This document shows, in pieces, positions 1-64,000 of a stretch of DNA of 64,000 bases. How positions within the stretch are numbered: position 1 is the stretch's first letter; every line of letters begins with the position of its first letter. The notes beneath the pieces were generated by a model. That model was not told where the DNA came from, did no database searches, and saw nothing but the letters and a program-made list of their open reading frames with translations. The position numbers and the translations under genes were made by a program. This stretch comes from Squalus acanthias (taxonomy: Eukaryota), in contig CM059432.1 in assembly GCA_030390025.1 (NCBI GenBank), positions 20,338,001 through 20,402,000 on the forward strand, read 5' to 3'.

Positions 1-330
1 GCTTTGGATGAGCTCAAGTTTACGGAGGGTGGCAGAAGGTAAGCCGGCCAGGACAGCAATGAAATAGTCAGGCCTGGAGGTAACGAAAGCATGGATGAGG
101 GGCTGAGCAGCAGCCGGGCTCAGTCGGGGGCGGAGGAGAGCGATATTTCGGAGGTGGAAGTATCGGTCTTGGTGATGGAGGGGATATGGGGTCGAAAGCT
201 CAGCTCAGGGTCAAACAGGACGCCAAAGCTGCAAACGGTCTGGTTCAGCCTCAGACATTGGCCAGGGAGGGGAATGGAATCGATGTCTAGGGAACGGAGT
301 TTGTGGCGGGGGCTGAAGACAATGGCTTTG
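1..330 (-). mobile_element. L2-type LINE RT fragment
   Basis: Reverse strand matches the L2 copies at 17325-20357 and 26897-27525 (LIHAFVTSR-type RT C-terminus). Confidence 0.75.
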
Positions 331-334
331 TAGA

Positions 335-415
335 TTATGCACTTCAGTCTGTAGTGGGACTTGAGCCCACAACCTTCTGACTCAAAAGATTGCTGCCAGC
401 TGAGCTAAAGTGACA
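335..415 (-). mobile_element. tRNA-derived SINE head fragment
   Basis: gtgggacttgagcccacaaccttctgactc is the reverse complement of the SINE head at 60660. Confidence 0.65.
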
Positions 416-539
416 TAAATATTAGAATAGATAGGTCTAATAGGATTCTGGGACAGGCACAAACACACTGGGACAAATGGTCTCATTCTCTAGCCTAATA
501 TTCCCATTATCTCATCCAATTGTATTTCGATAGAGCCCT

Positions 540-1090
540 GACATTTTTTGCCTCATTGGATTAATGCACTAACCAAGACAAACATATCTTTTTTGCCATG
601 TTTTGACCAAAACTGAAAAAATCCTGCTATCTGAGCCGTGCTTTGTTAAGTCTGAGTGATAAATTCTGTTAACTTTATCCCACTGTTCTGTCTATATATG
701 CAAGCATTCTATTATTGTTCTAAATCAATCTGCCATACTGTATGAGTATTGTCCTTTTTTAAGTATCTTTGTGCTAATTCAGTGCCATTCATTATATATT
801 TATGTCCCACAGTTTTTCAATTTCTGTAGAATAGCTTAAAATTTATTAATGCTATAATTCATTTGCCTCATGTCTGCCAATTGCTCAACTGTTCTTAATC
901 CTTTTTGCAAATTTTTTGCTGCATCTTCATTCTCCACTGCTGTCCTTACTTTTGTGTCATCAGCAAATTTAACCATTTTACAGCCAGGTTTCAGTATCCA
1001 GCTCATTAACACAGATTAGGAACAATCAGGTTCCAAGCACTGAATCTTGTGGGATTCCGTTTAATACTCCAGCCCTTTATGACATTCAAC
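540..1090 (-). mobile_element. Old, degraded CR1-like RT fragment
   Basis: Reverse strand retains GIPQDSVLGT and [11 protein letters not shown] motifs (about 950-1060). Confidence 0.55.
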
Positions 1091-1961
1091 CTCACAAGTA
1101 CTCGAGGGAAAGGTGCCCGCCATGTGCTACGGGTAGCAAAAACATGAAGCCATTTATAAAGAACAAGTTCACAATTTCACAGCACTAAAGAGGAAAATTT
1201 CCATCTCTGCTTCCAATTTATGATTCAGTTTTCATATTCAGTCTCACGTTCTATCCTGTATTCCTTCAGCTTTAGTTTAAATTAGAAGTCTTTCATCTGG
1301 AACCTACTCAAAAGCTTAGGATCATCGAATTTTATGACACAAAAGGAGGCCATTCTGCCCATCACATCTGTGCTGGCTCTCTGAATGAGCTCTCCACTTA
1401 ATCCCATTCCCCTGATCATTCCCCATGCTGGAGTTTTTTTCTTTGACCAAATATTTATCCACTTCCCCTTTAAAATCTATGATGGATTCTGCTTCCAACA
1501 ATCTTTCTGGTGGCCTTTCCTTCTCCTTACAATCCTTTGCAAAAAAAAAATTCTAACATCTTCCTGCGTTTCCCCACCACCTGGGCAAAGAGACCAGCAG
1601 CAGTTAACAGCACCGATCAAGGACAAGACCTCTTTCCATGGTTTTGCGCTCCCTGCACCATTAGCACACAGGAGCAGAATTTTTATCTTAAAGTAACTAT
1701 TTTCTTAAATTGAGCATCATCACTACTTTAATCAACCGCCCTTTTAGAGCTTGCTCTCCCATTTTTAAACATTTTGGTATCTGAACACCCGAGTCTCTCT
1801 GCCCTTCTACTCCTTTTGAAGCTATACTGTTCATCAGTCTATATTTCCTCTCATTCTTTCTCCCAAAATGTATTGCCCCACACTTCTCCACATTAACTTG
1901 CATCTGACATCTACCCAATGTACTAATCTGTCTTCACCAGTGCTTAACCAGTGCTTACGAC

Positions 1962-2708
1962 ATGTCTTCCTTTTTCCTCAACCGAGGATTCCCCTCTACC
2001 GTGGTTGACACGGCCCTCGACCGTGTCCGTTCTATCTCCCGCACTTCTGCCCTCACCCCTGCCCCTCCCTCCCGGAACCACGATAGAGTTCCCCTTGTCC
2101 TCACCTTTCACCCCACCAGCCTCCACATTCAACGGATCATCCTCCGCCATTTCCGCCACCTCCAACGTGATCCCACCACCAAACGTATCTTCCCCTCACC
2201 TCCCCTTTCAGCATTCCGTAGGGACCGCTCCCTCCGAGACACCCAAGTCCACTCCTCTATCACCCTCAGCACCCCTTCCCACTCGCCCGGCACCTTCCCG
2301 TGCAAGCGCAGGAGATGCAACACCTGCCCTTGTACCTCCCCCCTTCCCACTCTCCAGGGCCCCAAACACCCCTTCCAGGTGAAACAGCGATTTACTTGTA
2401 CTTCTTGCAATCTAGTATACTGTATTCGCTGCTCACGATGTGGTCTCCTCTACACTGGGGAGACCAAACGCAGATTGGGTGACCGCTTTGCGGAACACCT
2501 CCGTTCAGTCCGTAAGGGTGACCCCGAGCTTCCGGTCGCCTTTCATTTTAACTCACCGCTCCACGCCCACTCAGACCTCACCGTCCTCGGCCTCTTGCAT
2601 TGTTCCACGGAAGCTCAGCGTAAGCTCGAGGAACAGCACCTCATCTTCCGATTAGGCACTTTACAGCCTTCCGGACTCAATATCGAGTTCAACAATTTCA
2701 GATCATAA
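1962..2708 (+). CDS. Penelope RT-thumb/GIY-YIG endonuclease C-terminal ORF (truncated)
   Basis: 248 aa open frame with GIY-YIG motifs VYCIRC / LYTGET. Confidence 0.85.
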   Translation: MSSFFLNRGFPSTVVDTALDRVRSISRTSALTPAPPSRNHDRVPLVLTFHPTSLHIQRIILRHFRHLQRDPTTKRIFPSPPLSAFRRDRSLRDTQVHSSITLSTPSHSPGTFPCKRRRCNTCPCTSPLPTLQGPKHPFQVKQRFTCTSCNLVYCIRCSRCGLLYTGETKRRLGDRFAEHLRSVRKGDPELPVAFHFNSPLHAHSDLTVLGLLHCSTEAQRKLEEQHLIFRLGTLQPSGLNIEFNNFRS

Positions 2709-2980
2709 CCTCGGCCCCGACCATTTTTATCCCCCCCTTTTGGTTTGTGCCTTTTCCCTTGTTTTTCTCTCTCTCCCACATGGCAGCTGTCTTTCATCCT
2801 GCCAGCGCATTTCACACTTCTGAGCCATCTTTTTTCTTAACCTGTCCTATTACCATCTCGTCTCGCCTTGTGTATCTCTTAATGTCTCCATGTCTCACAG
2901 ACCTTCCCTTTTGTTCTTTTATTCCCTCCCCCAGCGTCCAAACTTGCTTTTTCATCTGTTTCATTTCCTGCTTTTTTCTC

Positions 2981-3017
2981 AGTTCTGACGAAGGGTCTTC
3001 GACCTGAAACGTTAACT
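2981..3017 (+). ncRNA. Minimal type-I hammerhead ribozyme motif (Penelope family A pLTR)
   Basis: AGTT-CTGACGA-AGGGTC-TTC-GACCT-GAAA-CGTT-AACT: CUGANGA and GAAA cores, stem II, palindromic AACGTT stem III, AGTT/AACT stem I. Confidence 0.8.
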
Positions 3018-3214
3018 CTATTTCTCTCTCCACGGATGTTGCCTGGCCTGCTGAGTTTTTCCAGCGCTTTCTGTTGTTATTTCAGTTTTCCAGCATCCGC
3101 AGTATTTTGCTATTGTACTAATCTGTCCATGTGCTCCTGAAGTCGCTTATTGTGTCGTTCACCATTAACCATGTTCCCTATTTTGGTGTTTCCTGAAAAT
3201 TGCTTTGCAAAACT

Positions 3215-3230
3215 CCACCAGAGGGAGTGC
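3215..3230 (+). promoter_or_regulatory. Candidate CTCF motif
   Basis: CCACCAGAGGGAGTGC resembles the CTCF consensus CCASYAGRKGGCRS. Motif match only. Confidence 0.3.
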
Positions 3231-3632
3231 CATAATCTATTTTATCAGTCACATACTCAGTCATCGAGGAGGTTCTTCAGGCAGGATTGCTCACTTCATG
3301 TCCATGCTGGTTGTTTAAGCTATTGGTATACGCAATATATTTGGGTAGAACAAATGAAGGACAGAGATATGATGGGTTGCTAGTCCATATGCTTGTTTTA
3401 CTAGGCCAGAGCGAACTGAGCATGCTCAAAACAAACCATGTGACAAACCATGTGATAACACATTACACTGCTTCCCCCTTAAAAAAAGTTACACTGCTTC
3501 CCACTTAATAAAAAGTATGTATTCTCCTCTCAAATACAACAAAACTGTGGTCCCACCTTTCCCAGCATTACATGCACCACATAACAAAACTCCTGGCTTT
3601 TTTTAAAATGAATTACAAATCCTACATATGAA

Positions 3633-6600
3633 CTACACATTCAGTTTAATAACAGGTTTGCGGAGCCTTCCTGATCTCCTTAAAAAAGGTTTTGGTGTTG
3701 AACCAATTTTCAGGCTGTTTTGTTCTGGTTCTGAACTCATAGAAGTAGGTACCACCACGCTGTTTCCCCACTTGATACAACCTTGCTCACAAGACAATTC
3801 AGTACGACGGTTATGGAATGGTTTCAAATCTGTGTTCATACACTGATCAGTCCATCCATTCAAGGTGTTTTCATACACTCTTTTCAGTAATGAATCCTTT
3901 TGAGACTCATTTGCAAGCTCAGCTGCATTCACAGGAAAGTCTTTGTCAACTGCACCTAGCATGAAAATCACACTCTCTCTCCCAACACGAGTCCTCATGT
4001 GGCAATCTGGACAAGGCATCTGTGATTGCATTTTGCTTTGTAGTGCGATATTCAATCGTGTAGTCATATTGTGACAACAACACTGCCCAACATTGCATTC
4101 TTGATGCGACCATTGCAGTGACAGCAGATTTGGGTCCCAATATTCCTAGGAGCGGTTTGCGATCGGTTATCAGGGTAAACTTTCTGCCGATCAGGAACTG
4201 TTGAATTTTCTTGATTCCAAACACTGTGGCGAGTGCTTCCTTTTCAATTCACGCGTAGTTTCTTTCGCTCTGAGGGTTTGCGATGCGAACACGATTGGCT
4301 TCTCTTGGTCGTCATCCATTACGTGGCTTATGACAGCTCCCACACCGTAGCTAGAAGCATCACATGCTAACTTAAGCTCACTTCTCTTACAAGCGTCGTA
4401 AGCTTCCTGTTGCACTTTTGTCCACTTCACTGGACATTCTTCTTGAGGAGCTCATGCAATGGAGCTAACATGGTCGCTAACTCAGGTAAGAAACGTGTGT
4501 AGTACTGGACCATTCCAAGGAAAGATCTTAACTCAGACACGTTCTGTTGTAATGGAATAAGCCATATTCCAAGAAATGCATCATCCTATGAACAGATTTT
4601 GATATTATTAATACAAGACATACTGAGTTTAAAAGTCTGGAGAGCCTTGGCAACACAGGCTGCAAACACAATACAGGCTTCTGAGATAAGATGAACTGTT
4701 AACCAAAGCTGTAAAACACCACAAACTTTGAAATGGGAGATGGTTGTAAACACAAAAACAATGCCCCGATTGAAGCAATCCATTGGCACTTCCAGAAGGT
4801 CTGGAGTTTGGGAGAAACACAATGGAATGACCCAAGTAAAGTGTTATAAGCTAACACTCAGGGAAACAGAAACTTAGAACATTAAACAACCATATGCCTT
4901 CATTAAGTAACATCAATAAGACAGGAAACACGATTAAATATGCAACCAATTGAGATAGCAAGAAAACAAGTAAACACCCTTAGAGAAGTGTTTTCAATTT
5001 ACAAATTGTAAAAGATACCTACAGAGAGGCTTTGAAAATATAATATCAATAGATGACACCAAACAATCACATTGTTTATGTGTTAAACTTGGAACACCAC
5101 GGAGTCACGACGTCTGGCTTACAAGCAGTTAAGTGATATTAAGGATTCAATAGAAAGACTTCCTAAGAATGGCATCAAATAGATAAATCGATAATAACCA
5201 TTTTATGATAGTTTTTGAAACACCTAAAGGTAGAGACAGAATTCTAAAAGTTGGCAGCTGAAATGACAGTAAGAATAGAAAAGAATTCAATAAAGAATCA
5301 CTAGAGATAATTAGCTTACATCAGCAGGAAACTTCAAAGAAAATACCACTAAAAAAAGGTATAAAAATAGAGCTTTTCAGATAGAGAGTCAGAAGTCGCT
5401 GGAAGGGCAAGCGTTTCTCAACTTCACAGGCACGCTCTGTAAGTTTTTAAACTCTGAGTCTCGGGTAAACAAGGTATTTGATTTTGCTGGATATTCTGGA
5501 TTAAGCAATAAGTAGAAGTGTGGAAATGTAACGAAGTTAAGATTTGAGAATAAGGATCTCTGATAAGAAATGTAAGCTATTTGTATTTTGAACGGTTAAA
5601 GTTGCGATTGCCATACCAGCTGTTAACTAGATGTCGGTTCTTCAATAAATCTATATATTTTTAAATTGTCTCAAAGATTATTTCTGTATCAATCTCGCAA
5701 ACTCAATTTCTGCACACTCTTCAGTGAGGAGTTGCAGAATTCGGGGGGGTTTTCCGGACTCTCATAATATCCGGAAGGTTACAGTCTAGTTAAACATGTT
5801 AAAAGTGCTAGCCGGAGGACGGTAACATCTTCAGGCCGTTTCTTTCCTTTAGGGAGAGGTAGTCTGACCTTGAGATCCAATTAAGCGTCTCTAGGATTCG
5901 GCTACCGCTAACTTTAGTTGAAGGTGAATGTCTGGGGAATACGCCTGATCTGGGGTAGCCCGAAAAGAGCTAGGACTTGTAATTATCCCTTCACTGTGGC
6001 TTTGGAGCATTGATGACAGCATCAACCTTTTCCTGCACTGGTTGCAAGCCATTTGCATCAACTTTCAGACAAAGGTACACAACCTCGGGCTGCACAAAAG
6101 CACATTTGCTCCTTTTCAATTTGACATTGTGGGAATTAAACCTTTGTAGCACTATATTCAACACTTCTAGATTTCTTCCTCGCTGCTTGTTGCGATCAGC
6201 ACATCGTCTTGATTGCATAAGCAATTTGGAATTCCTTGCAAAATCTTATCCATCGTAGCCTGGAAGATTGTGGGGGAGGAATTTACACCATACGGCAGCT
6301 TGGTTTATGAGTACAGTCCCTTGTGTGTGTTGTTAGTGAGATACTGTTGATTCTTCTCGTCAACATTCAGCTGAGCGTAAGTATGCGACAGGTCAAGCTT
6401 GGAGAAAACCTTTGACCCAGAGATTGCTGCATACAAATCTTGCGATGTAGGTAGCAGGTACTGCTCATCGTCAACCACTTGGTTGATAGTAACTTTGTAG
6501 TCACCGCACAAGCGTACAGTTTTGTCTGCTTTGGGCACTACCACGATCGGGGTAGCCCATTCACTTTTGTCAGTTTTTACTAGCACTCTGTTCTCTCTGA

Positions 6601-8030
6601 GCTTCGCTAGCTCTTCCTCCACCTGACTTTTCAACGTATAGCGGACCGGCCTTGCCTTACAATAGACAGGCTTCGCATTGGACTTGATGCAGATATGCGT
6701 GTAATACCCAGTGATGTCCTCACAACTGTCTGAGAACATGCTTTTATACTTGTTCAGCATTGTGTCGAGTCGCTTCTTTGAAGCATCCACACTGAAAATG
6801 TTTTTCCAGTCTAGTTTTAACTTTCTCAACCAGTCTTTGCTCATGAGGGTTGGCCTGTTGTTGTGGCTCACTACAATAATAGGCAGCTTTACTGACTGGC
6901 CATTGTGTTCAACTGTACATTTCATTTGTCCACATGTCTCTAGGATTTCTCCAGAGTAGGTTTTTAACTCTACGGTACTCTTTGTAAGTGGTATTTGATT
7001 AAACTTACTCATGATAGAGCAGTCCGCTGCTGTGTCAATACACATATCAATATATTGGTCACTGATGAAAAGTTTTGTACGGATGTCTTTCTCACGACTG
7101 CTTGCATTGCCACTAGTGGCATAGACACTGTAGATGCCGAGTTCTTCAACATCAGGTGTGTTCACTTCAACATTGTGAACTCCTCCCTTTTGTTGTCGCT
7201 GCTTTGCATTGCCACAAGAATGGTTCTTACTTCCTACTTTAGATCTAGCTCTGCAAGCTGTTGAAATCTGGCCTTGCTTCTGGCAGTGAAAACACTTCAT
7301 ATTTCTGTGTTGGCAGGACTGTGAGTGATTTCCATTGCAGGGATAACAATTCACTGAACTGCTCTCACCAACATGCTTTTGACTTGGTCTCACAATCTTG
7401 GGTTTGGCAGTGGCTTTGTGACTGTAGACCTCAGCTGCACTAGTCACTTGAGTTGGACGGAGCTTCCTAGCATTCTTAGATGCTATTTCCATAAATAGGG
7501 GCAATTTTGCATGCTATGTCAAACGTTAGGTTCGGAGTGTTCAGTAACTTGGACTGTGTGCGCTCATTCACCAGTCCACACACAAACTTATCTCGCAACG
7601 CACGATCCAAAAATGTGCCGAAGTTACAATGCAGAGACAGGTTCTTAAGAGCTACAATGTACTCACTGATGGTTTCACTTTGTTTCTGGTACCAAACTTA
7701 TAGGTCTCTGCTATTTCTAACGGCTTTGGGTCGAAATGGTCCTCGAGTTTCTCAACAATGTCTTCAAACAATGCATCTTTCGCTTTCCCTGGCACGAGTA
7801 GATTTGTCAGCATTCCATAAACATCTGGCCCGATCTCGGTTAGAAAAATTGCTTTCTTCTGTTCACAAATTACTTTATTTTGAGCTTGAACATTCTCATC
7901 TGCACCTTCGGTCTCAGTAATGTTATTGGCCCTAAAAACATCTCCATCCGCTCAATGCAAGAACTGAATGGTTCGTGAGCTTGGTCATACATGCCAAGGC
8001 TTCCGATGAATCCTGTAGGTGCGGCCATGA
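3633..8030 (-). pseudogene. Gypsy gag-pol pseudogene (frameshifted, integrase core deleted)
   Basis: Zinc knuckles (CFHCQKQGQISTAC), protease IDTAAD, RT (WATPIVVVPK, FSKLDLSHTYAQL), RNase H (LACDASSYGVGAVISH), then a jump to the C-terminal RRSGRLRKP. Confidence 0.9.
4548..5993 (+). mobile_element. Long (1446 bp) solo LTR inserted in Gypsy pol
   Basis: TG...CA ends and a 4-bp TSD CTGT (4544-4547 / 5994-5997) splitting pol at APKPQ|NVSELRSFLG. TATAAAA at 5360, AATAAA at about 5644. Confidence 0.85.
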
Positions 8031-8338
8031 TTGTCCCGATCCCGTTGAACATTGACTCAGCACCCTGTGTACCTGTGAGAATCAAAGCCACTGTTGTGTA
8101 TACATATACGAGAAGGCGAAGCACAGACAATTCTGCATCAGCATTAACAGAAAAACATCGCAAAAAATTCAGTTTAGGTGTCACAAACTTACCTTAAACT
8201 TTTCCACACGAAGATTGAACATTGTGTCCTTCCATGATCCCTAAAAATGGCTTCCAGATCCCATTCTCATCGCCAAAATGTAATATATGTGGGGAGAACA
8301 AATGAAGGACAGAGACACGATGAGTTGCGTGTCCATGT

Positions 8339-10280
8339 CAAAAAACCTCCCAGAAATACGAGAAAACCAAGGGTGTGGCGAGAATGAGAACTTAAAGATA
8401 TTATTATTGGTAAAAACACAGTACTAGCAAAATTAATGGGACTAAAAGTCGATAAATCCCAAGGACCGGATGATCTACATCCTCGGGTTTTGAAAGAGGT
8501 GGCCATTGGGATAGTGGACGCATTGGTAGTCATCTTCCAAAATTCTATAGATTCTGGAACGGTTCCTGCAGATTGGAGGATAGCAAATGTAACCCCACTA
8601 TTTAAAAAAGGAGGGAGAGAAAACGGGGAACTACAGACCTGTTAGCCTCACATCAGTAGTTGGGAAAATGCTGGAATCTATTATAAAGGATGCATTAACT
8701 GGGCACTTAGAAACTAATAGTAAGATTGGGCAGAGTCAACCTGGATTTATGAAAGGGAAGTCCTGTTTGACAAACCTATTGGAGTTCTTTGAGGATGTAA
8801 CTAGTGGAGTAGACAAAGGGGAACCGATAGGTGTGGTGTATTTGGATTTTCAGAAGGCCTTCGATAAGGTCCCACACAAGAGGTCGGTGAACAAAATTAG
8901 GGCACATGGAATTGGGGTAATATACTAGCATCTTGAGAATTGGTTAACAGACAGAAAACAAAGAGTAGGGATAGAAACATAAACATAGAAACATAGAATC
9001 TAGGAGCAGGAGTAGGCCATTCGGCCCGTCGAGCCTGCACCACCATTCAATACGATCATGGCTGATCATCCAAATCCAGTACCCTGTCCCTGCTTTAATC
9101 CCCACAGTACACATATCCCACCCTACCCCCGTAACCCCACATATTTAATTCCCCCTAACATATCCCATCCTATCCCCATAACCCCACATATTTAATCCCC
9201 CCCTAACACTAAGGGTCAATTTATCATAGCCAAATCAACCTAACCCGCACATTTTTGGACAGGATAAACAGGTCTTTTTCAGGATGGCAGGCTGTGACAG
9301 TGGGGTACCGCAAGGATCGGTGCTTGGGCCCCAGCTATTCACAATCTATATCAATGATTTGGATGATGGGACTAAATGTAACATTTTCAAATTTGCTGAT
9401 GATACAAAGCTAGGTGTCAGTGTCAGTTGTGAAGAGGCTTCAAGGGGATCTCGACAGGCTCAGTAAGTGGGCGAGAACATGGCAGGTGGAATATAATGTG
9501 GATAAATGTGAAGTTATCCACTTTGGTAGAAACAACAGAAAGGCAGAGTATTTCCTAAATGGTGAAAGATTGGGGAATGCAGATGCTCAAAGGGACCTGG
9601 GTGTCCTTGTATGAGTCACTGAAAGTGAATGTGCAGGTGCAGCAAGCCATTAGGAAGGCAAATGGTATGCTGGCCTTCATTACAAGAGGATTTGAGTACA
9701 GGAGTAAAGAAGTCTTACTCCAATTATATAGGGCCTTGGTGAGACCACACCTGGAGTACTGTGTACAATTTTGGTCTCCTTACCTAAGGAAGGATATACT
9801 TGCCATAGACGGGAGTGCAACAAAGGTTCACGAGATTGATTCCTGGGATGGCGGGACTGTCGTATGAGAAGAGATTGAGTAAATTAGGCCTGTATTCTCT
9901 TGAATTCAGAAGAATGAGAGGGGATCTCATTGAAGCATACAAAATTATTACGGGCTTGATGGGGTGGATGCTGGGAGAATGTTTCTGGGGAGTCTAGAAC
10001 CAGGGCCCACAGCCTCAGGACGGAGATGAGAAGAAATTTCTTCACACAGAGGTTGGTGAATCTTTGGAATTCTCTACCCCAGATGGCTGTGGAGGCTCAG
10101 TCATTGGGTATATTCAAAACAGAAGTCGATAGATTTCTGACTAGTAAGGGCATCAAGGGATATGGTGATAGGGCCGGTGAATGGAGTTGAGGCAGAAGAT
10201 CAGCCATGATCTCATTGAATGGCGGAGCAGGCTCGAAGGGCCGAATGGCCTACTCCTGCTCCTATTTCTTATGTTCTTAT
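8339..10280 (+). mobile_element. CR1 (HER1-like) LINE 3' portion inserted in the Gypsy 5' LTR
   Basis: RT pieces [51 protein letters not shown]. Has a 3' hairpin and (TTCTTATG)-type tail. Confidence 0.9.
8973..9260 (-). mobile_element. HE1-like SINE/CR1-tail fragment nested in CR1
   Basis: CATAGAAA tail and CR1 3' hairpin on the opposite strand, with an internal C-rich tandem duplication. The host CR1 resumes at about 9262 (GGATA repeated). Confidence 0.65.
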
Positions 10281-10447
10281 GTGCTTGTTTTACTAGGCTA
10301 GAGCGAACTGAGCATGCGCATACTAAACTATGTGACAAACCATGTGATAATACATTACAGTATACAGGCGCTCCCTCCTGCCCGAGTTAGGAAAGATACC
10401 ATTTTACTTTTCATTGAAGCTGGGCTAATAGATATGGTCCTTTAAAG

Positions 10448-10880
10448 TGTCAGCCTCAGCTCAGTTGGTAGCACTCTCATATGGGTTCGAGATCTTTTCC
10501 AGAGACTTGAGAAAATAACTTAGGCTGATAATTCAGTGCAGTACTGCATTGTCGGAGGTGGCATCTTTCGGATGAGACGTTAAACCGAGGTCCCGTCTGC
10601 TCTCTAAGGTGGACGTAAAAGATCCCATGGCACTATTTGAAGAACAGAGGAGTTCCCACAGTGTCCCGGCCAATACTTATCCCTCAGACAACATTACTAA
10701 AACAGATTATCCAGTCATCATCGCATTGCTGTTTGTGGGAATTTGCTGTGCACAAATTGGCTGCCACCTTTCTCTACATTACAGTGTGACTACTCTTTAA
10801 AAGTATTTAATTGGTTGTAAAGTGCTTTGCGACGTCCTGAGGTTGTGAAAGGTGCAATATAAAAGCAAGTTCTTTCTTTG
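10448..10880 (+). mobile_element. tRNA-derived DeuSINE (SacSINE1-like)
   Basis: tRNA head, central GTGGACGTAAAAGATCCCATGGCACTATTT domain, L2-like tail. Confidence 0.85.
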
Positions 10881-10959
10881 TTTTGTTCTCCTCTCCCTGT
10901 TTTAAAGGTAGGTACTAAACTTTCCTGTTTCCAGTCCTGATCGTAACAGAACTTAGCAA

Positions 10960-11415
10960 TCTCGACACCATCCAGGACAAAGCAGCCCGCTTGATTGGCA
11001 CCCATCCACCACCTTAACCATTCACTCCCTCCACCACCGGCACACCGTGGCTGCAGTGTGTACCGTCTACAATATGCACTGCAGCAACTCGCCAAGGCTT
11101 CTTCAACAGCGCCTCTCATAACCGCGACCTCTACCACCTAGAAGGACAAGGGCAGCAGGCGCATGGGAACACCACCACCTCCAAGTTCCCCTCCAAGTCA
11201 CACACCATCCTGACTTGGAAATTTATCGCCGTTCCTTCATCATCGCTGGTCAAAATCCTGGAACTCCCTACCTAACAGCACTATGGGTGTACCTTCACCA
11301 CAAGGACTGCAGCGGTTCAAGAAGGGGGCTCACCACCACCATCACCTTCTCAAGGGAAATTAGGGATGGGCAATAAATGCTGGCCTTGCCCGCATCCCAG
11401 GAACGACTAAAAAAA
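10960..11415 (+). mobile_element. 3' end of the LINE family seen at 45940-48842
   Basis: Near-colinear with 48380-48830. Confidence 0.85.
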
Positions 11416-12983
11416 ATTCTCCCATAATGAGTAACAGCCAGTGACCGATCAATTTCATCCTCAATCTTTGTCACCACCATAAGATATATACTCTTTGACC
11501 CAATGGATTTGTCGAAAACCAACAAATGTGAAATACCAGAGGTTTACCCTTCACTGATTATTGCCAGATCGGTCATTTATTTGTCTAGATAAGCTTTTGC
11601 CACCATTAATGTTTTCATATATCTTACATATATCAATGACATGATTTGAAGTATTGAATAATTTTCTGCGATAAATTAAGTAACTTTCTTTAAAATGACA
11701 CGGTTTTCACAAAATTGTTCAGCAAACCTTTTTCTTTGTTGGTGGAAATAAAATCCACAAGTATTGTGTCTCATATTTCACCATCATGATTTTACTCACG
11801 AGTGACTCATTCCATAGTGCACTTGCAAACAAGTAGTTGAGGCAAAGACCATTGCATCTTTTAGAGAAACAACTGAAGCAGAAGAAGATACGTAGCGAGA
11901 GCAAGGCATTTGGATTAGTTTTCGATTGCTCGCGCAAGAGACAAAGACAGAATGGGCCCAATGGCCTCTATCTGTGCAGTAAACCTCGAAGGAAACAACG
12001 ACATCTGCTCTTCTGAATGCATGATGCGGAGATGCCGGCGTTGGACTGGGTAAGCCAGAGCACAAAGGTTCAACTGTTACAAAAATAAAACACAGTAATG
12101 TTTCTAAATCTTTCCAAATGAAATTTATGGGTGAAATTATGAGGAATATATATCCTACTATTAACTGTCAATAATTAATACAGAAAAATTTGGATTCCTT
12201 GAAAAAACAAACAATAGGTAGAGTTCTGTTGGCCGGTAGTAGTATATGGGACATAACATGGGAAAGCAGTGGTTACATTTGAGCCCTGGATACTGCCTGC
12301 TCCGTTGATGGAAAGTCGCTGAGTTTCACATTAGCACAGTCCCTTTGGAGAGATCGACTTACAGGCGCAAGAGTGGTGAACAAGAATATTAGAACATTTC
12401 ATATCCCTTTTGTGTAAACAGTTGTGAAATCCTAACACATGACCTTGACTTCTAATCACTAGGGCAGAAACAGCCAAACATCACTGCGCAGCATTAAGTT
12501 GGTCTGTCAGGTGAGTCAATACAACACTGTGCATTTGCTGCCGACGATATAAATCATTTGTATAGGTTTCCAATAATAAACACTTGATTTGAATAGCAAC
12601 TTGTTTAAAATGTTCTCCCTCCCTCTTCTGAAGACATTGGCTCATGCTTAGGTATAGTTCTGAAAGCACCAACTGCTGCCTGGCACCTCGCCCAACCATT
12701 CTTCAGGTACGAGCCTAGACCATGTGTGTTGGCGCACTGTTTGATGTGGAAGGCAACACAGCCAGGCCTGATGCTGTCCTCACCCAAGAGCTGCACTTTT
12801 CAGCTCAGGACACTGGATAGCGATTTGGAGTGGGAAGCCTGTTTTGATTACCGTTGCCCCAGTAAACTCAGTATCGAGCATGAACGTGGGAACTTCCAGC
12901 AAAAGTTCCAACAATGGATAGTCCACTCAGCCCTTAGAGGAGCTGACCAAACAACTTTGATGATTCCGTGACCAAGAGGAAAC

Positions 12984-13895
12984 TTGACGAAAGGTCTTCA
13001 ACCTGAAACGTTAACTCTGTTTCTCTCTCCACAGATGCTGCCTGACCTGCTGAGTGTAGGCATGCACAGACCCGTAATTCCTAATTTCGATATACATTGA
13101 AATGCTTTGCCAGGCCAAAAGTTTTTTTTCCCAAAGTGAAATAAAGTTGTCACTGATAAGGGACATGGGATTTGCTTTGATAGACAACAGAGAGAAACAA
13201 TCCTCCTTAGATTTTGCAGATATGGCGTCTCTGATGGCTTATCGGAGGTTAAAGTGGAGAAGTCAAACCTTTGAAGTTTTGAATGCAGAATACGACGTAA
13301 CTCATGAACCGAACCAAGTGGTTTTCTGCCACCTTTGTAAACTTTAGGAGTGAATGAACAATTTTGGGCTGTGATAAAAGACAAACTAATGGATAGCGAC
13401 ACAGGATGAGTTAATGTGAACGTTTGACAGCTCAAACAGGTCAGACCAACATTAAAAGGAACATTTCACTGTCTCTGATTGATTGATTTACTGCAAAAGG
13501 CAAGGAAAGCTGTATAAAGCACAGTGGCTAAAGAATATCAGCACTGCAGTCAGAAGAAGGTGGTTTGGCCAGTCATCTCGCCTACGAGGATCAAGTTGCA
13601 GTCGGAGGAGGGGCCTGGCCAGTCTTTTCACTTAAGAGGACCTACAATCAACGCTGGACCGATCATCGGCGGGTGGTTGTATGTATGATTTCCTGTAACA
13701 TTATTGGTGAACTGCTCGAATAGTGGTTGGGGTTTTGAATCTGTCTTAGGAACAATAAAAGGTTAAAGGCAGAACCCGTGTGTCTGGTGTAATTTCTCAG
13801 AGTCTCAAGTCCGAACTCTATAACCTGTTGGACGGGGCGAGGGGTAATTCCGCACGTTTTACATGAGTACTTCCAGCATTTTCTGGCTTTATTTT
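12984..13895 (+). mobile_element. Penelope family A pLTR fragment (12984-13054, 13864-13895) split by a solo LTR
   Basis: TGACGAAAGGTCTTCAACCTGAAACGTTAACTC...GACCTGCTGAG continues as TACTTCCAGCATTTTCTG after the insert. Confidence 0.8.
13055..13863 (+). mobile_element. Solo LTR (809 bp)
   Basis: TGTA...TACA termini, 4-bp TSD TGAG (13051-13054 / 13864-13867), TATAAA at about 13513, AATAAA at about 13754. Confidence 0.85.
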
Positions 13896-14097
13896 ATATT
13901 ATACAAGAGGAAACTAGAAATTATTAAATAAGATCCTTCTGTGTCAAAAAAGTCGTAAATGCCATTTCATATCCATGAAAAGCAGCCTCTCAGCTTAAGC
14001 TGACCAGCTACCTCTCAACAGGTTATACTCACACCTAGATATGACTGCTTCATCAATGAAGTTGCATCTTATAGTACACGGTTAACTGGGACACATT

Positions 14098-14841
14098 GGC
14101 CCAGAAATTGATCTCGCTCTGTTCCCGCGGGGGTAAGGAGCAGGCGCGATCTCTCACTCCGCGTTGGCTTTTTCAGATCCAGCTCGCACGAACTTGATGT
14201 TCCAGACATCAGCTGGGCAGTGCTTGCGTATCCCACCGGCGTAGTGAATTCGTGCGCGCTGTGGGATCACGTGACTCAGTTAGAGCCAATGGCAGCACAC
14301 CATCTTCCATTCATAAGTTTCACATACGTGCTGTGAAAGCTATGAATCTTACACACCCCCAAAATAACAGCTAAACCTCAATTAAATTTTTTTTAAAAAC
14401 CATCACATTAATAAAATAAGTATAGTTAAATAAATTAACCACTTTAAATAAAAAATTAAATTTTTGAAAAAATTTAAAATCTTTTAAAAAGTTATAAAAA
14501 TAAACTTACCTGTCTTTAAAGTCTCTAAAAAAGATATACCTGTTAAAAAAAATTCAAAATAATACTTAATTCACTACTTACCTTGTTAAAAGTGGGTCTT
14601 ACTCCTCCTTTTTCCATTTCTAAAATCTTCCGTCCTTACCTGCGCGTCCAAAGCATGAAGTGCACAGCGTGCGCGCAGCCTGTAGCTCGCACGCGGTGCA
14701 CCGAGGAACCGCCCCCTTTTCCAAAGACCAAGTGCCGGTTTTCAGCGCATGCGCAGTGCATGCAGAAAACCGGCAATTGGAGAGAGAATACGCGAGAGTA
14801 CGCAGTGCGTACTCTGGCGCAGCGGGATCAATTTTTGGCCC
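14098..14841 (-). mobile_element. Non-autonomous DNA transposon (PIF/Harbinger-like MITE)
   Basis: Imperfect TIRs GGCCCAGAAATTGATCTCGCT / AGCGGGATCAATTTTTGGCCC, 3-bp TSD ATT (14095-14097 / 14842-14844), GC-rich ends with an AT-rich core. Confidence 0.75.
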
Positions 14842-15289
14842 ATTATGTTAGATACTCAAAAGCGTTTTCAAGACAAAAATGTATTCAAATCAATTTTTTG
14901 TAGTTGAAAAATAAACAGTTGAAACTCATTTACAATGTCACTTTGTTATTATGATGTTGAACAAATGGAAATAACTATTAAGGTTTATGTATACGAGGTG
15001 TTACACATCTTTATGGTTACTAAGAACCCTTGATACCTAAGCACAGACTATCAACAAGAGGAGAGGAGTAAAGTCAATGAAAATACCGTAGTAAATAGCA
15101 ATCAACTTGGTTTCACAAACAGTTGTTCCTGCATGACCAACCTTCTTGACTTTATTGAGAAAGCAACATTCAAGGCCAATGGTAGGAAGCTCTATTACAT
15201 AACATACCTAGACTTCCAGAGCTCAAGGCAGTGGAAATACCAGGTGTAACTTTGAAGTTTTAAGGACAAGAAATTGTCTCAAAGAGAGA

Positions 15290-17040
15290 ACATAAGAACT
15301 TAAGAAATAGGAGTCGGCAATTCGGCCCTTCGAGCCTACTCCGCCATTCAATAAGATCATGGCTGACCTTTTATGCAAATCCACGTTCCCACCCAATCCC
15401 CATATCCTTTGATGCCCCTAGTCCAAGAATCTATCTATCTCAACCTTCAAAATATTCAACGACTCAGCATCCACAGTTCTTTGGGGTAGAGAATTTCAAA
15501 GATTCACAACCCTCTGAGTGAAGAAATTCCTCCTCACCTCAGTCTTAATTTCTCCTCATCTCAGTCTCGACCCTTATCCTGAGACTATGCCCCCTAGTTC
15601 TAGACTCTCCAGCCAGGGGAAACAACCTCTCAGCATCTACCCTGTCAAACCCCTTCAGAATCTTATATGTTTCAATGAGCTCACCTCTCATTCTTTTAAA
15701 CTCCAGTGAGTATAGGCCCATTCTACACAATCTCTCCTCATAGGACAGCCCTCTCATCCCAGGGATCAATCTCGTGAACCTTTGTTGCACCGCTTCAAAG
15801 GCATGCACGTCCTTTCTTAGATAAGGAGACCAGAACTGTGCACAGTACTCCAGGTGTGGTCTCACCAAAGCCCTGTACAATTGTAGTTAGACTTCCTTAC
15901 TCTTGCACTCCAACCCCCTTGCTATAAAGGCCAACATGCCAACTGCCTTCCTAATTGCTTGCTGCATGCTAGCTTTCCGTGTTTCCTATACAAGAACACC
16001 TAAATCTCTCTGAACACCAACATTTAACAGTTTCTCACCATTTAAAAAATATTCTGTTTTTCTATTCTTCCTACCAAAGTGAATAACCTCACATTTCCCC
16101 ACATTATACTCCATCTGTCACCTATTGCCCACTCACTTAACCTGTCTATATCCCTTGGCAGGCTCTTTGTGTCCTCCTCGCAGCTTACTTTCTCACCTAG
16201 CTTTTTAAGAGGCATCCTTAACCCTGGCACCAGGCAAGCAACACAACCTTCGGAACTCCCGGTCACGGCTGCAGAAAACAGCATCTATCCCCGACTATAC
16301 TGTTCTCTACCACATTCCTTTTCACTCCCCCCACTTGAATGGCGTCCCGTACCACGGTGCCATGGTCCGTTTGTTCATCCATCCTGCAGACTTTGCCCTC
16401 AGCCACACAGGCAGCAAGAACCTCATACCTGTTGGATAAGGGCAAAGGCCGAGGCTCCTCCAGCACTGCACTTGGGGTCCCCTAACCTGCCTGAGCCACA
16501 GTCACACCCTTCTGTCCCTGACCATTAACCAAACCTGTACCACTACCTAACCTAAGGTGTGTGACTGCCTCCTGGATCAAACTGGCCCGATAACTCTCCC
16601 CATCCCTGATGGCCCACAATGTCTGCACCTCGGACTCCAGCTCAACAACTCTGAGCTGAAGTTCCTCGAAATGCAGACACTTACTGCAGATGTGGTTGTC
16701 CGGGATCGCGATGCCTTCCACAGCTCCCACATACTGCAGTTGCGGCACACCACCTGCACTGCCATCCCTATATAACCTTGTTTTATTTATGTAATTACTT
16801 AGTTAAAACTAAATTAAAACTAGGGCATCTTTTTAAACTGCTCCGGTTCCCGCTCTTTTACTCTGCTCTGCTCCACTCGTTTATTTGATTATTAGCTCCT
16901 TTATTTTATTATTTACTTAACTCTTATTTATATATGTCAGATTTTAATTTATTGAAAATTCGAAGCCCTTTAATGTTAGTATCCTCTGATTAGTTAATCT
17001 TAATTTTATCCCCTTAGATCTGATTAATTAATTAAACACT
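15290..17040 (-). mobile_element. CR1 LINE: 5' region plus ORF1 joined to the ORF2 3' end
   Basis: ORF1 Zn-finger/coiled coil (CRNCSMW...CSKC..LQLRVVELESEV), PLPLSNRYEVL and esterase-like start at 16765-16207. RT tail RPHLEYCAQFWSP and 3' repeat at 16205-15290. Confidence 0.8.
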
Positions 17041-17867
17041 AAACAGCAATTGCTGTGTTCAGGGCGTGATGCCAGCTGAACGAAGTAATGGGCCCCAGGG
17101 ACTGATGTTTCTAATCTAAATAAACAATCTAGATTCAGCAATAGTAAGCAATTTGATCAAATTTTCAGATGATACAAAATTGAGGTGTGTGTGTTGGGGG
17201 GGGGGGAGGGGTAAAAGAGAGGATGGCAGTCTAGTCTGATGTGGGAACCAACAAACTACGGGAGAATCTAGATTTAAAAATCTGCATGTGGGCAGAACTA
17301 TGGCAGATGAAATTTAATACAGAGAACAACAACAACAACTTGTATTTATATAGCTCCTTTAACATAGAAACATGTTCCAAGGCGCTTCACAGGAGCATTA
17401 AAACACAAAATTTGACACCGAGCCAGATAAAGAAATATTCGGGCAGAAGAGGTAGGTTTTAAGGAGCGTCTTAAAGAAGGAAAGAGAGGTCGAGAGGGAA
17501 TTCCAGAGCTTAGGGCCTCGGCAGCGGAAGACACCGCCATCAATGGTGGAGCAATTAAAATTGGGGATGCTCAAGAGGCCAGCATTAGAGAAGCGCAGAG
17601 ATCTTGGAGAGTTGTGGGGCTGGAGGAGAGTACAGAGATAGGGAGGGGCGTGGCCATGGAGGGATTTGAAAACAAGGAGAACTTTAAAATCGAGGCGTTG
17701 CTTAAGTTGGAGCCAATGTAGGTTAGCAAGCACAGGGGTGCTTGGTGAACGGGACTTGGTACGAGTTAGAACATGGACAGCAGAGTTTTGGATGACATCA
17801 AGTTTACGGAGGGTAGAATGTGGGAGGCCAGCCAACAGTGCGTTGGAATAGTCAAGTCTGGAAATAA

Positions 17868-19145
17868 CATAAGAATTTGGAGTAGGAGTAGGTCATGCCG
17901 CCCTTCAACCTCAACTTCACTTATCCGCCCGATCTCCATATCCCTTGATTCCCCTGGAGTCCAAAAATCTATCTATCTCAGCCTTGAATATATTCACACG
18001 TTGATTTGACACGTTGGACCCCCTGTGGCGCATCTCATTGTCTTGGCTGTGCTCTTGGTGTGTCTTTGATGTAAGGACACCTTCCCTGAAAGATTCTATC
18101 TCTGCAGTTTCTGTGTTTATATACTGTGAAATATTGCAGACTCACTCATTGTAACTTTACCTGAGGAAGGGGCGACAGCTCCGAAAGCTTGTAATTTTAA
18201 ATAAATCTGTTGGACTATAACCTGGTGTTGTGCGGCTTCTCATTTTTGAATATATTCAACAACTCAGCATCCATACCCCTTTGGGGTAGAGAATTCCAAA
18301 GATTCACAACCCTCTGAAGTGAAGAAATTCCTCCTCATCTCATAAGAACATAAGACGGAGGAGCAGGAGTAGGTCATTTGGCCCCTCGAGCCTGCTCTGC
18401 CATTCAATAAGATCATGTCTGATCTTGGCCTCAACTCCACTTCCCTGCCTGCTCCCCATAACCTTCGACTCCCTTACCTTTCAAAGACCTGTCTATCTCC
18501 ACCTTAAATATATTCAATGACCCAGCCTCCACAGCTCTCTGGGGAAGAGAATTCCAAAGATTCACAAACCTCAGAAGAAATTCCTCCTCATTTCCGATTT
18601 AAAAGGGTGCCCCCTTATTCTGAAATTATGCCGCCTAGTTCTAGATTCCCCCACGAGGGGAAACATCCTCTCAGCATCTACCCTGTCAAGCCCCTTCAGA
18701 ATCTTATATGTTTCAATGAGATCACCTCTCATTCTTCTAAATCCCAGAGAGTATAGGCCCATTCTACACAATCTCTCATCATAGGACAGCCCTCTCATCC
18801 AAGGGATCGATCTAGTGAACCTTCGTTGCACCGCCTCTAAGATATGTATGTCTTTTCTCAGATAAAGAGACCAAAACTGTGCACAGTACTCCAGGTGTGG
18901 TCTCACCAAAGCTCTGTACAATTGTAGTAAGACTTCTTTACTCTCGTACTCCAACCCCCTTGCAATAAAGGCCAACATGCCATTTGCCTTCCTTATTGCT
19001 TGCTGTACCTGCATGCTAACTTTCTGTGTTTCCTGTACACGGACACCTAAATCTCTCTGATCACCAACATTTAATAGTTTCTCACCATTTAAAAAATATT
19101 CTGTTTTTCTATTCTTCCTACCAAAGTGAATAACCTCACATTTCC
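17868..19145 (-). mobile_element. Two CR1 3' fragments in tandem (17868-18341, 18342-19145)
   Basis: Two separate ATAAGAAC tails and 3' hairpins. ORF 18571..19014 is the CR1 RT C-terminus. Confidence 0.85.
17997..18245 (+). mobile_element. Solo Penelope family B pLTR with hammerhead motif
   Basis: Homologous to 43565-43795, with CTGAGGA-AGGGGCGACAGCTCC-GAAAGCTT at about 18161-18190. 13-bp TSD TTGAATATATTCA (17984-17996 / 18246-18258). Confidence 0.85.
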
Positions 19146-21568
19146 AAAGACAAGGATGAGGGTTTCAGCATTAGATGAGCTGAGGCAGGGCTGGAGTTGA
19201 GTGATGTTCCAGAGATAGAAATAGACAGTCTTAGTGATGGTGCAGATGTGTGGTCGGAAGCTCATCTCAGGGTCGAATAGGACACCAAGATTACAAATAG
19301 TCTGATTCAGCCTCAGACAGTTGCCAGGGAGAGGAATGGAGTCAGTGGCTAGGGAAAGGAGTTTGTAGCAGGGACCAAAGACAGTGGCTTCAGTCTTACC
19401 AATATTTAGTTGGAGGAAATTTCTGCTCATCCAGTACTGGATGTCGGAAAAGCAGTCTGACAATTTAGAGACAGTGGAGGGGTCGAGAGAGATGGTGGTG
19501 AGGTAGAGCTGGGTGTCGTCAGTGTACATGTGGAAACTGACGCTGTGTTTTCGGATGATATCGCCGAGGGGCAGCATGTAGATGAGAAATAGGAGGGGGG
19601 CCAAGGATAAATCCTTGGGAGACACCAGAGGTAATGGTGCATGAGTGGGGAAAAAAGCCATTGCAGGTGATTCTCTAGCTACGATGAGATAGATAGGAAT
19701 GGAACCAGGCGAGTGCTGTCCTTCGATGGTGGAGAGGCATTGGAGGAGGATGGAGTGGTCACCTGTGTCAAAGGCTGCAAACGGGTTGAGAAGGACGAGG
19801 AGGGATAGTTTACCTTTGTCACAGTCACTTAGGACGTCATTTATGACTTTGATAAGAGCCGTTTTGGTACTGTGGCAGGGGCGGAAAACTGATTGGAGTG
19901 ATTCAAACATGAAGTTCTGGGAAACATGAGCACAGGTTTGGGAGGTGACAACACGTTCAAGGACTTGGAGAGGAAAGGGAGGTTCGATATGGGACGGTAG
20001 TTTGCAAGGACGGAGAGGTCAAGGGTTGGTTTTTTGAGAGGGGTGATGACAGCAGATTTGAAGGCGAGGGGGGACAGTACCTGAGGAGAGAGAACCTCAG
20101 CTAACATGGGAGCCAGGAAGGGAAGTTGGGTGGTCAGCAGTTTAGTGGGAATAGGGTCGAGGGGACAGGAGGTGGGACTCATGGACAAGATGAGCTCAGA
20201 GAGGGCAGGAGGCAAGATGGGAAAGAAACTAGAGAAAAATGCGAGTTCAGGGCAAGGGCAGGGGGAAAATTAGAGGAAATTTGGCCCGGTGGGCTAGGGG
20301 AAGGGAGGGAAGTGGCAGAGGCAGCTGATCAGATGGTCTCAATCTTAGTGACCAAGAAGTGTGAAGTACAGTTTATAGGAAGAAAACAATGGAAAAGGTG
20401 CAAGGTTTTACATATTGGAAGAAAGAATGCAAGACACACGCAATGAATGGTATCGAACTGGCTAAAAGAGAGATTAAGGAGTGATTACAGATTCAACATG
20501 TCCTGACGTTGTGGAGCAACAATCAATGAAGTGAACAGAATGCAAAGCTACAGTGCCAAACCAATGGAGTACAAACATCAGACAGTCATGCTGGAATGAT
20601 AGAGTGCTTCTGATCTAGTCACATTCTGAGGGCTATGTTCAGTTCTGGTCACCAAGGTTCAAGGAAAATATCCAAATGCTGAACATGATGAACAGAAGAG
20701 TCAAGCAGATAACGCATAATGTTAAGAGGACTCCGTATTAAGTACAGGCTAGGAAAATGTGGACTTTCAGGCATGAAAGGAGCTGAATGAGAGAGGACCG
20801 TAAAGAGGGCTACCATACTAAGCAGCATAGAAAAGAAATGAGTTAGAGTAGAATAGTCAGTCTTCATTTCAACACAGCAAGAATGCAGGGTGGAAGAAAA
20901 GCATTTCTAAGACTTGGAAACAGAATCCTCTTTTAACTTTACACAGCTTAGCTGTGGAGGAAGTCCACATGTAACACAGTTGTTTCAGCATCAAAGACAC
21001 ACAGGAATTTTTGATAAAAGTCCAATACAGATTTCAAAGCCCTTCTGTCCTGCTCCAATGAGTGAAGCTCAACACAAGCTCAAGGAATAGCCCCTTGTCG
21101 TTCCATTAGGCGCTCTGCAGTCCGCTGGCCTTAACATTGACTTTAGCAACTTCAGACATGAACCATAGCTTCCATTTTCTTCTCTTGACGGTAGGTGCTG
21201 GTGATACAGGATGGGTATACCAGGACTTCTGGGGAGAGAGATTTCACCATCAGTCGACTGCCAGCAAGGTCATCTGCAAAACTGGTGTCGAGCTCGTCTT
21301 ATTCTTCTACCATACACCTGGGCCACTGGAGCCTGGTCCGCTTTGCCAGGTTCTCGTGCTCCTCTTTCCACTTAGCTATCCCCACATTCTCTGTGTCGCA
21401 TATATGCCTTTTATTTCTCTACTTTTCTCATCGTGCCTCTTTTTGTCTTCATCACTTCTGTTATTTAACCATCTCCTGTTCTCCTCCTGATCACTTTACA
21501 AGTCTTCCTTTTGCATTTTTCGTGTATGAGGTCTTTCCACCCCTTTCCTTCACTCTCTTCCTGCTTAC

Positions 21569-22035
21569 CGTGTCAGCCAGTGGCTCAGTTGGTAGCATTC
21601 TCACCTCCGAGTCAGAAGGTTGCGGGTTCAAGTCCCACTCCAGAGACTAGAGCACAAAAATCTAGGCCGACACTCCAGTGCAGTGCTGAGAGAGTGCTGC
21701 ACTGTCGGAGGTGCTGTCTTTCAGATGAGACATTAAACGGAGTCCCTGCCTGCCCTCTCAGGTGGACGTGAAAGATCCCATGGCACTATTTCGAAAAAAG
21801 AGCAGGGGAGTTCTCCCAGTGCCTGGCCAATATTTATCCCTCAATCAACATCACTAAAAACAGATTATCACATTGTTGTTTGTGGGAGCTTGCTGTGTGC
21901 AACTTGGCTGCTGCATTTCCTACATTACAACAGTGACTACACTTCACAAAGAACTTCATTGGCTGTAAAGGACTTTGGGATGTCCGGTGGTTGTGAAGGG
22001 CGCTATATAAATGCAAGTCTTTCTTTTTTCTTTCT
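21569..22035 (+). mobile_element. tRNA-derived DeuSINE (SacSINE1-like), full length
   Basis: A box TGGCTCAGTTGG, B box GGTTCAAGTCC, Deu-like core, tail GCGCTATATAAATGCAAGTCTTTC. Confidence 0.9.
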
Positions 22036-22059
22036 GATAAGCTGTTGATCTACAGTATC

Positions 22060-22202
22060 TTCCAGTTCTGATGATGGGTTATACCTGAAACAGTAACTTT
22101 TTTTTTTTCCCTTTTGCCACAGATGTTGCTTGAGCTGTTCTGTTTCCAGCTAATTTCTCTGTTTGTTTAAGATTTCCATATCTGTAGTATTCTATTTTTT
22201 GC
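22060..22202 (+). mobile_element. Degraded Penelope family A pLTR
   Basis: AGTTCTGATGATGGGTTATACCTGAAACAGTAACT followed by CAGATGTTGC...TTTCCA. Confidence 0.65.
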
Positions 22203-22535
22203 TAATCACCTCAAATTTTACAATGTGTAGCTCAATTAAGAACTACAAAGAAGGTGTTCCTCTGAGGTTTGGGTTCAGGTGAATTGTTGTGGTTGTCCAG
22301 AGGTACGATACTCTGCATTTAACCCATGCTATACCTGATGCGGGAGTGCCCGATACCGAAAGTGGGTGCAAAGCGGAGAAAAATGTACCATTCTCCAACA
22401 GAGACAGCCATTGCCTTGAGAAGAACAAGCGAAAGAACAAAAGTAAAAGTGCTTCAAAGCTAGTATCCCAAAAGTATTGAAATTACACACACAAAGGATC
22501 AAAAGCCACCCTCTTTTATCTTTGTCACCTTTATC

Positions 22536-23940
22536 AATAGGAACATAGGAACAGGAGGAGGCCATTTAGCCCCTTGAGCCTGTTCCGCCATTCAATGAGA
22601 TCATGGCTGATCTGTGACCGAACTCCACATACCTGCCTTTGCCCCGTGTCCCTAAATACCTCAGATTTTAAATTAACAATTGGCCCAGCATCAACTGCCG
22701 TTTGCAGAAGAGAGTTCCAAACTTCCACCATCCTTTGCGTGTAGAAGAAGTGTTTCCTAACGTCACTCCTGAAAGGCCTGGCTCTAATTTTTAGGCTATG
22801 CCCCCTAGTCCAAGATTCCCCAACCAGCGGAAATAGCTTCTCTCTATCTACCCTATCAGTTCCCCTCAACATCCTGAAAACTTTGATCAAATCACCCCGG
22901 CCCTTAACCTTCTAAATTCTAGGGAATACAATCCAAGTTTGTGTAATCTCTCCTCATAATTTAACCCTTGAAGTCCGGGTATCATTCTAGTAAATCTACG
23001 TTGTACTCCCTCCAAGGCCAATATATCCTTCCTAAGGTGTGGTGCCCAGAACTGCTCACAGTATTCCAGATGTGGTCTAACCAGGGCTTTGTATAGCTGC
23101 AGCATGACTTCTAACCCCTTGTATTCTAGTCCTCTAGATATAAAGGTCAGCATTCCATTAGCATTTTTGATTCATTTTTGTACCTGTCCGTAACATTTTA
23201 ATGATCTATGTACATGGACCCATAAGTCTCTTTGAACCTCCATTGCTTCTAGCTTTTCACCATTTAGAAAGTACTCTGATCTATCCTGTTTGGGCCCGAA
23301 GTGGGTGACCTCAGATTTGCCTACATTGAAATCCATTTGCCACAGTTTTGCCCATTCACTTAATCTATTAATATCTCTTTGTAATTTTATGCTTCCATCT
23401 ACAATGCTTACAATGCCATGTGTCTTTGTGTCATCGGCAAACTTGGATATGTGGCTCTCTATCCCGTCATCTCTAAGTCGTTAATAAATAGTGAATAGTT
23501 GAGGCCCCAACACAGATCCCTGTGAGATGCCACTAGTTACATCCTGCCAATTAGAATACCTGCCTATTATCCCTACTCTCTGTCTCTTGCCGCTCAGCCA
23601 ATTTCTAACCAGGTCAATAATTTGCCCTCAATTCCCTGAGCTTCAACTTTAGCTAACAGTCTCTTCTGAGGGATTTTACTGAATGCCTTCTGGAAGTCCA
23701 TGTAAATAACATCCATAGACATTCTCCTGTCCACTACTTTAGTCAACTCTTCCCACATTACAAAAGTGACTACACTCCAAAAGTACTTCATTGGCTGTAA
23801 AGCGCTTTGAGACGCCGAGTGGTCGTGAAAGGCACTATATAAATGCAAGTCTTTCTTTCTTTTTACTTTAGTCACCTCTTCAAAAAATTCAATCACGTTC
23901 GTCAGACATGACCTACCCTTTAAAAATCAATTCTGGCTCT
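22536..23940 (-). mobile_element. CR1 LINE 3' portion with a SINE tail inserted at about 23750-23863
   Basis: RT ORFs 22534..22890, 22887..23153 and 23594..23896. The insert is flanked by repeated TACTTTAGTCA. Confidence 0.85.
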
Positions 23941-25122
23941 CTCAGTGTAGTTTGCTGACAATGTCCTATAACCATTTTAACAGATCTAATACATTATTTA
24001 GGTTACAGAGGTTGATAATACAAGAAATGTTGTAATATTTAATAGAGCTACTGGCCCTGTGGAATCCACCCACTTACAATGCACAATGGATCCCATAACC
24101 GTCACAGCAGAGAAAATGGAACATAAAAACAGTCACAGCAGAGAAATTGGAACACAGATTGCTGGGCGAAAATAGACGAAGGTCCATCTAGTTCGACTTC
24201 TACCATCCTGTTAGTCGCATAATACAACGATATTAGAGTTGTTGAATAATCATGGCAATCACTATTAATAAGTCTATAACAGACCTAAACATGAAGCGAG
24301 GGAATGCCCCAGTGGTGGAGGGCTTTGGGAACCATAGGTCCAAAGTCACCCATTCCTCCCAAGAACGCTACACTTACTATATGTTATGTCTCTAATTAAT
24401 CAAACACTGTAGCCCAAAATAATATATTCTGAAAGAAACCTATCTAATTTTCATTTGAATGAATCAACACTACGGTAGCAGCTGCCACTGTTTCCCTGGG
24501 GAGCCTGTTCCATAGATTGACCACTCGCTCACTGAAATAATGTTTGCGCAAATTGTGAGTTTCATTTCTGGCTGTAGAACTTACCCGATGTCTAGGCAAG
24601 GTTCATATAGGTCAGCAAGCAGGAAACAGAATTGCTGGTCTATGTGAGCAGTCCGAACACTCAGCCCGTCCATGGCCCGAAAATACCAAGGCATTTTGAC
24701 TCTGTGGTGTGTGTTTATATTAGTCGCTGCTAGTTCTGCTGTCCCTGGTGGAGCTCAGGAAGCTACCAATCCTCCTCAGCAGGCCACACTGCTGCTGAAG
24801 GCAGGGTTGGTTTTGTGTAATGCAGGAAAGTGCATAAAATAAACTCTAAAGAGACCACATTAGTGATGTGAGGAAAAAATGATGTTTCCACAAAGTGATG
24901 CTCCCTGGCAAGGTGAGTGTGTCAGATGTGGGGCATTGCAGCTTTGAACTTTCTTCACGGTTGAACCGACTGAAAATTCTGATTATGGTAGAAATGATGC
25001 ATCTTGCCAGTGCTCCAGACACTGCAGACAAGCACTAAATGCATCAGACACTTGCGGTTCGATTGTCAAACAGAAAAGGTCCATGAAATATTCTGGAAAG
25101 GTTATCAAATGGTGAGAATTAC

Positions 25123-25207
25123 CTAAAGGCTGATAGCCTTGCCTGGAAGGTCCTCCAAATGGATTCCGTCCACTGAAGCTGCTGCCATCGATAGCCCCAT
25201 ATGACAT
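25123..25207 (-). CDS. TSNARE1: First coding exon (coding part) of t-SNARE domain-containing protein 1 (syntaxin-12/7-like)
   Basis: Minus strand ATG at 25207 reads [28 protein letters not shown]+G, then a TTAG|GTAATT phase-1 donor. This closely resembles the recalled human TSNARE1 N-terminus [29 protein letters not shown]. An upstream acceptor CTGTTTTCCAG| places the exon start at 25253, giving 46 nt of 5'UTR. No downstream syntaxin exons recognised in the window. Confidence 0.88.
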
Positions 25208-25341
25208 TTCTGCTGTGTGAATGGAAGTCTGAAGAGCGCACTTCTGAGGACAGCTGGAAAACAGACAGGTCAAGAGAGATATTAGACATCATTCAAAAGA
25301 TACTTCTTCCTCAAGACTACAGTGAATTTATTTATTAATTA

Positions 25342-25737
25342 CAAAAGCAAAATACTGCGGATGCTGGAAATCTGAAGTAAAAACAGAAAATGCTGGGAAT
25401 ACTCAGCAGGTCAGGCAGCATCTGTGGAGAGAGAAACAGAGTTAACGTTTCAGGTCGATGACCCTTCGTTAGAACTGGAAAAAGCTGGAGATGGAATAGG
25501 TTTTTAAGCAAGTGCAGGGGCAGGGAAAGGAGGGAGGGGAGGAAAGAACAAAAGGGAAGGTCTGTGATAGGATGGAAGGCAAGAGCGATTAAGAGACAAA
25601 AGGGATGATGGTGCAAGGCAAAAGGAGATGGTAATGGGACAAGTTAAGAAACAAAAGATGGCTCTAGATGAAGTGTAAATGGCACTGGCAGAGTGAAGAC
25701 AGCTGCCATGTGAGAGAGAGAAAAAAATTAAAATGTA
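25342..25737 (-). mobile_element. Penelope family A 3' UTR/pLTR fragment
   Basis: Reverse complement of 2770-3115, with a 14-bp TSD TTATTTATTAATTA (25328-25341 / 25738-25751). Confidence 0.88.
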
Positions 25738-26459
25738 TTATTTATTAATTAGATTGCTGCAAGCTAATGTTTTAAACAACCAAGATTCAAAACTGAAGAC
25801 TAAACTGATGAGGAGAGAACTGAAGATTTTGTTTAGGATTAGGAATAGGAGAATAGAACCAACAAGTCTATCCCTTTCGGATAGAGCAACCTCACCATCT
25901 TACCATGTCCCACAATTCTCTCTCTCTCGCTCGAAATGCACTGTGTAATAAGACAGTGACAGTGTAATCCTCAAACTTGAAGCAATAATCTCATTTACAT
26001 ACTCGCATTCACATACAAGATCAACTCATATAGTCAGCACTAGGGTATAGGGAAAATCTTGAACTTTTTCCCCCCAAAAATGTGCAGTAAGCCTCTTAGG
26101 TAGTTACCATAATATTCTAGTCACTTTTTTTCACTGAGAAAATGTGGTGAAGAACAGCTGGGGAAGCCCACAGTGCGAGACATCGAAGTTGAAAACATCA
26201 ACAGAGAAGATGCTGAGGTACATCAGGAACAAGTGATTATGTAATGTCCAGCATGGGTTTCAAAACCCTGAAAAATATACAAGAGGAGTTTGGGGTTCTG
26301 GGAGAGATTCAGCTACAGCAATAAGTCTCAATTTCAACATAAGGGATTTAGGGAGAAAGATGAGCATGCAGGGTGGACTATTTGCAGCTTAGAGGGAACA
26401 GGAAAAATGGGAAAATGCAGAGTAGCAATGATCATAGTGGTATTGATAAAATAAAAACG

Positions 26460-26650
26460 GGGGAGGGTTGAGAGAGGGGAGAAAGGAGAGGGAAGGGACA
26501 GAAAGAAAGAGAGGGAGAGAGATAGAGAGAAAGAGGGGGAGGGCATGGAGAGAGAAGGGAATAGAGAGAGTGAGAGGGAGGGATGAGTGAGAGAGGGGGA
26601 GGGATGAGAGGGGAGAGGGGGAGGGATGAGGGGGGGGAGGAAGGGAGACT
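26460..26650. repeat. GA-rich polypurine tract
   Basis: Nearly pure A/G run. Confidence 0.85.
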
Positions 26651-26896
26651 TGCTTTTTACCAATTTATATCTATGGCCTCTTCTACTGTATGGAGACTTA
26701 ATGGTGCATAGATTTAACTTTTCAATCATCCTTAGCTTCTTATTTGTGGCTCCACTTCAAGGTTGACAGGTTTTAGCCTATCCTCATAACTCAATCTTCT
26801 AACACTAGGGGTCAGCCTCATGGCCCTTACTTGTTAAAATACAATGTTAGTTACCAATATCAAAATTTTGCAGAGATTCAAATATAACTGGCTGAC

Positions 26897-27525
26897 TCCA
26901 CCCCGCCTCAGTTCACCTGCTGCTGAAACCCTCATCCATGTCTTTGTTACCTCCAGACTTAACCATGCCAATGCTCTCCCAGCCAGCCTCCCATCTTCCA
27001 CCCTCCATAAACTTGAGGTCATCCAAAACTCTGCTGCCCGTATCCTAACTCGCACCAAGTCCCGTTCACCTATCACCCCTGTGCTCGCTGACCTACATTG
27101 GTTCCCAGTCCGGCAACGTCTCGATTTTAAGATTCTCATCCTTGTTTTCAAATCCCTCCATGGTCTCGCCCCTCCCTAGCTCTGTAACCTCCTCCAGCCC
27201 TACAACCCTCTGAGATCTCTGCACTCCTCCAACTCTGGCCTCTTGTGCATCCCCGATTGTAATCGCTCCACCACTGGCAGCTGCGTCTTCATCTGCCTAG
27301 GCCCTAAGCTCTGGAATTCCCTCCTTAAACCTCTCCACCTCCCTACCCTCCCTCTCCTCCTTTAAAACGCTCCTCAAAACCTACCTCTTTGACCAAGCTT
27401 TTGGTCATCTGTCCTAACATCTCCTTACTTGGCTCGGTGTCAAATTCTGGTTGATAATCGCTTCTGTGAAGCACCTTGGGATGTTTTACTACGTTAAAGG
27501 CACTATATAAATGCAAGTTGTTTTA
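26897..27525 (+). mobile_element. L2 LINE 3' fragment
   Basis: ORF ETLIHVFVTSRL...QNSAARILTRTKSRSPITPVLADLHW, with tail TATATAAATGCAAGTTGTT. Confidence 0.9.
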
Positions 27526-28169
27526 TATGAAAAAAAGCCTCAAAAAGTCAAACTTGACATATGTTTATTACAACCTACATTGATAGTTAGAGAATCAAGA
27601 GCCAAACTTCACACCATATTTATGAACTACAAATTGAAAATTCCTATCAAATACATTTTGCAATATTTGGGCAGGTCCCAGCTATCACAAAATTTAACAT
27701 TTCTGGAAAAGATGTAAATAGGCCTTCATCAGACACATGTTAAGAAAACAGAGTTTAGTTGGAGAGAGCTGGATGAAACCAATGGCCTTCTCTTGTTCTT
27801 ATTGTATTCACTGTGGGGAAGCTGCAAAAGGTGTTGATGAAAGACATTAATAACATTAATGATTAATGGAATATTTGAGAGGTCGTAAAAGGCATTACAG
27901 CCGAGTAATATGACAAATACCAGTAAGTGTTAATGGTGAAATAATTAGAGCACAATGCAGTTTTTGAAGGGATAGTACTTCTGAATAAGGGGCGATTGGA
28001 GAGATATGGTCTGTGGCAGCTACTTTATTATTTGTATATTCAAGACTGCTGGGGTTGAATGATGCAGCTGCTTTTTAATGAAAGCAGTGCCTTGGATTTT
28101 AGTAAAATCCATGTACGCTATACCATTGTGAAATGTAATTGAAATATTACATTCACAGGAATAAAAATG

Positions 28170-28700
28170 AGAGAGAGAAAAAGAGAGAAAGAAGAGAGAG
28201 AAAGAAAGAGCGAAAGAAAGAGCAAGAAAGAGAGAAAGAAAGAGAAAGAGAGAAAGAAAGAGCATTTATATAGCACCTTTCACAACCTCAGGACATCCCA
28301 AAGCACTTGACAGCTAATGTAGTACTTTTGAAGTGTAGTCACTGTTGTAATGTAGGGTAAGACGGCAACCAATTTGTGCACAGCAAGGTCCCACAAACAG
28401 CAATGAGATATTGACCAGATAATCTGTTTTAGTGCGGTTGATTGAGGGATCAATATCGGTCAGGACATTGAGGAGAACTCCTCTGCTCTTCTTCGTATAG
28501 TGCTATGAAATCATTTATGTCCACCTGAGAGGGGAGATGGGGCCTCGGAATATCATCTCATCCAAAAGAAGGCACCTTCCGACATTAGAGTACCCCCTCA
28601 GTACTGCACTGAAGTGTCAGCCTAGATTATGTGCTCAGTCTCAAGATTGGGAATTGAATCCACAGCCTTCTGATTCAGAAGCGAAAATGCCACCGCTGAA
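28170..28700 (-). mobile_element. DeuSINE with expanded (TCTT/TC)n tail
   Basis: Reverse complement of the SINE at 21569. GA-rich tail at 28170-28262. Confidence 0.8.
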
Positions 28701-29656
28701 ACCATTATATCTGGACATTATTCCCCGTTGTCAATTTTTTCTCTTTTGGCAGGTTGCAGAAAATGATCAACATACTCAAGAGTCACCAAACCGCTAATAA
28801 TGCACAGGTTGAGTTGCTGTTTGCTCAACGTGGAGTGCATGTAGTAACACGCCCATTCCTCCAAATTACTTAAGTCCAGAGATCTTGGGCAGATTGGTAA
28901 CAGCCAAGTCATGGAGACCCCCAATGTAAACAGATGTACTGCTAGAGCTTAATCAGCTAAAACCATGTAGCACAGAGCACTGTTGACCAGAGGAGGCTCA
29001 CAGAGGACAACACGCTGGCTGATCCCCAAAGTCAGACCCTTGAGCAACAGCTTGATGAACGAGACTCTTCAGTGAGATTTTAATACTTCATGACAGAGAA
29101 CTCAAACCCATTCAGATACTCGACAAGAGGGCACAGGTTCAAGGTTGTGAATGACAAGTTTAGAACATACAATCAAAAATATTTCTTTACACAGAAGATG
29201 ATCAGCAACTGGAATGAATTGCCGAGTAGAATTGCCGAGTAGAATTGCCGAGTAGAATGATCGAGGCTAGGGTAGCGAAATCATTTTAGATCAATTAGAT
29301 GCTGCAATGGAAATCAGCAGGGTTAGTATTCTGGAAAGGCGAGATTAAATGGGTTAAAAGGGCTTCTTGGTCCCGATCTATTTTATGAAGCGAAAACAAA
29401 ATGGAGAAAATAAACTTGAAGTAACTCCATTAATCCTCACTCCATTCAAAACCTCCCCCCATCCAGTTTTAGATCCGGCAAAAGACAACAACGCTAGAGG
29501 ATCGCTCTTAAATTCTAGTTTAACCTTTACCTACATACATTTTATGTGTTGTAAGTGCAATCAAATGCTTTGCTTTGAAGATAGATGAGGTTGGTATGCC
29601 CGTGATGGGTAGGGTTAAAGTAAACATACCTCAAGCATGGGCGAGATTGACTATTG

Positions 29657-30004
29657 TTATAGCACCAGAGAGCCCCAGGTGGGCAGAGGAAACGCTTCAA
29701 GGACACCCTCAAAGCGTCCTTGAAAAAGTGCAACATCCCCACCGACACCTGGGAATCCCTGGCCCAAGACTGCACAAAGTGGAGGAGAAGCATCTGGGAA
29801 GGCACCGAACACCTCGAGTCTCTTCGCCTGGAGCAAGCGGAAGCCAAACGCAAGCATCAACCCAAGCACCCCACCCATCCGTTCAACCATCGTCTGCCCC
29901 ACCTGTGACAGAGACTGTAGGTCCCGCATTGGACTCATCAGTCACCTGAGAACTCATTTTTAATGTGGAAGCAAGTTATCCTCAGTTCTAAGAGAGAGAG
30001 AGAG
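29657..30004 (+). mobile_element. RTE-clade LINE 3' end
   Basis: Encodes RAPGGQRKRFKDTLKASLKKCNIPTDTWESLAQD..KWR plus a C-terminal CPTCDR..SH zinc-finger remnant. Confidence 0.8.
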
Positions 30005-32399
30005 CACATTGTTATTACTCTGCAACTCAGTGTGTTACACTTGACCCTGGAGTGTTTAATGCCAATATTGGATACCCAAGATGAAAAGTGTCCCTTTCTC
30101 TAGTACTAACATCCTTCAGCTTGATATTCATAAAACATGGTAAAAAGGAGATAAAATGTAGTGAAATCTACTGCCCACTTCTGAACCATGAAAGGCAGTA
30201 AAAAAACAAAGGAAAGCTTAAAGTAAAGTAGGAAGATCAATCACACCACTTCATCCTTGAAAATTTGAAGTAAAGGAGGATATGATACTGGACCCAGCAA
30301 CTTATCAACTCATTGCTAAGCTCAATGTCACAAAAATGATAGGCTTCAAAGGCAAGTATTTAAAAAGTCACAAATAACAAGGGTTTAGAAGAGTATACAT
30401 TATTTTATACAGACCAACACTTACTTTAAACCTCATTATGGAGCAAAGGTCTGGTCAGACTCCTCGACGGTATAATACTAAATTCCCTGCACTTACGCAT
30501 GGAAATCTGAGCAAATTCGATACCAATCCAGATTTTAACCTTGCTTTGCAGCAAAATCAAAATGCACAGGGATGCTAACCCTACAACGTATCAGGGTGAA
30601 AACAGGTAAACTCCTAACTTTGAGGCAGGAATTTTAAAACAACTGGCTCCTCGTTCCTTTGAGAGTGGCGTTCATCGGGCATGGCTGGATTATTAGTGAT
30701 AGGGAAGTAAAGACAGTATGAGGAGCAGCAGAATGAGAAGCTGCTTCCATGAGACATTGGCAGATAGACTTTTCCAATTAAGGATACAGTGGGTGGTGGG
30801 GAGGAAACAGCTGTTGGCCAATTTGACTGGGGAGTCAAAGTTCTGTCAAGTTGTTCCCACGGCAACATCAGACAGCCACCCTCCTTTCCCACTTGGTGAA
30901 AACTTCCCAGTGATTTTGTTTAGTTTTAGTGTAGGGGAACTATCTGTTAGTGAATCTAGCCTTTCAGAAAGAAACTGGACATCAGTTTTGGTGTACCTTA
31001 TGAAGAAACTATGAATGCAAGGAATAGAAAGGTTCGCTCAGAGTTTCTTCTCTCGTCCCTAAAAGTGCCAACTCAAGCTAGAATTCAATTCCTTGTGGCC
31101 CATCCGTCCTCTTGTGCATTACTCAAGTGCTCATTTCTCTTACTTCAGCCTACATAGCAAGGGTTGGTAGACAATGCAATTGCTGAAGACTTCACGGCCA
31201 AGCTGAAGCTTCTTCCTCACCCAACATCCATGCAGGTGCAGTTTGCTGCAGCTGTCATTGGGCAACAATCGAGAACACAGGAACCCTGGCGGATAATTCT
31301 ACTGCCGAGCCATGGGCTCAGGCGTCAGTTGCAGCGCAGTACTGCTGCCCTGGCCAATGTATTTACACATGGGGACAAGGAAGTGCTTGACGCAAAGCTG
31401 CATCCCTCAAAGACATAGTGCTTTGTTTGAATAATGATTCTGTCTGTGATCATTTTACTATGCATGCTCGTCAATAGGCTCTTGCAAAATAACCATTCAC
31501 TTGAGATCAGGGATATTTGGCACAGGCACTCAGCAAATATCCTGTGTATTATTAGACCTATTGGTAGATACTTGGTCGATTTAGTCCTTTCTATGTGGGC
31601 TGGATTATGTTGCCCCAAGGAAATAAACTACTTACATGATTGATTTGCTTAAAATCACATTTAATGTGCAATTAATTGCACCTCAAAATGTGCAGTACAC
31701 TTTTCTCCATGACAAAGGAGGCAGGTGCAGTATTGGCAGGTACAGGAAAGATAATGTTTCAAAGTTTTATTCACAGTATGGCAATAATAAATCACAATTA
31801 CAGTCGACACTTTAGCTAATTTGCTATTTCAAAAAGAAAATCCGATTTGGCTGGCGTTGTACAGATACAGAATGGCGAGGTTATCTCTCTCTGGGGCTGG
31901 GCCACCACCCCCTCCCTACATGTGGAGACACCAAACACCGGTTCAGAGTTTAGCTGTGTTTGTAGTGAATTGGACTGGTTTACTGTAAACTGTACAGGAG
32001 GTGCAGTTCCAGGTGAACAAAGCAGCAAAGCACAGCATCACATTAAGAGCATATTGAACTCCCTACTGCGTGCGTGGGCCAGAATAAATTGCAACTCATA
32101 TCAAATTCTGTGATGAGGCTGTGCTTCACAATATCCTGCATACAATTCTGAACAGCAGTGCAGCACTCAATGTGCTTTACATACCGCAAACCCCATGAAG
32201 AAGTGAGCAGCAGAAAGGAAATGCATTTTAAAGATTTTTTTTACTGACAAATCTCGGTGACGGGCTAAACCCACCAAGATAGGGGAGAAACTGTGGTGTT
32301 AAAAGAGAGTGTTAAGGTGATGTCAAGCTTAGAACTAAAACCCTGTAGATTAGGCTGGCCAGTGCCTCACAAACTGCATGTGTCTCTTTTTTTCATAAA

Positions 32400-32730
32400 T
32401 GGTGTTCAAATACCTCCGTGGCCTCGACCCTCCCTATCTCTGTATCCTCCTCCAGCCCTACAATCCTCCAAGATCTCTGCGCTCTTCCAATCCTGGCATC
32501 CCCGATTTCAATCGCTCCACCATTGGCGGCTGTGCCTTCAGCTGCCTAGGCCCTACGCTTTGCAATTCCCTCCCTAAACTTCTCCACATCTCGATCTCAC
32601 CCTCCTCCTTTAAGTCGCTCCTTAAAACCTACCTCTTTGACCTGTCCCAATATCCCTTTACATGGCTCGGTGTCAAATTTTGTCTGATAATCGTTCCTGT
32701 GAAGCGCCTTGGGACATTTTTACTATGTTA
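32400..32730 (+). mobile_element. L2 3' fragment
   Basis: Matches 27145-27495. Confidence 0.85.
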
Positions 32731-33090
32731 AACATAGAAACATAGAAGATAGGAGCAGGAGTAGGCCATTCGGCCCCTCGAGCCTGCTCCGCCATTCAAT
32801 GAGATCATGGCTGATCATCCAATCTCAGTACCCTGTACCTGCCTTCTCCCCATATCCCTTGATACCTTTAGCTTTAAGAAATATATCTAACTCATTCTTG
32901 AATATATTTAATGACTTGGCCTCAACTACCTTCTGTGGTAGAGAATTCCACAGGTTCACCACTCTCTGGTGAAGAAATTCCTCCTCATTTCTGTCCGAAA
33001 TGGCTTACCCCTTATCCTTAGATTATGACCCCTGGTTCTGGACTCTCCGACCATCGGGAACATTCTTCTGCATCTAGTTTGTCCAGACCT
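32730..33090 (-). mobile_element. CR1 3' fragment
   Basis: CATAGAAA tail and hairpin GGAGCAGGAGTAGGCCATTCGGCCC. Confidence 0.85.
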
Positions 33091-34564
33091 GGTTTATCTT
33101 CGAATTCAGTGGTCTAGCATGTTGTTGTTGAAGCACAACCCAAGCACTGAATCCTGTTGAGAGATGCAGGTCATTATAATAAAGCAAGTCGGCTTCCTTC
33201 CATTCTGAACCACCAACATTATGTTTTGAATGAATTACGTATGAGTGAATGTGCTTTGCCCCAAAAGTATCACCATCTCAGCTCGTGAACACTTGGCTTT
33301 TAACCAAACTGGCTTCTGACCAAGCAAGCAAGCGCCACTGCCACAGACCTGGCGTGTGCTGCCACCTCTGCAGCAGCAAAGCAACCAGATGCTGCCCAGG
33401 GTTAATGGAACGGGCTAATGCCAGCGACTGCGTGAAAGAGATGGATTGAGAGGAGGGGAGCGAGAGAAAGAAAGGGAGAAATGAATGTGAGAGAAAGAAA
33501 GTAAAAGCACACCAGAAAGAGCAAGAAAAAGGAAAAAGAGAGAAAGGGAGCAGATTGAGAAAGTGAGGAGACAGAGATGAAGATGGAAAGGGAGATTGAG
33601 GGGGTGAGAAAAGTGAGGCAGAGTGGTGGGAATGCGCAATGTGTACAAGAGAGTTCAATCTTATTATCTAATATTTAAAAAATATTTATCAACAAATCAT
33701 GCCAAAATCCCAATTTCTTCCACTGACTGCTGTGTAAGTTGTAGATACAGAGAGAATGGCAGTGAACTACGTTCCAAATCTGTGGTTCTTTGTTGGGTTC
33801 CAATTTCTTTTTCTGGCTTGAGCGTTCGACAGACCAGCCACAGTTGCTGTTAGTTTCAAGGGAAGCATCAGGGTAAGAAGTTCCAGAGTTTGGGAAACGC
33901 CCAGTTAGAGAGGGAGATGATGCGATGAGTCTCGTGATTTTACTGCAATGAGGATATAGGGAAGAGGCACAGGAGGAAGAAGAATGTTCAGGTTGGCTTT
34001 TTTGGAGCTTAGAAAACGCGAGAGGGAAGTCATTTTGATTGTCTCAACTTCAGCAGCCCCTTGTGTTACTGCATACCATATTCTAATAACATTCTGCGTG
34101 AAAGAATTTCTTCAACTCTCCCCTTTTATACTACTAGTATGAATCCTAGCTTTCGCCTTCCCTTTCGCTGACTACGAAAATTAAATTTTCACGATTTAAC
34201 CTTTTAAATCCTTTCAAAACTCATTCACTAGCTTATCCCCCCCCCCCCCCCCCAAACCTCCTTTGTTGTCGATCTTTCAAACATTCCACATAGCTTGAAC
34301 ACTCATGCACCATGCAGGGATTTGATTTCAGCTTTCCTTGGCACCCGGCACAGGCACGATGGGCTGAATGGCCTCCTTCTGTGCTATAGGATTCTATGAT
34401 CCGAAAGCAATGTTTTTATGCAGTAAAGTGCTCACACCAAGCAGAAAATGCTCTTAACATCAGACTGCGCTGCTTCAGGCCACCTTCTAAACTTGTAACA
34501 TAGCTACCACTCTGTGCCATGTTTCTCATCTTATAACTGGAGCCATTTAAAAGCACAACTTACA

Positions 34565-34990
34565 CATAAGAACATAAGAAATAGGAGCAGGAGAAGGCCA
34601 TACTCAAGCATGTTCCGCCATTCAATAAGATCATGGCTGATCTTCAACCTCAACTCCACTTTCCCGCACTATCCCCATATCCCTTGGGAGTCCAAAAATC
34701 TATCATCTCTGTCTTGAATATACTCATCGACTGAGCATCCACAGCCCTCTGGGGTAGAGAATTCCAAAGATTCACAACCATCTGAGTGAAGAAATTCCTC
34801 CTCATCTCAGTCCTAAATGGCCGACCCCTTATCCGGAGACTATCCCTCTAGTTCTAGACTCCCCAGCCAGGGGAAACAGCCTCTCAGCATCTCCCCTGTC
34901 AAGCCCTCTCAGAATCTTATATGTTTCAATAAGATCACCTCACATTCTTCTAAACTCCAGAGAATATAAGCCCATTCTACTCAATATCTC
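34565..34990 (-). mobile_element. CR1 3' fragment
   Basis: CATAAGAA tail. Matches 15290-15730. Confidence 0.85.
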
Positions 34991-36314
34991 ATGGTGCAGG
35001 GATGAAGAAACAGCGACGATGGGTACATTTGTATTAGTGCTGGAGACACGTGAAAGTGACGCTCAATGCGAGGCCTGCAACCACTTATTTTTTTATTTTG
35101 TGACCGATCCTCGTTCGAAGTTCAAGAAGCAGAGGCCGTGCCTTTTTTGTCATCCTTGATCTCTACTGTCAAGTCCCAACAGAGGCACCAAGTTTATCTC
35201 CTTTACACCAACGGTTGTCAAGCTTTTGACTGGGGCGGGGAAGGGGAAACACAATTCAAATAGTCACATACTCTCAGCAAGCCTTTACAAGTATTGACTC
35301 GCTCCCAGGGGCCCCGATACTAACCTTCAAATGACAGTGCTAGCTCGCGAAAGGAAAAGAGGCTTTCATTGCAACAAAAAAAATGATGAGTATGCAACAA
35401 CCCAGAAATAACGTGCGAGTAAGTCAACAAGTACAGGAAAATTTAGAAATCTGATGAGATGAACAGAAACCTGACCTCGAGGCCCTCCGCACAGATTCCT
35501 TAGAGTACGGCGACCTCAGTTTGAAAACGTACAACGTGCCGGGGGTCGGGGGAAGGGGGGGATGGAAACACAACCACAAACCTGCTGCCAACATCAGCAC
35601 TATTGGTATAAAAAAGTGACGAACGGCTGTAAGCAGGCACTGGACTTAACAAGTGAATGAGATTCACTGGAGTCTGATTTGGTCCTGTCGAATCTCAATT
35701 ATTTGGGTTTGCATCAATCTGAAATAAGCCACACGGTTCCAAATATTTGAATGCATTTACAAGGTGTCTGAAATCATTTTGGTTACAAATCTCACTCTTA
35801 ATTTACGAATAAGTGGCCATAATGGCCTGACTCACAGATCGAGCTTTCAGAAGACGCGTCTCTTCCACCTTCATGTGAACCACGCATTGCTGCCACTTAA
35901 AGACGATCAGCAACAGCCCACCTAAAATTGCCTGCTCTGCGTATGTACTTAAGAAAACATTAGTGCACATACGTGGAGATCAGAAGAGGATAGGATGCTG
36001 TAAGAAAGCTGGGCTTTGAAATCCTGGTAATTATATGCCGAGGAACCAGCCTTCCACCTTCCAACAGAGAGACTAAGAAAGACTCCTACTTCTGCCAAAG
36101 ACAAAGTAAATCTCTACTTCTGAGTGACTCACATGTCAGAACAGCAAGGGGGGGGAGAAGGAAGGACTAATGGTAATGTAGTTATGCCCATAATTAGTAG
36201 GATCTGTGGACTGACATAGAGCCAGCTCCAACTGCCTGCATGTCATCACCAAAATGACGTGAGCAGGCAGATGCATGAACAAACTCAGTGCATGTCGTGG
36301 GTCAGTACAGGAGA

Positions 36315-36773
36315 AAGAAAGAAAGACTTGCATTTATGTACTGCCTTTCATTACCTCAGGACATCCCAAAGCGCTTTACAGCCAATGAAGTACTTTTGAA
36401 GTATATTCACTGTTGTAATGTCGGAAACGTGGCAGCCAATTTGGCACAGCAAGCTCCCACTAACAGCAATGTGATAATGACCAGATAATCGGTTTTTAGT
36501 GGTGTTGGTTGAGGAATAAATAATGGCCAGGACACCGGGGAGAACTCCCCTGCTCTTCTTCGAAATAGTGCAATGGGATCTTTCAATTCCACCTGAGAGA
36601 GCAGACGAGGCCTCGGTTTAACGTCTCATCAGAAAGACTCTGTCAGTGCAGTACTCCTTCAGTACTGCCCTGGAGTGTCAGACTAAATTTTTGTACTCAA
36701 CTTGCTGCGTCATGACTTGAACCCACAACCTTCTGACACAGGCGAGTGTGCTACAAACTGAGCCATGGCCGAC
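36315..36773 (-). mobile_element. DeuSINE, full length
   Basis: Reverse complement of the 60660-61120 SINE. Confidence 0.88.
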
Positions 36774-37374
36774 ACTGGGAGGCACCTAGCCCAGCAGGAG
36801 ACGGCAAGACACAAAAATCTGTGATACCGTTGGGTTCAAGTCATTTATACTTGAGTGCATTTGATGGAAGTAGAACCAAAGGCATGACTCAATGGCACTC
36901 CCTCAAAGTAAAAGTGCCCACACACTGCATTACATGGTCAGCTTCCAGTGTGTTGGTTAAAAAGCTGCACGTGGCTCTAAAGCCCTTCTGTTTTAATTAC
37001 TACCAGAACTGCATTCCTACCGTGTTTCACACCCGCTTTGGACTCAATTAGTCATGGAAACTTTTTGCTGGTTCAAGTCTTGACCTTGCTGCTTTAACTG
37101 ATGGCGCAGCATGTGCTACAGGGAGCATGATTCACATCACAAGGCAGTACATAAATGTAAGGCTGCAACCTATGGTGTTGTTTGCCAGCCATTTAATCTG
37201 TTTCCTGGCCCACAATGTGCTTTTTTCCTTAAAAAAAAAATGGTGTTCCCAGTGTAGATGTTACTTCCGAGACACTTTTAGATTTGCTGCTTTTGTAGTC
37301 AGCACCACGCTGTTCACCTATTTTACATTCAGTGCGAAAACTGTTTCTGTAAGTGCACTGGGCTCGGCTTTAAA

Positions 37375-37572
37375 ACTTGCATTTCCGCAGCATCTTTCAT
37401 GATCTCAGGACGTCCCAAAGTGCTTTACTTCTGAATTGTAGTCACTGCTGCAATGTAGGGAACACCAATTTGCACACAGCAAGCTCCCACAAACAGCAGT
37501 GAAATAAATGACCAGATCATCTGTTTTCGGCATTGGTTCAGGGATAAATGCCGGCCAGAACACCAGGAGAAC
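37375..37572 (-). mobile_element. DeuSINE 3' fragment
   Basis: Partial match to the SINE core and tail. Confidence 0.7.
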
Positions 37573-37759
37573 TTGCTAAGCCACATACAGGCCCAGCTCT
37601 TAGTTTACATTGTTAAAACGGGCTCCTTTATTCAAACAGTAGAAAATTATAACCGTATTTTCATAAGTCTACAATTCCAACTGATAGAGAAACCAAGCGT
37701 GTCTAAACAATGGAATACAGCTGAAGGAGGGAGACTTGATCTATTGTGCAATCTTCTGC

Positions 37760-38090
37760 AGTCTGGTCGGTCTTCTTTTCGTGCCTTCTCGCTGTTCCCT
37801 TTGGAAGGATTTGCAGACTGTAACAGGACTGGCCGTGTTAACGCTCCTTCCATGGCCGTAACCATCTTTATACCAGCCGATAGGGTGGTTAGTCCTATAC
37901 GGCGGGAGGGTTTTTATGAGCACCCACACCCACCGGATGCGAGTATCCCACTGGATGTCAACCCAGAATTCAAAGCCAATTAAGTACGTTTTCCGACTCT
38001 GACTCCACTCGCCGGGACTGTCTGGAGTGGGGTTCGAACCCTGCACCTTCTGGCCCAGAGGCGGGAATGCTACCACTGCCCCCAAAGGCT
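37760..38090 (-). mobile_element. tRNA-headed SINE with a different body
   Basis: Minus strand GGCAGTGGTAGCATTCCCGCCTCTGGGCCAGAAGGTGCAGGGTTCGAACCCCACTCCAG (A and B boxes), followed by a CpG-rich non-Deu body. The 3' end is uncertain. Confidence 0.6.
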
Positions 38091-38309
38091 CACTCCTCCA
38101 GTTGGATGGAGTGTCTGAATCGTGAACTTACAGTGGAGGGTGTGTTAGCTGCTGCAATCTTCCTTTTAGAAATGAGCTTTCACATGCCCAAGCTCAAATC
38201 AGACTCTAACAGCGTGACATTTTTTTCCATTTACACACCAACCACCTTGGGACAATTCTGAGTAAGAGTGCCAATTAGTGCCAAATGAGAGATATCCATG
38301 CCCACTAAG

Positions 38310-38565
38310 AACTGGATTAAGAGGGGAGATCAGGAGAATTTTATTCATGCAGTGAGTTGTTATGGTCTAGAATGCACTGCGTGAAATGGTGGTGGAAACA
38401 GATTCAACAATAACTTTCACAAGAGAATTGGATATATACTTCAAAAGGAAAAATTTGCAGGGCTATGGGGACAGAGCAGGGGAGTGGGACTAATTGGATA
38501 GCTCTTTCAAAGAGCCGACACAGGCACAGTGGGCCAAATGGCCACCTTTGGTGCTGTAAGATTCT
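38310..38565 (+). mobile_element. CR1 3' fragment
   Basis: GGCTATGGGGACAGAGCAGG...GGCACAGTGGGCCAAATGGCC hairpin tail. Confidence 0.7.
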
Positions 38566-39729
38566 GTGCCCAAATTAATTTTGTGTCGGTCCCTTGCAGC
38601 AGAGAGAAGAGTTGCGGCCCATCAGCCGCACCTGGAGGCAGGCCTGAAGATAAAAGACCAACAATTAACACAGTGCTCTACCTGCTACCCAACATCTGTC
38701 GATTAGCTCAACATTTCCCTTCCACAATTACCTACTGTGTGATCGCAACCAGCTATTTGTCAAGTAATCTTCACAACTGCTTTTCAGAATTTGTCAGCCA
38801 ATTCCCTGACCTTGAAGATGACAAGAGTGAAGGAGCCACCCACTTAACCATCACACAGCAGCGATAGACAAAACAAGAACAACTAGTTGATAATCTGGTT
38901 GTCAGCAAATTTGTCACTGCACAATTTCATGTGCGAAAAGACGGCCCATAGACCCCCCGTTAAATCGAATTAGTACTTGCAAAAATATAACCTGTACTGA
39001 ACTGCAAACACCTCAGCACTGTCAAACCACTGCACACAACACAGCTTCTTAAAAATTCAGAAAGTTTTGGCATCAATCCCCGTTATGTTTGCTGATATAA
39101 ACCCCCCCCCCCACCCCACCCCCGGAGAAGGTTACTAAAGCTGACACAAAAGTCTGGAAAGAAGAAAGCAAGCATTATTATCCAGTAGCAGACATGCTGG
39201 CCTAATGCAGCAGCATCTCTTTTAATGAGGAGGACAGCCGCATCCAAACAAGTAATTGAAGTACACATATTAAAAATTAACGGAGACAATATACAGTAAT
39301 TTAGGCATCCAATATATGATCTGACACAACATTATGAGCTGGGGAGGTTATACTTGTCTGTAAACTCTACTCAACCCAGCTCAACTGTAACTCAACCTTC
39401 ATCAACCTAGCTATTGCTACACAACTGGTACTGTCAAAACAATTGTCACACGTTGCTCTAGCAACATGAACATGGAATGTACGACACTACAGCTGGCCTG
39501 TGATAGAGACTCAAATTAAAAAGTCTTTGTCGTCTAACTTCCCCCCCCCCCACCCCCATCACCTTCCTGTTCTCATGTGACAGAAATTCTTCTCTAATTG
39601 GTCACAAAGCCTTTCAAGCAAGATGCAGAACTTAAAATGAGGGCAAGTTTAATATACTAAGCAAAGTCAGTGAGAGATTTCCTTTCAGTAGATTACATGA
39701 TGCAGTGAAAGAGGGTAATGGACATCGCT

Positions 39730-39925
39730 ACCTCCCTTTCCTCCTTTAAGACGCTCCTTAAAACCTACCACTTAGACCAAGCTTTTGGTCACCTGCCCTA
39801 ATTTATCCTTATGTGGCTCGATGTCAAATCTTTTGTCTTTTAATACTCCTGTGAAGCGCCTTGGGACGTTTTACTACGTTAAAGGCGCTATATAAATACA
39901 AGTTGTTGTTGTTGTTGTCGTCGTC
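39730..39925 (+). mobile_element. L2 3' end with (TTG/TCG/TCA)n tail
   Basis: GGCGCTATATAAATACAAGTTGTTGTT. Confidence 0.85.
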
Positions 39926-40459
39926 ATCATCAGGGATTTGACATTATATCTCACATTGGCATTACTCAGTGTGTTAAAGAATACTCTTATTTCTTAAGGA
40001 TAAGAGCATTGCATCATGCAATGCACAATGTGTTATATAATGCCAGGATGATTTTTTTTTTTAAAAAGATCTGTTTGAAAGAAATGCTCAGCTGACGATG
40101 TAAAATAAGTGACAGAATTCCTACAATTGGGAAACCCTTTGAACAAATCCGCCTGCCTTCTCTCCATTCTGACCAGATCCGATCCTCAAGAAGTGATTTC
40201 AAAAGCGTCTTAGAACTTGGAAACCCGTTCCAGTGCTTCATGTATTAAACTCGTACCCAGAGATTTGTGAATATACAGAGAGTGGCACAAAACACTGAAT
40301 ATCACAATGTTCAGAAGCAGATAAATCAAAACAAAGTACGAGATGAGTCAAAAACTCTCCGCAACCAATTTAACCTCCCGAGAGGTGAACAAATACGAAT
40401 AAAACCTCCAAGGGGAGGAAATATAAAACATTTCCCTGATCTCTGAAGATAATCATACA

Positions 40460-40602
40460 TTTAGACACAAAAGGCATCAAGGGGTATGGGGAGAGAGCGG
40501 GAATATGGTATTGAGATAGAGGATCAGCCATGATCATATTGAATGGCGGAGCAGGCTCGAAGGGCCGAATGGCCTACTCCTGCTCCTATTTTTCTATGTT
40601 TC
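40460..40602 (+). mobile_element. Short CR1 3' tail flanked by a 38-bp direct repeat
   Basis: CR1 hairpin and tail. Identical flanks at 40422-40459 and 40603-40640. Confidence 0.85.
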
Positions 40603-42048
40603 TATAAAACATTTCCCTGATCTCTGAAGATAATCATACAAAAACTGTGGACTATCAACAAAACATTACTATCGATTAATATTTAACCCTGGGCAGTTAT
40701 TTCCTTGGTGTTTGAAGTGCTGCCAGACCTTGGGTGTGACTGCGGTCAAAAGGACTGCATTGAGGTTAGAGCTATTAATTCCAATTCCTCTTGGCAGAGA
40801 AATGGCTGTAGACCTCTGGAATTTAAGCCTCACACTATATAACCAGGTCACATAAGACAGTCTATCCTGGGCTTGCGTATCATCGAGGTCATTGAGGCTT
40901 ATGTACCCACTGAGGCATCGCAGTCGCTGCGAAAGATACACTGGTGCACTCTAGCTTCAGAACTGGGACCCCAGCAACTGGAGAGAAGATACTGCTCAAT
41001 AAAGAAACGAACGGATAGTGGAATGTGTGGATGCTGAACCAAGGGAAGAAGGCAGAACTGCGAGAACAATACAACTGTGAGAGAACTGTGGAGCCAGTGT
41101 GGTGCAGTGGAGGGGCTGGCAGCAAAGAGCTGATTTCAAACAGTGCAGTGACAGGCAGGATGGCAATTGCTGATGGGAACGTGGTCTCTGTACCCCCCTG
41201 TCATCCATACCAGACCCATCAGTGGATGAGAGCAAGCAGCACTTCAAACAAAATTCCAGCACCGTTCTGGGAAGTAAAAATGAGAAGTGACAGGGAATCT
41301 TTCTAGGTGCGGAGCGCAGCAGATATGGAAGAGGTGAACAGAGGAGCTGACAGCAAGAAACTGTTTACAATTGTAAATGAGCTGAGTGGGAGGAGAGGTA
41401 GAAAGATCACTGGATTCATAATCTGTGAAGGACAAGGACAGAAAAGAATGTGAGGAGGAAGGCTGTGACTCACTTCAGGGCAAGAAAAGTGACAAGAAGA
41501 ACGGGAGTGCTGGCCTAGTTAGCAAGAGATAGGATGAAATGACACTGAAAGAAGTAGAACAGACAGTATGTCAGACAAAGAGGGATCTACAAGATAAACT
41601 AATCTGCCCTCCCCCATGGCCAATTAAACCAAAAATAAATTAATGCGGATACAGGTTTCATTTTATTCACGGTAAGTTCAGGGGACCACTAGAACTGCAT
41701 GGTGGCCCTGTCTGATTGCAAACTTCAATGGAAAAAGAAATGAGAAGTCGCACAACACCAGGTTATAGTCCAACAGATTTATTTAATTTTACAAGCTTTC
41801 GGAGCTGTCGCTCCTTCCTCAGGTAAGTTAGCAGTGAGAGAATCTCCCAGAATTCACAATTTAAACACAGACAAAATCTATTCAAATCTTTCCCTACATC
41901 AAGGACACACTAAGAGCACAGCCAAGACAATGAGATGTGTCCCAGGGGGTCCAACGTGTCAAACCACCTGCTGGCTGCATATCCTGTCAATTTGTGTTGG
42001 TTCTTGTGTTAGTCTTTTTAAAAAAAAAAACACCTGGGAAGACCGGCC

Positions 42049-43473
42049 ATGATGTCAAGTCACGTTCTGTATCGTGACATGAACCCGATATCGCAATTGA
42101 CGATGGACGTATCGGCACTCTACACCAATATCCCCCACAATGACGGCATCGCTGCGACAGCCTCAGTACTCAACACCAACAACAGCCAATCTCCGGACGC
42201 CATCCTACAACTCATCCGCTTCATCCTTGACCACAATGTCTTCACCTTCGACAACCATTTTTTTACCCAAACACACGGAACAGCCATGGGGACCAAATTC
42301 GCACCCCAATACGCCAACATCTTCATGCACAAGTTCGAGCAAGACTTCTTCGCTGCACAGGACCTCCAACCAACGCTGTACACCAGATACATCGACGACA
42401 TCTTCTTCCTTTGGACCCATGGCGAAGGATCACTTAAAGGACTACACGATAGCATCAACAGGTTCCATCCCACCATCAAACTCACCATGAACTACTCCTC
42501 AGAATCGGTTTCATTCTTGGACACACGAATCTCCATCAAAGACGGACACCTCAGCACTTCACTCTACCGCAAGCCCACGGACAACCTCACGATGCTCCAC
42601 TTCTCCAGCTTCCACCCTAACCACGTTAAAGAAGCCATCCCCTATGGACAAGCCCTGCGAATACACAGGATCTGCTCAGACGAGGAGGAACGCGATGGAC
42701 ACCTACGGACACTGAAAGACGCCCTCGTAAGAACGGGATATGACGCTCGACTCGTCGATCGACAGTTCCAATGGGCCACAGCGAAAAACCGCATAGACCT
42801 CCTCAGAAGACGAACACGGGACACAACCAACAGAGTACCCTACGTCGTCCAGTACTTCCCCGGAGCGGAAAAACTACGTCATGTTCTTCGCAGCCTTCAA
42901 CATGTCATCGATGACGACGAACACCTCGCTAAGGCCATCCCCACGCCTCCACTACTCGCCTTCAAGCAGCCGCCTAACCTCAAAAGTACCATAGTTCGCA
43001 GCAGATTACCCATCTTTCAGGAGAACAGCAACCAAGACACCACACAACCCTGCCACGGCAACCTCTGCAAGACATGCCAAATCATGGACACAGATACCAT
43101 CATCACACGTGAGGACACTACCCACCAGGTACACGGTACATACTCATGTGACTCGGCCAACGTTGTCTACCTGATACGTTGCAGTAAAGGATGCTCCAGA
43201 GCATGGTACATCGGCGAGACCATGCAGACACTGAGACAACGTATGAACGGACACCGCGCAACAATCGCCAGGCAGGAGGGTTCCCTCCCAGTCGGGGAAC
43301 ACTTCAGCAGCCAGGGGCATTCAGCCTCAGATCTGCGGGTAAGCGTTCTCCAAGGCGGCCTTCGGGATACACGACAGCGCAAAATCATAGAGCAGAAACT
43401 GATAGCCAAGTTCCGCACTCATGAGGATGGCCTCAATCGCGATATCGGGTTCATGTCACGATACAGAACGTGA
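42049..43473 (+). CDS. Penelope reverse transcriptase-GIY-YIG ORF (N-terminally truncated)
   Basis: 474 aa with no stops: MDVSALYTNIP, QTHGTAMG, RYIDD, FLD, CxxxxCxxC, VVYLIRC, WYIGET, GLN. Confidence 0.9.
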   Translation: MMSSHVLYRDMNPISQLTMDVSALYTNIPHNDGIAATASVLNTNNSQSPDAILQLIRFILDHNVFTFDNHFFTQTHGTAMGTKFAPQYANIFMHKFEQDFFAAQDLQPTLYTRYIDDIFFLWTHGEGSLKGLHDSINRFHPTIKLTMNYSSESVSFLDTRISIKDGHLSTSLYRKPTDNLTMLHFSSFHPNHVKEAIPYGQALRIHRICSDEEERDGHLRTLKDALVRTGYDARLVDRQFQWATAKNRIDLLRRRTRDTTNRVPYVVQYFPGAEKLRHVLRSLQHVIDDDEHLAKAIPTPPLLAFKQPPNLKSTIVRSRLPIFQENSNQDTTQPCHGNLCKTCQIMDTDTIITREDTTHQVHGTYSCDSANVVYLIRCSKGCSRAWYIGETMQTLRQRMNGHRATIARQEGSLPVGEHFSSQGHSASDLRVSVLQGGLRDTRQRKIIEQKLIAKFRTHEDGLNRDIGFMSRYRT

Positions 43474-43703
43474 CTGGACATCATGGCCGGTCTTCCCAGG
43501 TGTTTTTTTTTAAAAAGACTAGCACAAGAACCAACACAAATTGACAGGATATGCAGCCAGCAGGTGGTTTGACACGTTGGACCCCCTGGGACACATCTCA
43601 TTGTCTTGGCTGTGCTCTTAGTGTGTCCTTGATGTAGGGAAAGATTTGAATAGATTTTGTCTGTGTTTAAATTGTGAATTCTGGGAGATTCTCTCACTGC
43701 TAA

Positions 43704-43742
43704 CTTACCTGAGGAAGGAGCGACAGCTCCGAAAGCTTGTAA
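43704..43742 (+). ncRNA. Minimal hammerhead ribozyme motif (Penelope family B); mirror copy on the minus strand at about 41789-41827
   Basis: CTGAGGA-A-GGAGC-GACA-GCTCC-GAAA-GCTT-GTA: cores, perfect stem II, palindromic AAGCTT. Confidence 0.78.
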
Positions 43743-43978
43743 AATTAAATAAATCTGTTGGACTATAACCTGGTGTTGTGCGACTTCTCATTTTTGTCCA
43801 CCCCAGTCCAACGCCGGCATCTCCACATCATGGAAAAAGAAAAGCACAGTTAGAAAAGAATCGACAGGACATAGGCCCCAATTGAACTCCTCTTCCTCCC
43901 AGGAGAAAATGTGACTTCTCTCCAATAGAATCAGAGCATGTTGCAGCTTAGAAGCAGGCCATTAGGTCTGTGCCAGTG

Positions 43979-44107
43979 CAATAGCAAACTACTGCGGATG
44001 CTGGAAATCCGAAATAACAACAGAAAACGCTGGAAAAACTCAGCAGGCCAGGCAGCATCCGTGGAGAGAGAAACAGAGTTAACGTTTCAGGTCGATGACC
44101 TTTCGTC
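43979..44107 (-). mobile_element. Penelope family A pLTR fragment inside an old CR1 (about 43930-44640, minus)
   Basis: 15-bp TSD AGGTCTGTGCCAGTG (43964-43978 / 44108-44122). The 5' end stops at the hammerhead CTGA. Confidence 0.85.
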
Positions 44108-44778
44108 AGGTCTGTGCCAGTGTTTTTCTCCACAGCACCCACCGAGTTCAATCTCGTTCTCATGCTTGATCCCCATGCCATTTAACATTCCTCGTTCTCA
44201 AGCCACTGCCACCTTTAATGGCCAGTGTATCTGCACAACCATTATCCTTCTGCTCCTCTACTCTATTTAAAATCTTACCATTTAAAATGGATTCCCCTAT
44301 TCTTCCACAATGCATGACTTCACATTTTTCTAAATTGAACTGCATTTGACAGTAGCCTGACTCTTTCATAATCCTTCTTGTAATTTCCCATACACCCACC
44401 CACCATTTGATATCAGCAAGTTTTGATATTCTACCCTCAATTCCCAAGGCCAGATCATTTATGAATACAGTAAATAAGAGTAATGCCAGCACAGACCCCG
44501 GTGGAATATCACCCTGCATCGTTCCAGACTGAGAAGCTTCCTTTTACCTGTACCTCTTTGCTTTCTGTCCTCCAACCATCTCGCTGTCCATGTGGCAACA
44601 TTCGCTTTCATTCTATATGCAATTAACTTTGCCCTAAAGTGCATGCTTCCTTATCAATTGATGACCCACCAAAACTGCGCATAGGGTTGCCAAGTCCAAC
44701 AAAACACTAGAGAGCCAGTGAAATCATGGCCTTGACTCCAGAGCTTTGCTTTTCTTATAATGGAATAAAGATGTAAGA

Positions 44779-44832
44779 GAGTGTGTGTGTGTGTGTGTGT
44801 GTGTGGGGGAGGGGGGGGGGGGGGGGGGAGGG
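44779..44832. repeat. (GT)n microsatellite plus poly-G
   Basis: Visible directly. Confidence 0.9.
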
Positions 44833-45039
44833 AAAGAGAGGGGGAAGAACTTTAAAAAAGACTCGGTGTCCAGATTACATTTTAGAAATTCCCAGTCAGC
44901 CCACTCAAAAACCAGACTGGACTGGTCTAAAAACTGAAGGGTAACAGGGCGATGGAGAAAATTACGATCCTTATCATTCAGTAATTGAGAGTAAAAATCA
45001 AGCCTGCTCATTCTCGGGTGGGTGTCAATTTGAACAGAA

Positions 45040-45252
45040 CGTGGCAGGTCAGGCAGCATCTGTGGAGAGAGAAACAGAGTTAACGTTTCAGGTCAATGAC
45101 CTTCCGTCAGAACTTTGCAATCCTTCTGACGAAAGGTCATCGGCCTGAAACGTTAACTCGGTTTCTCTCTTGACAGATGCTGCCTGACCTGCTGAGTATT
45201 TCCAGCATTTTCAGTTTTTATTTCAGATTTCCTGCATCCGCGGTATTTTGCC
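45040..45252. mobile_element. Miniature Penelope family A element made of inverted pLTRs
   Basis: Arms 45044-45112 and 45124-45192 are inverted. 11-bp TSD TTTGAACAGAA (45029-45039 / 45253-45263). Confidence 0.88.
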
Positions 45253-45939
45253 TTTGAACAGAATGCGTTGAGTGTTCGACTCGTTGAGGTAGGCGTGTTT
45301 CAACCCAGGTACTTGTGCTCCAGTGCTCTCTCCCACACTCTTCACATTAAAAGGAGCGAGCTAGGCAGAGACATTCACCGTGATTAATTCAGGTGCTCAT
45401 ACTTTCATCTTCATCTTCAATGGAAAAAATAGATCTGAATAAGCAGTTGTTTGTGAAGCCGACAGCTCAGAAAATGAGATCGGAACAGTAAAAGGTGTCT
45501 CTTGAGCAGCAACCTTTTGTACTGAAACTTGCTGGCACCTCTGATTATTCAGCCATCGAAGCGCAGAACCTTGCAAAGTGGATCAGATATCGACAGGAAA
45601 TAAGATGGGGGAGGGAAGCTGTGCAGTATCATTCATCATTAAACAAGTTTATTTAAGTAATGGCTCCAGTTCAGATGCTGTATTAGTCACCATGGATAAC
45701 CCAGGACCAGCATTTATATAAAATAATTCTGCTGCTACCCCTATTAACCCGTTAACATTTTCAGTCAATTAACTTTCTTTAGTAAACTTCACTCTCAACA
45801 TTAGGCATTTCTCTTTTTCTTACGGTATTTCTGTCTCTCTTTAAAAAGAAAAGGAGGCTTGGAGCTTACTACCCAAAGAGCTAAATTTCTAATAAAGTCT
45901 GCTGGAAAGATACTGAGTAATAACATATTAAACTTGGCA

Positions 45940-48842
45940 ACAACTTAGCAAGTCACTCAGTTGTAACAAACAACCACGAAAAGCAGTAAGAATAAAAAAA
46001 AAACGACGGACCGACCAGCATCAACCGAGGCATCGGCTTCGGACACGGCAACGGCACACCCAGCCCAGTCGACCCTGCAAAGTCCTCCTCACTAATATCT
46101 GGGGATTTGTGCCAAAATTGGGAGAGCTGTCCCACAGACGAGTCAAGCAACAGCCTGACATAGTCATACCTTTCCGCCAATGTCCCCGGGTATGTACTGT
46201 CCCACCGGCAGGACAGACGCACCAGAGGTGGCAGCACAGTGGTATACAGTCGGGAGGGAGTGGCCCCAGGGCCTCTCATTGACTCATGAACTCTCATGGT
46301 TTCAGGTCAAGCATGGGCAAGGAAACCTCCTGCTGATTACCACCTATTGCCCTCCCTCAGCTGATGAATCAGTACTCCTCCATGTTGAACACCACTTGGA
46401 AGAAGCACAGAGTAGCAAGGGCACAGATTGTACTCTGGGTGGGGGACTTCAATGTCCACCACCAAGAGTGGCTCGGTAGCACCACTAATAACCAAGCAGG
46501 CAGAGTCCTGAAGGACATCGCTGTCAGACTGGGCCTGCAGCATGTGGTGAGAGAACCAACACGAGGGAAAAACCTACTTGACCTCATCCTCACCAATCTA
46601 CCTGTCGCAAATGCATCTGTCCATGACAGCATTGGTAGCAGTGACCACCACACAGTCCTTATGGAGACGAAGTCCAGTCTTCACACCGAGGACACCCTCC
46701 ATCATGTTGTGTGGCATGACCACCGTGCTAGATGGGATAGATTCAGAACAGATCTACCAGCTCCAAACTGGGCAACCATGATGCGCTGTGGGCCATCAGC
46801 AGCAGCAGAATTGTATTCCACCACAATCTGTAACCTCAAGGCCCGGCATATCCCTCACTCTACCATGATCATCAAGCCAGGGGGCCAACCCTGGTTCAAT
46901 GAGGAGTGCGGAAGAGCATGCCAGGAGCAGAACCAGGCGTACCTAAAAATGAGGTGCCAACCTGGGGAAGCTGCAACACAGGACTGCATGCATGCTAAAC
47001 AGTGGAAGCAGCATGCTATAGACAGAGCTAAGCAATCCCACAATCAACGGATCAGATCAAAGCTCTGCAGTCCTGCCACATCCAGTTGTGAATGGTGGTG
47101 GACAATTAAGCAACTAACAGGAGGAGAAGGCTTCATGAATATCCCCATCCTCAATGATGGCGGAGCAAAAGACAAGGCTGAAGCATTTGCAACCATCTTC
47201 AGCCAGAAGATGCCGAGTGGATGATCCATATCGGCCTCCTCCTGAGGTCCCCACCATCACGGAAGCCAGTCTTCAGCCAATTCGATTCACTCCACGTGCT
47301 ATCAAGAAACAGCTGAGCGCACTGGATACAGCAATGGCTATGGACCCCGACAACATCCCGGCTGTTGTGCTGAAGACTTGTGCTCCAGAACTAGCCGCGC
47401 CTCTAGCCAAGCTGTTCCAGTACAGCTACAACACTGGCATCTATCCGACAATGTAGAAAACTGCCTAGGTATGTCCTGTCCACAAAAAGCAGGACAAATC
47501 CAATCTGGTCAATTATCAGTCATTGACAGTGCTATCAAGCAGCACTTACTCACCAATAACCTGCTCACCGATACTCAGTTTGGGTACCGCCAGGACCACT
47601 CAGCTCCAGACCTCATTACAGTTTTGGTCCAAACTTGGACAAAAGAGACGAATTCCAGAGGTGAGGGTAAAGTGACTGCCCTTGACATCAAGGCAGCATT
47701 TGACCGAGTGTGGCATCAAGGAGCTCTAGTAAAACTGAAGTCAATGGGAATCGGGGGAAAACGCTACTGGCTGGAGTCATACCTAGCACAAAGGAAGATG
47801 GTTGTGGTTGTTGGAGGCCAATCATCTCAGCCCCAGGACATCGTTGCAGGAGTTCCTCAGGGCAGTGTTCTCGGCCCAACCATCTTCAGCTGCTTCATTG
47901 ATGATATTACCTCCATCATAAGGTCAGAAGTGGGGATGTTCGCTGATGATTGCACAATGTTCAGTTCGATTTGCAACTCCTCAGATAATGAAGCAGTCCA
48001 TGCCAGTGTGCAGCAAGACCTGGACGACATTCAGGCTTGGGTTGATAAGTGGCAAGTAACATTTGCGCCACACAAGTGCCGGGCAATGACTATTTCCAAC
48101 AAGCGAGAATCTAACCACCACCCCTTGGCATTCAACTGCATTACAATCGCCAAATCCCCCACCATCAACATACTGGGGGTAACTATTAACCAAAAACTTA
48201 ACTGGACCAGCCACATAAATACTGTGGCAACAAGAGCAGATCAGAGGCTTGGTATTCTGTGGCGAGTGTTTCACCTCCTTACTCCCCAAAGCCTTTCCAC
48301 CATCTACAAGGAACTCAGGATTGTGATGGAATACTCTCCACTTGCCTGGATGAGTGTAGCTCCAACAACACTCTAGAAGCGCGACACCATCCAGGACAAA
48401 GCAGCCCACTTGATTGGCACCTGATCCACCACCTTAAACATTCACTCCCTCCACCACCAGCGTACCGTGGCTGCAGTGTGCATCATCTACAAGATGCACT
48501 GCAGCAACTCGGCAAGGCTTCTTTGGCAGCACCTCCCAAACCCGCAACTTCTACCACCAAGAAGGACGTGGGCAGCAGCGGCACATGGGAACACCATCAC
48601 CTGCAAGTTGCCCTCCAAGTTACACACCATCCTGAGTTGGAAATATATCGTCGATCCTTCATAGTCGCTGGGTCGAATTCCTGGCACTCTGTCCCTAACA
48701 GCACTGTGGGAGTACCTTCACCACACGGACTGCAGCGGTTCAAGAAGGCGGCTCACCACCACCTTCTCAAGGGCAATTAGGGATGGGCAATAAATGTTGG
48801 CCTTGCCAGCGACGCCCACATCCCATGAACAAATTTAAAAAA
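45940..48842 (+). mobile_element. Non-LTR retrotransposon (APE endonuclease + RT), frameshifted; clade not determined
   Basis: VGDFNVHH, LLDLILTN, SDH (APE); [27 protein letters not shown] (RT); AATAAA and A-rich end. Confidence 0.9.
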
Positions 48843-49039
48843 AACAAATACCCATCAAAGGATTAGGAGTGTTGCCATGACAATCCCAGAGTTCTAAACT
48901 TGTTGGCTTATTAAAAATGTTACAAGGTTACAGCAAGAATAATATGTAAATTATTAAATGAAATTTACCATGTGGAAATGCAGTAATTCACAGAGTATCA
49001 TTTGAAAAATTGTTTTTTTACATACTAGATGATGTCCTG

Positions 49040-49365
49040 TGACAGCGTCAGCCTTGGCAGAGGTGTTATCTCTCAGGAAGGATTAAACTGAGGCACCATC
49101 TGCCCTCTTAGGTGAATGTGAAAGATCCCATGGCAACACTCGAAGGGGAGTTCTCCTGGTGCTCGGGCCAACATTTATCCCTCAACCAACATCATTGCAA
49201 GAGATTAACTGGTCATTTATCTCGATGCTGTTTGCGAGACCTTCTGACGCATTTCCCTGTATTACAACAGTGACTACCTTTCAAAAGTACTTAATTAGCT
49301 GTGAAGAGCTTTCAGCACGTGCTGACGATATGATAGCCACGACACAAATGCAAGCTTGTTCTTTC
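49040..49365 (+). mobile_element. Degraded DeuSINE
   Basis: AAAGATCCCATGGCA core and tail. Confidence 0.7.
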
Positions 49366-49408
49366 TGGTTACTCACACCAAGTGAGAAGTTTTACAAGAA
49401 TGGGAGTA

Positions 49409-49772
49409 CAGGAAACTCTTTATTAACCGGCACCGACGGGACCGGCGTGGTGCCGGTTAATCAAAAAGTCCGGATAACGGAGAGTTATATCTCCCAACGT
49501 ACGAGAGCCCCGTACACACTGACATGCGCCTGCATTCGGAGCTCCGTCTCCCCGGGGACCACCAGCTGACCATCTGTCGTGTCCGCTGCCTACCCGGGCT
49601 GCACATTCCCCTCCCAATCTACACGCTCCGATACAAGGCAAACGCCTCGGGGTTTTTTTTAAAGTTATTTTTAAAGGAGAGATGAAGGAAAACCCCGGTT
49701 ACCTACTCAAGAATTTTGCCGGTTAAGAGAGATTTCCGGTTATTTGGGTGCCAGTTAAAAGAGAGTTTCCTG
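49409..49772. mobile_element. Tc1/mariner-pogo (Tigger-like) MITE
   Basis: 26-bp TIR CAGGAAACTCT(T/C)T(A/T)TTAAC(C/T)GGCACC (23/26 identical), TA TSD (49407-49408 / 49773-49774). Confidence 0.85.
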
Positions 49773-50104
49773 TATTATGCCAAGTGTTATTGGGGAGACT
49801 GATTTCTCAGTATTGTGGACAGTCCTGGGATTTGCAGGCACTGCGAAGGAGCTTTGGGGTCTGGAAGAACTGGGATGGTGTTGCAGGTTCAAACAATAGT
49901 TTAAAGGGGGTTTCAAGATCAGGGAGCATTGCAGAAAAGGCTTCTGGCAGCATTGCGGAACATCCTTGGATCACTTGGAAGGAGGTCTGGAGCATTGGAG
50001 GCAGGCATGAGGTCTGCAAAGCAGTCTCAGTGTTTGTGAGGATTGGGAAGGCATTATGGAGTCCCTAATAGAAGCAGTTCACAATAGGAAAGCAGTCATT
50101 GATA

Positions 50105-50725
50105 TGTTAACAACAACTTGTATTTACATAGCGCCGTTAACGTAGTAAAATGTCCCAAGGCGCTGCAGGAGTATTTTAAGACAAAAAATTTGACACCGAT
50201 CCACATAAGGATAAATTAGGGCAGGTGACCAAAAGCTTGGTCAAAGAGGTAGGTTTTAAGGAGCGTCTTAAAGGAGGAAAGAGAGGTAGCGAGATTTAGG
50301 GAGGGAATTCCAGAGCTTAGGGCCGAGGCAACAGAAGGCGCGGCCACCAAAGGTTGAGTGATTATAATCAGGGATGCTCAAGAGGGCAGAATTAGAGGAG
50401 CGCAGATATCTTGGGGTGTTGTGGGGCTAAAGGAGATTGGAGATCGGAAGGGGCGAGGCCATGGAGGGATTTGAAAACAAGGATGAGAATTTTGAAATCG
50501 AGGCGTTGCTTAACCGGGAGCGAGCACAGGGGTGATGGGCGAACGGGACTTGGTGCGAGTTAGGACACGGGCAGCCGAGTTTTGGATGACCTCAAGTTTA
50601 CGTAGTGTGGAATGTGGGAGCCCAGCCAGGAGTGCGTTGGAATAGTCAAGTCTAGAGGTAACAAAGGCATGGATGAGGGTTTCAACAGCAGATAAGCTGA
50701 GGCAAGGGCGGAGATGGGCGATGTT
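50105..50725 (-). mobile_element. L2 3' fragment
   Basis: Reverse complement of the 26897-27525 family, with an AACAACAAC tail. Confidence 0.88.
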
Positions 50726-51751
50726 AAATGTGAAACTTGTCCAAAATAAAACTTGGAGAATGCAATTTACAGTTTGTTTTGAATTTTATTTTAGAAAAAA
50801 GGAAATAAACTCGTAATCCTCACATAATGAGGGTAATACATCGATCTGGTTCAACTCAAAAACCTGTTAATGCATGTTGGGAAAAAACTTTTTTCAAAGA
50901 GCATTTTGAATAATTCAATTGGTTCACCATTGGGAAGCTCTTGTTAGTTTTCAGGAGTCCTTAGCAGTTTCTCACTGGTAGTTTACGAGCTGCTTTCTTT
51001 GCATTTGATTCATATATTTCCTACCTCTTCAGTTCTGATTTGCTGCATTTTATTTTAAGCCAATCAACAAAGTGTGACAACAAAAATGAGTGTGACAAAC
51101 AGGAAATGCTCAAAAGACTTTAATATATTCGAGATAGGTTAGACTAAAGGACAGCAAACACGATCAAGAGATGCGTGAGTGAATGAGAACTGAGTGAGAA
51201 AGAAGCAAAAGTGATGAGAGAGGCATGATAGGGCAAGAGGGAAGGAGATGAGGGTACAGAAAAAGCAAATGGTTGAATGAGTGGAGAACAAGGAGGGGCC
51301 CTGAAAGGATAAGGTGATGTAACAAATAAAGAGGGGGAAAAAAAACCAGGATAATGAGAGGACAGCAGGAGAAAGAGAGAAAACGAGAGAGAAAGAGAAA
51401 AAGAGAGACTATATGTGTGAATGTTCGAGCACACTATTACCATAAATAACCATTAATTCATTGTATTCCTCCAATGCTGCTGCCTCTAGAGGTGTCAGGA
51501 AAACTACCTCAATGCTTTTTGAGGGGCTACCTGAACTGACTAGTTAAATGAACCGGCTGGATTCAGAGCCTATACGTCAGCAGTAACAAGACAGCTAGCG
51601 TAGCATTACAGGTTATTCCTAATGATGTGTGTAACAAACGCAGGTTACCACTTTTAACTGTTTTATGTTTTTAAGCACAAAATCAAAGCACCTCATTCCA
51701 TACAATGCAACTGGTGCAATTTACCTTAAAATACTGTTGTCTGAAGTGCCG

Positions 51752-52180
51752 TGGGCACCTCATCCACCACCTTAAACATTCACTCCTTCCACCACCGGCG
51801 TGCTGTGGCTGCAGTGTGTACCATCTACAAGATGCACTGCAGCAACTCGCCAAGGCTTCTTCGGCAGCATCTCCCAAACCCGTGACCTCTACCACCTAGA
51901 AGGACAAGGGCAGCAGGCGCATGGGAACACCACCACCTCCAAGTTCCCCTCCAAGTCACACACCATCCAGGCTTAGAAGTATATCACCGATCCTTCATTG
52001 TCGCTGGGTCAAAATCCTGGAACTCCCTCCCTAACAGCACTGTGGGAGTACCTTCACCACACGGACTGCAGCGGTTCAAGAAGGTGGCTCACCACCACCT
52101 TCTCAAGGGCAATTAGGGATGGACAATAAATGCTGGCCTTGCCAGTGATGCCCAGATCCCATAAGCGAATAAAAAAAAAC
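51752..52180 (+). mobile_element. 3' end of the 45940-48842 LINE family
   Basis: Colinear with 48415-48840. Confidence 0.88.
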
Positions 52181-52454
52181 TTTGCACCAGCAGTAAGGAG
52201 ATATTTGAATATGCCAAGTTCTCTCTTGAACAAGAACACATTTAGAGTCACAAAACCATGCTAAATGCATTAACAAAACTAGTTCAACATGCTGAAGCAC
52301 TGCAGTCTAAGATAACCCATGTCAGATCTTTCTTAGTTCTTAAATTATTTTACAAATACCGGAAGAGTGCGACTACAGCCAGTTTGCATTATATAGCCAG
52401 TTTGCATTATAAATGTGGATGTGGGAGTCCATAATGCAAAAAGTGGACAGCAAG

Positions 52455-53605
52455 GTTTTTTTTAACGTTTGTTCTTGGGATGTGGGCGACACAGGCAAGG
52501 CCACATTTATTGCCCATCCCCAGTTGCCATGAGGTGATGACAGCCTTCTCCTTGAACCACTGGTGATCCCAAATGAGGTTAGGTAGGAAACAACAGGATT
52601 TTGACCTAACAATGATAAAGGAATGATGGCATGCATCAAGGTCAGGACAGCACGTGACATGAAGGGCAACTTGGAGGTGATTGGTGTACCCAGGACGATG
52701 CTGCTCTTGTCTGTCTTAGTGTTGAAGGTTATAGGGCTGGGAGATGCTCTCAAAATAAGTAGAAGAATTGTTGCAGTGTACCCTATAAATTGCACTCTGG
52801 TGGTGGAGGGAGTGGTTGCGGTGTTCAGTGGCAGGGGCGCGCGCGATCAAGCAGATTGTATCAGCCTCGAGTGTTTTTTCCTTTTCACCCGTCCACTCAA
52901 GTGGCAAGTATTCCTGTCTTGAACAGAGGGTACCACTGGGAGGTGACTGGGCCTTTTTTTTTTGTTGAAAATGATCATTGCCTGGCACTTATGTGGTGCA
53001 AATGTTACCTGCCACTTGTCGTCCCAAGCCTGAATGTTACCCAGGTCCTGTTTTAGGCTGCAATGGCATACTCCATTATTGGAGGAGATATGAATGGAGC
53101 TGAACAATGTGGAATCATTGATAAACAGCCTAGTCCTGACATTGTGACAGAAAGGTCATTGATGAAGCAGCTGGAGATGGTTGAGCAGAGGATGTTGCCC
53201 TGTGGAACTCTGACAGTGATGTCCTGGGGCTGCAGTAATTGCTGGTTGACAATCATAACGATCATCCTGTGGCAGGAATGACTCCAGCTACTGTAAGTTT
53301 CCCCCCCCGCCCAACAGACTCCCATTGATTCTCAGTTTTGCTAGGGCTCCTCGGTGCTTGAATGCTGCCTTGATGTTGAGGGAAGCTATTCTCACCTCTC
53401 CTCCCACGGTCAGCTCTCGCATCTACGACTCTATCCATGCTGTGATGAGCTCAAAGCTGAGTGGTTCTGGTACAATCCAACCCAGGTATCAGTAAGCAGA
53501 TTATTGGTGAGTAGATAGCACTTGATGGCAATATTGATTACTTCTTCCATGACTGGGAGGAGGTGATAATTAGCCGGGTTAGATTTGCCCTGCAATTTCA
53601 GGTAA
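52455..53605 (-). mobile_element. Older copy of the same LINE family
   Basis: ORFs QDLGNIQAWDDKWQVTFAPHKCQAM and VPQGNILCSTISSCFINDL. Confidence 0.8.
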
Positions 53606-54307
53606 ATGTGTGTGCGAATGTAAGATTTATTACAGTTGCACCTAGCTAACCTGACCAGCAGACAAGAGAAATATTTGCAACAAGACTCAAGTAGATAATT
53701 CAAAGAGCCTTCCAGAAGCAACCTCACAGGGTCAATAAAATAAATTTAAAGAATAAATCAGTGATAAACTTGCCTCCTAGATATTCTTTAGCCAATTTGC
53801 AGTGCACCTAGCTTACTCAACCCACATGCACATTAAGTATTCCAACAGGACTTAAGTGGGACTGATGGCTGCCGACATTAAGTAGCAGGGAGCACAACAT
53901 TAAAAGAGGCCTCCTGAAGCTCTCCTGACAAGGTAAGAACATTAAATTAAAAACTAACTTTGAAATTGCTACCTCCATATGTTTTTGCCCAAGTACACAG
54001 GAACATGTTCTAGATGACCGAGACAGCACACATCACTACAAAAGCTCACCCAACAGGGAAGTGCAAGGAAAAAAAAATCGTGATTTTCAAAAACAATAGG
54101 ATTCATTGTAGACAAAACATTCACTACTTGAAATTCTACCACCTTTTCCTCCTACCCTTGTTTTCACCTTACTGTACCGCACCAATGTTTCCAGAGGACA
54201 TTTTGACCCACGCAACAGCCTGTCACATAATGTTTGGGAAGGGGGGGGGGGGGGGGGAGGGTCCCACTTTATCTAATAAGTTACATAATGTGATCCTCAC
54301 AGTGAAG

Positions 54308-54439
54308 AAAGAAACAAAGAAACAAAGAAACAAAGAAACAAAGAAACAAAGAAACAAAGAAACAAAGAAACAAAGAAACAAAGAAACAAAGAAACAAAGA
54401 AACAAAGAAACAAAGAAACAAAGAAACAAAGAAACAAAG
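54308..54439. repeat. (AAAGAAAC)n octamer array as an expanded SINE tail
   Basis: About 16 perfect units abutting the SINE 3' end. Confidence 0.95.
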
Positions 54440-54905
54440 TCTTATATAGCGCCTTTCACAACCTCAGGACGTCCCAAAGCACTTTACAGTCAATGAAGCA
54501 CATGGCGGATAACTCCCCTGGTCTTCTTCGAAATAGTTGTAATGTAGGAAACGTGGCAGCCAATTTGCGCACAGCAGCCCCCAGAAACAGCAATGTGATA
54601 ATGACCAGATCATCTGTTTTTATGATGCTGATTTTGAGGGATAAATATTGGCCAGGACACGGCGGATAAATCCCCTGGTCTTCTTCGAAATAGTGCCATG
54701 GGATCGTTTACCGTTTACGTCCACCTGAGAGAGCAGACGGGGCCTTGGTTTAACATCTCATCCGAAATCAGGCACACCTCTCAGTGCAGTGCTCCCTCAG
54801 TACTGTACTGGAGTGCCAGCCTGGATTTGTGTGCTCAAGTCTCAGGAGTGGGACTTGAACCAAAGACCTTCTGACTCAGAGGTGAGTGCTACCCACTGAG
54901 ACACG
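54440..54905 (-). mobile_element. DeuSINE with an internal segment duplication
   Basis: Reverse-complement SINE. 54500-54537 duplicates 54658-54694. Confidence 0.88.
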
Positions 54906-57289
54906 GTGAAGGCAGAGCATCAATGGAATGTCGCGACTCAGCATTTTAAATAATACAAAGATTAGCTTCAGAACAGCACTTGGGTTGCAACCTCACTTAC
55001 ATCCCATTAAAACATTATTTCAATTAATTAATTTGGATGGGTATAACTAATGTTCTTTAAAAAAAAATGTAAAGTGATAAAAGGGTTAACATACAAATGC
55101 AGCATTCTCCTATAAAATATTTAATTGGGTTCAACATTTGTGGTTTTTAAACTTTCCTTCTTGTTAGATTTTTCAGTTAAAATGCTCAGCTCCTCATTAA
55201 CGCTGCTGCCACCTTACTGAAGTCTGCAGAAGTACCCTGTCATCTTTGGTGAGTTGGTCGCCTGACTTGAGGCACAGCTGTCAACAGTGAGCTGTGTAAC
55301 CAAGGCATTAGAACGTCAGTTTGGCTCAGTTGGTAGTATACTCACCTCAAAGTCAGAAGGCGGTGATAAGAAGCCTCACTCTAGGACATGAGCAAATAAG
55401 CCAAGCTGACACGCCAAGCTCGCTGCTCCATCATCATTAGTGCAGTAGGGTGGTGGGGAACTTTAAGCTGCCACTACTTTCCTGGTCAGAAATCCCAGAT
55501 TCAACCAATTAGTGTATTGCTGGGCCGGCAAAGAGGATAAGTCCCACCTAGCAATTATACAGCTGGGCCAGGGAGTGGGGAATGGAAAACTTGTGCGAGG
55601 TGGAGGCCTGGCTCTACTGCAGGTTTTAAAGTCAATCAACGGTAGCTAGAAATGTGAAGGGAGGTAGTAGCTAGGATAGGTGCTAAATGGCAGGCAGAGG
55701 GATTCAATATGTGTGTGGTGGATGGCAAGAAATCAACTCACTCAGCCGCTCAAGCCACGTGGAAGGAGGTAGCAGTGGCTGAGAGTCATGGCCATCTCCA
55801 TGACTCCTTAAGACAGCCCTACAACGCAAGAAGAAATTTAATGAGCTGACATGGGTAGCAAAGGTAAGAGATGGGCTGGGCACATGCCACAAATGCTGTC
55901 ATACCCTCTGTGCCAGTGCATCACTCCTTGCCCTCACAGTGTTCAGCTACTGCCCTGTGGGGCTGCACAGTGCACCACTGGTCACATCCACCTCCCACTC
56001 AACCAAAAATAGACCAAAGTTTTGACAAAAAGAATTCCCTCGGGGCCCCACCCACTCAAAGATGCAGGCCAAGTGAAAGCCAAGGCTTCAGCATCAAAGA
56101 GAAAAAAAATTCAAATCAGCTCAGTAATTCCAGAGTAATTCAAAACATATCCAAATTTCAGTACTGCCCCTTCAATAGACCCACGTTCACCTTGATTAGG
56201 TGTTCCTGATCAGCACGGTTGCTTATACAAATGTACTTTGTGAGGACTTTTGAGAAGTCAGAAATGACAGAACTTATGACAGACCACGTAATTTTTCCAT
56301 CATTTTTTTACATCTGCTGGGAAAAGGCAGGTGTTCCTTGTACCCAACCCCCTCCCACCACCCCCTGCGCCCCCCCGCCCCCCCACCATATGTGGCAAAA
56401 TTTAAGAACAACTGCAAAAAGGGCAGAAAGCCAGCTCCCCGAGCCAGAAATTTCATGGCCTTGAAAGCCCACACAGAATGGAAAACAACATAATGCATCC
56501 ACATAGAATGGGGCAGACAGACTTCATCAATAAAGATGACTAAAGAAGTACAATGAACATTAGAAGGATGTTCATTTAACCATTACACATGTTTGATACC
56601 ATTTAAAAAAGCACCATGAGTAGATAGCACAGCTCAGGAGGGGGGCCCAAACCTCGCAACAACAACAAACTCGACACTGGACACCCGAAGAAAAATAGGA
56701 ACTGCTGATCAGGGTGCCAAAGCAAGCTGCCTGGCCTCATACACTGTTCACCTCCACTGAAACACTGCTATTTTTTCTTCCTTCCCCCTTGAGCATACAC
56801 TCCCCCTCTCAAATTAACATGATCCTTGTGTGCGCACATTTCTCATATTGTAAATTTGCCTTCTGTGTGGAGCTCTGCTCTGGGGGAAGTGGGTCCTTCC
56901 CCCAATCCCAATCCCCAGTTGTGAGAATCACACTAAACGTGGGAGAGTGGGCGACTTACTCCTCACCCTCCTGGCACTGTGATATGGACCACAGACATTT
57001 AAAATGTGCGGCACTGGCCTCAATAACGCGGAACACCACTGTTTCAGTTAATGTTATGCTTTATTGCAAAGAAATTGTGCACAAAGTTTACAAAGCACTA
57101 ACAACAGCTTTTTTGAAGCCCCCGTTTGATGTGCATCACATTTGTTCCTGACAGACTCTAGTCCTACATCTTTCAGTTCCTCTACTTTAAAGCATTCATG
57201 GCTTTCAGTCAGCTTTAGAGAAAATGGGTTCACGTCGAGACTTCTGTTGCAGTTCTCTTTTGACTGTCCTTACAATGTTGAAAGCCCGA

Positions 57290-57640
57290 GTGTGCTTTCA
57301 ACCAGGATGATGCCAGGAATAGCAACTAAAGTTATAGGGAGAGACGCCAGATACTGGAACTATTTCCATTGGAGCAGAGAAGGCGAAGAGAAGATTTAAA
57401 AGAGGTTTTTAAAATTATGACGGATTTGGTTGGGGAGTCAGTGATGATGGGTCCTCAATTTAAAATTAACACTAAGGAGTGAGGAGATTAGGATATTTTT
57501 TTTTAAAATATAGTGGGTTGTTAGAGCATGGGTTGCTTCGGCACAGGGGGAGGCTGACCCAGAAACTATTGCATCTTTTAATTGGTAAATATTTGAAGCA
57601 AAGGAAAATACAAGGCAACGGGTAAAAAGCAGGGCATCCT
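57290..57640 (+). mobile_element. Old CR1 3' fragment
   Basis: Degraded TRMMPG..GDL..VFKIM-like region. Confidence 0.55.
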
Positions 57641-58584
57641 ACTTGTCCAATTCATCACAAGGTAGGTATGGGAACATGTTTGGTTATTTGGCGTGAAGAG
57701 AGGAGGGACCTCATAACGGATCTTTACCACATCAGATTGATACTATGAATCCAAAATATCTCTGCCATTTTTTTAAACAATCTTCTGCATCCACGTAATA
57801 TTTCACAATGAACTTTAATATGGAGGTAAAAGTTCTATCCACTATTTTAGGCAAAAAAGTCAATACAAGTAAAAAAAAAAAAGCAGGAAATGCCCCTATT
57901 CACTCCTGTTTACTTTATCAGTTAAATTAGCAGAGACAGAAATTTTGACTCTAAGAAAAAGTCAGGACTTCACTCTACCAGCAAACTGACACGCACTAGC
58001 TCTGCTAGCTTGGATGGGCTGTGTGTTGCGAGGAACTGATTCATCTTTTCCCAGGCAGCATGCTTTGCATTCTACTGTTGTTTCCCCGACGTCTCACGTC
58101 ACAGCACATCAAAATGTCCACCATAGCTAGTGGCAAAAATCGTATCTACAGGAAGTACACAAAGCACAAAAATAGGCCTCGGCAATCCAATCAAATGTTG
58201 TCTTCCAGCTGCTCTGGTTTGTTGGCCGACTCTGGAATTTCTCTCTTGTTTACTGTGATAACACAGCTCTCAATGTACTCTTCAAAAAAAAAGAAAATAA
58301 TGCATAAAAGCCAGCTACAAAAAATAAAAAGCAGGTTACAAAGTTTTGTACACAGCAGTTAAAAATAAAATGCATGTAGAAAAGGGTATTAAAACATGTG
58401 ACACAATCTTTGCCATTGTTAAAAAAAAATGAACATAGCTTGAGTTAGCTTAAAACATAGGTTGACAAAAATGTTAAGATTTAACTTACTTTACCAAGCA
58501 AACCAGTATGGTTGCAAAATTTTTGTGGTGAAAACACAAATCAAAATCGTGTGAAAACATTGATAAACAGTAAAAGGTTGCTCA

Positions 58585-59110
58585 AAGCCTCATCCATGCC
58601 TTTGTTACCTCTCGACTTGACTATTCCAATGCACTGCTGGCCGGCCGCCCACCTTCCACCCTCCATAAACTTTAACTCATCCAAAACTCTGCTGCCCGTG
58701 TCCTAACTCACACCAAGTCCCGTTCACCCATCACCCCTGTGCTCACTGACCTACATTGGTTTCCGATTAAGCAACGCCTCGATTTCAAAATTCTCATCCT
58801 CGTTTTCAAATCCCTCCATATCTCTAAACTCCTCCAGCCCTAAATCCTTCCGAGATATCTGCGCTCCTCCAATTCTAGCCTCTTGCGTATCCCCAATTTC
58901 AATCGCTGTGACTTCAGCTGTCGAGGCCCTAAGCTCTAGAATTCCCTCCCTAAACTTCTCTGCCGCTCTTTCCTCCTTTAAGATGCTCCTCAAAACCTAC
59001 CTCTTGTCATCTTCCCTTTTATCTCTATGTGTCTCGGTGTCAAATTTTGTCTGATAACGCTCCTTGGGATGTTTTACTACGTTAAAGGTGCTATATAAAT
59101 GCAAGTTGCT
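58585..59110 (+). mobile_element. L2 3' fragment
   Basis: Matches 26927-27520. Confidence 0.88.
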
Positions 59111-59659
59111 ACATTAATAAGCATAGCCTTGAAAGGTCAGTCTAAACAATTAAAACACAGATAAATCCATGTAGAAAATAGGGACATAAATCACAAGCCA
59201 AATACCTTCAATTTTATCTTTCAAGCAGTATTGCAGCCTCCCCTCTGCTCGTGCTCCAGTGCTTCCACTGTCTGCCTGAAAAGTCCCCCTTACTGTTCTC
59301 TTATCTTCTATTCTTCAGGCCAGGATCCTCCAAACCAAACATGGCAGAGGTAGATAAACAGGTTGGTTTTACACAACAGCCAAACAATGGGTAAAGTGCA
59401 ACGACCTTCCTCCGTAAGCAACAGGAAGGCCCCTTTGCTGGTTTTGACGTTTAACCAAGGCATGAAGTTCAAATTGATAAGCAGCAAGATAACTGGGTGA
59501 CACTTGACGTCACGCTTTCCGAGTATTCAAATGTACTCAATGTGGGACAATTGAGGAGTATGGGCAGCGGGCCTGCATGGTTCAACCGCCAACTCGCGTT
59601 CCTTTCTTTTATGTTCCGCCCAACTACATTCAAGTGCTACCCTATACAGCTATACAAAG

Positions 59660-59813
59660 GTGAGAAGTCGCACAACACCAGGTTGTAGTCCAACAGCTTT
59701 ATTTGAAATCACGAAAGCTTGTGATTTCAAATAAAGCTGTTGGACTATAACCTGGTGTTGTGCGACTTCTCACTTTTGTCCACCCCAGTCCAACACCGGC
59801 ATCTCCGCATCAT
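59660..59813 (+). mobile_element. Miniature Penelope family B hairpin element
   Basis: 53-bp inverted arms around GAAAGCTT plus the Penelope tail. 12-bp TSD AGCTATACAAAG (59648-59659 / 59814-59825). Confidence 0.9.
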
Positions 59814-60482
59814 AGCTATACAAAGCAAAGGGGTCTAATAGAATGCCCTTTCACATCTATTGTTCCCCACACAATGATCTACAATGGTAGAAAGAAAAAT
59901 TATAAATCTTGGAAATCTGTAATAAAAGCAGAGAATGCAAAAAAAAATAGACAGGGTCTGTCAGCATCGGAAAAGAGTAGGGATGGTGGGTTAACATTTG
60001 GAGTTACAACTCACCAGAACCAAGAACACTTTGTTTGTGGTTATGCAGATGGCTGAAACATGCAGAAACCCATCACCATGTTTGAAAGTTGCCAAAGCAG
60101 GATTCTTGGAAATCTGTGCTCATTTGTAGAGATTCTGTTTGCCCAATATGGAGTGCATTCAGAAATGCTTCAGGGAGGGGGCCTTAGAGCTTAGAGCAGT
60201 TCTTTTGCATTAAATTCATTCTCGGGATGTGTGCGTCACTGGCAAGGCCACATGGAGCCACATTGACCACATTTACCTCCTCTCTCTCTCCACCCACCCC
60301 CCCTCCCCACCCCCGACCCACTTCAAAATGGAGTAACTATGTGACGGTCACAGACAACTGATAAGCATGAGTTTGCGCCCGTGCAAGACGGACTGCAGGT
60401 GCAAAGAGCTTCTCATCAGCAGCATAGCTCACCATAAAATGTTTGAATGCATTGCCATTTGACCATAGCATGGATATACACC

Positions 60483-60590
60483 ATAGAAACATAGAAAAAT
60501 AGGAGCAGGAGTAGGCCATTCGGCTGATCCTCTATCTCAATACCATATTCCCGCTCTCTCCCCATACCCCTTGATGCCTTTTGTGTCTAG
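60483..60590 (-). mobile_element. Short CR1 3' tail
   Basis: Reverse complement of 40462-40602 with an internal deletion. Confidence 0.8.
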
Positions 60591-60659
60591 ACCATATTCC
60601 ATTGAGTGGGGGTTCCACCAAGTGCAGGTGGAGAGTTTCAGCAACAACTGCTTACCCCA

Positions 60660-61120
60660 GTGTCAGCTGTGGCTCAGTTGGAAGCATGCTCGCCTGAGTC
60701 AGAAGGTTGTGGGTTCAAGTCCCACTCCAGGGATTTGAGCACATAAATCTAGGCTGACACTCCAGTGCAGTGCTGAGGGAGTGCTGCACTGTCGGAGGTG
60801 CCGTCTTTCGGATGAGACGTTAAACCGAGGCCCCGTCTGCTCTCTCAGGTGGACGTAAAAGATCCCATGGCACTATTTCGAAGAAGAGCAGAGGAGTTAT
60901 CCCCGGTGTCCTGGCCAAAATTGTTCCCTCAACCAACATCACAAACAGATTACCTGGTCATTATCTCATTGCTGTTTGTGGGAGCTTGCTGGGTGCAAAT
61001 TGGCTGCCGCATTTCCCACATTACAACAGTGACTCCACTTCAAAAAGTACTTCATTGGCTGTAAAGCGCTCTGAGACATCCGGTGGTCGTGAAAGGCGCT
61101 ATAGAAGTGCAAGTCTTTCA
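60660..61120 (+). mobile_element. DeuSINE, full length
   Basis: tRNA head, core and tail as in 21569-22035. Confidence 0.9.
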
Positions 61121-62795
61121 AGTTTTCTTTAGTCTGTAACCTGGGATTGGTAAACACCAAGCTCTGCATGCTTCACACGTGTTCTCATACCTAGCCACCA
61201 GTACCACCTTCGAGTAGCTGTCATCGCAATTCTCTGTTTCCTCATCAGCTAAAAAATGGGCATGTGCTTTAAACATAGTGGAAGGACCGACAAAGGGTAG
61301 CTTAGATCAAGCAAGCTACTTTAAAATTCTAGATATCCGTGCCTATTGCTGCATACTGGGTTTATCAACCACCAGCTAATATAAAAAAAGCGGGACCAAC
61401 CTTTTACAGGACTGTCTGAAACAGGAAAAGAAAACAACAGATAAAAGACAAGTGTACAGAAAATGCTAGCTGTTACACTGAGGCAGCTCGAGTGTTTAAT
61501 ATTGTCATGCTCTCAACCAGTAACATTAGCCGTCATTTTAGATGTCCGTGCACCTGCATAATTCCAGGAGTTTGTTACTATTTTGATTTTGCTTGGCAGG
61601 GAAGTTTTCAGAACACAAGCCACACACAAACTGTGCATGCACAAGTGTTTAAAAGACACAATTTGCAACTTTCATTTTCTGGGCACAAAGCTTCCCAGAT
61701 GTCAAAGACATAAATCATGACAGTGTGTGCAGTGACTCTTTATGATAATATGCTTCATCCATAATGTGAATCACTAACAAGTACAATGCACCAGACGGTA
61801 CTACAGCGTAAGTGTGGCACGTCTATCCCCTGCCCTGCTCGGTTCCCAATCTCAATTAAGCAATAACAAAGAGAGTTATATTTAGGAATATGGTTTCAGA
61901 CCTTCCAATAACCATCATTAAGGGAACAATCTGGGACTGCAACCAATCCACTTTTGAACCAGACAGTCTCATTTTTTTTTTTAAATACACTGTCTGGAAA
62001 TTTCTAAAACATAAAACAAAAGTCTTGTTTTGTCTTATTTAAAAAAACAACAGAACTCCATTTCCCCCTCTCTCCCCACGTCTCAAGTGATTTGGGGCGG
62101 TTACTTTGATGAATTTTCAGCATCAGCAAAGCGAACGCAAGGACTCGAGCGATGATCCTATTGTGCCATCGGTCAAGTGTTGTCGAAATCTGGTAGCTCA
62201 ACCGCAATTGGTGCACAATTCACAGAGAAAACTGGATAGTTTACCATCCAAAAACAAAATAGAAAGGAGAATAAAATCCACCTTGTAATGCATTTTTACA
62301 AACGCAGAGTGTCTCTTTTGCCCTTGTTATATACTGCGAAACTATGTGACTAATATTGGAAAAAAATAACATGTCATTTTCGGTTTTCTGATGCCTGACC
62401 CCTCTCAACTGGACCCAGGGCTGGCAGGAGAGCAAGGCTGTTTATGATAAGAGTGCTCTTCTGATACAAGAAGCTGTTGTCACATTTGTGAAATGGGCAA
62501 CCCTCACCATTTCACAATCAAGATAAGCCAGACTTGAAAGATATGATTAGTGTGGATGAGGAGCCTTGAGAGAAAAAATACATAATTTCAGATGACTGCG
62601 AGCAGCTCAAGGCATTATATGGAAAACTCATTAAAACATGCTACATTTTTTTTTGATGCAAAGGACCTACTTCATACAAATTAAAGATTAACAGGCCACT
62701 GTTCTATATGATTTCTGATCTTTCTATATTTACTCTTCAGTTCAATGCTACTTTGTTCCATGAGACTGCTTTCGACAATGCAACTAGTTCTGACG

Positions 62796-63523
62796 TCTCT
62801 CCCAAGACATCAAACCCCCATCCCACAGAAGTGTGTTCCTGCTCTTTTCATAAAGGTCTATCTTGAAGGCCCTCTTAACTGGAGTCACTTGTTTCCTTAT
62901 ATAATACCTCTGATACAGTAACCAACTCTGAGGGCTTAGCTACTTACGGTCAGGTGCATGGTACTGCCCCCAGCAATTTCAGGAGATTACCATGAATTAC
63001 AGCAAGTTGAAGCTAAAAGTTGCCATTGTTCAACACAGCTTTTAATCTGAACATGAATGTACGGAACATTACGTGCACCCTCTTTGAACTAGACATTATA
63101 CCATGGGTTTTGTGGCCTCGAGAACTGCGGCACTCCAGTTAATCAAATCGCGTTGACATCAAATCTGGGAACTTCAAAATGAACAATGATGGTTTTTTTC
63201 CTGCCATTTTTGCCAGAGTCAAAACTCACATCTCTGTATGGAATGAAAAAAAATAGACCTACTTTGTAAGCTTCTGGCTTGACACTTCGCATGGTGATGC
63301 CACATACTGTAGAAGAGAGTGTGGAAACAAAATCTAGCAAACAGAGTGCACTGGGGAAAGGGCAGCACCACGTTAAGTATCAGAGCCCTCAAAATCAGAT
63401 ACTGTATCAGAGGCGATTTACAAGGAAACATGTGACTCCAATTAAGAGGAACTTCAAGATAGACCTTTTGGAAAGAGCAGAAACACACTTCTGAGGGATG
63501 GAGGTCTGATGTATTGGGAGAGA
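62796..63523. repeat. Diverged long inverted repeat (arms about 62796-62946 and 63374-63523), probable old MITE
   Basis: The reverse complement of the right arm aligns along the left arm, e.g. CAGAAGTGTGTT.CTGCTCTTT, AAAGGTCTATCTTGAAG, CCTCTGATACAGTA. Confidence 0.8.
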
Positions 63524-63527
63524 TATT

Positions 63528-64000
63528 GGGCCAAAAATTCGGCCCTTGCCGGGTGAGTACGCACTGTGTACTCACCCGTAAGGCGTCCTGAAGTGCCGGT
63601 TTCCTGCATGCACTGCGCATGCGTGGGAAACCGGAACTTCCGGTCTGGTGAAGGGGGCGATTCCTAGGTGAACCGCGTGCGCGGTAGAGGCTGCGCGCAC
63701 GCAGCAAACTTAGATTTTTTTTCAGGTTTCTACGGGAGGGTAAGTATTGAAGAACCTGCGCTTTTAAAAAGGAGGCGCAGGACCCGTTTTCAACAAGGTA
63801 AGTGGTTAATTATAATTTTAAAAATTTTCAACAGGTTTATCTTTTTTTTTAGATACTTTAAAGAAAGGTAAGTTTATTTTTAGCACTCTTAAAAAGTATT
63901 TTAATTTTTTTTTAATTAAATTTTTGTTTAAAGTAGTTAATTTAGTTAACTTATAGTTATGTTATAAAAGTGATTTTTAAAAAAAATTATTTTAAGTTTA
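63528..64000 (+). mobile_element. Second Harbinger-like MITE (runs off the window)
   Basis: ATT|GGGCCAAAAATT start. Same GCGCATGCG palindrome, donor series and AT-rich core as the reverse complement of 14098-14841. Confidence 0.75.

Follow-up and report, generated by a model that had tools for sequence, protein, structure and literature searches.

An intron of tsnare1 in Squalus acanthias holds a short repeat whose minus strand, the strand of the gene, carries GC-rich, promoter-like sequence followed by strong splice donor-like sites. The question raised by this locus is whether these signals work for the host gene or are what a larger mobile element left behind. The repeat lies in a 64,000-nucleotide stretch of contig CM059432.1 (positions 20,338,001 to 20,402,000; hereafter the window). 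An earlier note on this DNA had described it as a Harbinger-like MITE resembling a portable promoter/first-exon cassette, which might keep its parent's promoter and 5' exons and donate them to host genes.

A scan of the 64-kb window for pairs of TIRs starting with GG and flanked by a 3-bp duplication (TSD) returned a single match, 14098-14841 on the minus strand, with a length of 744 bp that can be read directly in the sequence. Its 16-bp TIRs are identical at 14 of 16 positions, with ATT at either side. The family has two copies within the window, and the second (copy 2) is 74.5% identical to the first (copy 1) over element positions 1-470. The family-level features are as follows.

14098-14841, minus strand: MITE, non-autonomous, Harbinger/PHIS superfamily (TIR/TSD scan, empty-site contig, Pfam)
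14095-14097, plus strand: TSD ATT, right side in element orientation (scan; single ATT in the empty allele)
14842-14844, plus strand: TSD ATT, left side in element orientation (TIR/TSD scan)
14826-14841, minus strand: left TIR, 16 bp (14/16 match to the right TIR)
14098-14113, plus strand: right TIR, 16 bp (TIR/TSD scan)
63528-64000, plus strand: copy 2, diverged, left 470 bp, with ATT before it, cut by the window end (antisense to the strand of tsnare1)

In Pfam, the two longest ORFs over copy 1 and the one ORF tested over copy 2 matched no transposase or Myb family. The element is short, bounded by TIRs, flanked by a TSD, devoid of transposase coding capacity and high in copy number, and is thus a MITE. 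An Rfam search gave three weak matches (E 0.21-0.72), far under the gathering scores. Metagenome matches to a 20-mer from the element were discarded as unrelated, all 25 of the 25 loci sharing merely a 20-27-nt motif.

Boundaries and mobility were both settled by an empty site. In DNA run X5, one 657-base contig joins 14093 to 14841 and skips 747 bases, with no letters between; since 747 is the 744 of the element plus one ATT of 3, the element boundaries and the 3-bp duplication are fixed. The two flanks of this contig, of 235 and 310 bases, each show three mismatches to the window. X5 carries the organism label of the best-matching runs but comes from a different sample and study; the insertion is missing from a conspecific or very close relative and is therefore recent and variable in presence. 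The MITE at 14098-14841 is a recent, unfixed insertion. At 14013 and 14037 in the flank, the empty-site contig, from DNA of organism A, shows the same two departures from the window as a contig from organism B. All four runs whose contigs were compared give heavy cover over an unrelated short high-copy repeat at 13844-13896, which lies 200 bp away.

The family is very abundant, its exact number not being readable from contigs. Records from one DNA run matching the 1.4-kb stretch numbered 10,224 (contig depth does not equal copy number), and the ratio of element to flank depth in the DNA run ranged from 23,000 to 183,000 (median 63,000), a ratio that gives no copy number and means great abundance only. 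Small shares of element words in organisms C-I (0.16-0.23) were not counted as evidence. Loose contig ends reveal several subfamilies, one of them resembling copy 2. The sister subfamilies have an additional short palindrome after 14315 and differing sequence at 14138-14145, and palindromes seem to arise repeatedly in this MITE family.

Other repeats populate the window. A Penelope-like retroelement at 41738-43793 has a 483-aa RT ORF (42022-43470, RVT_1) between 294-bp inverted arms that are 99% complementary, and looks very young; a second Penelope-like fragment, with a weak GIY-YIG match, lies at 1908-2705. A decayed Gypsy-like LTR retrotransposon occupies about 3600-8200 on the minus strand, with gag, protease, RT and RNase H-like pieces in broken frames identified by eye; a 402-aa piece of it had no Pfam match. 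A LINE at 46337-48373 has endonuclease and RT domains across two ORF pieces, and a near-perfect 8-bp tandem array (AAAGAAAC) sits at 54305-54440 at the tail of a LINE-like repeat.

Classification rests on the TSD and TIRs. The PHIS superfamily is characterized by a 3-bp TSD and a short TIR beginning with A or G, and the TSDs of its groups are given as TWA for PIF/Harbinger, CWG for NuwaI, TNA for NuwaII and ANT/AWT for Pangu in the accessible text of Han et al. 2015 (PMC4482050). The MITE has an ATT TSD, as seen from the empty site, and a TIR beginning with GG; ATT also precedes copy 2 and stands by the TIR in one more contig. Placement in the broad Harbinger (PHIS) superfamily as a non-autonomous element, which the earlier note had proposed, is well supported by these ends. 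The narrower assignment to PIF/Harbinger in the strict sense fails because the TSD is ATT (ANT) and not TWA. The flanks, ACAC[ATT]ATGT at copy 1 and AGAT[ATT] at copy 2, resemble the NuwaI/Harbinger3_DR type, but they alone do so, the TSD being ATT here and not CWG. The Pangu signature (ANT, with a TIR starting AG or GG) is present, as judged on 2-3 sites only.

Harbinger3_DR of zebrafish, a NuwaI-type element with a CWG target, has a target, AAACACCWGGTCTTT, that resembles the MITE flanks (PMC3016246, accessible part), a TIR starting GGG, and ACAC in the target flank ahead of the duplication (PMC3016246, PMC4482050, as far as the accessible text goes); it differs from the MITE in its CWG duplication (AWT here), and the MITE has no coding region for comparison. 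The Pangu group shares with the MITE an ANT/AWT duplication and TIRs of 11-40 bp starting GG (PMC4482050, including 29 of the 34 family rows of table S3). The 15 host genomes given for Pangu in the accessible text of the same report include no vertebrate, and membership is defined there by transposase phylogeny, and the likeness of the MITE to the group lies in its TSD and TIR.

The host gene is represented in the window by one exon.

25123-25253, minus strand: tsnare1 first coding exon, ATG at 25207, 28 codons plus one base, phase-1 donor (100% to shark TSNARE1 residues 1-28)

The best matches of its product are cartilaginous-fish t-SNARE domain-containing protein 1. The exon at 25253-25123 bears out the earlier placement of the element sense to tsnare1 and downstream of its first coding exon. 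Additional tsnare1 exons were sought in the 64-kb window and none was found; the element therefore lies 10.3 kb into an intron of >25 kb. In human TSNARE1, the exons for a Harbinger-derived Myb-like domain follow the first coding exon (bioRxiv 2021.02.09.430442, accessible part), and the MITE sits in the same intron as those human exons. Because the MITE family is so abundant, the shared intron is most likely a coincidence. Shark TSNARE1 has syntaxin and SNARE domains only. The Myb-like domain, missing from the shark protein, appears in turtle isoforms, which bears on the time of its acquisition.

The left arm holds palindromes, and both arms have promoter-like features.

14796-14814, minus strand: hairpin 1, 19-bp odd palindrome, outer stem altered in concert in copy 2 (18/19 identical to copy 2)
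14728-14780, minus strand: hairpin 2 (core 14733-14775), compensatory changes between copies (core 38/43 identical)
14745-14754, no strand assigned: NRF1-like GCGCATGCGC, 3' arm of hairpin 2 (strict form in copy 1 only)
14660-14701, minus strand: hairpin 3, GCGCGCAC-type palindrome (GCGCGCAC and GTGCGAGC found again in the right arm)
14268-14306, no strand assigned: right-arm promoter-like motifs, E-box GTCACGTG at 14268-14275, CCAAT at 14284-14291 (plus strand) and AAGATGG at 14300-14306 (read from the sequence)

A GC-rich hairpin at 14733-14775 with GCGCATGCGC at 14745-14754, which we take to be the NRF1 consensus, had been singled out earlier; both are in place, and the hairpin proved to be the second of three rather than a single one. 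Three hairpins form in the left 200 bp of either copy (z -7.3 and -6.1, with 0 of 200 shuffles in each case), and folding of the right arm is nothing unusual (z -0.78). Of the 51 consensus pairs, six have both partners changed; hairpins 1 and 2 hold four of these. Hairpin 2 is closed at its base by an inverted GGAAGT/ACTTCC pair, presumably ETS-like, in copy 2 and by CCAATT/ACTTGG in copy 1, so that the motif differs while pairing is preserved. The GCGCATGCGC 10-mer occurs once in the 64 kb and appears in 119 of 20,000 shuffles of the GC-rich arm, a count for a motif picked after being seen; copy 2 has GCGCATGCGT instead, in which the last base differs. The idea that NRF1 binding caused the conservation was not upheld: the site is one arm of a hairpin whose neighbouring motifs vary with pairing kept, and palindromy therefore explains the conservation at least as well. 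Template switching can correct palindromes and thereby produce compensatory changes without selection.

The presence of GCGCGCAC and GTGCGAGC in both arms is as expected for predicted subterminal binding sites, and hairpin 1 resembles what we take to be the 9-bp palindromic Myb-binding motif of Harbinger3_DR. The right-arm motifs, for which the names E-box, CCAAT and AAGATGG are assumed here, are perhaps the remnant of a second parental promoter. Harbinger elements are bound at terminal or subterminal sequence by their Myb-like partner, according to the accessible part of one report (PMC13668399), and the available text of another describes palindromic repeats inside a Harbinger MITE of Xenopus (PMC12676858).

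Downstream of the hairpins lie the splice-like signals, of which the acceptors and the candidate micro-exon are called from sequence only.

14634-14639, minus strand: donor-like site 1, GTAAGG (copy 2 and 46% of DNA-run depth have GTAAGT)
14576-14581, minus strand: donor-like site 2, GTAAGT (9/9 identical to copy 2)
14540-14552, minus strand: acceptor-like site A, T-tract plus AACAG, with GT directly after
14525-14532, minus strand: acceptor-like site B, TTTTTTAG
14510-14539, minus strand: candidate cassette micro-exon ending at donor 3, 30 nt if entered at acceptor A, 15 nt (14524-14510) if entered at acceptor B
14504-14509, minus strand: donor-like site 3, GTAAGT (8/9 identical to copy 2)
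14342-14503, minus strand: core resembling an intron, AT-rich with 8-30% GC per 50 bp (AATAAA occurs four times on the opposite strand and is absent from the donor strand)

The sites that the earlier note had picked out were found where it had put them: CAG/GTAAGG at 14639, AAG/GTAAGT at 14581 and CAG/GTAAGT at 14509 (the slash marking the predicted exon end), the T-rich AACAG (AG at 14541-14540) and TTTTTTAG (AG at 14526-14525). Its statement that copy 2 (63528+) keeps the same order held for the motif order and the conservation of the donors; the strict NRF1 10-mer is missing there, and donors 1 and 3 read AGG/GTAAGT and AAG/GTAAGT. Three AGGTAAG on one strand were obtained in 0 of 20,000 dinucleotide shuffles of the element. 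Between the copies, 352 of 469 letters agree overall; identity is 6/9 at donor 1, 9/9 at donor 2, 8/9 at donor 3 and 10/11 at acceptor A, compared with 31/49, 18/31 and 20/21 in the spacers and 102/131 in the AT core. Pooled over this one copy pair, splice signals agree in 33 of 38 letters and spacers in 69 of 101 (p 0.03 by Fisher's test, post hoc). Among the 40 variable places listed of 124, 37 are in the element and 2 touch donors; over 38 bp of splice signals this is no clear depletion. One of these two turns donor 1 into GTAAGT (46% of DNA depth) and the other falls at position -3 of donor 3.

Donor 1 and acceptor A are 100 nt apart in copy 1 and 95 in copy 2, an intron being feasible, and donor 2 and acceptor A are 42 nt apart. 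Every micro-exon candidate has a length divisible by three, 30 and 15 nt in copy 1 and 33 and 15 nt in copy 2, and is open in phases 1 and 2 with a stop in phase 0. This anatomy of exon, short intron, micro-exon and AT-rich intron would therefore read as the 5' end of a gene.

Sequencing data were drawn from 24 runs of 11 studies matching the element, none recorded as RNA and six guessed to be RNA; contigs were compared for 4 of the 24, three guessed-RNA runs and one DNA run. Contigs from the three guessed-RNA runs span the whole element, AT core included, and such contigs show neither start nor strand. The 14 joints listed contain no GT-AG intron on the donor (minus) strand and not the donor 1-acceptor A joint (14539 to 14640), and none of the 24 loose contig ends listed, of 456, falls at a donor; contigs show presence, not absence. 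The RNA/DNA depth ratio per bin has no step at the donors, contig depth being no measure of expression. Flank cover in the guessed-RNA runs is patchy and was not used as evidence. The X6 joints from 14113/14117 to 14790 were rejected as splices, the left end of a sister copy having been mapped to the right TIR and the other arm of hairpin 1.

These observations are best explained, with a probability of about 0.68, by a deletion derivative of an autonomous Harbinger-superfamily element that is mobilised in trans, the arms being transposition signals plus promoter remnants and the donors being the first splice sites of the parent. An autonomous PHIS element would have given rise to the MITE by internal deletion, and its proteins would act on the derivative in trans. 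The TIRs and GC-rich palindromic subterminal arms would serve transposition and, judging from the family, are probably sites for the Myb-like protein of the element. What the MITE keeps would be the parental gene start: promoter-like arm, exon, donor 1, 100-nt intron, acceptor, 30-nt exon, donor 3 and AT-rich intron. The splice signals would be common to the subfamilies because the parents needed them, not through host use, and the copy at 14098-14841 would be an unfixed intronic passenger in tsnare1. Retention of the parent's promoter and 5' exon/intron signals, as the earlier note had suggested, is the best explanation and has a precedent in mPing, at least in the accessible text on that element (PMC3782648). 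Weak promoter activity or splicing leakage may occur in some copies. Four points count against the deletion-derivative reading: the ANT TSD mismatches strict PIF/Harbinger; the compensatory changes in the palindromes could stem from template switching; conservation is drawn from two copies and 37 listed in-element variable places, with splice signals not clearly depleted; and a pure passenger leaves unexplained the multiples-of-three micro-exons in both copies (chance about 1 in 27, post hoc).

An unlikely alternative is that the element is a portable promoter and first-exon cassette, in which the left arm is a working CpG-type promoter (with NRF1-like sites, joined by ETS-like ones in the copy-2 subfamily) and many copies splice donors 1-3 into host exons. 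It would account for a promoter-like arm followed by strong donors on one strand, that strand being without AATAAA, for a CpG o/e of 1.1 versus 0.44 in the window, for the conservation of the donors and for coverage by the guessed-RNA contigs, and Harbinger MITEs have served as regulatory DNA elsewhere (PMC3782648 and PMC12676858, in the parts accessible). However, a young element is expected to have high CpG, the strict NRF1 10-mer is confined to copy 1, and the replacement of the ETS-like pair with pairing kept points to structure rather than factor motifs. The insertion is also missing in another individual and is therefore no fixed promoter. The N-terminally truncated TSNARE1 isoform that the earlier note envisaged is implausible because the ATG frames are wrong and the next Met lies at about residue 216. 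From the open ATGs of the element, translation would arrive at donor 1 in phase 2 and at donor 2 in phase 0 but at no donor in phase 1, and adding the micro-exons leaves the phase unchanged; among 10 cartilaginous-fish proteins the next Met lies at 216-217 in 8, one other has Met at 37 and 45, and a short isoform has it at 154.

Quite improbable is a mobile cassette micro-exon, in which sense introns would gain a 15- or 30/33-nt exon lying between one of the acceptors and donor 3, adding 5 or 10-11 residues in phase-1/2 introns (that of tsnare1 is phase 1) and acting as a stop-carrying poison exon in phase-0 introns. All four candidates in two diverged copies are multiples of three despite a 3-base indel in the T-tract, every one is open in phases 1 and 2, 20 of the 21 bases before donor 3 are identical, as are 10 of 11 at acceptor A, and the fit of donor 3 to U1 extends over 10 of 11 positions. 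Against this, there are two copies only, the lengths would arise by chance about 1 time in 27 (a post hoc figure), and a parental exon would give the same lengths. Very short exons usually need enhancers. The insert was sought in 78 TSNARE1-like proteins and found in none, these being from other species that need not carry the insertion. If the element has any effect on the host, a frame-preserving 15/30-nt cassette exon, giving 5 or 10 extra residues in the phase-1 intron, would be more plausible than a truncated TSNARE1.

Equally doubtful is the proposal that the donors are by-products of a degenerate internal repeat unit (T-tract, AACAG/AACAAG, GTA) in the AT-rich core, inherited by descent alone and unused for splicing even in the parent. 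The contexts of donor 2, acceptor A and donor 3 are alike, there is a 35-nt internal match at 77%, and the 42 nt between donor 2 and acceptor A are too few for a typical vertebrate intron. The upstream context of donor 1 differs, yet this site becomes GTAAGT in the other subfamily, and the donor cluster never arose in the 20,000 shuffles. A tandem-repeat origin of the donors was rejected, as Tandem Repeats Finder reported no array there.

Several known elements are comparable. mPing, the Tourist-like MITE of rice Ping (PIF/Harbinger), is a short non-coding deletion derivative, as the shark MITE probably is, and shares with it 15-16-bp TIRs, a 3-bp TSD, polymorphism and a high copy number, but its TSD is TAA/TTA rather than ATT/AAT and its parent and gene effects are known (PMC3782648, PMC7814626, accessible portions). 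It contains the promoter region of Ping ORF1, as stated in the part of PMC3782648 that was available; the donor/acceptor cluster is a feature of the shark MITE. Harbinger-N12A_XT of Xenopus tropicalis is a vertebrate Harbinger MITE that also has palindromic internal repeats, factor-binding motifs and thousands of copies; unlike the 744-bp shark element it is 342 bp long, and 21 of its 3,521 copies are candidate distal enhancers with ATAC support (PMC12676858, accessible text). Harbinger-Snek of sea kraits represents an explosive vertebrate Harbinger expansion with many short non-autonomous intronic variants, some copies of which contribute to mRNAs; in contrast to the signals described here, those contributions are overlaps with UTRs or coding exons, and the accessible portion of the text mentions neither splice nor promoter (PMC8437027). 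In cartilaginous fish, the available passages report Harbingers as undetected in elephant shark (PMC9179366) and name them, with no further description, for the whale shark and the grey reef shark (PMC8455134, PMC12498223). The open literature searched describes neither this MITE family nor any splice cassette in a Harbinger MITE; Repbase, Dfam and subscription papers lay outside its scope, and the family may already be catalogued.

Collectively, the element goes slightly beyond an ordinary MITE in its recent mobility in a shark, its ANT duplication, its compensated hairpins and its conserved, putatively frame-preserving splice cassette. Recent mobility of a Harbinger-superfamily MITE is thereby documented in a shark, a lineage with few such descriptions, together with an AWT duplication of the kind linked until now to Pangu families outside the vertebrates. 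A stronger version, rather unlikely at present, is that a still-mobile shark MITE family of probably tens of thousands of copies, the first vertebrate family of Pangu type, carries a working promoter-plus-splicing cassette. Sense intronic copies would then start chimeric transcripts or add a 5- or 10-11-residue micro-exon (a poison exon in phase-0 introns), and segregating insertions would produce isoform polymorphism. If that were true, introns across the shark genome would be receiving ready-made promoters and in-frame micro-exons from a DNA transposon.
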